Shown piece after piece: positions 1-64,000 of a DNA stretch of 64,000 nucleotides. The notes beneath the pieces were generated by a model. That model was not told the DNA's origin. It did not search any database and saw only the letters and a program-made list of their open reading frames with translations. The translations under genes were made by a program, and so were the position numbers. Numbering within the stretch: the stretch's first letter is position 1; every line of letters begins with the position of its first letter. This stretch comes from an uncultured bacterium (GTDB lineage: Bacteria; Acidobacteriota; Aminicenantia; Aminicenantales; Saccharicenantaceae). The stretch is from assembly GCA_937920515.1 (NCBI GenBank), contig CALEUG010000003.1:2108-66107 (forward strand). The letters run 5' to 3'.

Positions 1-2
1 AA

Positions 3-1376
3 CTTGTCTTTCAGGTTCTCAACCCCCCTCGCCTGGATTTTGCGGCCGGCGGCCAGGCCGAAAAATCGGGTGGAATTGCCACGCCCAGCTTTTCGGTTGT
101 CGGGCTGTCCCGAATCCTCGGCCCGGTGGGTGCCGCCCTTACTGAATCAGTCCCGGACCCTGTAGCCCAGGCCGCTGCTGCCCTGAACGACATAGTTAAC
201 GGAAAGTTTGACCCCAAAAAGTTTTTCAGCGACAAGGCTAAAATCCTCGGCGGAATTCTGCTCCAGGATGTCATCGACCAGGTTAATGATTTCACCAGCC
301 CGGCCAACACCGGAAAAGCCCTGACCATCAAGAACGAACAGGTTTACGAAAGCGACGGCAAAACCCCGGCCGGACTCAAGACTCTTCTCAAATGGACTCC
401 TTCCGTCCATGACGTCCTGATATTCATCGCCAGCCGCGACGGGACCAGGTCCACACTGACTTTGAACGTGGAAGTCATTAACTATTTCAACGGAAAAGAA
501 TCGACTTACAAAGTCAAGGGAGAACTTACCGACTTCACCCTCGACCTGATCAAGGGCATCACCACCTTTATCCTGGTCAAATTCTCAAAATTTACCTTTA
601 CCTCAGAAAAAGGGAAGAAAACAGATGTCGACCCGAAAATCGCTTCCATCGATTTCCAGGGCCCGCTCAAATTCATAAAAGAACTTCTTGATAAAATTCC
701 GCTACCAGGAGGCTTCAGCGAGGCCGACGGAGGCTTTGGCGGAAAGCCGATAGTCAGGGTTGATACCTCCGGGGCCAGGCTGGGCTATGCCCTGTCAATT
801 CCCGACGTGGCCTTCGGAGTCTTCACCCTGCAGAACCTGAGTTTCAGCGGAGAAATTTACCTGCCTTTTACCGGCGACCCGGTTTCCCTGCGCTTTGCCT
901 TCAACGAAAAGAATAACCCCTTCCTGGTAACCGTGGCCATGTTCGGCGGCGGGGGGTTCTTCGCCATCGTGCTGCAGCCCCACGGCATCAAGCTCATCGA
1001 AGGTTCCCTGGAGTTCGGCGGCAGCTTTGCCATGAACATCGGCGTGGCCAGCGGCGGGGTTACCCTGATGGCCGGTATCTACTTCAAGTACGAAGACGAG
1101 GCCCTGACCCTGACCGGGTATGTCCGCTGCACCGGAGAGCTGGACGTCCTGGGACTCATCAGCATCTCGGCAGAATTTTACCTGTCGCTTACATACGAAG
1201 AAGCCCGTAACCGGGTCTGGGGCCAGGCCTCGCTGACCGTCAAAATCAAGATAGTCTTCTTCAGCATCAAGGTAACGTTGAAAGTTGAAAGAGAGTTCGG
1301 ACACTCACCGGCGCCGCTCTTCTGTGACCTGATGGAAGAAAAAGACTGGCTGGCTTACTGTGAAGCCTTTGCCTGA
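3..1376 (+). CDS. C-terminal part of a large uncharacterised beta-strand-rich protein (5'-truncated by window edge)
   Basis: Frame is open from position 3 (LVFQVLNPPRLDFAAGGQAEKSGGIATPSFSVVGLSRILGPVG...) into the 126-1376 ORF, so the GTG at 126 is not the true start. C-terminal half is a run of amphipathic beta-strands (GGGGFFAIVL, IEGSLEFGG, GELDVLGLISISAEFYLSLTY) ending WLAYCEAFA. Confidence 0.85.
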   Translation, partial: LVFQVLNPPRLDFAAGGQAEKSGGIATPSFSVVGLSRILGPVGAALTESVPDPVAQAAAALNDIVNGKFDPKKFFSDKAKILGGILLQDVIDQVNDFTSPANTGKALTIKNEQVYESDGKTPAGLKTLLKWTPSVHDVLIFIASRDGTRSTLTLNVEVINYFNGKESTYKVKGELTDFTLDLIKGITTFILVKFSKFTFTSEKGKKTDVDPKIASIDFQGPLKFIKELLDKIPLPGGFSEADGGFGGKPIVRVDTSGARLGYALSIPDVAFGVFTLQNLSFSGEIYLPFTGDPVSLRFAFNEKNNPFLVTVAMFGGGGFFAIVLQPHGIKLIEGSLEFGGSFAMNIGVASGGVTLMAGIYFKYEDEALTLTGYVRCTGELDVLGLISISAEFYLSLTYEEARNRVWGQASLTVKIKIVFFSIKVTLKVEREFGHSPAPLFCDLMEEKDWLAYCEAFA

Positions 1377-1390
1377 AAGGGAGGACGAGA

Positions 1391-4300
1391 ATGGCTAAAT
1401 CAACAATAATGTGGACCGTTTGTCCCAACGGAATTAAGGATGGCAAGCTGCAGTTTTCGGCCGCAGTCTCCATACGCCTGGAAGAAGGCTCAGGCGGAAA
1501 AACCCCGAGCCTCAATTTTTTCCCGGAAATACTTAACTGGCCAGAAACCGTTAAGGCCATAAATTTTGGAGTTATTTACGATAAGAGAAAGGCTGCCGGG
1601 CCAGCCGAAATCAGGAGAACCTCACCAGACCCGGAACCTGAACTCTGGCAGGCCATCTTCAAGCCTGAAGCACCCGTCTTCAATTTCAAGATGGCCGACC
1701 TGAGCAAGAACCTGGTGATATCCTACCCGGTAAAGAATGTCCTGACCTTTGTAGCCTCTCAGTATCTTAACGTGGCCGCAGAATCGCCCGAAGAACCACC
1801 GCCGATAGAAAAAGTTTTCCACACCGAGGGCCTGGCTCAAATCAGGCTTAAGCCCATTACCGATGTCCGTTTTGCCCAGACTGTTCAGCTCCGGACCACC
1901 CGGCAGGTTATGGCCCAGTCAGTCAGGCGGGAGGCCGAGAGTCAGAAGATAAGAGCGGTCCAGGTCACTCCCCTGCCCCAGCCGCCTAAAGATTTCTTCT
2001 TGCTCCGTGATTTTCACAGGCCAAAAAACAGGATAACCTTTGACCCCAAGACTAAACAACCGATTGTCAGGAGGGTGCCCATCACCAGACCGGAGATAGA
2101 TTTCCACCAGGCCCTGGCCTTCCTCACCAATTATCCAGCACTGATGAGACTCCTGGGCCTGGCCGTTGATTTTGAGATGGAAGTGCCGTCAGATTTTCCG
2201 GCCAGCGGCTGGATTAAAATTGTACCCGGGGGCCGGAGCGACGAAACGCCGAGAACAGCATATAACTTTGACCCGGCCCGTGGAATCTTTGAGGCCGCTT
2301 CCAGCAAAAGGCCACCAGAGGTGGTCAGAGGCTTCTTAAACCTGGCCGATGAAGAACAATATGACCTTGTTCAGCTCGATGTCGATGCCATAGCCCTGAA
2401 AACGGCCGAGCTGGCCGACACGGCCGAGACCAGGGAAAAAGCGGAGCTTCCAGCCCTGCGCTCAAGTGGCCTGGGCGTTGTAAGAAATGAGCAGGCCAGG
2501 AACATGGCCGAAGTCCTGGTTCGGGCCGTGGAACTTAACAATGATTTGGTGCGCAAAAGGGAAATAACACTCTTCGCTGAAGATTTAGTGCAGGGCTACC
2601 GGGTCGATGTCTGGGACGAAAAATCCAGGAAATGGCATTCCCTCTGCCAGCGTATCGGAACTTACCGCTTCCTCCGGCTGGACAGAGAACTAACCCTGGA
2701 AGACGAAGGTTTTATATCACCCGCCGTGACCCAGTCGGCAGACGAATCATCCGAAGATATTTTCGCCCATGAATCTCTTTTTCACTGGGACGGCTGGAGC
2801 TTAGTGGCCCCCCGACCCGGAAAGACCATCGACCCGAACGATAATCCGCAAACTATCGAAAACAAAGCCCTTACCGATTTTCTGCTGGAAACCAGGTTCA
2901 GGCCCAGGCCGGGTTCTCTGCCCAGGTTAAGATACGGAGTTGGCTACAGGCTAAGGGCCAGAGCCGTCGACCTGGCCGGAAACAGCCAGCCCCTGGAAAA
3001 TCCTGACGACAGCTGTGCTATTCCACCTCCTTCCAAGCCACCCTTTACCTTCAGCCGTTTTGACCCAGTGCCCTCGCCCCTGGTCATACCCCGTGAAGCA
3101 CCTAAAAGCGGAGAGAACGTGGACCACGTGGTCATAAAGAGTTTTAACGAATCCATAGAGAAGGACAATGTGCCCACCAACCAGGTTTCCGACCGCCACC
3201 TGGCCCCGCCAAAAATCTCCCAGCTGGACTCTGAATTTCATGGGATGTTTGACAGCGCTTCCGGGTTGAAGCCCGAAGTCTATTCTCTGATATGCCAGCG
3301 GGATGGAGGCCGGTTTAAAGAAATGGAGCCGGGCGAGCAGATAGAACTTCCTTACTTCCCTGACCCCTGGGCTCGCGGGGCCTGTATCCGCGGCTTGCCT
3401 TACGGAGCGCCCGACCCGATGCTGATTGAATTTTCAGGCGACTGGCCGGATTACAGGCCGTTTAGAATCAGATTGCAGGAAGGCAGTCAGCCTGCCCGCT
3501 GGGATAATTCCTCCCGCCTTCTGACTGTTTACCTGAAAAAGGGAGAATCGGTTACGTTGCGCCTGAGCTGTTATTTCCCTGAAAGATTACTGCCCGTCCA
3601 GGGACTTTACCGCTGGCTGGAAAAACCTGAAAGGATTATCCCGCAAAAAGTCATGCAGCCGCCGCGGGGTCTACCCGAAGGCCAGGTCCAGGTCCTGAAA
3701 ACCCTCCAGCCGCCCCGAATTGACCTGGCCAGAGTGCGCACGCTTTCGCTTCAGGGGCGCAACTGGTTGATGACACCCTTCAGAGAGATTACCCTGATTC
3801 ATGCCACTCTGCAGCCTGTCGGTAAACCGCGTCATAAATCACTGGAAGCCCGGAGAACGCTCGGCCAGACCTCAGCCATTCTATACGGAGAGTTTGAGCT
3901 CCACGGGCCTAGCACCTCCAAGGCCGAACTTCTGGCCGACTGGAAAGAGCCGGTGGATTACCTTAACGAACCCGGACCCAGGGTCCTGGATGGCAAAGCT
4001 CATGTCCTGGAATTCAAGGTAGACCCGGCCCAGACCTCGCTGACCCTGACTCCAGGGCCTGAAGCCGGAAGGACAGCAGCTCAACCAGGTACGACCCAAC
4101 TTCAGACCAGGTCGGCTTCAGTGGCCATGGTCAGGGCCCCGCAGACTCCGGTTTACCGCCATGAATTCGGCGACACCAGGTTCAGAAGGGTCTACTATCG
4201 CCTGCTTACGACCACTAGGTACATGGAGCAATTTCCCTCGAACGAACTGCCGGAAGAAACCGGATACACCAGAAGCAGCGACCCGGTGGAAGTCAAGGTG

Positions 4301-5383
4301 CTCAACACAGCTCCACCGGCCATGCCGAAAGTCGTTTACGTGGTACCATCTTTTAAGTGGGAAAGGAGCAAGAAAGGCTCTCAGATTACCAGCTTCAGGA
4401 AGAGCGCCCTCCGGGTTTATTTAGAAAGGCCATGGTATTCAAGTGGCGAGGGGGAGCTCCTGGCAGTAATCCTGCCGCCGGGAATCACGGTAACCCCGAA
4501 AAAGCCGGTGGTCGCTCCGGCCAGCCGGGCCGACGCACCGCAGGTTTCCCAGAGGATTCAGCCCCAGCTCCAGAGGAAAACCGTGCCCGGGGCTCTTCAG
4601 GTGAGTGTTCCTCCGGTGGCCGAGAAATACAAGCCCTACGTTACCATGTGGGGAGCCGACCCCATCTGGAGGTCAGGACCGGTGGCTCCGCCCGAGTATC
4701 CGTTGCCGGATGCCTTCCCTTCGGCGGTGGAAATAATGGGAGACCTGCCGCTTCTGGAATTGCCGGAAGATAAGAAATTCATCGCCGTCGGCCACCAGGT
4801 TGAATATGACGCCGAGCGGCAGTTGTGGTTCTGCGACTTAGAACTTGATTCCGGCCAGGCTTACTTTCCGTTTATCAGGCTGGCTCTGGCCAGGTTCCAG
4901 CCAGATTCAGTAGCCGGAGCTCATCTGTCACAGGTGGTGGTGGCCAATTTCGCCCAGATTCTGCCCGAAAGGAACCTGACCGTGACTTTCAATCCTTCAA
5001 GCCTCAAGGAAATCAGCATCAGCCTGTCGGGTGTGTCTTACATCCAGGGTTATGCCGGCAGCGGCCCGGGTGAGGTGGAGGTGGCCCTGGAAACCAAGAA
5101 ATTGAACCTGCCCGACGAGCTGGGCTGGGAACCGGTCGAAGATGCGGTCATTACCCTGAAACCGCAGCGGGCCGGGGCCACAGAAGTCGGCTCGTTTATC
5201 TGGCAGGGAGTTCTTAAACTCCCCTCGGGCCTGAAAATCCAGGATTACAGAATTGCGGTCCGGGAATATGAATTATTCGACACCGACGAAATGGATAAAG
5301 CCGCCAGGACCGTAGCCGCCGTCACCCATAAAAAGTATAAACGTTTAATATACGCCGAGACCATCAAGCTTCTGGACCTTTAA
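1391..5383 (+). CDS. 1330-aa uncharacterised protein with an FN3/Ig-like strand signature
   Basis: Long ORF with SD GGGAGG upstream, 14 nt after the previous stop. FN3-type motif YRLRARAVDLAGNS; Pro/Gln-rich linkers; no signal peptide or catalytic motif recognised. Confidence 0.9.
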   Translation: MAKSTIMWTVCPNGIKDGKLQFSAAVSIRLEEGSGGKTPSLNFFPEILNWPETVKAINFGVIYDKRKAAGPAEIRRTSPDPEPELWQAIFKPEAPVFNFKMADLSKNLVISYPVKNVLTFVASQYLNVAAESPEEPPPIEKVFHTEGLAQIRLKPITDVRFAQTVQLRTTRQVMAQSVRREAESQKIRAVQVTPLPQPPKDFFLLRDFHRPKNRITFDPKTKQPIVRRVPITRPEIDFHQALAFLTNYPALMRLLGLAVDFEMEVPSDFPASGWIKIVPGGRSDETPRTAYNFDPARGIFEAASSKRPPEVVRGFLNLADEEQYDLVQLDVDAIALKTAELADTAETREKAELPALRSSGLGVVRNEQARNMAEVLVRAVELNNDLVRKREITLFAEDLVQGYRVDVWDEKSRKWHSLCQRIGTYRFLRLDRELTLEDEGFISPAVTQSADESSEDIFAHESLFHWDGWSLVAPRPGKTIDPNDNPQTIENKALTDFLLETRFRPRPGSLPRLRYGVGYRLRARAVDLAGNSQPLENPDDSCAIPPPSKPPFTFSRFDPVPSPLVIPREAPKSGENVDHVVIKSFNESIEKDNVPTNQVSDRHLAPPKISQLDSEFHGMFDSASGLKPEVYSLICQRDGGRFKEMEPGEQIELPYFPDPWARGACIRGLPYGAPDPMLIEFSGDWPDYRPFRIRLQEGSQPARWDNSSRLLTVYLKKGESVTLRLSCYFPERLLPVQGLYRWLEKPERIIPQKVMQPPRGLPEGQVQVLKTLQPPRIDLARVRTLSLQGRNWLMTPFREITLIHATLQPVGKPRHKSLEARRTLGQTSAILYGEFELHGPSTSKAELLADWKEPVDYLNEPGPRVLDGKAHVLEFKVDPAQTSLTLTPGPEAGRTAAQPGTTQLQTRSASVAMVRAPQTPVYRHEFGDTRFRRVYYRLLTTTRYMEQFPSNELPEETGYTRSSDPVEVKVLNTAPPAMPKVVYVVPSFKWERSKKGSQITSFRKSALRVYLERPWYSSGEGELLAVILPPGITVTPKKPVVAPASRADAPQVSQRIQPQLQRKTVPGALQVSVPPVAEKYKPYVTMWGADPIWRSGPVAPPEYPLPDAFPSAVEIMGDLPLLELPEDKKFIAVGHQVEYDAERQLWFCDLELDSGQAYFPFIRLALARFQPDSVAGAHLSQVVVANFAQILPERNLTVTFNPSSLKEISISLSGVSYIQGYAGSGPGEVEVALETKKLNLPDELGWEPVEDAVITLKPQRAGATEVGSFIWQGVLKLPSGLKIQDYRIAVREYELFDTDEMDKAARTVAAVTHKKYKRLIYAETIKLLDL

Positions 5384-5686
5384 AAGGATCTGGCTGAAAA
5401 CTTAATCTTATTTACTGTGCCCAAGGAAAGAGCCAGGTCTAAGGGCCATTTCTCCGGTTCAGCTAACAACACCCTGGAAAACGATTTTTATATTTTACCT
5501 CTTCTCTTTACTAAACTCTTTTTATGATTTTTCTGATTTCTTTTGTTCTCAACATTTCTGCTCGGGCTTAAGTTCTCCTGTGGTTAATTTTTAATACCGG
5601 ACAAAAAACAAAAAATAACAATTGAGGCTGATAAAATTGATAAAATACTGATCAGGTATTGAATGAGGAGATTTTGAATTTCGATA

Positions 5687-7000
5687 TCAGCCCAGATAAG
5701 CCTTTTTGGCCCTTATGGCGGCGGATCTGTGATCGACGATGGGTTGGTGGTAGCCTGGAATGTCCAGCGCCTTAATTGCACCGCAATCAACCTTCTTCAG
5801 CTCCGGCAGGTATTTTTTTATGTAGCGGCAGTCGGGGTCGTATTTTTCAGTTTGCAGTTGCGGGTTGAACATCCGCAGGGGCCTGGGGTCGGCTCCGACC
5901 GAGGCTGACCACTGCCAGTTACCGGTGTTGACCACCTCATCATAATCCAGAAGATATTTTTTGAATAACTTCTCCCCTATCCTCCAGTCAATCAGCAGGT
6001 CCTTGGTCAGGAAAGAAGCCACAATCAACCTGGCCCGGTTATGCATCCAGCCTTCTTCTTTGAGCTGGTTTATGGCGGCATCGATAACGGGATAACCGGT
6101 GCGGGCCTCTTCCACCGCCCTGATGTCTTCGTCGCGGTTGAGCCATTTGAGGCCCCGGCGTTTCTCCTGGAATTCCAGGTTTTCGGTCCAGGGGAAATGA
6201 TAACGAATGTGGTACCAGAACTCCCGCCAGGCCAGTTCTTTTACGAACTGGCTGTCCGCTTCCAGTCTCTTTCTGACCGCCGCCAGCACTTCCCTGATGG
6301 AGACCAGCCCGAACCTTATGGCCACCGACAGGCGACTGGTACCGTCTGTGGCCAGCTTGTTCCGGCCTTCGTCGTAAACGCGGAAATCATACTGCTTGAG
6401 CCTTCGCCCGGCATAATCAACCTTCCAGTATCTGTTAATCTCGTGGGGTACTAACTTCAAGGTTTCGGTTAGCGATGGCAATTTAAGGACTGGCGTTTTA
6501 AGAAGTTCGGGTTCCGGTTTGAGGCTTAAATCCTCAGAGGCTAAAGCCGCGTTCCACAGCCTGAAAAACGGGCTGTAGACTTTACGGGCCTCAATTTTTT
6601 CCGGTGGCACCAGCAGGGAGTCATTGAAATCCTTAAAAATAACCCCAGCCTGGCGGCAAAGAGCTTCCACTTTCTTCTGGGTTTTCTCTCCGGTCCAGGA
6701 ATAGCTGCGGTTGGTGTAAAGGGCGTCGGGTTTAAGCCGGGTAATGAGCCGGGCAAAAATTTCTTCAGGTTGCCCGTAGAAGCAATAGAGCCGGCTGGCC
6801 CGGGCCCGGAGTCTGGCTTCCAGCTGCTCCAGGGCTGAAGCCAGAAAACCGGTTCTCCAGGCAGGGCCATTCAGGCCGGACAATAACTTCCTATCAAAAA
6901 TGAAGACGGGAATTATCTCGGCCGAAAGAGCGGACAGCTCATACAGGCCGCGGTTGTCCTTGAGCCTTAAATCTCTCTTGAACCAGAAAATAGACCGCAC
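5687..7000 (-). CDS. phrB: Deoxyribodipyrimidine photolyase (class I/III CPD photolyase family)
   Basis: WFKRDLRLKDN N-terminal motif, GTSRLS, WREF, GWMHNRARLIVASFLTKDL and NTGNWQW FAD-domain motifs. Confidence 0.93.
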   Translation of the reverse strand: MRSIFWFKRDLRLKDNRGLYELSALSAEIIPVFIFDRKLLSGLNGPAWRTGFLASALEQLEARLRARASRLYCFYGQPEEIFARLITRLKPDALYTNRSYSWTGEKTQKKVEALCRQAGVIFKDFNDSLLVPPEKIEARKVYSPFFRLWNAALASEDLSLKPEPELLKTPVLKLPSLTETLKLVPHEINRYWKVDYAGRRLKQYDFRVYDEGRNKLATDGTSRLSVAIRFGLVSIREVLAAVRKRLEADSQFVKELAWREFWYHIRYHFPWTENLEFQEKRRGLKWLNRDEDIRAVEEARTGYPVIDAAINQLKEEGWMHNRARLIVASFLTKDLLIDWRIGEKLFKKYLLDYDEVVNTGNWQWSASVGADPRPLRMFNPQLQTEKYDPDCRYIKKYLPELKKVDCGAIKALDIPGYHQPIVDHRSAAIRAKKAYLG

Positions 7001-7047
7001 TTCACCTTCCCGGCTTGAGCTGATCGCCGGCCTGAACGGATCATAAA

Positions 7048-7548
7048 TTAATAGCTAATCTTTTTGACCACGATGCTGGGCACCAGGCGATATCCGTTAC
7101 CATCCGGAACGGCGGATTGAGCTGCGTCAAAATCCAGGGTCACTTTTACTTTCCCATCCTCGAGCACCGTAAAATTAACAGGAACCGTGATGGTCAGCGG
7201 CGTATTGATGTTTATCTGGAAACTCCGGCCATTGACGACAACCTCGGCATTGGTGATTACCAGCTTGATACCGGTATAAGTCCCAGGCGGAAGATCTGCC
7301 TGGCAGACCTTCTCTTCCCTGTTTCTCAGCAGGAGCAGGTCATAGGTCCTGGGCCCGGCTAAAAGATTATCAGTCCAGGTGCCGTCCTCCAGCCTTAAAT
7401 ATATCTGGCTGATGGTAACATAAAAATGCTCCAGGCCGGCCAGAGGAGCATCGGTCAGATAAAGCTCGAAGTTAGATGACCTGTCAGGAGAACAGCCAGA
7501 CTGAATTAAGAGAAGAATCCCCGTTAAGATCAGGACCTTCCTTTTCAT
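7048..7548 (-). CDS. Lipoprotein, DUF4382-like
   Basis: Signal with lipobox IQSG-C; LYLTDAP, DLLLL, LPPGTY and LDFDAAQS motifs typical of DUF4382; SD GGAGG. Confidence 0.75.
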   Translation of the reverse strand: MKRKVLILTGILLLIQSGCSPDRSSNFELYLTDAPLAGLEHFYVTISQIYLRLEDGTWTDNLLAGPRTYDLLLLRNREEKVCQADLPPGTYTGIKLVITNAEVVVNGRSFQININTPLTITVPVNFTVLEDGKVKVTLDFDAAQSAVPDGNGYRLVPSIVVKKISY

Positions 7549-7667
7549 GTTTAACCTCCCTGGCTGCTTTAAACTTAAGACATCCGCGGTCAGCTGTCAA
7601 TAACGGAGCGAAAGCCGGCCTTAATAAAATGACCCGCGAGACCCGGCTCCTGAAAACAGCCCTGCTA

Positions 7668-8375
7668 TTATTTTCTTCCCTCCACGTACTTTTTTACCCT
7701 GGCCAGGGAAGAACGGACGTTGCTCCTTTCAAGCCAGTTGCGGAGAAAAGCCGGGACAGGGAAAGCAGGTTTGACCAGGCTTCCGTAACGGGCCACCGTC
7801 CTGTGGTCGTCGTACCTGAACAGTTTCCAGAAACCGTGGAGTTCTTTCAGGTCGTGCGGTTCGTTGCGGTCGAGCTCCCACCACAGGTAAAACTGCCCGG
7901 GGTTGAAATGATGGATGACAGTATAGCGGACCTTCTGGCCCATCACTTTGACCAGAAAAAACATCCGGTTATAATCCTGACCCTGCTCAACCATCTTTAA
8001 CTCTTCGATTTCTTCGATATAGTCTGCCTGGCGCTCGGTGGCCGAAAGAATTGCCCAGGCCTGCTCGACGGGAACCTCAAAAATCAGGGCAGCCGAAATT
8101 ATGGTTTTGCCCTCGGACTCCACTTCGCGGGGAAAAACCAGCACCACCTGGCCGGCCAGCACTTTATTCTTCTGCTCTTCAGTTAGCCCCTTCAAACCAT
8201 CGGGGCCAAAGTCGGGCCCAGCCTGATGTATTTGAAGGTCCCCGGCGGGCTGAAATCTTAATCCGGTTAGGTCTTCACCGCAAACCCGATTGGAGGCAAT
8301 TCCGGTTGCCGGTGGCCTGGCACAAAGAGTGATAACTAAAATGCTGTTAATAATAATCAGTAAACTTCTTTTCAT
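7668..8375 (-). CDS. Exported SRPBCC/START (polyketide cyclase-like) lipid-binding family protein
   Basis: N-terminal hydrophobic signal; VPVEQAWAIL...YIEEI and LHGFWKL motifs; C-terminal PAFLRNWL helix typical of the SRPBCC fold. Confidence 0.7.
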   Translation of the reverse strand: MKRSLLIIINSILVITLCARPPATGIASNRVCGEDLTGLRFQPAGDLQIHQAGPDFGPDGLKGLTEEQKNKVLAGQVVLVFPREVESEGKTIISAALIFEVPVEQAWAILSATERQADYIEEIEELKMVEQGQDYNRMFFLVKVMGQKVRYTVIHHFNPGQFYLWWELDRNEPHDLKELHGFWKLFRYDDHRTVARYGSLVKPAFPVPAFLRNWLERSNVRSSLARVKKYVEGRK

Positions 8376-8506
8376 CAGTTAAACCTCAAGATTCTCCAGC
8401 CCGGGTTCATGAAAATTCCTTCTGATACTGGCATCAAACTGACCATTTATGGTACCCTACGAGAAAATTATCCCGCGGGTTGTCCTCAGTCAAGTCCGCC
8501 GCAGTG

Positions 8507-8536
8507 TTGACCGGCCTGCCCGATTGTGTTTAAATT
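8507..8536 (+). promoter_or_regulatory. Putative sigma70 promoter of tRNA-Leu
   Basis: TTGACC (8507-8512), 17-18 nt spacer, TG-extended TTAAAT/TAAATT just upstream of the tRNA. Confidence 0.5.
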
Positions 8537-8546
8537 ATGAGGAGCC

Positions 8547-8632
8547 GCCGGGGTGGCGGAATTGGTAGACGCAAGGGACTTAAAATCCCTCGGGGTGTAA
8601 ACTCCGTGCCGGTTCGAGTCCGGCCCTCGGCA
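8547..8632 (+). tRNA. tRNA-Leu (anticodon TAA), class II long variable arm, CCA not encoded
   Basis: Acceptor GCCGGGG/CCTCGGC, D-arm TGGCGGAATTGGTAGACGC, anticodon arm AGGGA-CTTAAAA-TCCCT, T-arm GCCGG-TTCGAGT-CCGGC. Confidence 0.97.
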
Positions 8633-9092
8633 TTTCCTTTCTTTATCTTTCTTTCCCCTTCAGTCTTATTAGCTTCACCGGCAACATATCTTCTGTACCT
8701 GGCAACAATCCGCCATCTTTCTCAAAGACTGAACAAATCTAATCTATTTTTGCTTTACGATAAGGCTTTCTTTTGTGGCCGGCCTGATCAGGGCTGACCC
8801 AACAGCCGGTCAAGAATGTCTTCGGCCGCTTCAGCCGGCAGTTCTGGAGAGAAATTTTAGTTGTCAGAAACCCGGTCAAACCCTGGTAAAACTGAAGGCC
8901 GGCAGGTTCATATTCATACTTGTGTTGTTTAAGGGCCTGATTCCCTGCCTATAAATTAGGAACAACTTCCCTATTCCAATCTGGTCCAAGGTGGATATTG
9001 AGAGAATGGACCCCTTCAAAATAAAAATGGTCGGCAGTCACCCCCGGTTGACAGCCCCCGGCCGGGGGACTAATCTGGATAGGGAGGGGAAA

Positions 9093-9662
9093 ATGAAATC
9101 CACAGATGAATTGAAAAAGGAACACCGGGCAATTAAAATTATGTTGAATATAATGACCGAGCTGGCCAGGAGGCTGGAAGCAGGCCAGGGGGCCGACCTT
9201 AAAGACCTTAACGACATCCTGGAGTTTTTAATGATATTCGCCGACAAGTGCCATCAGGCCAAGGAAGAAGAGCTGTTATTTCCGGCCTTGGAAAAAGCTG
9301 GCATCCCGGGTGAACAGAACCAGGTCAGAGCCAGGCTGGCCGAACACCAGGCTGGCCGGGCGCTGGTAAAGGATATGGATGAGGCCGTGAGCGGGATAGC
9401 CCGCGGTGAAGACCGGGCCGGATTGAATTTCGCCAGACAGGCCAGGGCTTATGCCGAACTTCTGGCTGCTCATATAGATAAGGAAGATAATGTGCTGTTT
9501 CCGCTGGCTGATAAAAGGCTCAGCCAGAAAGCCCGGGGCAAGCTTAAGATAGGGTTTGAGAACATAGAGCGCCAGATTGTCGGTCCCGGCCGCCACCAGG
9601 AATTCCACCGGTTGCTGGACAGACTGGCGGGAAAATACCTGGTTAGAGATGAATCAGGCTGA
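9093..9662 (+). CDS. Hemerythrin (HHE cation-binding) domain protein
   Basis: Start at ATG 9093 after GGAGG; EH...HxxxE pairs: KEHRAI, CHQAKEEELLFP, AEHQAGR, HIDKEDNVLFP. Confidence 0.9.
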   Translation: MKSTDELKKEHRAIKIMLNIMTELARRLEAGQGADLKDLNDILEFLMIFADKCHQAKEEELLFPALEKAGIPGEQNQVRARLAEHQAGRALVKDMDEAVSGIARGEDRAGLNFARQARAYAELLAAHIDKEDNVLFPLADKRLSQKARGKLKIGFENIERQIVGPGRHQEFHRLLDRLAGKYLVRDESG

Positions 9663-9690
9663 ACGCAGATTATGAGAGAAGAAAAAAAAG

Positions 9691-9894
9691 ATGGATGAAA
9701 AAGACCTGAGCCGGATGAGCGACGAAGAACTCAAAGAGTTCATAAAGAGATTCTACGCCGAAATGGATAAGAAGCCGGATTGCGCCCTTTGCCCGGTGAC
9801 CTCCTGCCCACGGCGCCGCTCTCCACAGCTCCAGGAAAACGGAGAACTTTCAGATGACGACGAATCACCGGGTAAAAATCGGGATTCCAGATAA
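9691..9894 (+). CDS. 67-aa small protein with CxxCxxxxC motif
   Basis: ATG 28 nt after the hemerythrin stop with a purine-rich leader; protein-like helical N-terminus (LSRMSDEELKEFIKRFY) then KPDCALCPVTSCP. Confidence 0.6.
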   Translation: MDEKDLSRMSDEELKEFIKRFYAEMDKKPDCALCPVTSCPRRRSPQLQENGELSDDDESPGKNRDSR

Positions 9895-9923
9895 ATTCTG
9901 AAACCGGAACAAGCCGCAGACTG

Positions 9924-10349
9924 TCAGCTCGGAATAATCTTTATTTCCCAGGTCAGGGGCATGGCTTTTTTGATGGTGGGGCTGACCCCGCAATACTTTT
10001 CCTGCGACAGCTCTATGGCCTGCCTGAGCTTATCAAGCGGCAGGTTTTTGCCGGTAAATTCATAGACGAGATGTATGCGGTAAAACTGCCGGGGATGCTC
10101 GGCCGTCAGGTCGCCCTCGACCACCAACCTGAATTTTTCCACCGGCACCCTCATCTTCTGCAGCATGGAGATCACGTCCATTCCAGTGCAGCCGGCCAGG
10201 GCCACCAGCAGCAGGGGTTTGGGGCGCGGCCCCCGGTTCCTGCCACCGTAATCCTGCGGAGTGTCAAGGATTATCCGGTGTTCATCCACAGCCGTTTCAA
10301 AAGCCACTCCGTCCAGCCAGCTGGCCATGATGATTTCCTTTCCGGCCAT
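9924..10349 (-). CDS. OsmC/Ohr-family protein (YhfA-like)
   Basis: GPRPKPLLLVALAGCTGMDV and LSQEKYCGVS two-Cys motifs; AGGAGG SD 9 nt before ATG 10349. Confidence 0.9.
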   Translation of the reverse strand: MAGKEIIMASWLDGVAFETAVDEHRIILDTPQDYGGRNRGPRPKPLLLVALAGCTGMDVISMLQKMRVPVEKFRLVVEGDLTAEHPRQFYRIHLVYEFTGKNLPLDKLRQAIELSQEKYCGVSPTIKKAMPLTWEIKIIPS

Positions 10350-10779
10350 GACCATATACCTCCTGAGGGTAATTAACACCTAAATTATAGACCCTGATAA
10401 TTAAAAACTTTAATAATTTTTTTATCTGTGGTGCGGCCGGAGAATGAATCTCTTTAAGAACTTGAGCGGATAGATAATCGAACCCGATCTTCAGCCCGGC
10501 CCCACTACCGCGCCTTCAACGGTATTAATAAGTTCAAAACATCAGCTTTTCGTATTTCTGGACTTAATTGACCATGAACCCGGGCCGCTGTGAGGCAGAT
10601 AAGAAATGCCTGATGAAAATGGCTAACTCTGCGGCCAGACAAATCGTGCTTTCCACTTCAGCCACTGAAATTAATAATGGTTATCGGCGACGGAGAACCT
10701 GTTGCTTCTTGATCTCTCTTTAAGTTATATTAATTTACCGGTGCCAGCCGGAAAGGCTGAACCCTTAGGGAGGATGTTT

Positions 10780-12276
10780 ATGAAAAAGCGCGGTCTTCTT
10801 TTTTCCATAACGGTCATTCTTTTTCTGGCCCTGAGTCTGGCTCTGGCCCTTCAGGCCGCCGACCGGAAAGAACTCAACTGCTTTACTGTCCTGGTGGGCA
10901 AGAAGGCCAGTGCCGATGGCTCGGTTCTGGTGGCTCACAATGAAGATGACAGCGGCGACATCATCGTAAACGTCAGGAAAATCTCCCCTCGTAACTACGG
11001 ACCGGAAGTTAAAATTAATCTGGGCTACGGGGCCACTTACCAGACCGACGGCCGGACCAATGGCTTTATCTGGGTCGAAGCTTCCACCCAGGAATTCGCC
11101 GATAGCTTCGTCAACGAGCACGGGGTGGTCATCACCTCCAATGCCTGCGGCTCCCGCGAGACCAACGAAGATTATACCGACGGCGGCCTCGGCTACATGC
11201 TGAGAAGAATCGTGGCCGAAAAGGCCAGAACGGCCCGGGAAGGGGTCAGGCTGGCCGGAGAGCTGGTGGAAAAGTATGGCTACCGTTCTTCCGGAAGGAC
11301 CTATTCCATCGCCGATAAGAACGAAGCCTGGATGCTGGCCGTTATCAGGGGCCGGCACTGGTTGGCCCAGAGGGTGCCGGACGATGAGGTGGCCGTCATT
11401 CCCAATTTCTACACCATCAGGCAGGTCAGGCTGGATGACCCGGAAAATTTCATGTCCAGTCCCGGTATAATCGAATATGCCATAAAAAACGGCTGGTACG
11501 ATGAAGGAAAGGACGGACCTTTTGATTTCAAAAAGGCCTTCAGCCGGCCTTCGCGGCGAGACCCGGTCTCCGACGGAAATAGCCTGCGGATGTGGCGGGG
11601 GCTGGTCATCCTCAGCGGGAAAGACTGGAAGGTTGAAGACGATTTTCCTTTTTCCTTCAAGCCGGCCCGCAAAGTCACTGTCGAGATGCTGATGTCCCTG
11701 CTTCGCGACCATTATGAAGGAACTGAATATGACGCCACCAACGGGTACAAAGAAGGTAGCCCCAACCTGACCAGGTTCCGCACCATCTGCACCAGCTCTA
11801 CCATAAATTCTTTCGTGGCCGTTCTTAACGCCCGGAAACCGGAGCCAATTTCTATACTGTTGTGGCTGGCCCTGGGGAAACCGGATACCACCATCTATCT
11901 CCCGATATATTATGGAATAGAAAAAATGCCCGAAGGCCTGGGAGCAGGTCCGACCGACCATGATTACGAACTCTTCTACCGGCAGCACTTCCAGCCGGAA
12001 GAACTGATCGCCGCCCGCGACCGCCTCCTCCATACCAGGGTGCTCAGGTTCGAAAGGGTGGTCGAGGGCAACTATGGCCGGATGATTCAAGTGGTCAATA
12101 AAGAACTCCGGCCCTTAGAAAAAGAATACCTGAACAGCCAGAAGCTCTTTGAATCGAAGTTCAGCGAGTTACACCGCCGGAACCAGGCTGCTGCCGGGGA
12201 GGCTCTCAACAGGTATGTGACGGAGGCTTTTGACAGGCTCGGAAAGATTTACAAGAAACTGGAAGCCAAATACTGA
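10780..12276 (+). CDS. Exported C69-family dipeptidase (Ntn hydrolase)
   Basis: Signal peptide then catalytic Cys motif CFTVLVGKKASADGSVLVAHNED; NEHGV, TAREGV, AQRVPDD and LRDHYEGT motifs; SD GGAGG before ATG 10780. Confidence 0.92.
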   Translation: MKKRGLLFSITVILFLALSLALALQAADRKELNCFTVLVGKKASADGSVLVAHNEDDSGDIIVNVRKISPRNYGPEVKINLGYGATYQTDGRTNGFIWVEASTQEFADSFVNEHGVVITSNACGSRETNEDYTDGGLGYMLRRIVAEKARTAREGVRLAGELVEKYGYRSSGRTYSIADKNEAWMLAVIRGRHWLAQRVPDDEVAVIPNFYTIRQVRLDDPENFMSSPGIIEYAIKNGWYDEGKDGPFDFKKAFSRPSRRDPVSDGNSLRMWRGLVILSGKDWKVEDDFPFSFKPARKVTVEMLMSLLRDHYEGTEYDATNGYKEGSPNLTRFRTICTSSTINSFVAVLNARKPEPISILLWLALGKPDTTIYLPIYYGIEKMPEGLGAGPTDHDYELFYRQHFQPEELIAARDRLLHTRVLRFERVVEGNYGRMIQVVNKELRPLEKEYLNSQKLFESKFSELHRRNQAAAGEALNRYVTEAFDRLGKIYKKLEAKY

Positions 12277-12592
12277 TAGAATGACAGGAAACTGGCGGGC
12301 ACAGGACATCAACAAAAAAACCCGGCGGGCAGGGTCTCAGATTCAGCCCTCTGCTTCAGGTTCAAAATAGCTTCATCCAGGTGTAATCGGAATCTTAACA
12401 ATTATCTAACCGCAGCCGATTTGAATCGGGGTGAGTCTGAAGCTGGATGATTTCACCAGCAATAAAACCCCGGGCCTGTCTGTTTATTGCTATGACCTGC
12501 AGACATCCATCTTGGTTACCGGACATGGTTCCCACTCAGATAAGCTGCAGGGAAAGTTAAACCTCCCTTTCCACCCTGACACCTTATATTGA

Positions 12593-15500
12593 TTACCTTA
12601 CATAAAGCTCATCAAACAGCATCCAGGCTTTCTGACCGGCATTGGGGAAACCCTCCGGGATTGTGCCAGGATTAACAGCCTTAACCCGGAGGAAGCGGCC
12701 TTCCGCACCGCGAAGTGAAACGTAGAGTGATTTCTGGGCTGGCCCCGGCGGCTTTTCGGGCAGGGCAAATTGTTTCTCGGCTACCTTTTCAAACTTTCGG
12801 CCGTCCAGAGAAACTTCCACTTCCACCCTGACCGGCAGGAAGACCCTGGCATTATTATTTTCGAGGCAGCTGAGCTCCAGCTCGTACAGGTCCTGTTTTC
12901 GTCCGAGGTCCAGTACCACCACCAGGTCATTCCCTTCGTAGCCCTGCCAGTTCTGATCCCTAACTTCAGGCCCGGCCTTAACCAGGTCAATGAGGGTCTT
13001 TTCGCCGGCCGCACCGGGACGGGAAGAAGCCGGAGGGCTGAAATATACGATATCTTTTATCGGGTAGGACTGGCTGTAAAAAGCCGTGGCCACCGGGCTC
13101 GGCTGCCGCCTTGGATGAAAAGCCATGGCTTTAAGAACCGCCGTGCCCCTGATTATTATCGGTCCCCCGTAGACCGGAGACTTTTCAGTCGGCTCGCTGC
13201 CATCCAGCGTATAGTGAATTTCGGCACCTTCCAGTCCAGCCCTGATGTTCACGCTGGCCGGCTCTGCAGGGCTGACATAGGCCCGGGCCGGCTCGATAAC
13301 CGGCAGCGGGACTACCTGCCATCTTTCATACTCGGCCTGGTTTCTTTTCAGCACGTCAAAGAGATTCCGGGCAGGACGGCTGTTGTCATTCTCGTTCCAG
13401 GCCACAGTCATGGCCAGGATTTTGATGGCCGGATTTACCGGCAACTTAACAGTCCGGGCTCCGGCCGGCAGTTCCACCGCATACTTCAACATGTATCCAT
13501 AGATATAAGCTTCGTTGCCCTCAACCGGATGATGGAGATGAGTGGTGAAAAAGGCCACGTTATCCTGCCGGGTATATCCCGGAACAACCCCGGTGTAGGT
13601 ATATTTTTCCCGGTCAAAATCAATTTTACCCGCCGGACCTTCGGCCCAGGTCCGGTTATCCCACTGGCCGATAAAGCCCGACCAGTAAGCCACCGGGATT
13701 TCCACGTTCTTTTCCCCCACCCTGAACAGACCTTTCTGATTTTCTTCGGCCGCCGCCGCCAGAATGTACAGACGGTTAAACTTTCCGTCAGGAATCTCTA
13801 TCTCCTGGCCCTCACAGGCCACGGCATTTCTCGCCCCGTCTGTCCGGGGCCCGAGCTTGAAGCTGAGGCTATCAGTCACAATTGTGTCAGGCACCCACTC
13901 GGCCGGGAAGCTGCGCCCGCTGGAATCAAAAGCGCCGTCCTGCCGGTTTTGGTCATGGCTGAAGACATCAACGTTGTACGGGAGTTCCACCGGAACCGAG
14001 AGCGGCGGGGTTAGCTGACTGGCAATCGGAAGAAGCTTTAAGGCAAAGGTTTTTATTCCAAAAGGATTCAGGTCAAAGACCAGCTTCCCCTCGCGCACCA
14101 CGGCCGGACCAATTTCCTCTTCCAATCCGTTCACTTCCCGGGCAGCGCTGATCCCGGTCAGGAAGGACAGGGTGGCTTTTTTTAAGCTCTGGCCTTTGGT
14201 CTCGACCAGTCTGATTATCACTTCATCTGAATTTTCGGCTTTCTTTATGGCCGAGATGTGGAGGTTATCGTGGCTGACTCTCAGGAAAGAAACATTCTGG
14301 CCCAGGCTGCCCTCATGGGAAACGGTCTGGAAGGCCAGAAGGGGCTGGTTAAGACGCAGGGCTTGTTGTCCGGTCCCACCCTGCCGCCAGTCCCCCTGGT
14401 GACCGTAAATGGCATACATAATTTCGTGCCGGCCGAAGTCCTGGGTGGCCTGCTCTCCGGGCCAGGACCGCACTCCAGGAGTATAAAGCAAGGTCAGACG
14501 AAGCATGTTGTCGGCCGGCTTATCGGAACCGTACTTGCAATCTTCCAGGATGGAAACACCGTAACCGCCTCTCTTATCGGTCAGGTCAAACCACAGGTGT
14601 GACGGCACCTCGAACTTCTTGGGGTCGTTGTTTCCCCGCTGAATTGTTCCCAGTCCCCAGTTGTAAGTGGCCAGCGGATTGGAGACTGTCAGCGGGAAGG
14701 CAGCTTTGAGAGACGATTCCCTGGTAGCCCAGTCAATCAGGTTGTAAAATTCCAGCCGGTCTCCTGCCGCACCGGCAGCCAGTCTTATATATTGAACAAA
14801 CTTAGAGCCACGGGCTTCCCTTTCGATTTCAATGGCCACCCTGGCCGGACCATTCTCTACCACAAAAACCCTGGCCGGTCCGGTCACATATCCGGAAGGG
14901 GGCTTCATCCGGTCTTCCCAGTCCATATTCCAGGCTGGCCACTGCTGCGGTTTTTCATGGTGGAAAGACAGCCTGGCGGAGGAAGCCAGCAATTCCCGGC
15001 GGGCTTTCTTGTCGAAGATACTCGACACCTCGCCCTCCCGGTTAAGCTTTACCAGATAGCGGCTGTTTTCCAGGTGGTTAGGGCTGACCTTCAAACCTGT
15101 GGCCAGGCGACAGGGCTCAGAGGAAGGCCTGACATCATAAACGCTGAACCCGACAGAAGGGACCGCGGCCAGAAAAATCAGCCTGACCGTATGTTCATTT
15201 TTTCCAAGAATCTGGGACGGCACTTCCCTGCCGTCCGGGGCAAAAACTCTAAGGTATTCAGCGGACTGCGGCAATTCCAGCTCGGCTTCCACCACATCTT
15301 CCCGGTCAAAAGCCAGCGGGTTGTAAACCACCACCGGATAACCCTTTACCCTGGTATCCAGGGCCCTGATGACCGCTCCAGCTGAATCCACAAGAACCGC
15401 GCTGAACTGGTTGGCGGCCAGGAACTCGTCGTTCCAGGAGAACTCATAGGCCCGCGGGATGCTGGTTCCGGGCAGAATATCATGAAACTGGGCGCCGAGG

Positions 15501-16609
15501 ACCAGGCGCCAGGCTTCGTTGATTTTTTCCCTGTTGTAGGATGCCCCACCCAGCCAGTCGGCTACCACTGCCGCCGCTTCAGCCGAATAGCCCAGGAACT
15601 CATTCTTGCGGTTCCAGCGTTTCATGGCTGCCTGGGAAGTGATGGAGCCAGCCGAATGGTTGGTCAGGAGAAACTCGCCACTGTAGGTGGGCAATCTTTT
15701 TTTCTGCGCTTCATTCAGGTTCAGGAAAAATTCATCGGCCCGGGCCGAAACCACCTTGAGGTCCGATTGCTGGCTGCTCTCCAGACTGAGCACCAGGTTC
15801 CGAACCGAGTTTTCATCCGGAGCCCCGCCGACATCTCCGGTTCCGAAATACATGTAATCGCCGTAGACACCGTACTTCTGCCCGTTTTCGCTGACTCTCA
15901 GCCTCCAGGTTGGATGCCGGGTCAGGTCGCCCGTTATCTTGCCGGTATAATCACCGGGATTGAGGGCGGCCACCACGAACTGGCCGTCCGGTCCGTACCA
16001 GGTCCCGACGTTAAAGGGAACCCCGACCGCCGAACCCCAGGTCAGCTTCTGGGTGGAAAAGCCTTTCAGGCCGCAATGGGCCAGGATGGAAGGAAGGGAA
16101 GCCGGGAAACCGAAGCAGTCGGGCAGCATGTACTCCTTGCTGCTGAACCCGAATTCCTTCTTGAAGTACTCGGTGCCATAAAGAATCTGCCTGATGATGG
16201 ATTCAAAGGACGGCACCATGACATCGTTTTCTTCCATCGATGAGCCTGAAGGAAACCAGCGCCCCCTGACCACGTAATCTTTAACCTTCGCATATTCCTT
16301 CGGGTAATATTCCTTCATCATACGGTAACGGTTGGCTCCGCTGAAATTAAAAACGTAACCCGGGTACTTCTCAAACAGGGCAAAATTATCGACCATGGTG
16401 TTCCAGATGTATTCTTTAATGGTCTTCTGGTAGTCCCAGCGCCACTGGGTATCGAGGTGGGCATAACCCACCGCAAACAGGACTTTTTGCCGGCTGAGGT
16501 CATAACCGCCCTGGCCGAAGGCTGGAAGTGCTGCCAGACCGGGGAGAAAAGAAAACAGGGTTATGATAAGGGCTAAAGTTTTTTTTACCTGGATAATTTT
16601 TTTAACCAT
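12593..16609 (-). CDS. Exported GH38 alpha-mannosidase with C-terminal chitobiase/FN3-associated and F5/8-type carbohydrate-binding domains
   Basis: Signal peptide; Zn ligands AHLDTQW and QFHDILPGT; nucleophile region LPDCFG; GDVGG; IHYTLDGSEP (Fn3-associated); VLDLG...FDE discoidin-like tail. Confidence 0.92.
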   Translation of the reverse strand: MVKKIIQVKKTLALIITLFSFLPGLAALPAFGQGGYDLSRQKVLFAVGYAHLDTQWRWDYQKTIKEYIWNTMVDNFALFEKYPGYVFNFSGANRYRMMKEYYPKEYAKVKDYVVRGRWFPSGSSMEENDVMVPSFESIIRQILYGTEYFKKEFGFSSKEYMLPDCFGFPASLPSILAHCGLKGFSTQKLTWGSAVGVPFNVGTWYGPDGQFVVAALNPGDYTGKITGDLTRHPTWRLRVSENGQKYGVYGDYMYFGTGDVGGAPDENSVRNLVLSLESSQQSDLKVVSARADEFFLNLNEAQKKRLPTYSGEFLLTNHSAGSITSQAAMKRWNRKNEFLGYSAEAAAVVADWLGGASYNREKINEAWRLVLGAQFHDILPGTSIPRAYEFSWNDEFLAANQFSAVLVDSAGAVIRALDTRVKGYPVVVYNPLAFDREDVVEAELELPQSAEYLRVFAPDGREVPSQILGKNEHTVRLIFLAAVPSVGFSVYDVRPSSEPCRLATGLKVSPNHLENSRYLVKLNREGEVSSIFDKKARRELLASSARLSFHHEKPQQWPAWNMDWEDRMKPPSGYVTGPARVFVVENGPARVAIEIEREARGSKFVQYIRLAAGAAGDRLEFYNLIDWATRESSLKAAFPLTVSNPLATYNWGLGTIQRGNNDPKKFEVPSHLWFDLTDKRGGYGVSILEDCKYGSDKPADNMLRLTLLYTPGVRSWPGEQATQDFGRHEIMYAIYGHQGDWRQGGTGQQALRLNQPLLAFQTVSHEGSLGQNVSFLRVSHDNLHISAIKKAENSDEVIIRLVETKGQSLKKATLSFLTGISAAREVNGLEEEIGPAVVREGKLVFDLNPFGIKTFALKLLPIASQLTPPLSVPVELPYNVDVFSHDQNRQDGAFDSSGRSFPAEWVPDTIVTDSLSFKLGPRTDGARNAVACEGQEIEIPDGKFNRLYILAAAAEENQKGLFRVGEKNVEIPVAYWSGFIGQWDNRTWAEGPAGKIDFDREKYTYTGVVPGYTRQDNVAFFTTHLHHPVEGNEAYIYGYMLKYAVELPAGARTVKLPVNPAIKILAMTVAWNENDNSRPARNLFDVLKRNQAEYERWQVVPLPVIEPARAYVSPAEPASVNIRAGLEGAEIHYTLDGSEPTEKSPVYGGPIIIRGTAVLKAMAFHPRRQPSPVATAFYSQSYPIKDIVYFSPPASSRPGAAGEKTLIDLVKAGPEVRDQNWQGYEGNDLVVVLDLGRKQDLYELELSCLENNNARVFLPVRVEVEVSLDGRKFEKVAEKQFALPEKPPGPAQKSLYVSLRGAEGRFLRVKAVNPGTIPEGFPNAGQKAWMLFDELYVR

Positions 16610-17023
16610 ATTAAACCCCTTGTTATGAATAACAAAATAATTAATTCACAAACGGCAGCGGGTGTCAACCGGGCCCGGGATAACAAACCGTAGGGCTCTT
16701 TATCAATCCTGCCTCTAATTATCAGACCGGCGGACCAGAACTGTCTTGATGCACTCCATGGTCAAGCCGGGCCGGACGAAGAGCCCAGGCCCCGGGCCAT
16801 CAGGCTAAAAGCTATCCCGGGTGAAAAAAAATGAAAACAAGAAAAGCAAGCAAGCAGAAAAACATCCGGTTAAGCCCCAAGTATTAATCGGGTTAAAAGA
16901 AATTTCTAAACCGAATCACGTTCCAGCACAAAGCGGTAATATTAACTTTCTGTGTTCAGGTCTGTTCAACCACAGAGAAAGCGACTGGCGCCGGGGCACC
17001 GGGCCCTGGCAGGGCTCACCGCC

Positions 17024-18337
17024 TCAATCGTAATATTCCAGGCCCAGGTGGGTAATCAGTTCTTCGCCTTTGATGTAGCGCAGGGTATTCTTGAGCTTCA
17101 TCAGCTGGATGAACAGGTCATGCTCCGGATAGAGTTCGGGGGCACACATCGGAGTCTTGAAATAGAAGGACAGCCACTCCTGGATTCCCCTGAAACCTGC
17201 TCTCTGGGCCAGGTCCATGAACAGCACCAGGTCCAGCACGATGGGCGCAGCCAGGATGCTGTCGCGGCAGAGAAAATCAATCTTGATCTGCATGGGATAT
17301 CCCAGCCAGCCAAAAATGTCGATGTTATCCCAGCCTTCCTTATTATCTCCGCGCGGCGGATAATAGTTGATGCGGACCTTATGATAAAACTTACCATAAA
17401 GCTCGGGATAAATTTCCGGCTGTAATATGTATTCCAGGGCACCGAGCTTGCTTTCTTCCTTGGTCTTAAAAGACTCGGGGTCATCCAGGACTTCCCCGTC
17501 CCGATTGCCCAGGATGTTGGTGGAAAACCAGCCTTGCAATCCGAGCAGCCTGGCCTTAAGCCCCGGGGCCACGATAGTCTTCATCAGGGTCTGTCCGGTC
17601 TTGAAATCCTTTCCAGCTATGGGAACGTTATGCTGCCTGGCCAGTTCCACCATGGCCGGGATATCCACGGTCAGGTTGGGAGCGCCGTTGATGAAAGGAA
17701 CACCCGACTTGATGGCGGCATAAGCATAGACCATGCTGGGAGCGATGGCCGGATGGTTTTCCTTCATGGCCTTTTCCAGGGATTCTATGGTCTGATGCAC
17801 TGGTTCCGGCTTGAGGTAAATCTCGGTACTGGCACACCAGATCATGACCAGCCGGTTCAGGGAATTTTCTTCCTTGAATTTCTTGATATCGTCCATTAAT
17901 TTAAGGGCCAGCTCGTACTTATTGGACCCCGTTTTCTTATTGGGTCCATCCAGCTTTTTGACATAATTGCGGTCAAAAACTGCCGGCATCGGCTTTATCT
18001 GCTCCAGCTCATCCCTGACCGGCTCCAGGTGCTCTTTTCTCAAAACTCCGGCTTTGACCGCGGCTTCGTAGGCGTTATCGGGGAAAATGTCCCAGCCGGC
18101 AAAAACCAGGTCATTGAGTTCGGCCAGCTCCACAAAATCCTTTATCCGGGGAACTCTTTTTTCGGTCCTTTTGCCCAGACGGATCGTTCCCATCTGGGTA
18201 AGAGAGCCAAAAGGTTTGCCCAGTCCTTTTCTGGCCAGAAAAACCCCGGCCATGAAAGTTGTGCTCACCGCCCCGATGCCCGGAATCAGGACTCCGAGTT
18301 TTCCTTCCGGGCTCTTGATTTCAACCTTTCCCTTCAT
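17024..18337 (-). CDS. ino1: myo-inositol-1(3)-phosphate synthase
   Basis: GIGAVSTT Rossmann motif, WCASTE, FINGAPN, GKDFKTGQT, NILGNRDG, RGDNKEGWD, CRDSILAAP, LSFYFK; SD GAGGAGG before ATG 18337. Confidence 0.95.
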   Translation of the reverse strand: MKGKVEIKSPEGKLGVLIPGIGAVSTTFMAGVFLARKGLGKPFGSLTQMGTIRLGKRTEKRVPRIKDFVELAELNDLVFAGWDIFPDNAYEAAVKAGVLRKEHLEPVRDELEQIKPMPAVFDRNYVKKLDGPNKKTGSNKYELALKLMDDIKKFKEENSLNRLVMIWCASTEIYLKPEPVHQTIESLEKAMKENHPAIAPSMVYAYAAIKSGVPFINGAPNLTVDIPAMVELARQHNVPIAGKDFKTGQTLMKTIVAPGLKARLLGLQGWFSTNILGNRDGEVLDDPESFKTKEESKLGALEYILQPEIYPELYGKFYHKVRINYYPPRGDNKEGWDNIDIFGWLGYPMQIKIDFLCRDSILAAPIVLDLVLFMDLAQRAGFRGIQEWLSFYFKTPMCAPELYPEHDLFIQLMKLKNTLRYIKGEELITHLGLEYYD

Positions 18338-18721
18338 GACCGCCTCCTCACTCTTAATAAAAAACCGGATAGCAGGCTCAAGAATTTGCTGAACAAAGCA
18401 ACAGATTTTAAGATTATCATAGGGTTTTTTTGGTTTCAAGCTGTCCTTCCAGCCCGGGTTACCATTTTTGCTGTAAGTACCACTGGCCAGGGTAAGCGGT
18501 CGTCATAATCGAGATTCTAACGGGTAAGATTTTCCTCTCGTTAAAGCTTCTTCCTGACGGCCGGGGCTCTTTATTACCCGGGACCAGAGCCTAACTTTCC
18601 GGCTCACCCTGTCGCCCAATCCATCCCCAGACCGGCCAGAAGGCAACTCGATTTCGCGTAGATTTTCCTGTGAGGCAACTAATCATTTTCAAGTAGATTT
18701 CAAGTGAGGCAATTCGTCAAA

Positions 18722-18750
18722 TTGATTTTTTTACCCATAATAATTATAAT
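18722..18750 (+). promoter_or_regulatory. sigma70 promoter of the CDP-alcohol phosphotransferase gene
   Basis: TTGATT (18722-18727), 17 nt, TATAAT (18745-18750). Confidence 0.75.
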
Positions 18751-18756
18751 TTTCAA

Positions 18757-19401
18757 ATGATGGTCAGCTATGACAACAAAGGATTCAGGCTTCTCCCCAG
18801 GAATCTGATTATCTTCGTCCTGGAAGTTTTTGACCGTTTCTCCCTGTTACTGGTCAGGTTAAAACTGAGCCCTAACCTTCTCAGTTTCCTGGGGCTTTTG
18901 GCCGGCCTGCTGGTGGGACTGTTCTTTGCCCTCGGAAGATGGGGCTGGGCGCTGGTCTTCCTGATTATCTGCGGGATTCTGGATATCCTTGACGGCAAGG
19001 TGGCCACCAACAGTAACCGGCGGACGGTTTTCGGAGCGGTTTTCGACTCCAGCCTTGATCGCTACTCGGAGTTTGCCATCTACCTCGGCCTGGGATTTTA
19101 TTTCGGACCTCATTGGGTTCTATGGGTTCTGGCTCTGGCCTTCCTTGGCTCGACTATGGTCAGCTACACCAGGGCCCGGGCTGAAAGCCTTGGAGTCAGC
19201 TGTCAACTGGGGATTATGCAGCGAGCTGAAAGAATGGTGCTGCTCATTATCGGCACCCTGTTAAGCCTGATTGTCGCCCACCGAGAAAAGGTAATTATAA
19301 CGGTCATAATAATACTGGCGGTGGCCTCCAACCTTACTGCCATCCAGAGAATTATCCACGTCTATCAGGCTGAAAGAAAGAGGGCCAGTCTCCAGGGCTG
19401 A
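18757..19401 (+). CDS. CDP-alcohol phosphatidyltransferase, probable phosphatidylinositol-phosphate synthase-like
   Basis: SPNLLS; signature DxxDGxxA...GxxxDxxxDR (DILDGKVA...FGAVFDSSLDRYSE); SYTRARAE and MQRAER motifs typical of the PIP/AIP synthase clade. Confidence 0.88.
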   Translation: MMVSYDNKGFRLLPRNLIIFVLEVFDRFSLLLVRLKLSPNLLSFLGLLAGLLVGLFFALGRWGWALVFLIICGILDILDGKVATNSNRRTVFGAVFDSSLDRYSEFAIYLGLGFYFGPHWVLWVLALAFLGSTMVSYTRARAESLGVSCQLGIMQRAERMVLLIIGTLLSLIVAHREKVIITVIIILAVASNLTAIQRIIHVYQAERKRASLQG

Positions 19402-19426
19402 GCCGCACGGCCTCAAGTATTATTAC

Positions 19427-20773
19427 TTACTTTTTTGCTTTTTTCACCCTGGCCGCTTTTTTCCCGGCAGACTGTATCCTGACCTTCCGTTCCCTGGCCC
19501 AGCCTGGTTTCTGCACCTGGCGGGCCCGGGCGATGGCCAGGGCCTCCGGCTTTACGTTTTCGGTGATGGTGGAGCCGGCAGCCACATAGGCTCCGCGTCC
19601 TACCCGGACTGGAGCCACCAGCTCAGTGCCTGAACCAATGAAAGCCTCTCGTCCGATAAAAGTCCTGCTCTTCCTCACTCCGTCGTAATTGCAGGTGATG
19701 GTTCCGGCACCCACGTTGACGTTCTTTTCAACCCGGGTGTCACCCAGGTAGCTGAGGTGCATGGCTTTAGAACCTTCACCGAAGACCGTTTTCTTCATTT
19801 CCACAAAATTGCCAACCCGGCTTCCCCGGCGCAGCCTGGTTTCTGGCCTCAGCCTGGAAAACGGCCCGACCTGGGCTTCGTCATCTATTCGGCAGCCCTC
19901 AATAACCGTGGCCCCGTGCACCGTGACCCTGTTTCCCAGCCTGCTATTAATGATATGACAGTGGGGATAAACCAGGCAATCTTTGCCAAGCTGACTTCTG
20001 CCCTCAATAACCACTGATGGATAGATGACTGTTCCCCGCCCGATTTTGGCCCAGGGATCAATCCAGACCGAGGCCGGGTCCAGAAAGAACACCTCCCTTT
20101 TTTCCAGCTCGGCTATCTTGGCCTTCCTTAGAAATTCAGCCACCCTGCCATAATCGGCCAGGGAATTAACCGGAATGAAAGACTCTTTCTCGGCCTCCTT
20201 TACCCAGTAAAAGCCTATCCTCAATCCAGCAGTCCAGGCTGCCTCAACCAGGGCCACCACGTCAAGCTGACCAGAGGGCTTGAACGGACGGACCTGCCTG
20301 AGCCATTTGCGCTGGCCGTCAAGGGAAATCAGGGCCAGGCCGGGGCGGACAAAATAATCCTCTAACGGCCGATCTCCACGGGAACTGATTCTTTCACCGA
20401 TCAGGGTAAGGTCATAACCCGATTTTTGATGAAAGGCCAGAACCTTTTTGAGGAAACCAGCATCCCTTGGAAAAAATTCTGCCGTAATCAGGATCAGCTC
20501 CCCGGTTGTTTTTGCCTTTTTAATCTTCTCCATCAGGGTAAAAAGAGAACACGAGAGAGCCTCAAGCGGAAGGACCCAAACCAGTTTTTTCCAGACTTCA
20601 GGCAAATCTTCAGGCCGGGAATGCAGCAGGCCGACTCGCTCCGGGTTTAGTCTGGCCAGGGTTTCCAGCCGGCTGTTCAGAAGCGAGGAGCCAGAAACGA
20701 TTGAAGGCAATTTTATTTTCTGGCCGCCCGAAACATCATCTCCGCAGGCCAGAACCAGGAGTTTGTTTTTCAT
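19427..20773 (-). CDS. glmU: GlmU-like protein: intact glucosamine-1-P acetyltransferase (left-handed beta-helix), degenerate uridyltransferase domain
   Basis: C-terminal VGPFSRLRP, VGNFVEMKK, HLSYLGD, NVGAGTITCNYDG, AAGSTIT; N-terminal NTP-transferase signature is eroded. Confidence 0.85.
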   Translation of the reverse strand: MKNKLLVLACGDDVSGGQKIKLPSIVSGSSLLNSRLETLARLNPERVGLLHSRPEDLPEVWKKLVWVLPLEALSCSLFTLMEKIKKAKTTGELILITAEFFPRDAGFLKKVLAFHQKSGYDLTLIGERISSRGDRPLEDYFVRPGLALISLDGQRKWLRQVRPFKPSGQLDVVALVEAAWTAGLRIGFYWVKEAEKESFIPVNSLADYGRVAEFLRKAKIAELEKREVFFLDPASVWIDPWAKIGRGTVIYPSVVIEGRSQLGKDCLVYPHCHIINSRLGNRVTVHGATVIEGCRIDDEAQVGPFSRLRPETRLRRGSRVGNFVEMKKTVFGEGSKAMHLSYLGDTRVEKNVNVGAGTITCNYDGVRKSRTFIGREAFIGSGTELVAPVRVGRGAYVAAGSTITENVKPEALAIARARQVQKPGWARERKVRIQSAGKKAARVKKAKK

Positions 20774-21273
20774 GAAAGCTTTACCAGGACCTTAAACCTT
20801 TTATCTTCCCAGATGGACTCGAAGTCAGGCTCATTCTGGGCCATGACCGCCAGGGATTTATCTTTCTGGAGAGCTTTTTTGAGGGCCTCCAGCCCCTCTT
20901 CCACCTGGCCGGCCTGGACATAAGCCGTGGCCATCAGGTAGTTCACCCTGGCTTCCTCGCGCTTGAGTTCCAGAGCTTTTTCCAGAAGCTTTAGAGCCCC
21001 CTGATAGTCACCCTGGTTGATTCTCATCTGGGCATAAAAAAGATAATCTTCAATATTCCGGGGAGAGATAGACTCTTTTTTGGGACCCCTCTCGCAGATG
21101 CTGATGTAAACTCTGGCCCGGTCAACCAGCTCGTGTTCTTCAGGATAATTAGCTATCAGCTCTTTGAAGGAAACGAGGGCCCTGTCGTAGTCGTTCTTGC
21201 GAAAATCCTTTATACCCTGGTTGTAAAGGGCCAGCGCCTTCTGGTAATCATCTTTTTTCTTCGATTCGCTCAC
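20770..21273 (-). CDS. Tetratricopeptide repeat protein
   Basis: Helical TPR patterns (YNQGIKDFRKNDYDRALVSF; GDYQGALKLLEKAL; YLMATAYVQAGQVEEGLEALKKAL); overlaps the glmU start by 4 nt. Confidence 0.8.
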   Translation of the reverse strand: MSESKKKDDYQKALALYNQGIKDFRKNDYDRALVSFKELIANYPEEHELVDRARVYISICERGPKKESISPRNIEDYLFYAQMRINQGDYQGALKLLEKALELKREEARVNYLMATAYVQAGQVEEGLEALKKALQKDKSLAVMAQNEPDFESIWEDKRFKVLVKLS

Positions 21274-21409
21274 TTCTCTCTCCTGATGACCATAACTTAA
21301 GTTTTTGCTATTTTACAACATAGAAACCGGTTAATCAAGCCAGCCGGGTGCCGGGAAAATATTGTGGTAGGGTGATGCCAAAGCTCGATTTTTATGCTAA
21401 AATTCCTGC

Positions 21410-22153
21410 GTGAAAGCGCTTCTGGTTGACCTCCTCGATAAGCTTTACCGGAAAGAAATAACCCCCCAGCAGGCACTGGAAAAGCTCCAGGACTTCCCTT
21501 ACCAGGACCTGAGTTTTGCCAAGGTAGATCATGCCCGAGAGGTGAGACGGGGAATGCCTGAGGTCATCTTTGGCCAGGGCAAGACCCCGGAACAACTGCT
21601 CAAGATAGCCTCGGCTATTCTGAAAAAGGGCAGCAACCTGCTTATCACCCGTCTCTCTCCCGAAAACTACAGGAAAATAAGGACCCGGTTGAAAAACTGC
21701 CATTACCATGAACAGGCCAGATGCCTGACTTTTATAAAAAACAGGCCTTTAGAGGGAAAAGGCCGGGTGGCCGTAATCTCAGCCGGCACTTCTGACGTTC
21801 CCGTGGCTGAAGAAGCGGCCCTGACGGCCGAGTTCTTTGGAAATGTCGTAGACCGGGTCTATGACGTGGGCGTGGCCGGGCTGCACCGTTTGCTCGCTCA
21901 CCTTGACCTGATAAAACAGGCCCGGGTACTGGTGGTGGTGGCTGGAATGGAAGGGGCCCTGCCCAGCGTGGTGGCCGGCCTTGTACGGGCACCGGTCATA
22001 GCCGTTCCCACCAGCGTCGGTTACGGAGCCAGTTTCCAGGGGCTGTCGGCCTTGCTGGCCATGCTTAATTCCTGCCCCGGCGGAGTGGCCGTGGTTAACA
22101 TAGACAACGGTTTTGGCGCTGGCTACCTGGCCAGCCTGATAAACCACCTATGA
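21410..22153 (+). CDS. larB: Nickel-pincer cofactor biosynthesis protein LarB (PurE-like)
   Basis: FAKVDHAR..RRGMPEVIFGQGKT, SAGTSDVPVAEEA, DVGVAGLHRL, AGMEGALPSV, PTSVGYGA, LNSC..GVAVVNIDNGFGA. Confidence 0.92.
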   Translation: MKALLVDLLDKLYRKEITPQQALEKLQDFPYQDLSFAKVDHAREVRRGMPEVIFGQGKTPEQLLKIASAILKKGSNLLITRLSPENYRKIRTRLKNCHYHEQARCLTFIKNRPLEGKGRVAVISAGTSDVPVAEEAALTAEFFGNVVDRVYDVGVAGLHRLLAHLDLIKQARVLVVVAGMEGALPSVVAGLVRAPVIAVPTSVGYGASFQGLSALLAMLNSCPGGVAVVNIDNGFGAGYLASLINHL

Positions 22154-22194
22154 TTTTTCTGGCTGAAAAAATTAAGTTCATTACGGCAGCCAGC

Positions 22195-22223
22195 TTGACA
22201 ACTGCCGGGGTCGAACCTATTTT
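22195..22223 (+). promoter_or_regulatory. Putative sigma70 promoter of dnaG-rpoD
   Basis: TTGACA (22195-22200), 17 nt, TATTTT. Confidence 0.5.
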
Positions 22224-22253
22224 ATATGAGAAAAGCATACCCTAAGTAGCCTA

Positions 22254-23978
22254 ATGGAGATAACCGAAAAGATCAGGGCGGCGGCTTCTATTGTCGAAAT
22301 AGCCTCCCAGTATACGACCCTGAAAAAGCGAGGCAAGAAATGGGTCGGGCTCTGCCCTTTCCACCCGGAAAAAGATCCCTCCTTCACCATAGACGAAGAT
22401 AAACAGCTTTTCCACTGTTTTGGCTGCGGCATCGGTGGGGACCTGTTTTCCCTGGTGATGGAAAAAGAAAACCTGACCTTCCCCGAGGCCGTCCGCTTCC
22501 TGGCCGAAAAATGCCGGATTCCCCTTCCCGAAACCCGCCAGGCAGCCAGAGAATCCCGGCTGGAAGAAAAAATTTTTGAAATAAACGAGAAGGCGCTTAA
22601 TTACTTCAGGAATAACCTGTTCCGGACTCCCGAAGGTAAAAAAGCCCTGGAATACCTGAAAGGCCGGCAGTTCTCCGAGGACACAGTCAAAAAACTCAGG
22701 CTTGGTTACGCCCTGAACTCCTGGGATTCGCTCTACCAGGCATTTAAGACAGCTTACAGCCCTCAGATACTGGAGAAGGCCGGGCTGATAATTCCCGGTC
22801 AGAAACCCGGAGAATACCGTGATCGCTTTCGCGGCCGGATCATTTTTCCGATTTTCACCCTGACCGGAAGGGTGGTGGCTTTTGGAGGACGGACTATTTT
22901 TGAAGCCCAGCCCAAGTACTTGAACTCGCCCGAAACCCAGACTTTTACCAAGGGCCACATCCTCTACGGGCTTAATTTCAGCCGTGACAGCATCAGGAAG
23001 GCCGGCGAAATGATACTGGTAGAAGGGTATGCCGATTTTGCCGCCCTGTTCCAGGCCGGCATTCTGAACATCGCCGCTTCAATGGGCACCAGCCTCACAC
23101 CCCAGCAGGCCGCCCAGATTTTCAGGTATGCTCCAAGGGTTATCATCAATTACGACGGAGACGATTCCGGATTGAATGCTGCCCTCCGGGCCGTGCCCAT
23201 CTGCCTGGAAAAAGGGCTGCAGGTAAAAATCCTGGTCCTGCCTGAAAAGCTTGACCCCGATGCCTTCATCAGGAAGTACGGATCAGAAAAGTACCTGGGC
23301 CTCGCCCGGCGAGCCCTGGACGGGTTTCGCTTCCTGCTCGTCCAGTACTCAAGGGGTGCTAACCTTAACATTCCGGAAGAAAAGAGCCGGGCCGCACGTC
23401 AGGTTATTCAGGAAGTCATGCGGATCCCCGATGCTATCGTCAGGAATGAATACCTGAAAAAAACAGCTGAATACTTCAGGATTAACGAAGCGACCCTTAG
23501 ACAGATGCTGGAGCAAAGCAGGAAACCGGCAGCAGCGACCAGCCGCGAAGAGAAAGATATTTTCCTGCCAGCGGAAAAGAGACTCCTGCAGTTGCTTTTT
23601 AACCAGCAGGAAATTGCCAGGATGGTTCTGGGCGAGATGGACCCGGATTGCTTCCGGGGGCTGGCCAGCGAATCGGTCTTTCGCTACGTCCTCGAGTCCT
23701 TCCAGCAGGGGCAGTCCTGGAGCCCGAGCTCACTTCAAGAAAAGATTGATTCCAGGTTGCTGGGCCAGTTATGCCGTGTCCTGCAGGAAGACATTCCCGA
23801 CGGTTCCATAGGCGAAGCCCTCGACTGCCTGATAACCCTCAAGAAGAACAGCCTGCAGAAAAAGCTCAGGGAAATCCAGAGAGAAATTGCCCTGACCGAA
23901 AAGAAAGGTGACCAGGAAAAACTCATGTCCCTTCTCTACCAGAAACATGAGCTTACCCGTCAGATCATGACCCTATGA
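22254..23978 (+). CDS. dnaG: DNA primase
   Basis: CHC2 zinc finger (CPFH...CFGC), DRFRGRIIFPI, KYLNSPET, TOPRIM VEGYAD and YDGD. Confidence 0.97.
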   Translation: MEITEKIRAAASIVEIASQYTTLKKRGKKWVGLCPFHPEKDPSFTIDEDKQLFHCFGCGIGGDLFSLVMEKENLTFPEAVRFLAEKCRIPLPETRQAARESRLEEKIFEINEKALNYFRNNLFRTPEGKKALEYLKGRQFSEDTVKKLRLGYALNSWDSLYQAFKTAYSPQILEKAGLIIPGQKPGEYRDRFRGRIIFPIFTLTGRVVAFGGRTIFEAQPKYLNSPETQTFTKGHILYGLNFSRDSIRKAGEMILVEGYADFAALFQAGILNIAASMGTSLTPQQAAQIFRYAPRVIINYDGDDSGLNAALRAVPICLEKGLQVKILVLPEKLDPDAFIRKYGSEKYLGLARRALDGFRFLLVQYSRGANLNIPEEKSRAARQVIQEVMRIPDAIVRNEYLKKTAEYFRINEATLRQMLEQSRKPAAATSREEKDIFLPAEKRLLQLLFNQQEIARMVLGEMDPDCFRGLASESVFRYVLESFQQGQSWSPSSLQEKIDSRLLGQLCRVLQEDIPDGSIGEALDCLITLKKNSLQKKLREIQREIALTEKKGDQEKLMSLLYQKHELTRQIMTL

Positions 23979-24034
23979 ATATATATCCGAATACAATTCA
24001 GGCCACAGGCCTGCGGAGTTTAAGGAGGCTTTAA

Positions 24035-25714
24035 GTGTCGTCTGACGACAGGTACCAGAAAGAAGAAATTCTCCAGTTGATTTCCAAGGGCAAGAGACAG
24101 GGTTTCCTGTCCTGGGAAGAGATTGACCAGACCCTGGGCGATGAGTTCGGAGCCGAGGACGATTTTGACGATTTCCTGAACTCCATGGATAGCTACGGAA
24201 TCAAGATCCTCGATTCCCAGCAGCGAGAAATCATACCCTTCCCCCACAAGAAAGTTCCGGTCTGCACCCACGGCCTGGAAAGAACCACCGACCCGGTCAA
24301 GCTCTACCTGCGGGAGATGGGCAACATCCCCCTTCTGACCAGGGAGGGCGAAATCGCCATCGCCAGGGAGATAGAGCGCGGAGAACGGGCTATAATCAAG
24401 GCCCTGTCCCGGACCAGGCTGGTTCTGACCAACATCCTGCAGATAGAACAGAAGATCAAGGAATTCCCGGACACCATCCAGGATTACTTCGATTTCAACG
24501 ACGAGGAGCTGGCCGAAGACAAGCTTCTGGAGAAACAACAGGAACTTCTGGCTCAGATAAAGAACATCAAAGACCTGGCCCGCAAGATAGAAGCCCTGCC
24601 CCCCAGGAAAAAATTCAACTTTGCCCGGGGAAGAATTATCGTCAAGATGAGTCGACTGATCAGGACCCTCAACCTGCAGCCGGGGATGCGAGAGACAGTA
24701 ATTGAGCAGATGAAGGACACTCTGCGGGAGATTAACGAGCTGGAATACCGCCGGGAAGAACTGGAGCAGAGCCTCAGCCGGAAGAACTGGGAACAGAAGA
24801 AACAGACCGGCTCTGGCAAGAAAAAAACGGCCGGCCCGGCCTGCCCCAGCACCAAAAAGAAAGCCATTGAGAACGAAATCAAAAAGATAAACCAGGAAAT
24901 CAGGAAGATAGAAAAAGAGATAGGCCTCGACTCCCAGGCCCTGAAAAAGGCCGTCCGGACCATCATGATGGGCAAGAGCACCAGCGAACAGGCCAAGAAG
25001 CAGCTGGTGGAGGCCAACCTCAGGTTAGTGGTATCAATAGCCAAGAAATACAGCAACCGAGGCCTGCAGTTCCTGGACCTGATCCAGGAAGGCAACATGG
25101 GGTTGATGAAAGCGGTTGACAAGTTCGAGTACCGGCGCGGCTACAAGTTTTCCACCTATGCCACCTGGTGGATCCGGCAGGCCATCACCCGGGCCATCGC
25201 CGACCAGGCCCGGACCATCAGGATACCCGTACACATGATAGAGACGATAAACAAGCTGGTGCGGATTTCCAGGCAATTGGTGCAGGAACTCGGCCGCGAA
25301 CCCACTTGCGAGGAAATCGCCAAGAAGATGGACATGCCGGTCAGCAAGGTCAGGAAAATCATCAAGATAGCCCAGGAACCCATTTCCCTGGAGACGCCGA
25401 TCGGAGAAGAGGAAGACAGCCATCTGGGTGATTTCATAGAGGACAAACTCATGCCCTCTCCGCCGGAAAGGGTATTTTACCAGAGTCTTCGGGAACAAAT
25501 AGACGAGGCCCTCAAGACCCTGACCGACCGGGAAGCCAGGGTGCTGAAGATGCGCTTCGGCCTGGGGGACGGCAACGAGCACACCCTGGAAGAGGTCGGG
25601 CAGCAGTTCAGAGTCACTCGCGAAAGAATCCGCCAGATTGAAGCCAAGGCCCTGAGGAAGCTCAAGCACCCCACCCGTTCCAAGAAGCTGCGCTCCTTCA
25701 CCAACAGCTTTTAG
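24035..25714 (+). CDS. rpoD: Primary RNA polymerase sigma factor
   Basis: [64 protein letters not shown]...[14 protein letters not shown]. Confidence 0.98.
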
Positions 25715-25721
25715 AGGTGAA

Positions 25722-25750
25722 TTGACTAACCTCCTAATATCTGGTATAAA
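25722..25750 (+). promoter_or_regulatory. sigma70 promoter of tRNA(CAT)
   Basis: TTGACT, 17 nt, TGn-TATAAA, 9 nt before the tRNA. Confidence 0.75.
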
Positions 25751-25759
25751 ATCAAAAAA

Positions 25760-25834
25760 GGGCCTATAGCTCAGCGGCAGAGCCACCGGCTCATAACCGG
25801 CAGGTCCCAGGTTCGAATCCTGGTAGGCCCACCA
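25760..25834 (+). tRNA. tRNA with CAT anticodon, most likely tRNA-Ile2 (lysidine-modified)
   Basis: Acceptor GGGCCTA/TAGGCCC, anticodon loop CTCATAA, T-arm CCAGG-TTCGAAT-CCTGG, ACCA encoded. Paired 1:72 and no three-G:C anticodon stem argue against initiator; position after rpoD parallels ileX. Confidence 0.92.
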
Positions 25835-25863
25835 AAAAACGGCTAAATGAATCGAGAGTCAAA

Positions 25864-26616
25864 GTGGATGGAGTGGATGCTGACTTTGAAAAATTAATCC
25901 AGCTCCAGGAGCTGGATAATGCCCTCAGGCAGATTACTGCTGAACTGGCCGACATTCCCCACCTTATAGAACAGATCGAAAAAAAGATAAAGGCCGATTC
26001 CGACCTGGTGCTACGGGCCAAAGAGCGCCTGGCCCAGAACCAGAAGAAAAGAAGGGACCTGGAGGCCGAGGTCAAGGACCTGAAGGCCCAGATGGCCAAG
26101 TATAAGCGCCAGCTCAACGAGGTCAAGTCCAACAAAGAATATACTTCCCTTCTCAAAGAAATCCAGGAAACCCAGGAAAAAATCGACCGGCTGGAAGAAG
26201 AAATAATCCGGGAACTTCTGGTGGCCGATGAAATCGAGGAAGAGATCAGATCCGCCGGCCTTAAACAGAAAAACGAAGAAGAACATCTGAAACTGGAGAT
26301 TGCTGCCCTCACCCAGAGAAGAAAGGCCCTGGAAGCAGAAAAAGGCCAGCTCTCAAGGAAAAGAGAAGAGCTGATTCCAGGAATCGCCAGGGCCCAGCTT
26401 CAGCTCTACCTGAGCATATCCAGGAAACGGGGCGGAATCGCCCTGTCCAGGGTAATTGACGAATTCTGTTCCATGTGCCAGCTAAGAATCAGGCCCCAGA
26501 TGCTGAACGAAATCCGCGACCGCAGCAAAATCCACCTGTGCGAAAGCTGTGGCCGTATCCTTTACTTTGACTCTTCGGAAGAATCCAGGGAAGAAGCCGA
26601 AGAATCCTCCCGGTAA
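25864..26616 (+). CDS. Coiled-coil / C4 zinc-ribbon protein (CT398/DUF164-like)
   Basis: LIQLQELD N-terminus, long coiled coil, SNKEY, C-terminal CSMC...CESCGRILY; usual neighbour of rpoD-tRNA. Confidence 0.9.
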   Translation: MDGVDADFEKLIQLQELDNALRQITAELADIPHLIEQIEKKIKADSDLVLRAKERLAQNQKKRRDLEAEVKDLKAQMAKYKRQLNEVKSNKEYTSLLKEIQETQEKIDRLEEEIIRELLVADEIEEEIRSAGLKQKNEEEHLKLEIAALTQRRKALEAEKGQLSRKREELIPGIARAQLQLYLSISRKRGGIALSRVIDEFCSMCQLRIRPQMLNEIRDRSKIHLCESCGRILYFDSSEESREEAEESSR

Positions 26617-28382
26617 AGGCTGTCTATCAATTCCCGGTAACGATTCTCAACAGCCGCCCTTCTGACCTTCAGTGTCGGCGTGATTTCACCCTTTTCGATC
26701 TCCAGTTCTCTATCCAGCAGGGCCACTTTTTTGACTCTTTCATAGGAAGCCAGACCGACGGTAGCCCGGTCAATCTCAGCCTGGACGAAAGCCACTATCT
26801 CCGGGTTGTTGATTAGTTCCTTGCGATCGGCAAAAGAAATTCCGCGGCTTTTAGCCAGCTCTTCCAGTTTTTCGAAGTTGGGCACCACCAGAGCTGAAAT
26901 AAAGCGCCTCCGGTCACCTATTACCACCACCGTGCTGATGTAGGGACAGGTCTTGAGCAGGTTTTCGATGGGCTGTGGAGCCACATTCTTGCCACCGGAA
27001 GTTACAATCAGGTCTTTTTTCCGGTCGGTAATGACCAGGAAGCCATCTTCATCCAGGTGGCCTATGTCGCCGGTATGGAACCAGCCTCCCTCGAAGACCT
27101 CCCTGGTCTCGGCTTCCTTCTTGTAATAACCCTTCATAACGTTCGGACCCCGGGCCAGGATTTCACCGTCGGGGGCAATCCTTATTTCAACCTCAGGGAT
27201 GGGCTTGCCCACCGTTCCGAACTTGACAGCTCCCGGTCGGTTGACAGTTAGGACCGGAGCAGTCTCGGTCAACCCGTAGCCTTCATAGATAACCAGGCCG
27301 ATGGCGTAAAAAAACTCGGCAATGTCCTTGGCCAGTGGGGCCCCACCCGAAATGAAGAACCTGATCCGGCCTCCGGTCCGCTCGATAATTTTTTGGAAGA
27401 CCAGCCTGTGAGCGATTTTTCGCTTAAGTTTCAGCAGGGCCGGGATTTTCTCTCCGGCCAGGTCTTTCCGGGCATACTTTTTTCCCACCCTGTAAGCCCA
27501 GAAAAATATCTTCTTCTTAATGGTTGAACTGGCCAGGATGTTGTCCATTACCCGGGCATAGATTTTTTCAAACACCCGGGGGACACTGACCATGATGTTG
27601 GGCCTAACTTCAAGCAGGTTCTGGGCCACGGTATCTATGCTTTCGGCAAAGCCGATGGTGGTTCCGGCATAGATATAAGCGAACATGACCATCCGTTCCA
27701 GGACATGGGAGAGGGGCAGAAACGACAGAACCGTGTCTCTGGAAGAAATGTCGAACAGGGCCACGCAGGTCTTAACGTTGGAGATAAAATTGCGATGGGT
27801 CAGGATGACTCCCTTGGGATACCCGGTTGTCCCGGAAGTATAGATGAGCGAAGCCTCGTCTTCGGGCGAGATGGCCGAGGCCAGACTGGCAAAAAGCCCG
27901 GGGTTTTCGGCTGCTTTTTTCTGGCCGATATCCAGGAGCTCGGACAGGTTCATAAACCCTGGAACCTTTTCCGATTCAAAGGTCAGGAAATGCCGAACCC
28001 GGCCCAGGTTGCCCCTGATGGCTTCTATCTTGGCCCGCTGTTCCGGGTTGGAGACCACCACCACCGAGGCATCCGAGTCCTGGATGATGTATTCCGCCTG
28101 CTGGGCGGTCAGGGAAGTATAGATGGGTACGGTCAGTCCACCCTGGCAGATGGTGGCAAAATCAGTCATCACCCATTCCGGTCGGTTCTCCGAAAGGATT
28201 ACCAGCTTCTCGCCCTTCCTGAACCCAAGATGGTTAAGGCCCAGGGCCAGGTGGATTACCGCTTTTTCAAACTCGGCCGTGGAAATGGGTATATACCTGC
28301 CCTCTTTCTTATAGAGCATCAGGTCGGGTTTCCGGTATTCCCTTACAGTATTTAAAAATAGCTGGGATAAAGTCTCAATCAT
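26562..28382 (-). CDS. Long-chain fatty acid-CoA ligase (AMP-dependent synthetase)
   Basis: YTSGTTGYPKG, LPLSH, EGYGLTET, GWFHTGDIG, DRKKD, GGKNVAPQPIE, TPTLK. Confidence 0.93.
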   Translation of the reverse strand: MIETLSQLFLNTVREYRKPDLMLYKKEGRYIPISTAEFEKAVIHLALGLNHLGFRKGEKLVILSENRPEWVMTDFATICQGGLTVPIYTSLTAQQAEYIIQDSDASVVVVSNPEQRAKIEAIRGNLGRVRHFLTFESEKVPGFMNLSELLDIGQKKAAENPGLFASLASAISPEDEASLIYTSGTTGYPKGVILTHRNFISNVKTCVALFDISSRDTVLSFLPLSHVLERMVMFAYIYAGTTIGFAESIDTVAQNLLEVRPNIMVSVPRVFEKIYARVMDNILASSTIKKKIFFWAYRVGKKYARKDLAGEKIPALLKLKRKIAHRLVFQKIIERTGGRIRFFISGGAPLAKDIAEFFYAIGLVIYEGYGLTETAPVLTVNRPGAVKFGTVGKPIPEVEIRIAPDGEILARGPNVMKGYYKKEAETREVFEGGWFHTGDIGHLDEDGFLVITDRKKDLIVTSGGKNVAPQPIENLLKTCPYISTVVVIGDRRRFISALVVPNFEKLEELAKSRGISFADRKELINNPEIVAFVQAEIDRATVGLASYERVKKVALLDRELEIEKGEITPTLKVRRAAVENRYRELIDSLYREDSSASSLDSSEESK

Positions 28383-28465
28383 ACTCTGCCTCCTCTGACG
28401 GTATTCAGGCAGATTTTAAGAAATTGTCGGGCTGAAATCAAACTTATTTTTCGGGGGGCGGTAGC

Positions 28466-31045
28466 TCAATCCTCCCGGACCTTGGCAATAGAGCAGACCC
28501 GGTCTTTATCTTCCAGCTGGATCAGCCTGACTCCCTGGGTGGCCCGGCTGAGCGGCCTGATTTCGGTGGTTTTTATCCTGATAACCTTGCCGCTTATGGT
28601 GATTATCAACAGGTCGTCCTCGTTAACCCCGACCATGGCCAGGGCCGGTCCGATCTTGTCGGTAATCTTGAGGTTGATAACACCTTGACCGCCCCGGTTA
28701 TGGGTTGGGTAATCCTCGACCGGGGTTTTCTTGCCGTAGCCGCGTTCAGAGGCGGTAAATATGAACTTGTCTTCGGCCCCGACCACGATCATACTGATGA
28801 CCCGGTCCTTGGGTTTCAGGGTAATGGCCTTGACTCCAGCCGCCTGGCGCCCCATGGGCCTGACCAGCTTCTCCTTGAAACGGATGGCTTTGCCCATCCT
28901 GGTGCCGATGATGATATCATTCTGGCCGCTGGTCAGGGCAGCGGTGAACAGCTGGCTCCTGGGCCTGAGGTTCATGGCGATAATACCGCCACGGCGGACG
29001 TTCTTGAACTCGCTCAGCCTGGTTTTCTTGATCAACCCGGTATCGGTCATGATGACCACGTACTGGTCATCCCGGAATTCCTTGACGGCCAGAATCGACT
29101 GCACCTTTTCATCCGGCTGCATTTCCAGCAGGTTGACTATGGCCTTGCCCCGGCCGGAAGGCCCGACATCTGGCACGTCCAGGGCCTTCAGCCAGTACAT
29201 CCGACCCTTGTTGGTGAAAACCAGAAGGTAAGAATGAGTGGAGCCCACGAACAGGTTCTCCACCACGTCCTCGGCCTTCATCTCGATACCCTTCCGGCCC
29301 TTGCCCCCGCGGCTCTGGTAGCGGTAGGCGCTGAGGGAAGTCCTCTTGATATAGCCGGACTGGGTGTAGACAATGGCCACGTCTTCTTCTTTAATCAAGT
29401 CCTCGGCCTTGATCTCGGTAATCACTTCGTCTCTGATCTCAGTTCGTCTTTCATCCTTATACTGTTCCTTGAGATGCCTGAGTTCATCCTTGATGATCTG
29501 AAGAACCATTTCCGGGTTCTTCAGGATGAGTTTCAGCTGCTTGATCAGGGCCAGAAGTTCCTTGTGCTCCTGCACAATTTTCTGTCTTTCCAGCCCGGTC
29601 AGTCTCTGTAACTGCATTTCCAGTATGGCCTGGGCCTGGATGGCCGTCAGCTTGAACCTGGTCATCAAACCGTTCTTGGCCTCTTCCACCGTCCTGGAAG
29701 ATCGGATCAGGCTGATGACCGCATCCAGGTAATCCAGGGCAATCAGCAGGCCTTCCAGGATATGGGCCCGGTGTTCGGCTTTCTTCAGGTCGTGCTTGGT
29801 GCGCCTGATGATTACATCCCGGCGGTGGGCGATGAAATAGTTCATCATCTCCAGCAGGTTCAACAGCTTGGGTTGCCTGTCGACAATGGCCAGCATGATG
29901 ATGCCGAAGGAGGTCTGCAGAGCCGTGTGCTTGTAAAGGTTGTTGAGGATAATCTCCGGCAGCTCGCCCCGCTTGACTTCAATCACCACCCGTATGCCTT
30001 CCCGGTCAGACTCATCCCTGATGTCGGCAATGCCCTCTATCTTCTTGTTGTTGACCAGGTCGGCAATATTCTCCAGCAGCCGGGCCTTGTTGACACCGTA
30101 AGGAATCTCGGTGATGACAATCCTGTCTCTTTCGCCTTTATCCGCTCGCTCGATGGTGGTCTTGGCCCGGAGGTGGATGACCCCTTTGCCCTCCTGGTAG
30201 GCCTGGCGGATGTTCTGCCGGTTGAAAACATAACCGCCAGTGGGAAAATCCGGCCCGGGGATAAATTTCATTATGTCATCCAGGCTGGCCCCGGGATGGT
30301 CTATGAGATAGACCAGGCCGTCGCAGACTTCGGCCAGGTTGTGAGGCGGAATGTTGGTGGCCATGCCCACGGCTATACCCGAAGCCCCGTTGACCAGCAG
30401 GTTGGGAAACTTGGCCGGCAGGACCTCGGGCATCAGAAGGCTCTCGTCATAGTTGGGAACAAAATTGACCGTGTCCTTCTCTATGTCGGCCAGCAACTCC
30501 TCGGCCAGCCTGGTCATCCGGACCTCGGTATAACGCATGGCCGCCGGAGGGTCGCCGTCGATGGAACCGAAGTTGCCCTGGCCATCCACCAGCGGGTAGC
30601 GCAGGCTGAAGTCCTGGGCCATCCTGACCAGGGCGTCATAAACGGCCACGTCGCCGTGGGGATGGTACTTACCGATTACATCACCCACAATCCTGGCCGA
30701 TTTCTTATAGGGCTTGTTGTGGGTGGTGCTGGTCTCCCACATGGCATAGAGTACGCGCCGGTGGACCGGTTTCAGTCCGTCCTTTATATCCGGAATGGCC
30801 CGACCGATAATGACGCTCAGGGCATAGTCCAGGTAGGACTTCTTCATCTCTTCTTCCAGGCTGACCACGGACAGGCTCTGGGCTATCGGGGCCAGCTGTT
30901 CCTGGCTCTGGAGTTTCCGGGGTTCCGGGCCTGTCTTTTCCGGCTTGCTGGCCGCCGGCCTGGACTGTTCGGGCTTCTCTTCCGGCTTTTCTTTTTTTCT
31001 TTTCCCGGTCTTTTCTGGTTCTGGTTTTCGTTTCTTCGCGGCCAT
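28466..31045 (-). CDS. gyrA: DNA gyrase subunit A
   Basis: [15 protein letters not shown], catalytic AAMRYTE, GyrA-box QSRGGKG, C-terminal beta-pinwheel repeats. Confidence 0.97.
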
Positions 31046-31080
31046 CAGTTCAACCTTTCCCTTAAATCTTTATGACCGTG

Positions 31081-33546
<2,466 letters not shown>

Positions 33547-33787
33547 TTATAGCTTAATTCACTCTAAAAGTAAAGAAAAAATTGACCCGAAAGTGGCTTT
33601 TTTCTTGTATCTATATTATTTATTATCTTATGTTTATAAATGATGCGGCCGGACCAGAAGCCTGTTTGCCATTTTCCGGGCAAAAATTGATTAATTTTAC
33701 CGGCAGAAAAGAGAAAAGATAGCTATTCTGGCGACTTAAAAAACCGCTGGATCTAAGTTAAAATAGGTTATCTCTGGAGGTCAAAAA

Positions 33788-34777
33788 GTGCCGGCCAACC
33801 TGCCGCCCGAATACTTCGAAGTGGAAAAAACCCTGCGCCAGGCCAGGACTGCCGAAGAGAAAATTGCCATTATGGAAAAGTTGCTGTCCATCATTCCCCG
33901 GCACAAGGGCACAGAAAAACTGGTGGCTCTGTACCGTTCTAAGATTGCCAGGCTGAAAGAAGAAATCGAGCAGCGACCGGCGACCAGAAAAGGACCGCTT
34001 TTCCGGATTGAAAAATCAGGGGCTGGCCAGGTCATAGTCATCGGCCCGCCTAACGCCGGCAAGTCAGCCCTCATCCAGGCCCTGACGGGAGTGGAGGTTG
34101 AAGTGGCCGACTTTCCCTTCACCACCAGGATGGCCGCGCCCTACATGATGCCCTTCGAAAACATCAAGATCCAGCTCATCGACACCCCGCCTATCACTGC
34201 TGACTACCTGGAATCCTGGCTGGTCGAGATGGTCAAGATGGCCGAGGCGGTGCTGGTGGTTCTGGATGCCAGCAGCCCCGACTCTTCGGCCCAGCTGGAA
34301 ACGATCATCAACCGCCTCCAGGAAAAAAAGGTTGAACTTGTCCCCGGGGAAACGATTATCCCGCCAGAAAAATTCCCTTTCGTGAAGAGGACTCTTCTGG
34401 TCTTAAACAAAAGCGACCTTCGGGGAGCCGGGACTCTCCTGGAAGAGCTGGATATCCTGTTCGGAAAAAAACTGGACAGACTCCCGGTCTCAGCCTCAAC
34501 GACGGAGGGGCTGGAGACCTTGCGACGCCTGGTATTCGACCTGTTGCAGATTGTCAGGGTTTACAGCAAAGTCCCCGGGAAAAAACCAGATTATGAATCG
34601 CCGTTCATCCTGAAAAAAGGCAGCAACATAATGGACCTGGCCCGGCAGGTTCACAAGGATTTTGCCGAGAGGCTCAGCTACACCCGGGTCTGGAACAAAC
34701 AGGGCACGATTAACGGCCTGCGGGTGACCCGCGATTACCTGCTAAACGATGAAGATACCGTTGAGCTGCACCTCTGA
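33788..34777 (+). CDS. OBG/DRG-type GTPase with C-terminal TGS domain
   Basis: MPANLPPEY..., PRHKGTEKL, G1 GPPNAGKS, G2 DFPFTT, G3 DTPP, G4 NKSD, TGS tail (VHKDF...L.DEDTVELH); SD GGAGG. Confidence 0.9.
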   Translation: MPANLPPEYFEVEKTLRQARTAEEKIAIMEKLLSIIPRHKGTEKLVALYRSKIARLKEEIEQRPATRKGPLFRIEKSGAGQVIVIGPPNAGKSALIQALTGVEVEVADFPFTTRMAAPYMMPFENIKIQLIDTPPITADYLESWLVEMVKMAEAVLVVLDASSPDSSAQLETIINRLQEKKVELVPGETIIPPEKFPFVKRTLLVLNKSDLRGAGTLLEELDILFGKKLDRLPVSASTTEGLETLRRLVFDLLQIVRVYSKVPGKKPDYESPFILKKGSNIMDLARQVHKDFAERLSYTRVWNKQGTINGLRVTRDYLLNDEDTVELHL

Positions 34778-34944
34778 AAATTCACGGCAGCCAGTCATAA
34801 ACCAATAGCGGGAACAAACGGACCTGAAATTTCATGGAGCAGAGGCCGGCAGCTATCGCTTCTGTCTGACAGTGTAACCAGCAGGCTCTTAATCTAAATC
34901 TAACTTCAAGGATAAATGAATTTCCATGTCCCGCCGTTTCCGCC

Positions 34945-36492
34945 TTATCTCAGGCTTTCGGCCGGGGCGCTGGCCAGCTCCATAACCGCCAGGAACATCA
35001 GCCTGGCCATATCCTCGAGCATCTCGGGGTTGATCAGACTGATATTATCCCGGGTGTTATGATAGGTCGGATAAGGAAGCTTCAAGCCGGAAGTGGAAAA
35101 TGACAGCGAAGGAATATTCCTGTCCATGAACCTGGCCGCATCCAGCCTGGGCCGGGTCAGGTTGGCCCAGTAATTGGTGCCCATCTCCCGGTGCAGATAG
35201 GTGGCGTTGGCCTTTTCAAAAGGAGCATACAGCCATGGGAAATTCTTCCCGGCCAGGGCAAAAATCCGCTCCCCGCTGCCCACTCCATCCAGGTTTATAA
35301 GCCCCATGGTTTTTTCAATGGGGAAGACCGGGTTCTGCAGGTAGTACTCGGAACCTTTCACACCCTGTTCCTCGGCTCCAAAGAAGGCAAACAGGATGGT
35401 TCTCTTCGGTTTTATTTCGCACTTGCTGATGGCCTCAGCCAGACCGAGCATGACAGCCACGGCCGAGGCATTGTCGTTGGCCCCCGGCATCAATTCCGGG
35501 AAAAGCCCCAGGTGGTCGAGATGCCCGCCGATTATGATGACCTCATCCCTGAGCACGGGGTCGGTGCCGGTTATTTTACCCAGCACGTTATAACCAACGC
35601 CTTCCGGATGATGCTCGGTCTTGTTTCTTATGGTGAAAACCTTGCCGGTGGCAAAAGACTGTGGTTTCAGGTCGGTCCTTATTTTCTCCACGGTAGCCTG
35701 GTAGCTGCGGCCGGTGCCGGCGAAGATGTCATCAACCACGGTCCGGCCGACATGGCTGTAGATAAATCCTTCGATATAATCGTTGTTGGGGTTGCAGATC
35801 GGTCCATAATAATACAGCATTCCCCTGGCCCCGTGGGCGGCCGCATTCTGCAGCTTGTACTGGTGGAAAGAGTAGGGGCGCCACTTCTTAAAGGTCTCGG
35901 GGTCTTTGTCCGGGCTGTAAGGAACTTCATTTTCCATCAGGACAATTTTCCCACGAACATCGACTCCCCGGTAATCATCGTAACCCAGCTCGGGAGCGGT
36001 AATTCCATAACCCACGTAAACCACTTCGGCCGTGACCTCGCCCGAGGCCGAGGTGCCGCCGGGAAAATATTCATCTTCATAGAGATAATACTTTTTGACC
36101 GTGGCCTGATTCTTCGGGTCGGCTTTGCCGACCCTGAGATGCATGGATACCTCGCCCCTATCCAGTATCAGGGTGTAGGGATTGGGAAACGCCTGGAGGT
36201 AGGTCCCATTATCTCCGGCCGGCTCCACTCCCCACTCTTTCAACCTGGTGATGACCCATTCGGCCGAAAGGTTATAACCCTCAGTCCCGGTCAGGCGGCC
36301 GGTGTATTTTTCCGAGGTCAGTTCCCTGACATGCTCAAAAAGCGTGTGGCTGGAAATGGTATGGAATACCCGCAGCAACTTCTGGCTGTCGTCGGCGGGG
36401 CGAGTTTGAGCCGGAGCGGCCAACGGCTTAAGGTAAAAGGCCAGCACCAGAACAACCAGCCAGCTTTCAATTTTTCTGAAGTGATTTTTCAT
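34945..36492 (-). CDS. Exported M28-family aminopeptidase with PA domain
   Basis: Signal peptide; GRLTGT, VYVGYGI..P, DVRGKIV, GHLDH, GANDNAS, GAEE, NLD, YHN. Confidence 0.9.
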   Translation of the reverse strand: MKNHFRKIESWLVVLVLAFYLKPLAAPAQTRPADDSQKLLRVFHTISSHTLFEHVRELTSEKYTGRLTGTEGYNLSAEWVITRLKEWGVEPAGDNGTYLQAFPNPYTLILDRGEVSMHLRVGKADPKNQATVKKYYLYEDEYFPGGTSASGEVTAEVVYVGYGITAPELGYDDYRGVDVRGKIVLMENEVPYSPDKDPETFKKWRPYSFHQYKLQNAAAHGARGMLYYYGPICNPNNDYIEGFIYSHVGRTVVDDIFAGTGRSYQATVEKIRTDLKPQSFATGKVFTIRNKTEHHPEGVGYNVLGKITGTDPVLRDEVIIIGGHLDHLGLFPELMPGANDNASAVAVMLGLAEAISKCEIKPKRTILFAFFGAEEQGVKGSEYYLQNPVFPIEKTMGLINLDGVGSGERIFALAGKNFPWLYAPFEKANATYLHREMGTNYWANLTRPRLDAARFMDRNIPSLSFSTSGLKLPYPTYHNTRDNISLINPEMLEDMARLMFLAVMELASAPAESLR

Positions 36493-36754
36493 AGCGCCTC
36501 TCCCTGCTTAAATCTCAAGGAAAGTATATTACCGCAGATTGCGAGCCGGTGTAAAAAAATTTCTAAAAGCAGGAAGAGTTTCTGAGTCCGTGAATGGCGG
36601 CAGTATTTACAGAAGGGCGGCACGGCCTTTATCTCCCGAGACCCGCAGACCAGGAGCCTCCTCACCGGGCGATATTGGAGCCAGGGCAGAGAGGGGCATG
36701 CCGTGGCCAGAACCTTCATCCAGTATTGGCCATCAAAATAAACAGAGCAGCCTG

Positions 36755-36778
36755 ATATATGAAGAGTTATTCATATAT
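36755..36778. promoter_or_regulatory. Palindromic operator-like site ATATATGAA-N6-TTCATATAT (ArsR/SmtB-like)
   Basis: Perfect 9-bp inverted arms with a 6-nt spacer; same arms recur at 62318-62341. Confidence 0.6.
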
Positions 36779-36898
36779 GAATTCCAGGCTTTCTCCAACA
36801 TCAGCCATCAAAAACAAAGGCACACTCCTCCAAGTCGGTTCATATTTTTTGCCCCTCACCCGCTCCTTTTTTCGCTTCATTCAGAGGCGGAGCCGGAT

Positions 36899-37726
36899 TT
36901 ATATTCTGAAGGACAGACCTCCGCGGAAAAGAAACCCGTCAAAGATTCCAACGTCGGCCACCAGGTTCAAGGTCCTGGACAGCCTGGCTCTCAGTCCCAG
37001 GTTAAATTGAAAGATCGGTAAAAAATTAAGCGGGAAGTCTCTGCCCTCTGCCAGGCGTTCGTCCTTGATCTGTCTCAGCGTCTTGCTGTCAGATTCGGAG
37101 TACTGTTCGATGGAACTGTCGGGGAGGGTCAGTGTTCCGCTGTATTCGTATCTGTAACGGGCATCCAAAAAGCTCCTGGAGGTGGAAATACCGGCGCCTA
37201 TGGTCAGGCAGGGAGAAATAACTCTGGAAGGCAGAAATTCCCAGCGCATGTTGAGATGAAAGGATAGCGGCTTGATGACGAATTCCCCGCCGGCCTGGCC
37301 GTTGAAGGTGGCTGGCTGGTTGAGGTTGAGGTCGATGAGGTCCAGCCTGGCGGTCACCGAGGGAAAGGAGATTTTCATGGTGGTCTGCTCGACGGCCAGC
37401 CCGAGGCTGAAGGCCCCACCCCGTCCCCCCGGATAAAAACGGAGTTCAAACCCCACGTTATGGCCCGGAGCATCAAAGTTGACATCCTGCTGGTAGCCGC
37501 TCTCGACCAGGGTCGGATAATCTGCCTGAATCTGTTTTAGGAAGCGGTCTTTGAGGTCGCTCTTCAGGGTATCGCTGACCATTTTCTCCACCAGGCCCCT
37601 GACCACGTTCAGCGTCCAGTAGGAATAATGGACGTTAAACTCCAGGTGACCATCGGCCAGAAGCGGAGAAGATAAAACGTATAGAAGAAACAGGGCGCCT
37701 GTAATTCTGACTGCCGTTTTTGGCAT
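36899..37726 (-). CDS. Hypothetical exported protein, probable small outer-membrane beta-barrel
   Basis: Signal peptide; amphipathic strands (VGFELRFY, FSLGLAVE, FHLNMRWEF, FQFNLGLRARL) and terminal strand FLFRGGLSFRI; SD AGGAGG. Confidence 0.7.
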   Translation of the reverse strand: MPKTAVRITGALFLLYVLSSPLLADGHLEFNVHYSYWTLNVVRGLVEKMVSDTLKSDLKDRFLKQIQADYPTLVESGYQQDVNFDAPGHNVGFELRFYPGGRGGAFSLGLAVEQTTMKISFPSVTARLDLIDLNLNQPATFNGQAGGEFVIKPLSFHLNMRWEFLPSRVISPCLTIGAGISTSRSFLDARYRYEYSGTLTLPDSSIEQYSESDSKTLRQIKDERLAEGRDFPLNFLPIFQFNLGLRARLSRTLNLVADVGIFDGFLFRGGLSFRI

Positions 37727-37888
37727 GTCGCAGCCTCCTTTTCACTCATTTTATCCCACGCCGTCTCTGGAAAGTCAAGCCTTCTTGCCGGCCTGGCAAT
37801 TTAACGACCTCTTTTTTTCAGCCGGCCACTATTGATTTGATTATTTTTTACCTATCTGATATCGTAAACTCCTATTCGGAGGTAGAAA

Positions 37889-38461
37889 ATGAATAAATGT
37901 CTTTTCATTTTTTTCAGCCTGCTCCTCGTCTTCTCCCTGAGCTCCCTGCTGGCGGCCAACCCAAGGGTCCTGATGAAAACCACCAAGGGAGACATAGTGA
38001 TCGAGCTCTACGCTGATAAAGCCCCGATTACCGTCAAGAATTTCCTGAATTATGTCGGAGACAGGTTCTACGACGGGACCATTTTTCATCGGGTTATCAA
38101 GGGATTCATGGTCCAGGGTGGCGGCCTGACCCCCGACCTGCAGACCAGGCCGGAAAAACGGCCACCCATAAAGAACGAGGCCAACAACGGCCTGAAAAAC
38201 CTGCGTGGCACAATCGCCATGGCCAGGACGGCTGAAATCGACAGCGCCACCTGCCAGTTCTTCATCAACCTGGTGGACAATCCCTTCCTCGACCACGTGC
38301 CCAACGACCCCAAGAAGTTCGGTTACGCCGTTTTCGGCAAGGTTGTCCAGGGGATGGAAGTGGTCGACGCCATCGCCGAGGTGCCCACCACCACCAAGGG
38401 GATGTACCGCGACGTCCCGGTTGAACCGATCGTTATCATTTCTGTTACCAGGATCCAGTAA
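37889..38461 (+). CDS. ppiA: Periplasmic cyclophilin-type peptidyl-prolyl isomerase
   Basis: Signal peptide; [47 protein letters not shown]. Confidence 0.93.
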
Positions 38462-38510
38462 ATTGAACGCCGGCTGGCCTTGAGGTTCCAGCCCGATAAC
38501 GACCGGATAG

Positions 38511-38720
38511 ATGTTTGAATGGCTGTTTGCTTTTGTGCACCTGGCTCTTTTCCTGGCACTTCTTGCTTATTCTATATTGAACCTGGCAAAGGGCCGCTGG
38601 CTGGCCGGAGCGGTTCTCCTGGCTTTCCTGGTTGCCTATTATTTTATTGTCCTCCATCCGGCAGTTCTTAAAGAAATAAGCCGAAAGAAAAAGAAAACCA
38701 ATAAGATAAGAAAAAATTAA
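38511..38720 (+). CDS. Small two-TM membrane protein
   Basis: 69-aa ORF filling the gap between co-directional genes; two hydrophobic segments and a Lys-rich tail. Confidence 0.6.
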   Translation: MFEWLFAFVHLALFLALLAYSILNLAKGRWLAGAVLLAFLVAYYFIVLHPAVLKEISRKKKKTNKIRKN

Positions 38721-38821
38721 TTTATCGAAGGAGTCAGTCTGAGGCGCCGGCAATTTTGCCTTCAGCCTGAACCCGGTCCTGTGATATAATTGCTCTAAAA
38801 TTTTAGCTGGAGAGAAACCTT

Positions 38822-40318
38822 ATGAACACTAACCCGGACCTTAAAAGAAGAACAATCTGTCTGACCTTAGTCCTGGTACTTACTCTATCTGTCTTTAGCC
38901 GGCTGTCCGCGGCCGAACTGCCCGCCCGTCTCCAGAAGGCGGTTCAAAGCATAGACCCGCTCCTGGCCTACCAGCTCACCAGAACCATGGCCTCGGAAGA
39001 ATTTGCCGGCCGCCTGACCGGCCACGAAGGCTACACCAGGGCAGCCCGCTGGGCCGCAGCCAAATTCAAGGAATGGGGCCTCAGACCGCTCGATGCCAGG
39101 AACGGTTATCTACAGCCCTATCCCTCTCCCTATACCATCATAGACCAGGCCTCAATGACTCTTCACCTGCCGGGCAAGACCGGAAGTGACGGCCAGCCTC
39201 AATATGAAACGGTGGAGCTGAAGCCAGAAAAGGATTTCCTGCCGCTTCTTTACTCGGACTCAGGAAACCACACGGCCGGCCTGGTCTTTGCCGGCTGGGG
39301 TATCTCCGCTCCTGAACTCAACTATGACGATTATGCCGGAGTGGATGTAAAGGGCAAGTTTGTTCTCTGTTTCCGCGGCACGCCGGACCCGGGCCGGCGC
39401 GAGTTCCAGCACCACGACGAACACCGGACCAGGATGAAGGTGGCCAGAGATAAAGGAGCCCTCGGTCTTATCTACATTTATCCCGAAGCCCAGGCCAACC
39501 CCAACGGTGACTGGTTGTCCGGTTTCATGCCAGGCATGATAACCGAAAAAACTGCCGACCTGGTTTTCAAAGAAATCAATTCCACCACGGCCGAATTGAA
39601 AAAAGCGCTGCAGACCTTCAAGCGGCCCATTTCCTTCGACCTCAAGGCCCGTCTGTCTTACCGGGTGAGCTCCAGGCATTTCCCCGAGGCCATCGGCTAT
39701 AACATCGCCGGCTGGGTGGAAGGCTCCGACCCGAAGCTGAAGAAAGAACTGATCATCATCGGCGGCCATTTCGACCATTGCGGCCAGCACCTGGGCCTTC
39801 TCTTTCCGGGGGCAGATGACAATGCCAGCGGCTCGGCCGTGGTGATGACCCTGGCCAAAACTTTTGCTTCCCTGAACCCGAAGCCCAAAAGGTCGGTCAT
39901 GTTTGTACTTTTCGGAGGCGAAGAGCTGGGCCTGCAGGGTTCCACCTACTTTGCCGACCATCTTCCGGCCGGTTTTAACCGGGTGGTGGCCATGTTCAAC
40001 TTTGATATGGTAGGTGCAGGTGACGGCGCCTGGTGCGGGGTCAGCGCCGAGCCACCCTCACTCAAAGAAGCCATCGAAAAAGCCAACCAGGAAATAAACA
40101 TCATAAGGGGCTACGGGGTGATCAGGAACATCGGGGTCAGGAGTTCAGATTTCGCGCCATTCTTCCAGAAGGGGATTCCCTGCGCCAGTCTCGGCTCCAA
40201 TGGACCCCATCTGGCCTACCATGGAACTGGCGATACCATCTACCGCATCAACCCCGAGATCATGGGCAGCATCGCCCGGGTATCTTTCCTGGCAGTCTAT
40301 TTCCTGGCTGAAAAATAG
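38822..40318 (+). CDS. Exported M28-family aminopeptidase with PA domain
   Basis: Signal peptide; GRLTGH, VFAGWGI..P, GHFDH, GADDNASG, GGEE, NFDM, YHG; extended -10 TGaTATAAT at 38782-38790. Confidence 0.9.
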   Translation: MNTNPDLKRRTICLTLVLVLTLSVFSRLSAAELPARLQKAVQSIDPLLAYQLTRTMASEEFAGRLTGHEGYTRAARWAAAKFKEWGLRPLDARNGYLQPYPSPYTIIDQASMTLHLPGKTGSDGQPQYETVELKPEKDFLPLLYSDSGNHTAGLVFAGWGISAPELNYDDYAGVDVKGKFVLCFRGTPDPGRREFQHHDEHRTRMKVARDKGALGLIYIYPEAQANPNGDWLSGFMPGMITEKTADLVFKEINSTTAELKKALQTFKRPISFDLKARLSYRVSSRHFPEAIGYNIAGWVEGSDPKLKKELIIIGGHFDHCGQHLGLLFPGADDNASGSAVVMTLAKTFASLNPKPKRSVMFVLFGGEELGLQGSTYFADHLPAGFNRVVAMFNFDMVGAGDGAWCGVSAEPPSLKEAIEKANQEINIIRGYGVIRNIGVRSSDFAPFFQKGIPCASLGSNGPHLAYHGTGDTIYRINPEIMGSIARVSFLAVYFLAEK

Positions 40319-40349
40319 CTTTACAATAATAAAAGGTGAGGCTGAGAAA

Positions 40350-40991
40350 ATGAGAATAGCCAGAGAAGGTTCAATATTTTACCTGCCATCACTCGTTGTT
40401 TTTTTCCTGACCCTGGTACTCGGCTGGTGGCTGGCCAGCCTGTTTTTCCTGCTGCTATCAGCGGCTTTTCTTTTCTTCTTCCGCGACCCGGACAGGCAGC
40501 CGCCGCCGGGCGAGAACCTGGTGCTGTCGCCGGCCGACGGACAGGTTATAAAAATAGAAGAATTTCCCAGTCATCCGGACCTGGCCGGTTCCGGGACAGT
40601 CGTCAGCATCTTTCTCTCTCTGCTCGACGTTCATTTCACCCGCTCTCCCTTCTCGGCCGAGGTTAAAAGAGTTGATTACCGGCCCGGCAAATTTTTCCCG
40701 GCCTACCGGAAAGAAGCCAGCAGCCAGAATGAATCCAGCAGCCTGTTATTGCACGGAGAAAGGGGCCCGGTCTTCTTAAAGCAGATGGTCGGGATTGCTG
40801 CCAGGCGCATAAAATGTTATGTTAAGCCCGGAGACAGAGTGGCCGCCGGGCAGAAAATCGGCCTGATGTATTTTGGCTCGCGGGTTGATCTCTACTTGCC
40901 CGACCGGGTTGACCTTAAAGTTGGTCTGAACCAGAAAGTTAAAGGCGGCCTGACCATCATCGGAGAGTGGCGAGATGAAAGTCAGAATTAA
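40350..40991 (+). CDS. psd: Phosphatidylserine decarboxylase proenzyme
   Basis: FFRDPDR, LSPADG, SIFLS..DVH..RSP, NE, and FGSRVD self-cleavage motif; start at ATG 40350. Confidence 0.92.
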   Translation: MRIAREGSIFYLPSLVVFFLTLVLGWWLASLFFLLLSAAFLFFFRDPDRQPPPGENLVLSPADGQVIKIEEFPSHPDLAGSGTVVSIFLSLLDVHFTRSPFSAEVKRVDYRPGKFFPAYRKEASSQNESSSLLLHGERGPVFLKQMVGIAARRIKCYVKPGDRVAAGQKIGLMYFGSRVDLYLPDRVDLKVGLNQKVKGGLTIIGEWRDESQN

Positions 40992-41757
40992 GCAGCCGGT
41001 TCGCCGGCTCTATTTCCTGCCCAGCGTTTTTACTCTGACCAACGTCTTCTTCGGCTTTCTCAGCCTGACCTCAACCTTCTATGGACGTTACCGCTGGGCG
41101 GCTCTCTGGATCATCATTGCGGCCCTGCTGGACGGGCTGGACGGCCTGGTGGCCAGAGCCACCAGGACCAGCTCTGATTTCGGCATACAGCTGGATTCCC
41201 TGGCCGACGCCATCTCCTTCGCCGCGGCGGCTTCCCTTCTGATGTACTTCTGGGGTCTCAAAGTCCTGGGACCGGCCGGAATATTTTTCAGCTTCCTTTT
41301 CATAGTGGGCGGCTTGCTCCGGCTGGCCCGTTACAACATCAGAACCAAGAGCCTGCCCGACCGGCGCTTTTACCAGGGACTGACCGTGCCTTCAGCCGCC
41401 ATTTTCCTGGCCTCGCTGGTCATATTTAGCCCGGAGCCGAACTATCAAACCTGGAACGCCTTTTACCTGTCCGCCCTGGTGGTAACAGTAAGCCTGCTGA
41501 TGATCAGCACTCTTCGCTACCGGAACTTCGTTTCGTTAATCATTAACCGGCCGGTGGACATGAAAACAGGATTGTTGCTGGCCGTGGTCCTGACCGGACT
41601 GCTTTTCCGTCCGAAATACTTCCTGCTGCTCTTCACCACCATCAACGTTCTCTATGGACCCGTGGATTTCCTGGTGCTGAAATTAAGAAGAAAGGCAGCG
41701 CCCAGAACCGCGGCTGAAAAGCACGAGGCCGGCAAACCCCTCGACTTCAAGGAATAG
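40975..41757 (+). CDS. pssA: CDP-diacylglycerol--serine O-phosphatidyltransferase
   Basis: LPSVFTLTN, DGLDGLVAR...FGIQLDSLADAISF, LRLARYN, GLTVP; overlaps psd. Confidence 0.92.
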   Translation: MKVRIKQPVRRLYFLPSVFTLTNVFFGFLSLTSTFYGRYRWAALWIIIAALLDGLDGLVARATRTSSDFGIQLDSLADAISFAAAASLLMYFWGLKVLGPAGIFFSFLFIVGGLLRLARYNIRTKSLPDRRFYQGLTVPSAAIFLASLVIFSPEPNYQTWNAFYLSALVVTVSLLMISTLRYRNFVSLIINRPVDMKTGLLLAVVLTGLLFRPKYFLLLFTTINVLYGPVDFLVLKLRRKAAPRTAAEKHEAGKPLDFKE

Positions 41758-41770
41758 TCCCGCTGACTTG

Positions 41771-43021
41771 ATGAGAGCCAGAGCCAGGGTCAACCGGAAA
41801 AAAGTACTGGCAGTTGCCATCCTTCTTCTTCTGCTGGCCATTACCATCATTTTCTTGCTTCTCAACAGAAGCTCTGACCAGCCGGCAGCCGTCCCCGGAA
41901 TTCCCGAAGTTAAACAGGAGCTCGAAACCCCGTCACTCGTAACGGAAGAATTCACCATCCCGGCTGGCAAGACCATAACCGAGCTCCTGGCTCCTGCCGG
42001 TTTTTCCCCGGCCCGGGTGATTGAAATCAGGGAAGCCAGCCTGAAGGTCTACGACCTGGCCAGAATCCCGGCCGGCCGGAAGTTCAGGCTGCTCCGGCAG
42101 GGCGAGACCTACACCGTTTTTCAGCTCGACCTTGACCCCGAACGCTACCTGGAGATTGACCTCACGGCCTCTCCCCCTGCAGCCAGCATCAAATCCCATC
42201 CGGTCACCAGGCAGCTGGTTCTGGTCGAGGGAATTATCAAGGATTCCCTGATCGGAGCCATAAACCAGGCCGGAGAGCAGGACCTTCTGGCCCTGATGAT
42301 GGCCGAAATTTTTGGCTGGGTTATAGATTTTTACGTTGACCTCAGGCCGGATGACAGCTTCCGGCTGCTGGTTGAAAAGAAATTTATCAACGGCCAGTTC
42401 AGCGGTTACGGCCCGATCCTGGCTGCCCGGTTTGTCAACAGGAACCGGGTTTTTGAAGCCTACCGCTATGTATTTCCAGATACCGGTAAGGCCGATTATT
42501 TTGAGGCCGGCGGTGGATCGCTTCGAAAGGAATTCCTGAAATCGCCCCTGCGTTATGCCAGGATTACCTCGCGCTTTAGCTCCAGCCGGCTTCACCCCAT
42601 TCGCAAGATTTACCGTCCCCACTACGGAATAGATTATGCTGCTCCCGTGGGCACCCCGGTCCAGGCCACGGCCGACGGCGTGGTGACCTTTGCCGGCTGG
42701 AACGGGGCTGCCGGCCGGATGGTCAGAGTCCGCCATAAAAACGCCTACGAAACCATGTACCTCCATCTCGGGTCGATCGCCCCCGGGATTAAAACCGGGG
42801 CCCGGGTTGAAGGCGGTCAGGTCATTGGTTACGTCGGGTCCAGCGGCGAGTCGACCGGTCCCCATCTTGATTACCGTCTCCTTTACCACGGCAAGTATGT
42901 CAACCCCCTGAGCTGGAAATTCCAGCCGGCCGAACCCCTCCCCCCGCGATACCAAGCGGATTTCGAACAGAAGGTCAGGGTGCTGCAGATGCTCCTTCTT
43001 TTCCCGGCAACTTACTTTTAG
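41771..43021 (+). CDS. M23-family peptidoglycan DD-endopeptidase (MepM-like)
   Basis: N-terminal TM anchor; HYGIDYAAP (HxxxD), YLHL, STGPHLD (HxH variant HLD), VNP. Confidence 0.9.
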   Translation: MRARARVNRKKVLAVAILLLLLAITIIFLLLNRSSDQPAAVPGIPEVKQELETPSLVTEEFTIPAGKTITELLAPAGFSPARVIEIREASLKVYDLARIPAGRKFRLLRQGETYTVFQLDLDPERYLEIDLTASPPAASIKSHPVTRQLVLVEGIIKDSLIGAINQAGEQDLLALMMAEIFGWVIDFYVDLRPDDSFRLLVEKKFINGQFSGYGPILAARFVNRNRVFEAYRYVFPDTGKADYFEAGGGSLRKEFLKSPLRYARITSRFSSSRLHPIRKIYRPHYGIDYAAPVGTPVQATADGVVTFAGWNGAAGRMVRVRHKNAYETMYLHLGSIAPGIKTGARVEGGQVIGYVGSSGESTGPHLDYRLLYHGKYVNPLSWKFQPAEPLPPRYQADFEQKVRVLQMLLLFPATYF

Positions 43022-43229
43022 TCTTCCCCACCGGCAGAAAAATTTTCCTGGCAGCCGCGGCCCGGAGGTGCACGTCGCTGGTCAGCCCACCTATCAAATC
43101 AAACAGAGCGCAATTTCGACCACAATTCCCTGCCCAGGAGAATTTTCCCTGGCCGGCAAATCTCTCATCACCCTGGCAATTCCGGCCCTGGCTGTTAACC
43201 GGAACTTCACCCGTATGAAAAAAAGGCGT

Positions 43230-43258
43230 TTGACTTGAGATAGCCATCCGCATAAATT
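43230..43258 (+). promoter_or_regulatory. Putative sigma70 promoter of FBP aldolase/phosphatase
   Basis: TTGACT, 17 nt, TAAATT; SD GGAGG before ATG 43290. Confidence 0.55.
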
Positions 43259-43289
43259 TATTAGCGGGAATCAACTTCTGGAGGCAAAC

Positions 43290-44390
43290 ATGAAAATCAC
43301 CATCAGTGTCTTGAAAGCCGATATCGGCAGCATCGGCGGCCATATCAAGCCCAGCCTGGCCCTTCTCCAGGAAATCAGGAATTTCATGGCCGCCAGCAGC
43401 CGTGACCTGTTGATTGATTATTACATCAGCTCAACCGGTGATGACATCGCCATCCTCTGCACTCATACCCGGGGAACCGGGGACAAGCAGGTCCACCAGC
43501 TGGCCTGGGAAGCCTTCCAGGCCGGGACAGCCGTGGCCAGGAAGACCGGGCTGTATGGAGCAGGCCAGGACCTGCTAAAGGATTCTTTTTCTGGAAACGT
43601 CAAGGGCCTGGGACCGGCCGTGGCCGAAATGGAAATCGAGGAAAGGGAAAACGAACCGTTTCTTTTCTTCGCAGCCGATAAAACCGACCCCGGGGCCTAT
43701 AACCTGCCATTTTACCTGGCCTTCGCCGACCCCATGTACTGCTCCGGTCTTATCCTCAGCCCGAAAATGAGCCAGGGTTATAAATTCCGCATCATCGATG
43801 TCAGCTACATCGAAAAGAACAGGGTAATCGAACTGGTGGCGCCAGAAGAACTTTACGACATCGCCGCCCTGCTGCGGGACACGGAAAAATACGTCATCGA
43901 AAGCATCTGGTCACGCAGCACCGGAAACCAGGCCGTGGCCATTTCCACCCAGCGCCTGCACAACATCGCCGGCAAGTACACCGGAAAAGACGACCCGGTG
44001 GCTCTGGTCCGGGTCCAGGGAGAGTTCCCGGCCACCGGAGAAGTCCTGGCTCCGTTCAACATCGGGCATTATGTGGCCGGCTTCATGCGCGGCAGCCACA
44101 TCGGACCGCTGATGCCCTGCCGGCTCAACGCCACCGTATCTTATTTTGACGGCCCGCCGGTGGTGACCGGAGCGGCCTTTTCCATGAAGGAAGGGCGCCT
44201 CTCAGAGCCGGCCGATGTTTTCGACCATCCCTACTGGGACGCTATTCGGGCCCAGATTGCTCAAAAGGCCTCGGAAATCAGGCGCCAGGGATTCTGCGGA
44301 CCTTCGATGCTGCCCTACTCCGAGCTGGAGTACGGCGGGGTGGTGGAAAAATTGAAGCAGCTGGAAAAGAGGTTTGCCCTTTCTGATTGA
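43290..44390 (+). CDS. fbp: Bifunctional fructose-1,6-bisphosphate aldolase/phosphatase (class V FBPase)
   Basis: [46 protein letters not shown] (Schiff-base Lys), GFMRGSH.GP, FDGPP, ELEY. Confidence 0.96.
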
Positions 44391-44433
44391 CTTTTTTTAC
44401 CGCAGGCGGTATTTTAGCCGGGAAGAACCCGGA

Positions 44434-45150
44434 ATGAGCGAAAGAAAGCATCCTGTCCCGGCTGTCGACCTGATCATTGAAATCAGGCTGCCCGACGGAA
44501 GGACAGGCATAGTCCTGATCGAAAGGAAAAATCCGCCACCGGGCTGGGCCCTTCCCGGCGGTTTTGTGGATTATGGCGAAACTCTGGAACAGGCCGCCAT
44601 CCGCGAAGCCAGGGAAGAGACTTCTCTCAACGTGGAACTCGTTCGGCAGTTCCATACCTATTCGGACCCCGGACGGGACCCGAGAGGCCACACCATATCC
44701 ACCGTGTTCATCGCCCGGGCAGAAGGAATGCCCGAAGCGGCCGACGATGCCCGAAAAACCGCTGTTTTTACAAGGGAAGAAATAAACTTTCCTCTGGCCT
44801 TTGACCACCGGCAGATTCTTGATGATTACTTTGCCTGGCGGGAAAAACATCCCGCTGAACAGGACCAGTATGAATCCATATCCCCTGAGCCGTCGCTTCA
44901 GACAGATCAGGTCCAGGAAGATACGCTGGCCGAGCTGACACGGGTCTGGAGCCTGGCCGAGGCCGAAGTCATCAAGAGCTTATTGGGCACAAACGGCATA
45001 TATTGTCTGCTCAAGGGCCAGATAGTTCATTCCATCTATCCTTTCACCATGGACGGACTCGGAGAAACCATAATCATGGTGCTCCAGAAAGACCTGGAAA
45101 AAGCCCGTCAATTACTGGAAGAGTACTCACCTCCCAGGACCGGAGACTGA
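44434..45150 (+). CDS. NUDIX hydrolase (ADP-ribose pyrophosphatase-like) fused to a DUF2007-like C-terminal domain
   Basis: [26 protein letters not shown] Nudix box, DPGRDPR, LAFDH; tail [12 protein letters not shown]...GLGE..IMV...DLEKARQLL. Confidence 0.85.
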
Positions 45151-45220
45151 CCCGTTCCGCCTCCCTATTTCTCTCTGTTAACATCCCCGAAAAATAATTT
45201 ACTTTGATGGGATTTTTTTC

Positions 45221-45284
45221 TTGACTTTTACAATTTTCTTTCTTATATTTAACTCAAAATGGGATAAAACGGGATAAAATGGGA
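45221..45284 (+). promoter_or_regulatory. dcw promoter and MraZ-binding direct repeats
   Basis: TTGACT (45221), 17 nt, TATATT (45244); then TGGGA/CGGGA/TGGGA at 45260, 45270 and 45280 (10-nt period). Confidence 0.75.
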
Positions 45285-45761
45285 AAAGAAGCCGCCAACA
45301 ACCTGCTGATCGGAAGCTACTCAGCTCGCCTCGACCGAAGCGGCCGGTTGAAAATTCCCGAAAAATTCCGCGACCTCATCGAACAGGTTTACGGTAAAGA
45401 TGTTTTCATAACTTCTCTTACCGATGAAGCTGTTCAGCTGTATCCACTGGCGGTCTGGGAACAGATGACCAGCATCGCCAACGAGGGAGCCCTGACGCTC
45501 CGTCCCGACGTCAGGCGCTTCCTGTTGCGGGTTAACCTGAAAGGAAGTCATCATCAGATCGACGCCAAGGGAAGAGTGTTGATCAGCCAGACGCTCCGCG
45601 AAAAAGCCAGGCTGAACACCGAAGTGGAGGTGATAGGACTTAATAACCATCTGGAAATCTGGAATAAAGAAGTTCTGGAATCAATAATCGAGAAGCGACC
45701 CCTGAGCGAGGAGGATTTCGAAAATATTGCCCGTCTTGTCCCCCGAGGAAAGACTGAATGA
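45279..45761 (+). CDS. mraZ: Division/cell-wall cluster transcriptional repressor MraZ
   Basis: LDRSGRLKIP and IDAKGRVLI AbrB-like repeats, HLEIWN. Confidence 0.95.
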   Translation: MGKEAANNLLIGSYSARLDRSGRLKIPEKFRDLIEQVYGKDVFITSLTDEAVQLYPLAVWEQMTSIANEGALTLRPDVRRFLLRVNLKGSHHQIDAKGRVLISQTLREKARLNTEVEVIGLNNHLEIWNKEVLESIIEKRPLSEEDFENIARLVPRGKTE

Positions 45762-46660
45762 AAGATTACGGGCACAGGCCAGTCCTGGTTGAAGAAGCAC
45801 TGGCCTTTTTACAGGCCTCGCGCCCGGGGCTCTACATAGATTGCACTATAGGCCTGGGGGGACACGCTCTGGAGATTCTGAGGAGAAATCCCGGAGCCAG
45901 AATAATCGGGTTTGACCTGGATGAACTGTCACTCAGGGCTGCGGCCAGAAGGCTGGCCGAATACCAGGACCGGGTCAAGCTGTTTCAACTGGATTTCAGA
46001 GAGATGCTCGACGTGGAGGAGCTTGTTCCCTTTGAGGAAGTTAAGGGCGTGCTGGCCGACCTTGGAATTTCTTCCTTTCAGCTCGATAACCCGGAGCGAG
46101 GTTTCAGTTTCAACCTGGAAGGCCCGCTGGACATGAGAATGGATACGAGACAGAAGACCACCGCCGAAAAGATCCTTATGACTTATCCTGAAGCCCGGCT
46201 GGCTGAGATATTCAAGAAGTACGGAGAGCTGCATCACACCCGTTTGCTGGCCCGTAAAATTGCCAGCCAGCGCAAGCTGGGGCTCTTAAAAAATACCACC
46301 GACCTGAAGAAGCTGGTGGAAGAGGTCTACCGCTGGGTTCCGCAAAAGAACCATCTGCACCCGGCAGCCAGGGTTTTTCAGGCCTTGAGGATAGAGGTCA
46401 ACCAGGAGCTTAAAAACCTGGATGTTTTTCTCGACCGGCTGGTCAGGAAATGCCTGCCCGGCACCAGGCTGGTGGTGATTTCCTTCCATTCCCTGGAAGA
46501 CCGTTTGGTAAAAAAAGCTTTCCAGAGCCTGGCTTCCGGGGAAAACGGTCAGCCGCTGGTCAAAATTCTGACCCGCAAGCCGGTCCAGCCATCCCCGGAA
46601 GAAATAGAAGCCAATTCTCGCAGCCATTCGGCCAAGCTCCGGGCCGCGGAGCGAATATGA
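45758..46660 (+). CDS. rsmH: 16S rRNA m4C1402 methyltransferase
   Basis: HRPVL, DCTIGLGGH, DLGISSFQLD..ERGFSF, PLDMRM, FQALRIEVN, ISFHSLEDR, SAKLR. Confidence 0.97.
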   Translation: MKDYGHRPVLVEEALAFLQASRPGLYIDCTIGLGGHALEILRRNPGARIIGFDLDELSLRAAARRLAEYQDRVKLFQLDFREMLDVEELVPFEEVKGVLADLGISSFQLDNPERGFSFNLEGPLDMRMDTRQKTTAEKILMTYPEARLAEIFKKYGELHHTRLLARKIASQRKLGLLKNTTDLKKLVEEVYRWVPQKNHLHPAARVFQALRIEVNQELKNLDVFLDRLVRKCLPGTRLVVISFHSLEDRLVKKAFQSLASGENGQPLVKILTRKPVQPSPEEIEANSRSHSAKLRAAERI

Positions 46661-46959
46661 GCATGGTCAGGAAAAAATTTAGCTGGAAACAGGTAGCCCT
46701 GGGAGCCGGGCTGGCCTTGCTGTTACTGGGCAACCTGACCTTTTACATCTGGTACCAGAGCGAGTCGGTTCGGCTGGGCTACCAGATTCATGAGCTGGAG
46801 ATGAAAGTAGATAAGCTTAAAGAAGAAATCAAGAGGCTGGAAACCAGGAAGGAAGCCCTGCTATCTCTTGAAAGGATTGACCGGGTGGCCCGGAACGAAC
46901 TCCAGCTCCAGGACCCTCAGCCCGACCAGGTCATTTTCGAAAAGCAGGTGGTAAAATGA
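46657..46959 (+). CDS. ftsL: Cell division protein FtsL
   Basis: Between rsmH and ftsI; single TM plus coiled coil, LSLERIDRVARNELQL..P motif; ATG overlaps the rsmH stop. Confidence 0.85.
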   Translation: MSMVRKKFSWKQVALGAGLALLLLGNLTFYIWYQSESVRLGYQIHELEMKVDKLKEEIKRLETRKEALLSLERIDRVARNELQLQDPQPDQVIFEKQVVK

Positions 46960-48743
46960 AACTGATTCTCCAGGACCGGTCACCGTTTTCCACCAGCCAC
47001 CGCAGGAAGGTTAAGTTCATTCTGGTGGCCGTCCTCTTCTGGTTTACAGTCATAGTCGTCCGGCTGCTGGAACTCCAGGTCCTGGAACACAAAAAATTAA
47101 AGGCCGAGGTGCTGGAACAAAGTCAGGACCTGATCACCGTCCTTCCCACCAGGGGGACGATTTTCGACCGCAACGGAAAAATCCTGGCCCGGAGCCTTCC
47201 GGCCGCCTCGGTGTTTTTTTCCCCGGTTAAGGGAGAAAACCTGGACCAGCAACTCCAGAGCATCCACCGCTTAAAAAATCTGCTGGACTTAAAGGACCAG
47301 GAAGTAAGAAAAATCGTCGGTTCCATAGAAAAGAGGAAACGGTTTACCTGGGTCAAAAGAAAAATATCGCTGGAACTGGCGGAGAAGGTCCGGAGCCTCA
47401 AGCTTCCCGGTATTTACCTGCTGGAAGAAAACAAAAGGTTCTACCCCCAGGGCCAGCTGGCTGCCCATGTCCTGGGCGGGGTCAACGTGGACGACTTCGG
47501 CCTGGCCGGCGTGGAATATTATTACAACTCCCTGCTGCGGGGAGAAGAGGGTCAGCAGCTGATAATGAAGGATGCCCGCAAGAGGGAATTCTTCATCGAA
47601 ACCATCAAGGAAACCAGGCCCGGCCAGGACCTCTACCTGACGATAGATTCCACCATCCAGTATATCGCCGAAAAAGAATTGCAGCGGGCGGTGGAAAAAC
47701 ACCAGGCCAGCTGGGGCACCATCATCATCTCGCTGCCGCAAACAGGTGAAGTCCTGGCCATGGCCAGCTACCCGTCCTACGACCCGAACCACTTCCCCCC
47801 GCCAGAGAATATTATGCCCAACCGGGCCATCCAGCATACCTATGAACCCGGCTCGACTGTCAAGATGGTCACGGCCGCAGCCGCCCGGGAACTGGCCGGA
47901 ATTGACTGGAATACTTATTACGATTGCAGCCAGGGTTACCTGGTTTTCGGTGGAACAATGGTGCGAGACCACGTCCGGATGGGTGTGCTGAGCTTTCCCC
48001 GGGTCTTCATTCATTCTTCCAACGTCGGCACCATAAAAATCGCCGAACGGGTCGGCGCCGAAAATATTTACCGGATGTTTCGGTCCTTCCGCTTTGGCGA
48101 GAAGACCGGCATCGACCTGCCCGGAGAGGAAGCCGGTATCCTCCATCCGCTGGAAAAGTGGCGGAAATCGTCTCTCCGGGTGGCCATCGGCTATGAAATC
48201 TCGGTCACTCCCATCCAGATACTGAGGACTTTGAACGTTTTTGCCAGCGGCGGTTACCTGGTAAGACCCAGGGTCAGGCTGGAACAGCCTTCTCCCCTGT
48301 CCGGAATCATCAACGCCGCCCTTGAGCCTCCGGCCGGGAGCCAGCCCGTTCTCAGTCCGGAAACCGTCCGAAGTTTAATTGACCTGGTTCTGCAGCCGGC
48401 GGTGGAAGCGGGCACCGGCCGGGAAGCCGGCCTGCCCGGCTACCCTATGGCCGGGAAGACCGGAACCGCCCAGAAATATGACCCGGAACTCAGGGCTTAT
48501 TCCAGGAAAAATCACGTGGCCTCTTTTGCCGGATTTGTTCCGGCCGACCAACCCCTGGTTTCCATGGTAGTGGTCATAGACGAACCTCGGGGCCAGTTTC
48601 ATTATGGAGGGCAGGTGGCTGCCCCCGTTTTCAGGGAGGTGGCCAGGAAAGTCCTGCTCTACCTCAATCAACCCCCGAAAAAATTGCCAGAAGGCCTGAT
48701 TCTGGCCAGAAAAGAAGCCTCGACCGCAGGAGTGACTGACTGA
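46956..48743 (+). CDS. ftsI: Class B penicillin-binding protein FtsI/PBP3
   Basis: RGTIFDRNG, RFYPQG, EPGSTVK (SxxK), SSN, KTGTAQ. Confidence 0.95.
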   Translation: MKLILQDRSPFSTSHRRKVKFILVAVLFWFTVIVVRLLELQVLEHKKLKAEVLEQSQDLITVLPTRGTIFDRNGKILARSLPAASVFFSPVKGENLDQQLQSIHRLKNLLDLKDQEVRKIVGSIEKRKRFTWVKRKISLELAEKVRSLKLPGIYLLEENKRFYPQGQLAAHVLGGVNVDDFGLAGVEYYYNSLLRGEEGQQLIMKDARKREFFIETIKETRPGQDLYLTIDSTIQYIAEKELQRAVEKHQASWGTIIISLPQTGEVLAMASYPSYDPNHFPPPENIMPNRAIQHTYEPGSTVKMVTAAAARELAGIDWNTYYDCSQGYLVFGGTMVRDHVRMGVLSFPRVFIHSSNVGTIKIAERVGAENIYRMFRSFRFGEKTGIDLPGEEAGILHPLEKWRKSSLRVAIGYEISVTPIQILRTLNVFASGGYLVRPRVRLEQPSPLSGIINAALEPPAGSQPVLSPETVRSLIDLVLQPAVEAGTGREAGLPGYPMAGKTGTAQKYDPELRAYSRKNHVASFAGFVPADQPLVSMVVVIDEPRGQFHYGGQVAAPVFREVARKVLLYLNQPPKKLPEGLILARKEASTAGVTD

Positions 48744-48744
48744 A

Positions 48745-50211
48745 ATGAAGCTATCGGAATTATTGAAATATGTTCGGGTGGTAAGCCTTTCGGCAGCCGC
48801 AGACCCGGAAATTACGGGAATCGCCTACTCTTCTAAGAAGGTCGAACCCGGTAACATCTTCATCGCCCTTAAAGGACAGAGAGCAGACGGCCATGATTTC
48901 CTGCCAGAAGCCCTGGAACGCGGGGCCGCGGCCATAGTCTCTGAAAGGCCACGCCCGCCGGCACTTGACCGGGCCTGGGTCCAGGTACTGGATGGCCGCG
49001 AGGCTATGGCCCTGCTGGCCGCCGGCTTCTACGGCCACCCCTCTTCCCGTTTGAAGGTGGTCGGCATTACCGGTACCAAGGGAAAAACAACCATCACCTA
49101 TATTCTGGAAGAAATTCTTAACTCCGCCGGCTTCAAGCCTGGAGTGGTCGGCACCGTGGAATACCGCTGGCCCGGCCGGCAGTTCTCGGCTGAAAGAACC
49201 ACGCCCGAAGCGCCGGACATCCAGAAATTCCTGCGGCAGATGGTGGAGGAAGGGGTCAGCCATTGCCTGATGGAGGTTTCTTCTCATTCCCTGGAACTCA
49301 AGCGGGTCTGGGGAATCGGTTTCGACGTGGCCATCTTCACCAACCTCAGCGGGGAGCACCTCGACTACCACCAGACCATGGAAAACTACTTTGAGGCCAA
49401 GAAGAAATTATTTTTCCTGAACCATAAACGGCAGGCTTCGATCGTCAACATCGATGACCCCTGGGGAGAAAGGTTGCTGTCGGAACTGCCGATGCAGACC
49501 ATCAGCTTTGGCTTCAAGCCGGAAGCCGTGGTCAGGGTCGAAAAGTTCAGCATCAACCAGGAAGGAATGACGGCCACCGTCTCCTCGCCTCTCGGGCAGC
49601 TGACCTTCACTTCCGGCCTGATCGGCAAACACAATCTTTATAATTTCCTGGCAGCCATTTCGGCCGCCCTGGTCCTGGCCATTCCGGTTCCGGATATCAT
49701 CAAAGGAATTTCTTCCGTCAAAAGGATTCCCGGCCGTTTTGAGAGCGTCCCCAATCGTCTGGGAATAAACGTCATCGTGGATTACGCTCACACCGACGGG
49801 GCCCTGGAAAACCTGCTGCAGGCCATCCGCAGCCTTAACCCCAGGAAAGTCATCCTGGTCTTTGGCTGTGGCGGCGACCGCGACCGGCTGAAACGACCGC
49901 GGATGGGAGAGGTGGCGGCCAGGCTGGCCGACTGGACCATCATCACTTCCGACAATCCCCGGTCCGAGGAACCGGAGCAGATAATCACGGAAATAGAACA
50001 CGGATTCCACCGGCTGGGCAATCACAACTACGAAAAAATTGTCGACCGGCGCCGGGCCATAGAGGCCGCCCTGGCCCAGGCCAGAAAAGGAGACTGGGTG
50101 GTCATTGCCGGCAAGGGTCATGAGAATTACCAGGTTTTCAAAGACCGGACTGTTCCCTTCAGCGACGTGGAGACGGCCCGGGAAATAATACTCACTCTGG
50201 AGAGGAAATAG
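48745..50211 (+). CDS. murE: UDP-MurNAc-tripeptide synthetase (meso-DAP-adding type)
   Basis: GITGTKGKTT, TTPE, MEVSSH, HLDYH, VDYAHT, FGCGGDRD, SDNPR (DAP-type), AGKGHE. Confidence 0.96.
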   Translation: MKLSELLKYVRVVSLSAAADPEITGIAYSSKKVEPGNIFIALKGQRADGHDFLPEALERGAAAIVSERPRPPALDRAWVQVLDGREAMALLAAGFYGHPSSRLKVVGITGTKGKTTITYILEEILNSAGFKPGVVGTVEYRWPGRQFSAERTTPEAPDIQKFLRQMVEEGVSHCLMEVSSHSLELKRVWGIGFDVAIFTNLSGEHLDYHQTMENYFEAKKKLFFLNHKRQASIVNIDDPWGERLLSELPMQTISFGFKPEAVVRVEKFSINQEGMTATVSSPLGQLTFTSGLIGKHNLYNFLAAISAALVLAIPVPDIIKGISSVKRIPGRFESVPNRLGINVIVDYAHTDGALENLLQAIRSLNPRKVILVFGCGGDRDRLKRPRMGEVAARLADWTIITSDNPRSEEPEQIITEIEHGFHRLGNHNYEKIVDRRRAIEAALAQARKGDWVVIAGKGHENYQVFKDRTVPFSDVETAREIILTLERK

Positions 50212-50212
50212 A

Positions 50213-51601
50213 ATGGCCGTTTTGTCTCTGGGACAGGTAGCGCAGCTGGTCGGAGGCCGCTTGCTTCAGGGCCGGCCCGAGGCTCTGATCCTGTCCTACA
50301 TCTTTGATTCCAGGCAGGCCACCCCGGGAGCCCTGTTTTTTGCTCTCAGGGACAGGCGAGACGGCCATCAGTTCGTCCGCGACGCGCGGGAGAAAGGCGC
50401 GGCGGCCGCCTGCATCTCCCAGGATGTGGGCAGTTTCCCGCCGGACTTCGGGTTGATAAAAGTCGACGATACCCTGAAGGCCCTGCAAACCCTGGCTGCC
50501 CGGTGGCTCAACCTCCATCCGGTCAAGGTCGTGGGCATCACCGGCAGCGTGGGCAAGACTTCAACCAAGGAATTTACCGCCCGCCTGCTCCAGGAAAAAT
50601 TCCAGGTGCTGAAATCGCCCGGCAATTTCAACAACCAGATCGGCCTGCCCATCTCCATACTATCAATGAACGGCTCCCAGGAAATCGCCATCCTGGAAAT
50701 GGGGATGAGCCAGCCTGGAGAAATCAGGCAGCTTACCGAAATCGCCCCGCCCGACGTGGCGGTTATAACCCGCATTGCCCCGGTTCACCTGGAGTTCTTC
50801 CGGGACCTGGAAGAGATAGCCCTGGCCAAGAAAGAAATCCTGGACGGGGCCAGGCCGGGGGCCCTGGCGGTACTGAACGGTAATGACCCTCTTCTCAGAA
50901 AAATCGGCTCGGCCTGGAGAGGTGGCCGGGTGATGTATTACGGCCTTGGGCAGGATTTTCCGGTCAGGGCCGAAAACATTGAACATCTCGGGCTTCAGGG
51001 CATTCGCCTTGAACTTGTCATGGGAGAGGAACGGGCTTCTCTCCGGGTGCCTTTCCTGAACCAGGCCCTGGTCTCAAACCTCCTGGCTGCCTGCGCCGTG
51101 GCCCATTCCTTCAGACTTAAAATCCAGGAGCTTCTGCCGGCTCTCCATGACCTGCCAGCCATAGAACACCGTGGCCAGCTCCTGGAATTAAAGAACGGAA
51201 TTAGAGTCTACGATGATTCTTACAATTCCAACCCGGTGGCGTTAAAAGCCGTGCTGGAGAGCCTGGGCCGCATTCCGGCCCGCCGGAAAATCGCGGTCCT
51301 GGGCGACATGCTGGAACTCGGCCCGGAAGAAATTAACTTTCACCGCCAGGCCGGGGCCAGGATTCCCGAAAACAGCTGGGATGTCCTGGTAACCGTTGGC
51401 CCGAGGGCCAGGCACCTGGCCGAAGCGGCAGTAGAAAACGGATTCAACCCCCGGTCTGTCCATTCCTTCGATGAAGCCCTGGAGGCAGCCGGCTGGCTGC
51501 TTGATTTTATCCAGGCCGGGGACCTGGTTCTTATCAAGGGTTCCCACGGCCTGGCCCTCGACCGCATAGTGACTTTTCTAAAAAAAGAGAAGGAGGCCTG
51601 A
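50213..51601 (+). CDS. murF: UDP-MurNAc-pentapeptide synthetase
   Basis: DSR, DGHQF, GITGSVGKTSTKE, NNQIGLP, EMGM, DSYNSNP, LGDMLELG, KGS. Confidence 0.96.
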   Translation: MAVLSLGQVAQLVGGRLLQGRPEALILSYIFDSRQATPGALFFALRDRRDGHQFVRDAREKGAAAACISQDVGSFPPDFGLIKVDDTLKALQTLAARWLNLHPVKVVGITGSVGKTSTKEFTARLLQEKFQVLKSPGNFNNQIGLPISILSMNGSQEIAILEMGMSQPGEIRQLTEIAPPDVAVITRIAPVHLEFFRDLEEIALAKKEILDGARPGALAVLNGNDPLLRKIGSAWRGGRVMYYGLGQDFPVRAENIEHLGLQGIRLELVMGEERASLRVPFLNQALVSNLLAACAVAHSFRLKIQELLPALHDLPAIEHRGQLLELKNGIRVYDDSYNSNPVALKAVLESLGRIPARRKIAVLGDMLELGPEEINFHRQAGARIPENSWDVLVTVGPRARHLAEAAVENGFNPRSVHSFDEALEAAGWLLDFIQAGDLVLIKGSHGLALDRIVTFLKKEKEA

Positions 51602-51602
51602 A

Positions 51603-52691
51603 GTGCTGTACTGGTTGCTTGTTCCGCTCAGGGAGTATTACTTCTTTTTCAACGTCTTCCGTTACATCACGGTCAGGACTGCCCTGGGCGGAATCACCGC
51701 CCTGCTGTTGATGTTCACTTTAACTCCCCTTTTCATCAGTCTCCTGAAAAAACACCAGGTCGGACAGGAAATAAGGCAGGAAGGACCGTCCAGCCATCTC
51801 AACAAGAAGGGCACACCTTCCATGGGCGGGTTGATGATCATCGGGGCAACCCTGTTGTCCACCCTGCTCTGGGGCAACCTGAAAAATATCTACGTCTGGC
51901 TGGCCATGGGCGGGATGCTGTTCTTCGGGGCAATCGGTTTTGCCGACGATTACATAAAATACCGTTCGCGGCGTTCCCTGGGCCTGACCCCCCGGCAGAA
52001 ACTTGTACTGCAATTCCTGGTGTCAGGGGCGCTGGCCCTGGCCCTGGTTCTGATCGGATTCAGGGGTCAGTTCAGCCTGAACCTGACCTTCCCGTTTTTT
52101 AAGGAATGGACACCGTACCTGGGCTGGCTTTACCTGCCCTGGATCCTGTTCATACTGGTTGGCTCGTCCAACTCGGTCAACCTGGCCGATGGCCTGGATG
52201 GGCTGGCCATAGGCTTGACCCTGATCGCCTCTGTGGCCCTGACCGCCCTGACCTATGTCGCCGGCCACGCCGTCTGGTCCCAGTACCTCAACATCCTGAG
52301 AGTCCCCCTGGCCGCCGAGCTGACCGTGTTCGTCGGCGCCCTGTCCGGAGCCTGCCTGGGTTTTCTGTGGTTTAACTGCCACCCGGCCGAAATATTCATG
52401 GGCGATGTCGGAGCCCTGTCGCTGGGAGGTACCCTGGGACTGATTGCCATCCTGATCAAGCAGGAATTCCTGCTGTTCGCCGTGGCCGGAGTCTTCATCC
52501 TGGAAGCCCTGTCGGTGATGCTCCAGGTTTCCTACTTCAAGCTCTCTGGCGGCAAAAGAATCTTCAGGATGGCTCCCCTGCACCATCATTTTGAGCTGGC
52601 CGGATGGCCGGAAGAAAAGGTGGTCATCCGTTTCTGGATAATAGGCATAATATTCGCCATGTTCAGCTTAACCACGTTGAAGTTGAGGTAA
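51603..52691 (+). CDS. mraY: Phospho-MurNAc-pentapeptide transferase
   Basis: KKGTPSMGG, ADD, NLADGLDGL, FMGDVG, MAPLHHHFE. Confidence 0.97.
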   Translation: MLYWLLVPLREYYFFFNVFRYITVRTALGGITALLLMFTLTPLFISLLKKHQVGQEIRQEGPSSHLNKKGTPSMGGLMIIGATLLSTLLWGNLKNIYVWLAMGGMLFFGAIGFADDYIKYRSRRSLGLTPRQKLVLQFLVSGALALALVLIGFRGQFSLNLTFPFFKEWTPYLGWLYLPWILFILVGSSNSVNLADGLDGLAIGLTLIASVALTALTYVAGHAVWSQYLNILRVPLAAELTVFVGALSGACLGFLWFNCHPAEIFMGDVGALSLGGTLGLIAILIKQEFLLFAVAGVFILEALSVMLQVSYFKLSGGKRIFRMAPLHHHFELAGWPEEKVVIRFWIIGIIFAMFSLTTLKLR

Positions 52692-52693
52692 GA

Positions 52694-54058
52694 ATGGAGC
52701 TCAAAGGGAAAAACGTCGTGGTTGTGGGCTTCGCCCGAACCGGCCAGGCCGTCTGCGATTTTCTGCTGGAAAAAGAAGTCGGCCGGCTGACTGTCAGCGA
52801 CCGCAAACCAGAAGGCGAGCTGGAGGGGGTGGCGGAATACCGGAAAAGGGGCGTGGAATTTGACTGCGGTCGGCACCGACTGGAGCTTTTCCTGGCAGCT
52901 GACCTGATCGTGGTCAGCCCGGGAGTTCCCCCTCTCCCGGAAATCCTGGAGGCTCGAGAGAAGGGTGTAAAGGTAATTTCTGAGATAGAACTGGCCTATC
53001 GCTTCCTGAACTGCAGCCTTATCGGCATTACCGGCTCCAACGGGAAATCCACCACCACTACCCTGATCTACAACATGCTCAAAAATAGCGGCCTGAAGGT
53101 CCACCTGACCGGGAATATCGGCAGGCCGCTGATTTCCTTCGTTAAAAAGAGCCGGCCGGGCCACACCATAGTTACCGAAATCTCCAGCTTTCAGCTGGAA
53201 TTTACCGAAAATTTTCGCACTGACATCGCGGTCTTTCTCAATCTTTCACCCAACCACCTCGACTGGCATAAGACCTACGAAAACTATATCCGGGCCAAGA
53301 AGAAACTCTTCGACCAACAACGGCCCGGAGACCTGACTGTCCTCAACCGCGACGACGCCGTCCTCTGGAGCTGGCGCCGCGATAAAAAATCAGAACTCTA
53401 TGCTTTCAGCCGAAAGCATAAAGTACCCCGGGGTTGCTACCTCAAGGACTCAACTGTCTGGTTGAAGCTTGAGGAAGAGCTTCCGGTAATAAAAAACAGG
53501 GACATCAAGCTGAGAGGGGTTCACAACCTGGAAAACGTCATGGCTGCTGCCCTTACCGCCCGTCTGGCCAGGGCCAGTCTGCCGGCCATCCAGCAAACCA
53601 TCAGAGATTTCAGGGGGTTAGAACACCGACTGGAAGAAGTTCGAACCATAAACCGGGTCCTGTTCGTGAACGACTCCAAAGCTACCACCGTGGCCGCTAC
53701 CGTTAAAGCTGTTCAGTCCTACTCACGCCCAATCGTGCTAATCCTCGGGGGGCGCGACAAGGGGGGAGACTTCTCCCCCCTGCGTCGCGCGCTAAAAAAC
53801 AGGGTCAGGAAAGTCCTGCTGATAGGAGAAGCCAGGGAGAAAATAAGAAAAGCGCTGGCCGGAGCTTTCCCGCTGGAGGAAGTCAGTACCTTCCGGGAGC
53901 TGGTGACCAGGGCCTACCAGGTGGCCAGACCGGGTGACGTCGTGCTGCTGGCGCCGGCCTGCACCTCCTGGGACATGTTCAGGAACTTTGAGGAACGAGG
54001 CCGGCTGTTCAAAAAAGAAGTAAATTATCTGGCCAGGAAACTGGCCAGGAGGAAATAG
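52694..54058 (+). CDS. murD: UDP-MurNAc-L-Ala--D-Glu ligase
   Basis: VSPG, ITGSNGKSTT, GNIG, EISSFQL, HLDWH, GLEHRLE, NDSKAT, FEERG; start at ATG 52694 after GAGG. Confidence 0.96.
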   Translation: MELKGKNVVVVGFARTGQAVCDFLLEKEVGRLTVSDRKPEGELEGVAEYRKRGVEFDCGRHRLELFLAADLIVVSPGVPPLPEILEAREKGVKVISEIELAYRFLNCSLIGITGSNGKSTTTTLIYNMLKNSGLKVHLTGNIGRPLISFVKKSRPGHTIVTEISSFQLEFTENFRTDIAVFLNLSPNHLDWHKTYENYIRAKKKLFDQQRPGDLTVLNRDDAVLWSWRRDKKSELYAFSRKHKVPRGCYLKDSTVWLKLEEELPVIKNRDIKLRGVHNLENVMAAALTARLARASLPAIQQTIRDFRGLEHRLEEVRTINRVLFVNDSKATTVAATVKAVQSYSRPIVLILGGRDKGGDFSPLRRALKNRVRKVLLIGEAREKIRKALAGAFPLEEVSTFRELVTRAYQVARPGDVVLLAPACTSWDMFRNFEERGRLFKKEVNYLARKLARRK

Positions 54059-54063
54059 AGCTG

Positions 54064-55176
54064 ATGGAAGTCTTCAAGAGATTTGCCTTCGACAAGGTCC
54101 TCCTGGTCAACACCCTGCTGCTGCTCATACTGGGCATTATCATGGTCTTCAGTTCCTCGGCCATCCTGGCCAGCGAAAAATACCGGCAGAGCTTCTACTT
54201 CCTGACCAACCAGATTGTGGCCGCGGTTTTCGGGTTGATACTGATGGTCATAGTGGCTTCCATCCGGGAACCATTCTTCACCATGACCAGGCTGATCTAC
54301 CTGGCTACCGCTTTTACCTTCCTGCTTCTGGTTCTCTGCCTGGTCATGCCGCCCTCGGCCAATGCTCACCGCTGGGTCCAGTTGATGGGGGTTCGTTTCC
54401 AGCCGTCCGAGCTGGCCAAGGTGGTCCTGATTCTTTTCCTGGCAAATTTCTGCTACCGGAAAGCCGACATCATCAACCACTGGAAAACACTTTTGGTTCC
54501 GGTGGGCGTGGTGCTGGCCTTTATCCTGGTCATCCTGTTAGAGCCGGATTACAGCACGGCCGTTTTCATCTTCCTGATTTCTTCACTGATGCTCTACCTG
54601 GGCGGGGTCAAACTCAAGTACTTCGCTCCGCCGGCCGTGGCCCTGCTGGTCATATTCATAGTCTTCCTTTTCTCGGCCGATTACCGGGTGAACAGGCTGC
54701 AAGTATTCTTATCGCCGGACCAGGACCCGCTGGGCAAGGCCTTTCAGGTCAGGCAGTCCAGGCTGGCTGTCGGGGCCGGGGGGCTGCTGGGGGTGAGCAT
54801 CGGCTCTTCCACCCAGAAACTCTACTTCCTGCCCTGCGCCCACACCGACTTCATCTTTGCCATCATAGGCGAGGAGGTCGGGTTGCTGGGCACCCTAAGC
54901 ACGGTCGGACTGTTCCTGCTCTTCCTGTTCCGCGGTCTGAAGATAGCAGGCCGTACCTTAAACGCCAACCACCGGCTGGTAGCCTACGGGCTGACCCTGA
55001 GTATAATCATCCAGGCTCTCCTGAACATCAGCGTGGTCCTGGGGCTGGGACCGGTTACCGGCATTCCCCTGCCCTTCATTTCTTTCGGACGTTCGGCCCT
55101 GGTCTGCAACCTGCTGGCCGTGGGCCTGCTGCTGAATATTTCTCAAAGAAAGCTGGAGGTTACCCCGTCAACATGA
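54064..55176 (+). CDS. ftsW: SEDS peptidoglycan glycosyltransferase FtsW
   Basis: MVFSSS, RW...FQPSELAK, EPD, AHTDFIFAIIGEE.G, TGIPLPFISFG. Confidence 0.95.
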   Translation: MEVFKRFAFDKVLLVNTLLLLILGIIMVFSSSAILASEKYRQSFYFLTNQIVAAVFGLILMVIVASIREPFFTMTRLIYLATAFTFLLLVLCLVMPPSANAHRWVQLMGVRFQPSELAKVVLILFLANFCYRKADIINHWKTLLVPVGVVLAFILVILLEPDYSTAVFIFLISSLMLYLGGVKLKYFAPPAVALLVIFIVFLFSADYRVNRLQVFLSPDQDPLGKAFQVRQSRLAVGAGGLLGVSIGSSTQKLYFLPCAHTDFIFAIIGEEVGLLGTLSTVGLFLLFLFRGLKIAGRTLNANHRLVAYGLTLSIIIQALLNISVVLGLGPVTGIPLPFISFGRSALVCNLLAVGLLLNISQRKLEVTPST

Positions 55177-56273
55177 AACGGAACACAGTGATCATAAGCG
55201 GCGGCGGAACTGGCGGACATCTCTACCCGGCCCTGGTCCTCGGCCGCACCCTGCTCCGCCTGCAACCCGACCTCCGGCTGGTCTATGTCGGCAGTTCCAG
55301 GGCCGTCGAAAAAAAGATCATGTCGGCTGAAGTCAACCGCTTTCTGACCCTGCCGGTGGAAGGACTTAAAGGCAGGGGGCTAAAGAAACTGCGCGGCCTG
55401 GTCCTGCTCCCGCTGGCTTTTCTGAAGTCATTCTACATATTGCTGCGATTCCGTCCGGACCTGGTGGTTGGAGTCGGCGGTTTCAGCTCCGGTCCGATTG
55501 TGCTGCTGGCCGCCCTGATGAAAAAGCCAGCGGTCATCCTGGAGCAGAATGCCCTGCCCGGTTTCACCAACCGCCAGCTCAGCCGCTTCGTCGACCTGGT
55601 GGTGGTCTCCTTCGCCAGTTCGCTCCACTATTTCGGAGACAAGGCGGTGCTGGTGGGCAACCCGGTCCGCCCGGAATTCTACGAAATTCCAAAAAAACAA
55701 AGAGAACAGGCACTGACCCTGCTTATTTTCGGAGGGAGCCAGGGGTCAAAGTTCCTTAACGACCGGTTGATTGAGTCTCTTGACCGGCTGGAGGAACTCA
55801 GGGATTCGCTGGTCATTTATCATCAGACCGGAGAAAGGGACCTCGATCGGGTCAGCCGGGCATACAGCCAGCACGGCTTTTCCCGGGCTGTGGTGGCCGC
55901 CTTCTTTTCACCCATGGCCGATTATTTGGCCCGGGCCGACCTGGTCATCTGCCGGGCCGGGGCTACCACCTGTGCCGAGCTGGTGGCGGGGCGGAAACCT
56001 GCGCTGCTGGTTCCTTTTGCCGCGGCTACCGACAACCACCAGGAATTCAACGCTCGCGAACTGGAAAAGGCCGGCGGAGCCGAGGTTATCCTGGAAAAGG
56101 ATTTTCAGCCAGGGCTGCTGGCAGAAAAAGTAAAGTACTACCTGAACCATAAAGAAGTTCTCGACCGGATGGAAGAAAACCTGGAAAGAATCCGGCCGGA
56201 GGGCGTGGCCGAAAAAATTGCCGGTCTCTGCCTGGAGAGGATGAAGGCTCGCACCGGAGGCACCCGTGGTTAA
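55173..56273 (+). CDS. murG: Lipid II GlcNAc transferase
   Basis: GGGTGGHLYP, EQN, GNPVR, GGSQG, RAGA, HQEFNA. Confidence 0.96.
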   Translation: MKRNTVIISGGGTGGHLYPALVLGRTLLRLQPDLRLVYVGSSRAVEKKIMSAEVNRFLTLPVEGLKGRGLKKLRGLVLLPLAFLKSFYILLRFRPDLVVGVGGFSSGPIVLLAALMKKPAVILEQNALPGFTNRQLSRFVDLVVVSFASSLHYFGDKAVLVGNPVRPEFYEIPKKQREQALTLLIFGGSQGSKFLNDRLIESLDRLEELRDSLVIYHQTGERDLDRVSRAYSQHGFSRAVVAAFFSPMADYLARADLVICRAGATTCAELVAGRKPALLVPFAAATDNHQEFNARELEKAGGAEVILEKDFQPGLLAEKVKYYLNHKEVLDRMEENLERIRPEGVAEKIAGLCLERMKARTGGTRG

Positions 56274-57666
56274 GAAAGTTTACCGCAAGTTGAATCGCAT
56301 TCACATGGTGGGCATCGGCGGCACGGGAATGTGCGGGATCGCCGAAGTCTTGCTCAATCTGGGTTACCAGGTTTCCGGCTCGGACCTGCAGGAAAACGAG
56401 GCCACCCAGAGGCTGGCCAGGCTCGGCGCCATAATCCACCGCGGCCATGCCGCCGAAAATGTCGGACAGGCGGACGTGGTGGTCATCTCTTCCGCGGTGC
56501 GGGAGGACAACGTGGAAGTGCTCCAGGCCCGGGCTCGCAAGATCCCGGTTATTCCCCGGGCCGAAATGCTGGCCGAGCTCATGCGGATGAAATACGGCAT
56601 CGCTGTGGCCGGGGCCCACGGCAAGACCACCACCACTTCCATGACGGCCATGGTGCTGGAAATGGCCGGTCTGGACCCGACGGTCATAGTCGGCGGCCGA
56701 CTCAACACCTTCGGGGCCAACGCCCGCCTGGGCGAGGGAGATTTCATCGTGGCCGAGGCCGACGAAAGCGACCGCTCCTTCCTCTATCTTTCGCCCTTCA
56801 TCGCTGTCCTGACCAATATCGACGCCGAACACCTGGACCATTACGGCACCCTGGACGAAGTCAAGAAGACCTTCGTCAGCTTCGCCAATAAAGTGCCCTT
56901 TTACTGTCCGGTTATCCTGTGCCTGGACGACCCCAACCTGCAATCCATAATCCCCGCACTGGAAAGGAAGATCATTACCTACGGCTTCAGCTCCCAGGCT
57001 GACATCCAGGCCCGGGATTTTTCCTTTTCCGAATTTTCCAGCCAGTCAACTCTTTATGCCTTCGGGAAGCGGCTGGGACACCTGAAGCTCAACGTTCCCG
57101 GTAAACATAACATACTCAACGCCATGGCGGCCACGGCCGTCGGGCTGGACCTGGACGTCCCGGCCCGGACCATCCTCAAGGCCCTGGAGGAATACTCCGG
57201 AACCGGCCGCCGCTTTGAGCTGAAGGGCACGGTCAGGGACATCATGGTCATAGAAGATTACGCCCACCACCCGACCGAAATCCGGGCCACCCTGGAGGCG
57301 GCGAGGACTGGCTGGAGTAGAAGGCTGGTGGCTGTTTTCCAGCCTCACCGCTACAGCCGGCTGGCCCGCCTGCTCCCCGATTTTGCCACCGCCTTCAATC
57401 AGGCCGACATTCTTCTGGTGACCGAAATTTATGCCGCCGGGGAGGACCCTGTCGAGGGAGTCAGCGGCCAGGCCCTGTTTGAGGCCATCAGGCAGTTTGG
57501 CCACAAGAATGTGCTCTTTGAGCCGATCCTGAACCGGATACCCTCAAGGCTGGCCGAAATCCTTCGTCCGGATGATATGCTCCTCGTCCTGGGAGCTGGA
57601 AATATCAGCCGGATTATTCCGGACATCCTGAAGCTGCTGCAGGGAGAAGACAACCATGGCCGTTGA
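56266..57666 (+). CDS. murC: UDP-MurNAc--L-Ala ligase
   Basis: GIGGTGM, VSGSD, HGKTTT, EADESD, DYAHHPTE, FQPHRYSR. Confidence 0.97.
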   Translation: MVKKVYRKLNRIHMVGIGGTGMCGIAEVLLNLGYQVSGSDLQENEATQRLARLGAIIHRGHAAENVGQADVVVISSAVREDNVEVLQARARKIPVIPRAEMLAELMRMKYGIAVAGAHGKTTTTSMTAMVLEMAGLDPTVIVGGRLNTFGANARLGEGDFIVAEADESDRSFLYLSPFIAVLTNIDAEHLDHYGTLDEVKKTFVSFANKVPFYCPVILCLDDPNLQSIIPALERKIITYGFSSQADIQARDFSFSEFSSQSTLYAFGKRLGHLKLNVPGKHNILNAMAATAVGLDLDVPARTILKALEEYSGTGRRFELKGTVRDIMVIEDYAHHPTEIRATLEAARTGWSRRLVAVFQPHRYSRLARLLPDFATAFNQADILLVTEIYAAGEDPVEGVSGQALFEAIRQFGHKNVLFEPILNRIPSRLAEILRPDDMLLVLGAGNISRIIPDILKLLQGEDNHGR

Positions 57667-58507
57667 GAACGGATATCCACTGAACCCCACCGGGACAGCA
57701 GTCTTCCACCGCTCGGCCCGACCGGTCGGGCTTAAGAGCAAGAGCGGGAAAAAGACCCTGCGCGGGACGCACCTGCTCGCTCTCTTCTTCAGCCTGATAC
57801 TGCTGTTCCTGGGCCTGGCCCAGCTGTATTACTACCTCATCACCTGCGATGCCCTGAGAATCAAGAAAGTGGAAGTTATTTCCTCCAGCCCGGAGCTCAA
57901 GCAGCGGGTTGAAGATTTCCTGAGAAGCCGGAATTTGGGCAACATCCTGATCTGCAACCTCGATTATCTCCGGTTGAATCTGACCTCCCTGCCCGGGGTC
58001 AAGGAAGTTCGGGCGGAAAAGATACTGCCCTCCACCCTCCGGGTTGAAGTCTATCCCGGGACGCCCAGGTTCTACATTCACAGGGGCCTGTATTTTTTGG
58101 TGGATGAAGAAGGAAAGCTTATCAGAAGCGAAGCTGAACCTTCCGACCAGAACTACCCGGTCCTGGAAGATGAAGCCGGTTTCAACCTGAACTACCAGGA
58201 AAAAGTCAGGCTGGCCTGGCAGGCCCTGAGCAGCCTGGAACCTGAAACCAGGCAGGCTATTCGCCGCCTGATTTTTTTGGCTGACCGGAGGCTGGAAGTG
58301 GAGCTGGCTGAAGACCCGGTCCGGATCATAATTAGCGCCGAAAATTTCCAGAAACAGTTGCCTTTCTACCTGGCTAACAGAGAAGCCTGGACCCGGCTGT
58401 TCGGCCCGCTGGAGTATGTGGACTTAAGAATTGAGGGTCGGGCCTACGTTAAGCCTCTGGAACTCTCGGCCCGGGACTCCAGGGGGCAGAAAAAGGAGGT
58501 AAGTTAA
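57656..58507 (+). CDS. ftsQ: Cell division protein FtsQ/DivIB
   Basis: Single TM, POTRA-like LPGVKEVRAEKILPSTLRVEV, LVDEEG, YVDLR; located before ftsA. Confidence 0.85.
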   Translation: MAVENGYPLNPTGTAVFHRSARPVGLKSKSGKKTLRGTHLLALFFSLILLFLGLAQLYYYLITCDALRIKKVEVISSSPELKQRVEDFLRSRNLGNILICNLDYLRLNLTSLPGVKEVRAEKILPSTLRVEVYPGTPRFYIHRGLYFLVDEEGKLIRSEAEPSDQNYPVLEDEAGFNLNYQEKVRLAWQALSSLEPETRQAIRRLIFLADRRLEVELAEDPVRIIISAENFQKQLPFYLANREAWTRLFGPLEYVDLRIEGRAYVKPLELSARDSRGQKKEVS

Positions 58508-59727
58508 TGGCCAGAAATAACTATCTGGTAGGTCTGGACATCGGCACCAAGAAGACGGTGGCCATCATCGGAGAAATCACCGAAGAGCAGAAGGTCGAAA
58601 TCATCGGCATCGGGGTGGCGGAATCCAAGGGCATCAGGAAGGGAGTGGTGGTCAACCTGGACCTCACCATATCAGCCATAAAAAGAGCCCAGGAAGAAGC
58701 CGAGCTGATGGCCGGCGTGGAGATAGAATCGGCCTACGTTGGCATCTCCGGCTCGCACATCAAGAGCTTCAACAGTCGCGGGGTGGTGGCCGTGTCCGGC
58801 AAGAACCGGGAGATTTCCCGGGAAGACATACGCCGGGTGATCGACCAGGCCCGGGCTTTGTCCATTCCACCCGACCGGGAAATAATTCACATCATTCCCC
58901 AGGAATTCATCGTGGATGAGCAGGACGGTATAAAGGACCCGCTGGGCATGAGCGGTATCAAGCTGGAGGTCAACGTCCACATCGTCACTTCGGCCATTAC
59001 CTCCATCCAGAACCTGAAGAACTGCCTGGACAGGGCCGGAATCGGCATCCAGGAAATAGTCCTGAACCAGATCGCCACCAGCCATTCGGTTTTGACCCAC
59101 GACGAGCGGGAGCTGGGAGTGGGTTTGATCGACATCGGAGCCGGCACCACCGAGGTGGCCATTTTCGAACGCGGTGCTCTATGGTACACCTCGACCATTC
59201 CTCTGGGCGGCGATAACTTCACCAACGATATTGCCGTGGGACTGCGGACACCGATTCCCGACGCCGAGAAAATCAAGAAGAAATACGGTTGCGTGGCCCT
59301 GCCGGTAACCGAGGAGCAGGACACCATCGAAGTACCAACCGTCGGCAAGGGTCGGAAATCGCGGATGATGTCCCGGCAGATCCTGGCTGACATCATCCAG
59401 CCCCGGGCCGAGGAAATCTTCCGCCTGGTGGACTCTGACATCAAGAGGATGGGCTACGAAAAGTCGCTCAATTCCGGTCTGGTCCTGACCGGGGGCACCG
59501 CCCTGCTGGACGGCCTGGAAGAGGTGGCCGAGGAAATATTCGACCTGCCGGTCAGGAGAGGAGACCCGAACTACATCGGCGGACTGATCGACCGCGTCAG
59601 CACGCCCGATTACGCCACGGCTGTCGGGCTCATCCTTTACGGATACAACCAGATCAGGGAACGCGGTTTCATCAAAGATAAAAAGAAAGGCTTCTGGACC
59701 AGGATTAAAGACTGGTTCAATGAATAA
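58507..59727 (+). CDS. ftsA: Cell division protein FtsA
   Basis: GLDIGT, DIGAGTT, GGDNFT.DIA, LTGG, C-terminal amphipathic FWTRIKDWF. Confidence 0.97.
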
Positions 59728-59737
59728 GGAGGCAAAA

Positions 59738-60961
59738 ATGCGCGATGACTTCGGTAACAAGATCAAGTTTCACCTGGCAGAAGAAAATCCGGGAGCAAAA
59801 ATCAAGGTGATAGGAATCGGCGGCGGCGGGGGTAACGCCGTCAACCGGATGATAGAGAGCGGAATCGAAGGAGTGGAATTCATCGCCGTCAACACCGACC
59901 GCCAGGCCCTGAACAACAACCGGGCCCATCTCAAGGTCCAGGTCGGGAGCAAGCTGACCAAGGGCCTCGGCTCGGGCGGCGACCCCGAGGTCGGTCGCCA
60001 GGCAGCAGAAGAAGATACCGAGCGACTGGCTGAAATTCTGGAAGGGGCCGACATGGTCTTCCTGACCGCCGGCCTGGGTGGCGGCACCGGAACGGGGGCC
60101 ACTCCGGTCATCGCCAACCTGGCCTCCGGGATGGGCATACTGGTCATCGCCATCGTCACCATGCCCTTTGCCTTCGAGGGCAGGATCAGGGCCAAGAAGG
60201 CCGAAGAAGGCCTGCAGGAACTTAAATCGGTGGTGGATACAGTCATCGCCATTCCCAACCAGAGGTTGATTGATACGGTTAACCTGGATACCACCATTCC
60301 CGAGGCCTTCCGCATGGCCGACGATGTCCTGCGCCAGGCGGCTCAGGGTATTTCTGACCTGATCACCAGACCCGGCCTGATCAACCTGGATTTTGCTGAC
60401 GTCAAGTCCATTATGAAAGGCATGGGTATGGCCTTCATGGGCACCGGTATTGCCAGCGGGGAAAACCGGGCGGTGGAGGCAGCCCAGAAAGCCATCAGCA
60501 GCCCGCTGCTCATAGACACTTCCATAGAGGGAGCCCGGGGTGTGCTCATCAACATCACCGGTGGTAAGGACATGACCCTGCACGAAGTTTCCAAGGCCTC
60601 CCAGTTGATAACCAGCCTGGCCGATCCAGAAGCTAATATAATTTTCGGAACCGTCCTGGACGAAGAGGTCCGGGAAACCATCAAGGTTACGGTAATTGCC
60701 ACCGGCTTCAACCGCAAGAAACCAAGGACCGCTACCCCGGAAATCATCAGGAGACCGGCCAGCAGCCCGCCGACCCAGACGGCCGTCCTGGTCAAGAACG
60801 AAACCCCGCCTTATCTTTTTGAACCCAGGGGTGGGCAGGCCGTGCCGGCCATGGTGGAGCCGGCTCCCTCCGAAATCGACTGGAACGAACTCAACACCCC
60901 GGCCTTCATCAGGAAAACCAGACAGGGTTCGATGAGGAAAACGCCCAATGACCTGCGCTGA
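59738..60961 (+). CDS. ftsZ: Cell division protein FtsZ
   Basis: [30 protein letters not shown]-terminal core LNTPAFIRK; SD AAGGAGG before ATG 59738. Confidence 0.98.
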
Positions 60962-62222
60962 CCTGGTGGTAGCCGACCTCAACCAGCTACTGACCTGCGG
61001 CGGACCGGCTCCCAAAACGGGCCAGGCCATGCGGGAAGTCGGCCTGCTGGAAAAAGCCTGGATTGCTGGCTGCCAGGGCAAAATCGTTTTTATCGGCCCG
61101 GAAAGAGAATTCCGGAAAAAGGTCAAACCGTCCGACACAGCCCGGGTGATAGACGGCCGGGACCTGGTCGGGCTGCCCGGACTGGTCGACTGCCATACTC
61201 ACCTGCCTTTTGCCGGCAACCGGGAGAAAGAATTTTCCCTGCGCCTGCAGGGATATACCTACCAGCAGCTGGCGGCCATGGGCCTGGGTATCCAGACCAC
61301 GGTCCGGGCCACCAGGGAAGCCAGCCGGGAAGAACTCAAAGACCTCTGCCGGAAACGCCTAAAGACCATGCTGCTCAACGGTACGACCACAGTCGAAGCC
61401 AAGAGCGGTTACGGCCTTAATCTCGAAGACGAAATCAAGCAGCTGGAAGTGGTGCGGGAAGTGGCGGACGAACAACCGGTCAGCCTGGTGGCGACTTTCA
61501 TGGGCGCCCACGAAATTCCCCCGGAATACCGGGCCGAACGAAGAGCCTACCTTGAATTGTTAAAAAACAAAGTCATGCCTGAAGTCAAAGCGCGCCGGCT
61601 GGCTGAATTTTTCGATATTTTTTGCGAGCCGACGGTCTTCAACCTGGAAGAGACCAGGGAGCTGGCCGAAGCCGCCCTGAAGCTCGGCTTCAAGCTAAAG
61701 GTACACGCCGATGAATTTGTCCCCATCGGCGGTACCGAGCTGGCCGTCGAGCTGGGAGCCCGCTCGGTCGAACACCTGATAAACATAACTCCCGCCGGGA
61801 TGGAAAAGCTGAGCCGCAGCCGGACCGCGGCCGTGCTTCTGCCCGGGGTATCTTACTTCTTGATGATGGACAAAAAGGCGCCGGCCCGGGAACTGCTCGA
61901 CCGGGGAGCCATCGTGGCCCTGGCCACCGATTTTAACCCGGGAAGTTCTCACCTGCTGTCCATGCTTTTTGTGCTGCAGCTCGGCGTTTTCACCCTGCGG
62001 CTGACGGTGGAAGAAGCCATCAACGCCTGCACCATCAATGCCGCCTACGCCATAGACCGCCAGAACCGCGGCGGCTCGCTGGAGCCCGGAAAAGATTTTG
62101 ACCTTATTCTCTGCGACCTTCCTTCTTACCTTTCCCTGGCCTACGAGCTCGGCCGCAACCCGGTTAAAATGGTCATAAAAGCCGGACGGGTGGTGGTCGA
62201 AGATGGCCGCCCGGTCAGCTGA
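60948..62222 (+). CDS. hutI: Imidazolonepropionase (amidohydrolase)
   Basis: [56 protein letters not shown]. Confidence 0.94.
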
Positions 62223-62317
62223 ACTCTTACCCGTTCTTTCCCTTCCCCTCAGCACGCCTCCATTTAATTTATTGATTTTCTCCTTAAATCTATTCCTCTG
62301 TATTAAGGCCGCCGCTG

Positions 62318-62341
62318 ATATATGAATATTCATTCATATAT
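62318..62341. promoter_or_regulatory. Palindromic operator-like site ATATATGAA-N6-TTCATATAT (ArsR/SmtB-like)
   Basis: ATATATGAAT-ATTC-ATTCATATAT, 10-bp arms; same arms as 36755-36778; overlaps a promoter-like CTGATA-16-TATATT. Confidence 0.6.
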
Positions 62342-62346
62342 TTCTA

Positions 62347-62374
62347 TTACCCTGCATTTACCCTGCATTCACCC
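62347..62374 (+). repeat. 11-bp tandem repeat TTACCCTGCAT (about 2.5 copies)
   Basis: TTACCCTGCAT TTACCCTGCAT TCACCC read directly. Confidence 0.7.
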
Positions 62375-62610
62375 AATTATGTTTTCCAGGAACCGCTGGC
62401 CGGACAGGCCGAGAGGTTCGAGTCCCCCGGGCCACGCCTTCCATCAGAGTCAGTCCTGTCAGTCAAGGATGCTGATGATTTCTTTTCCCGGATGTTGTAA
62501 ATTCAGAAAAGCAAGGAGAGGTCGCCAACCCGGATCAGTTTCAAGTCCGGCCGGGCCGGCGGAGACCCCTCACCAGAAAATCAGGAAACTGAAATTCTGA
62601 AAGCTCAAAT

Positions 62611-63948
62611 TTATTTTCCCAGGTTTTGTTTCCTGATGTAGAGGAATAGCTCAACCAGATCCCGGCGCTTGAGCTCTTCCGTCTCGACGGCAAAGGCCGA
62701 GGACCGGTACATATCCCAATCGCCGAAAATCTCAGCCGGAAGCTCCAGGCTGCGCTGAAGCTCGCTTCCGGGCGTCAGATAAAAAACCGAGGGCCCCACC
62801 AGCACCCCGGCTGCCAGCAGTTTTTCCGCAGCGGCCACTATTTCTTCCCGGGTCTGTCCGGGCAGCCCCAGGATCAGATAAACGGTAACGAAAAATCCCA
62901 ACCGCCGGGCCTCCTGCAGCAGGTTGAAAAATTCGGCCTCATCCTTTTTCTGAGGCCGGTGATGCTTTTGCCTGACATCCGGGTTCCCGGACACCCAGGA
63001 CAGGTCAAGTTTTCTGACCCCGGCCCTCTTCATCAGTTCCAGCAGGAACCCATCAAGGTTTTCATAGCCAAGGCCGTTCATGAAGGTCAGCTCGCTACCC
63101 TCGAGCTCCGGGTCGGCAGCCACAGCCTCGAGGAACTCAACCAGCCAATCCCGGTCAAAGGCCAGGTTGTCGTCTTCAAAATTGAACAGCCGGATGCCGC
63201 GGTAGCGATGATTCCAGCGCATTTCTTCCAGGACTGAAGAGACCGGGCGGTAATCCGTCCGGCGCCCGAAAACCAGATGGACGTTGCAGAACGAACAATT
63301 CTGCGGGCAGCCGCGGCTGGCCTGGAGTGATATGTAGTTTTTCTTCCCGATACGGTAAGCCGCCGGGTCCAGCAGCTCGTGGGCCGGCCGCAATTTTTTC
63401 CAGTCCAGGGCCCGGCTCTCTGTCCCTTCAGCTTCAACAGGCAGCAACCTTTCATTTTTTACCAACTGTGGCAAACAGCTCTCGGCCGGCCCGGGCAGCA
63501 CATAATCAATTTCCGGCACCCTGATTTTTATTTCTTGGCGACAGCAGGTGGCCTGGTTGCCACCCACCATGACCGGTATTCCAGATTTCCGCTTCAGGGC
63601 CCGAACCAGCTCGACCACCGTGCTGAAATAGGCGGCAAAGGAGCTGTTGATTGCTATTAAATCAGGACCAAGCTCTCCCACCCTAACTACAATCTGATCC
63701 GTCTCCAATCCGAAACGCTGGAAACGCTTGAAAAAATACGGTTGTCCAAGATACGGTTTCAGGTAAAAGAACTTCTCGGGCAGAGGCAGTTGTTTCTTTC
63801 TCAACGGGCTTAAACAGTCCAGGATTTCCACCTGAAACCCTAAGGTTTTCAGCACCGCAGCCACAGACAGAAGACCCAGAGGATAAAGGCGGATGGGCGT
63901 GGTGTAAAAATCCTCAAGCGGTGGCTGGATCAGAACGATTCGCCTCAT
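62611..63948 (-). CDS. B12-binding-domain radical SAM protein
   Basis: N-terminal LIQPP...YPLGLLSVAA and VGGNQAT (B12-binding-like); SRGCPQNCSFC (CxxxCxxC), FEDDN, LILGLPGQT. Confidence 0.9.
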   Translation of the reverse strand: MRRIVLIQPPLEDFYTTPIRLYPLGLLSVAAVLKTLGFQVEILDCLSPLRKKQLPLPEKFFYLKPYLGQPYFFKRFQRFGLETDQIVVRVGELGPDLIAINSSFAAYFSTVVELVRALKRKSGIPVMVGGNQATCCRQEIKIRVPEIDYVLPGPAESCLPQLVKNERLLPVEAEGTESRALDWKKLRPAHELLDPAAYRIGKKNYISLQASRGCPQNCSFCNVHLVFGRRTDYRPVSSVLEEMRWNHRYRGIRLFNFEDDNLAFDRDWLVEFLEAVAADPELEGSELTFMNGLGYENLDGFLLELMKRAGVRKLDLSWVSGNPDVRQKHHRPQKKDEAEFFNLLQEARRLGFFVTVYLILGLPGQTREEIVAAAEKLLAAGVLVGPSVFYLTPGSELQRSLELPAEIFGDWDMYRSSAFAVETEELKRRDLVELFLYIRKQNLGK

Positions 63949-64000
63949 CGCTCAGAAAGCCGGACCGGCTAACCCGCTACCAGTTTTCGCGGCCAGGCTG

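Follow-up and report, generated by a model that had tools for sequence, protein, structure and literature searches.

Organization of the gene pair

The window analysed here is a 64,000-nt stretch of an Acidobacteriota contig, and it opens on two large co-directional genes encoding proteins designated A and B (Table 1). The reading frame of gene 1 (positions 3–1376) is open at the 5′ window edge, as an earlier note on this DNA had recognized, and the full gene that the note had asked for was recovered from the contig. It starts 1,962 nt before the first base of the window, placing its Tat-type RR signal and most of its conserved N-terminal core outside the window. The gap to gene 2, 14 nt, is also the median gap in homologous loci, and the strong Shine-Dalgarno sequence reported there was found. 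The translations likewise contain every protein motif quoted earlier, the WxxYCxAF terminus and YRLRARAVDLAGNS among them, and 56 aligned homologues share invariant columns in the blocks where most of these motifs sit. The description of the pair as set among annotatable genes holds for the downstream side only, where a photolyase, a DUF4382 protein and a START-like cyclase are encoded on the opposite strand, because the contig begins 144 nt upstream of gene 1. A promoter and terminator scan performed no better than chance, and the codon usage of the pair is ordinary relative to the genome average (26th and 64th percentile; a weak test).

Table 1. Features of the gene pair and of the encoded proteins, in window coordinates
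Feature	Position	Strand	Remarks
Gene 1, 3′ part (protein A, 1112 aa)	1..1376	+	Whole gene, contig C3:145-3483
C-terminal domain of protein A, residues 778-1112	369..1373	+	AlphaFold2 pLDDT 88.5, pTM 0.64
Amphipathic helix, residues 876-888	663..701	+	Putatively inside the sheet, against its hydrophobic face (predicted concave)
12-strand antiparallel meander, residues 901-1089	738..1304	+	Barrel-wall curvature (model)
Conserved terminal helices ending WxxYCxAF	1320..1373	+	
Spacer, 14 nt	1377..1390	+	Shine-Dalgarno AAGGGAGG 6 nt before ATG
Gene 2 (ORF2; protein B, 1330 aa)	1391..5383	+	No signal peptide; N-terminus fixed across family
FN3-like domain, residues ~345-560	2423..3070	+	YRVDVWD and YRLRARAVDLAGNS strands; covariation, sub-threshold profile matches
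Ig-like sandwich, residues ~812-978	3824..4324	+	Covariation R822-T973, E853-R932, F931-K969
C-terminal Ig-like sandwich, residues ~1190-1327	4958..5371	+	Covariation L1196-Y1321, E1234-A1289, I1210-L1275

The two genes are inherited together

Gene 2 immediately follows gene 1 in 125 of 145 loci (70/80 from GTDB and 55/65 from metagenomes); the remaining 20 end too close to judge, and no locus with enough room was unpaired. The trees of A and B are congruent (r=0.89), with 32 of 37 strong splits in common, and a scan of the neighbours of the pair revealed no third gene conserved across phyla. Genes 1 and 2 make up a self-contained cassette that is inherited as a unit, and the earlier picture of a dedicated two-protein system whose homologues are neighbours across phyla is borne out. 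An apparent A–B fusion, P0379, was rejected as a frameshift read-through artefact, so there is no Rosetta-stone evidence. Covariation between A and B was weak, with no clear ladder in an alignment of 67 effective pairs that is too shallow for the purpose. On comparison, A and B were rejected as homologues of each other.

The pair is distributed patchily across phyla and plasmids, and the cassette appears to have spread horizontally. It occurs in 7/301 genomes of its own phylum, full pairs are found in Bacillus, Streptomyces, Nonomuraea, Symbiobacteriaceae and Chloroflexota, and many carriers are monoderm. Some members bear extracellular-type inserts (cohesin, YVTN-like propeller, LamG, Big_3 and YCF48/BNR propellers), and at one locus (L019) fucose-lectin propellers are inserted in both proteins. 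The family is large, with the gene 1 profile matching 6,691 clusters at 50% identity (3,640 at E <1e-30), yet neither protein is in any library family searched. Pfam, PHROGs, PADLOC and PDB sequences gave no family for A or B, and NCBIfam returned only a sub-cutoff Tat signal; PADLOC defence-system models matched 0/10 proteins. Nothing was found in IMG/VR, using single-sequence patterns, or in GenBank phages. The ESM Atlas yielded only unnamed clusters, apart from a single lead, at 0.76, in which 42% of members carry PG_binding_1. Full-text literature searches, covering few subscription journals, found no paper on the pair, although unnamed proteins are hard to search for by word and tables of hypothetical proteins may mention them. 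As anticipated, no characterised family was matched at full length and high probability in these libraries, and the suggestion that the two-protein system is undescribed is supported.

A twin-arginine signal on protein A

Protein A opens with an S-R-R-K-F-L Tat motif that the earlier note had missed, and its option of a non-Sec-exported or intracellular assembly needs amending because gene 1 starts in this way. The Tat-type RR signal occupies residues 22–41, and a hydrophobic h-region comes after the motif, the N-terminal arrangement of Tat substrates. A strict N-terminal RR motif is present in 17/1984 ORFs of the source genome (background 0.0004 per 60 aa); gene 1 is the largest of these 17, and its h-region score of 1.44 falls inside their range. 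The match of protein A to the NCBIfam Tat signal TIGR01409 is sub-cutoff (E 0.078), and A has no clear AxA cleavage site. TatC is encoded in the source genome and in 46/48 carrier genomes, and at another locus (L048) a tatA gene lies immediately upstream of the pair. Among homologues, the RR motif is found in 94/121 gene 1 products and 0/120 gene 2 products; protein B has no signal peptide (best 19-residue hydrophobicity 1.42), in agreement with what had been noted before.

Complexes that hitchhike through Tat (hydrogenase, formate dehydrogenase, PaoABC) resemble A–B in having one subunit with a signal and adjacent, translationally coupled genes. Natural Tat substrates are given as 'over 140 kDa' (PMC13673990), whereas the combined mass of A and B, at 110 Da per residue, is ~270 kDa, nearly twice that figure. 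A–B also differs from the hitchhikers in having no redox cofactor motifs and in the absence of the signal in many lineages. Gene 1 carries the RR motif in 35/65 GTDB loci by script and in 3 more by eye; in ~40% of GTDB loci the pair persists although gene 1 lacks the signal, among them those of Bacillus, Streptomyces and Rhizobium plasmids. Tat export is therefore not essential to the pair.

These signal-less forms bear on whether the pair is an accessory or cargo of extracellular contractile injection systems (eCIS). Sheath genes occur in 15/23 carriers with signal-less A versus 7/24 with Tat (p=0.02); for Pvc16 the counts are 10/22 versus 4/24 (p=0.054). Kinship and genome size confound the association. 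In 4 loci the pair has orphan tube-like genes next to it, and the tail of A is weakly like DUF6603, one of whose operons adjoins an eCIS cluster. However, 32/47 carriers have no Pvc16, the pair is not located in a sheath/tube/baseplate cluster, and no CIS cluster was found beside it among the neighbours scanned. Neither protein matched PHROGs, and no gp19 tube gene was found in the source genome, which is 91.7% complete (control genomes likewise gave no signal). The contractile-system association offered as an option in the earlier note finds no support as a requirement of the pair, and we give the eCIS role very little credence. DUF6603 (PF20248) operons do parallel A–B in placing a beta-rich giant gene directly before signal-less giant partners, and the last strands and DW..F/Y..F helix of DUF6603 are similar to the A tail (hhalign P 0.002-0.003; probability only 11-15%). 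No Pfam match to PF20248 exceeded the cut-off, and the DUF6603 partners were rejected as homologues of protein B, to which they are unrelated.

A predicted half-barrel in protein A

For the last 335 aa of protein A, AlphaFold2 predicts a 17-strand meander in which 5 long strands lead to a helix, followed by 12 more strands and the terminal helices. The amphipathic C-terminal strands described earlier are present, but extend over ~310 aa (residues 778–1087) rather than 200. They are long (14–18 aa), and in the 12-strand meander one face is hydrophobic (~60% L/V/F/I) and the other is rich in Ser, Thr, Glu, Lys and Gly. Five hydrophobic hairpin tips, exposed and conserved, lie on one rim. In the model, porin-like wall curvature is maintained over ~185 residues (CymA Z 13.6, rmsd 5.1, 187 aligned; OmpG Z 12.8, rmsd 4.2), a generic likeness with 8–12% identity and dozens of tied porins.

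The position of the helix suggests which way this sheet faces. Of the top 20 covariation pairs of helix 876–888, 13 fall on the hydrophobic face (9.1 expected), as do 6 of the top 7; the excess is modest, and neither face is preferred among long-range strand pairs. The partner strands range from residue 917 to 1081, a spread that a helix of 13 residues could not span if the sheet were flat or convex, which suggests a concave hydrophobic face wrapped around the helix. Outer-membrane beta-barrels (CymA, OmpG, autotransporter barrels) share with A ~11-12 consecutive antiparallel strands of matching curvature (Z 12–14, rmsd 4–6) and the alternation of hydrophobic and polar faces. In contrast to them, A is modelled as an open sheet rather than a closed barrel, its hydrophobic face would point inward around a helix, judging from covariation, and its chain closes with helices in place of a BAM-type strand. 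Its signal is Tat-type or missing, not Sec, and it is present in monoderms.

This geometry could belong to a two-component membrane attack system, in which the sheet of A, masked in solution by the helix and B, would enter a target membrane and contribute to a pore while B and swappable lectin/propeller modules pick the target. The long amphipathic strands, the hydrophobic tips on one rim and the membrane barrels among the best fold matches would fit, as would the patchy, horizontally spread, plasmid-borne distribution, the lectin-type inserts and release of signal-less forms by lysis. However, covariation puts the helix in the concave hydrophobic face, the reverse of a membrane barrel, the neighbours scanned include no conserved immunity-like or toxin gene, and no known pore-former was matched by profile. 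We consider membrane attack unlikely.

Soluble lipid-transfer folds scored low in Foldseek, with TM values of 0.11 for MTP, 0.11 for OrfX3, which we take to be a bacterial TULIP protein, and 0.12 for P47. LPD-3 reached 0.19 in the repeating-beta-groove (RBG) comparison, which covered residues 778–1112, and no RBG, TULIP or LLTP fold was among the best 50 structure matches by Z. P47 and OrfX2 are described as TULIP proteins (PMC6791001). The N-terminal half-barrel of MTP/lipovitellin is described as a ~13-strand discontinuous barrel around a helix (PMC6717300), the arrangement that A would share. The resemblance to these large lipid transfer proteins is an analogy and not membership, as A has TM values of only 0.11–0.12 to MTP, OrfX3 and P47, no sequence similarity to them and no visible helical LLTP domain. 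Of the lipid groove suggested earlier, the form that survives is a helix-plugged half-barrel, not a repeating beta-groove rod.

AsmA-like bridges (TamB, YhdP, YdbH-YnbE) also combine a long amphipathic meander with a partner gene, and A–B could by analogy be a housekeeping lipid bridge from inner to outer membrane with a scaffold partner. A weak YdbH-like match was seen in 1/32 N-terminal extensions (E 0.086), an extension absent from the present protein A. Against this, neither A nor 60 C-terminal homologues matched the AsmA/TamB/YdbH family in Pfam, hhalign against TamB gave no match (P 0.58; six-sequence profile), and the helix of A is apparently inside the groove. A has a Tat-type or no signal, the pair is accessory and patchy in occurrence, and many carriers are monoderms, so it is not restricted to diderms. 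The source genome also has two ordinary TamB-family genes. The AsmA/TamB assignment floated earlier is not upheld, and we view a housekeeping bridge as very unlikely.

The most invariant residues of A lie in its N-terminal core, including R68, D71, E248, W279, H280, R399, D400 and R426, and an enzyme site could be located there. An enzyme complex with a novel active site in this core or in the conserved blocks of B, and with the barrel presenting a hydrophobic substrate, would account for the many invariant charged and aromatic residues; folded enzyme complexes are frequent Tat cargo. However, neither protein matched an enzyme family, the consensus holds no recognisable cofactor motif and the pair has no conserved pathway neighbours, leaving an enzyme quite improbable. 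No convincing internal repeats were found in A or B.

Protein B as a putative Ig/FN3 scaffold

The Ig-like domains of protein B were predicted from covariation alone, with pairs of the A-G, B-E and C-F type, and we infer from its sequence that B is a chain of ~six Ig/FN3-like sandwiches with large insertions. When the domain bearing the FN3 motif was searched against Pfam in 48 homologues, fn3 was matched in 4/48 (best E 0.045) and Big_3_2 in 4/48 (best E 0.014), and neither was matched in 96 rows of two other B domains. The FN3/Ig-like character first proposed for gene 2 is consistent with these weak matches, confined to the motif's domain, and with the Ig-type covariation.

The multi-Ig appearance of B would also suit a structural scaffold, cage or surface lattice that handles no lipid, with the half-barrel of A serving as a protein-protein socket in whatever compartment the pair reaches. 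Retention of the pair with and without a signal is in keeping with this, and the helix-wrapping N-terminal half-barrel of MTP is described as implicated in protein binding (PMC6717300). The conserved, exposed hydrophobic tips, the unremarkable codon usage (by the same weak test) and the rarity of the pair in its phylum count against a scaffold, which we regard as improbable.

A candidate exported, lipid-binding complex

The twin-arginine signal of A and its sheet, probably greasy on the inside, lead us to propose, tentatively and as our preferred reading, that the pair forms an exported, membrane-docking, lipid-binding heterocomplex routed through Tat by A, with B as an Ig/FN3 scaffold. The products of the two genes would fold together into one complex, with protein A exported by Tat via its signal and the signal-less B riding along. 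The complex may then dock on membranes and bind or move lipids through the predicted inside-out half-barrel, with B acting as scaffold and surface-binding arm. In lineages without the signal, release may proceed by lysis or another route.

An extended form of this proposal, which we consider doubtful, is that the pair represents a membrane machine of a new class, built from two proteins. The ~270-kDa heterodimer would be the largest Tat cargo on record, and its helix-plugged inside-out barrel with greasy fingertips would extract lipids from a target membrane or open it. Lectin and propeller modules on the Ig scaffold would choose the target, and the machine would have spread horizontally in diderms and monoderms with repeated switches between Tat export and signal-less release. 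Were co-export real, the known size of Tat cargo would about double, providing a natural test of the limit of the translocase. A lipid-binding barrel common to diderms and monoderms would add to the Lpt, Mla, Lol and AsmA-type systems a further mode of lipid handling or cell-cell attack in bacteria. Non-pathogenic carriers of the pair are available in culture (Cupriavidus metallidurans CH34, Streptomyces, Bradyrhizobium and Nonomuraea), and it is therefore directly testable.

A conserved pair of giant genes

The two genes, encoding proteins A (gene 1) and B (gene 2), are separated by 14 nt, with AAGGGAGG located 6 nt 5' of the gene 2 start, and every motif quoted in the earlier note was found in the two protein sequences. 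Their 3' neighbours, encoding a photolyase, a DUF4382 protein and a START-like cyclase, all lie on the opposite strand. Neither protein matched Pfam, PHROGs, PADLOC or, profile queries included, PDB sequences; NCBIfam returned for protein A a Tat signal alone, below cut-off (E 0.078), and ESM Atlas matches were unnamed clusters. A full-text literature search of limited coverage found no paper on the pair. The claim that the pair is undescribed held up against these databases, and no described family or system fits it. Homologues numbered 1,394 for A and 382 for B among 8,000 candidates scored, the protein A core matched 6,691 clusters at 50% identity, and the nearest named homologues belong to Candidatus Saccharicenans (Aminicenantia). 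Very divergent B relatives of 2,400–2,550 aa (P0381 and P0382) carry insertions of 800–900 aa.

Features of the pair, of protein B and of orphan genes adjoining the pair at homologous loci (L; C3, contig CALEUG010000003.1, on which the window occupies 2108-66107)
Feature	Location	Strand	Length	Basis
Gene 1, part inside window	window 3-1376	+		ORF call
Gene 1, whole	C3:145-3483		1112 aa	remainder found on contig
Gene 2	window 1391-5383	co-directional with gene 1	1330 aa	
B domain, Ig-type pairings	residues about 1-295			covariation
B domain, Ig-type pairings	residues about 345-560			covariation
B domain, Ig-type pairings	residues about 812-978			covariation
B domain, Ig-type pairings	residues about 1190-1327			covariation
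Orphan tail-tube-like gene	L038:13841-14821			
Orphan tail-tube-like gene	L080:5144-6163			
Orphan tail-tube-like gene	L120:3-284			
Orphan tail-tube-like gene	L146:8477-9025			

Co-occurrence across phyla, proposed as a check on the pair, was borne out. Of at least 575 GTDB matches to the B profile, the best 80 loci were fetched: gene A lies directly upstream of B in 70, and the other 10 end within 300 nt of the B start; among 65 metagenome loci fetched by the A profile, B lies directly downstream of A in 55, and the remaining 10 stop too early. None of these 80 and 65 loci was unpaired with enough flanking sequence. The intergenic gap, measurable in 119 of 126 paired loci (the window's included), has a median of 14 nt and is at most 30 nt in 99. 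Trees of A and B, built from 58 GTDB pairs, are congruent (patristic r=0.89): of 37 splits supported at 0.95 or more, 32 are shared. Carriers belong to the Acidobacteriota, Armatimonadota, Bacillota, Actinomycetota, Chloroflexota, Bacteroidota/Balneolales, Pseudomonadota, Planctomycetota, Verrucomicrobiota and Cyanobacteria, and the cassette is patchy, occurring in 7/301 genomes of the host phylum, host genome counted. It is also present in 19 plasmid records (at least 80% of B covered in 11), with A directly upstream of B in all six annotated plasmid regions checked. A scan of 72 immediate neighbours plus another 93 ORFs found no third gene conserved across phyla. Two loci from genomes marked unpublished, L047 (G340) and L055 (G344), enter the pairing and signal counts and some alignments; the DUF6603 count also includes G340, and those for sheath and TatC include G344. 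Both loci were excluded from the folded alignment and the trees. The A–B pair is real, widespread and uncharacterised, and its mechanism is what we infer below. Gene 1 or gene 2 is broken across frames in L014, L027, L034, L048, L078 and L079, reflecting assembly error or decay.

Export signal

Protein A begins S-R-R-K-F-L followed by a hydrophobic stretch. In a homologue set skewed toward close relatives, a loose twin-arginine (RR) pattern occurs within the first 90 residues of 94/121 A homologues versus 0/120 B homologues. The strict N-terminal motif is found in 17/1984 ORFs of the host genome (background 0.0004 per 60 residues); protein A is the largest of the 17, with an h-region typical of them. 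TatC is encoded by the host and by 46/48 carriers. Of 65 GTDB loci whose 5' end is intact, including the window locus, 35 have the RR motif by script and 3 more by eye; in the remainder, A starts nearly at its core or has an extension lacking RR. These signal-less forms make up several separate clades, and the A of L048 carries the motif contrary to its tree label. The B start is fixed about 10 residues ahead of its conserved first strand. Export of signal-less partners by hitchhiking is established (excerpts of PMC4273604 and PMC10924467). Natural Tat substrates span under 10 to over 140 kDa (excerpt of PMC13673990); A and B together are larger, at about 270 kDa. A tatA-family gene (L048:4789-5124) lies directly 5' of gene 1 in L048. 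Many A homologues are extended at the N-terminus by 400 aa that match no known family; such forms (e.g. L016, L019, L020, L026 and L114) share an N-terminal RLNL..LR motif ahead of RR, which is kept where the RR signal is missing.

Predicted folds and mechanism

Covariation across about 245 B sequences revealed Ig-type strand pairings. The domain holding the motif cited in the earlier note gave sub-threshold fn3 matches in 4/48 homologues and Big_3_2 matches in 4/48, and two other domains tested gave neither. The FN3/Ig-like call is thus plausible without being established. A minority of members in both families contain inserted modules of extracellular type: in L019, A and B each have fucose-lectin propellers, L131 has a cohesin (with a Sec-like signal), and a YVTN-like propeller, YCF48/BNR propellers, LamG and Big_3 also occur, as does a weak Rv2525c-like domain.

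For protein A, covariation across about 360 sequences indicated a serial antiparallel meander at residues 780-1087 and a second at about 360-530. AlphaFold2 modelled residues 778-1112 from 60 sequences (pLDDT 88.5, pTM 0.64) as five long strands, a helix (875-886), twelve more strands and, at the end, two helices. The walls of numerous outer-membrane barrels, CymA (Z 13.6, rmsd 5.1, 187 residues) and OmpG (Z 12.8, rmsd 4.2) among them, align with the twelve-strand part, and rank 50 still scores Z 9.3; these matches reflect curvature, not kinship. L/V/F/I make up about 60% of one sheet face and the opposite is rich in S/T/E/K/G, a contrast partly built in because faces were assigned by hydropathy. 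Conserved sequence at the hairpin tips places five hydrophobic, Gly-rich tips on one rim and polar tips on the other. Helix 876-888 covaries mainly with hydrophobic-face residues on strands spanning residues 917 to 1081, which account for 13 of its 20 top pairs (9.1 expected), and other long-range pairs lack this bias. Since a helix of about 18 Å could reach so many strands only by lying on the concave side, we infer that the C-terminal sheet may be an inside-out half-barrel around the helix. The MTP/lipovitellin N-terminal domain has a comparable half-barrel-around-helix architecture (excerpt of PMC6717300), although Foldseek TM-scores of MTP, OrfX3, P47 and LPD-3 to the A model are just 0.11-0.19. 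An AsmA-like bridge, raised earlier as an AsmA/TamB-like option (background from an excerpt of PMC10345924), is very improbable, as profile comparison gave no match between A and TamB. The most invariant A residues fall within 60-777, outside the modelled region.

The most likely reading, held tentatively, is an exported, membrane-docking complex that binds or moves lipid. A and B would assemble together and exit through Tat on A's signal where there is one; where A lacks it, lysis or some other route would release them. The hydrophobic rim of A would dock on a membrane, its half-barrel would bind or move lipid, and B would act as scaffold and targeting arm. Rival readings rank below this one: a two-component pore is unlikely, a non-lipid scaffold rather doubtful and a novel enzyme improbable. 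The shallow A–B inter-protein covariation (67 effective pairs) showed no clear ladder. The single apparent A–B fusion was rejected as a frameshift artefact.

Contractile-system genes and other neighbours

Sheath genes of extracellular contractile injection systems (eCIS) occur in 23/48 carriers, one of them unclassified for signal, and are more frequent in signal-less genomes (15/23) than in Tat carriers (7/24, p=0.02); Pvc16, found in 15/47, follows suit (10/22 versus 4/24, p=0.054). These statistics treat kin as independent, signal-less genomes are larger, and the host genome yielded no gp19 tube gene, leaving an eCIS accessory role the least probable account. The tube-like proteins of L038, L080 and L120 are related, about twice tube protein length and resemble tandem gp19 domains; that of L038 has a Sec-like signal peptide. 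DUF6603 giants (L170-L182), for which the full-text search by name found no paper, are found in separate operons, each made up of 2-4 uncharacterised giant genes; two or more partner types are conserved, all absent from Pfam, and one operon adjoins an eCIS cluster. On a Bacillus sp. PGP15 plasmid (L194:607-26033), the pair lies amid ABC-three-component, restriction, HEPN and helicase genes, a stretch resembling a defence island, in which PADLOC did not match the pair. In L033, L039, L059, L061, L063, L067 and L126, whose carriers are Bacteroidota-related, Balneolales and a few others, the pair is flanked by two more families that are uncharacterised and apparently secreted, one of them sometimes fused to RCC1 repeats.
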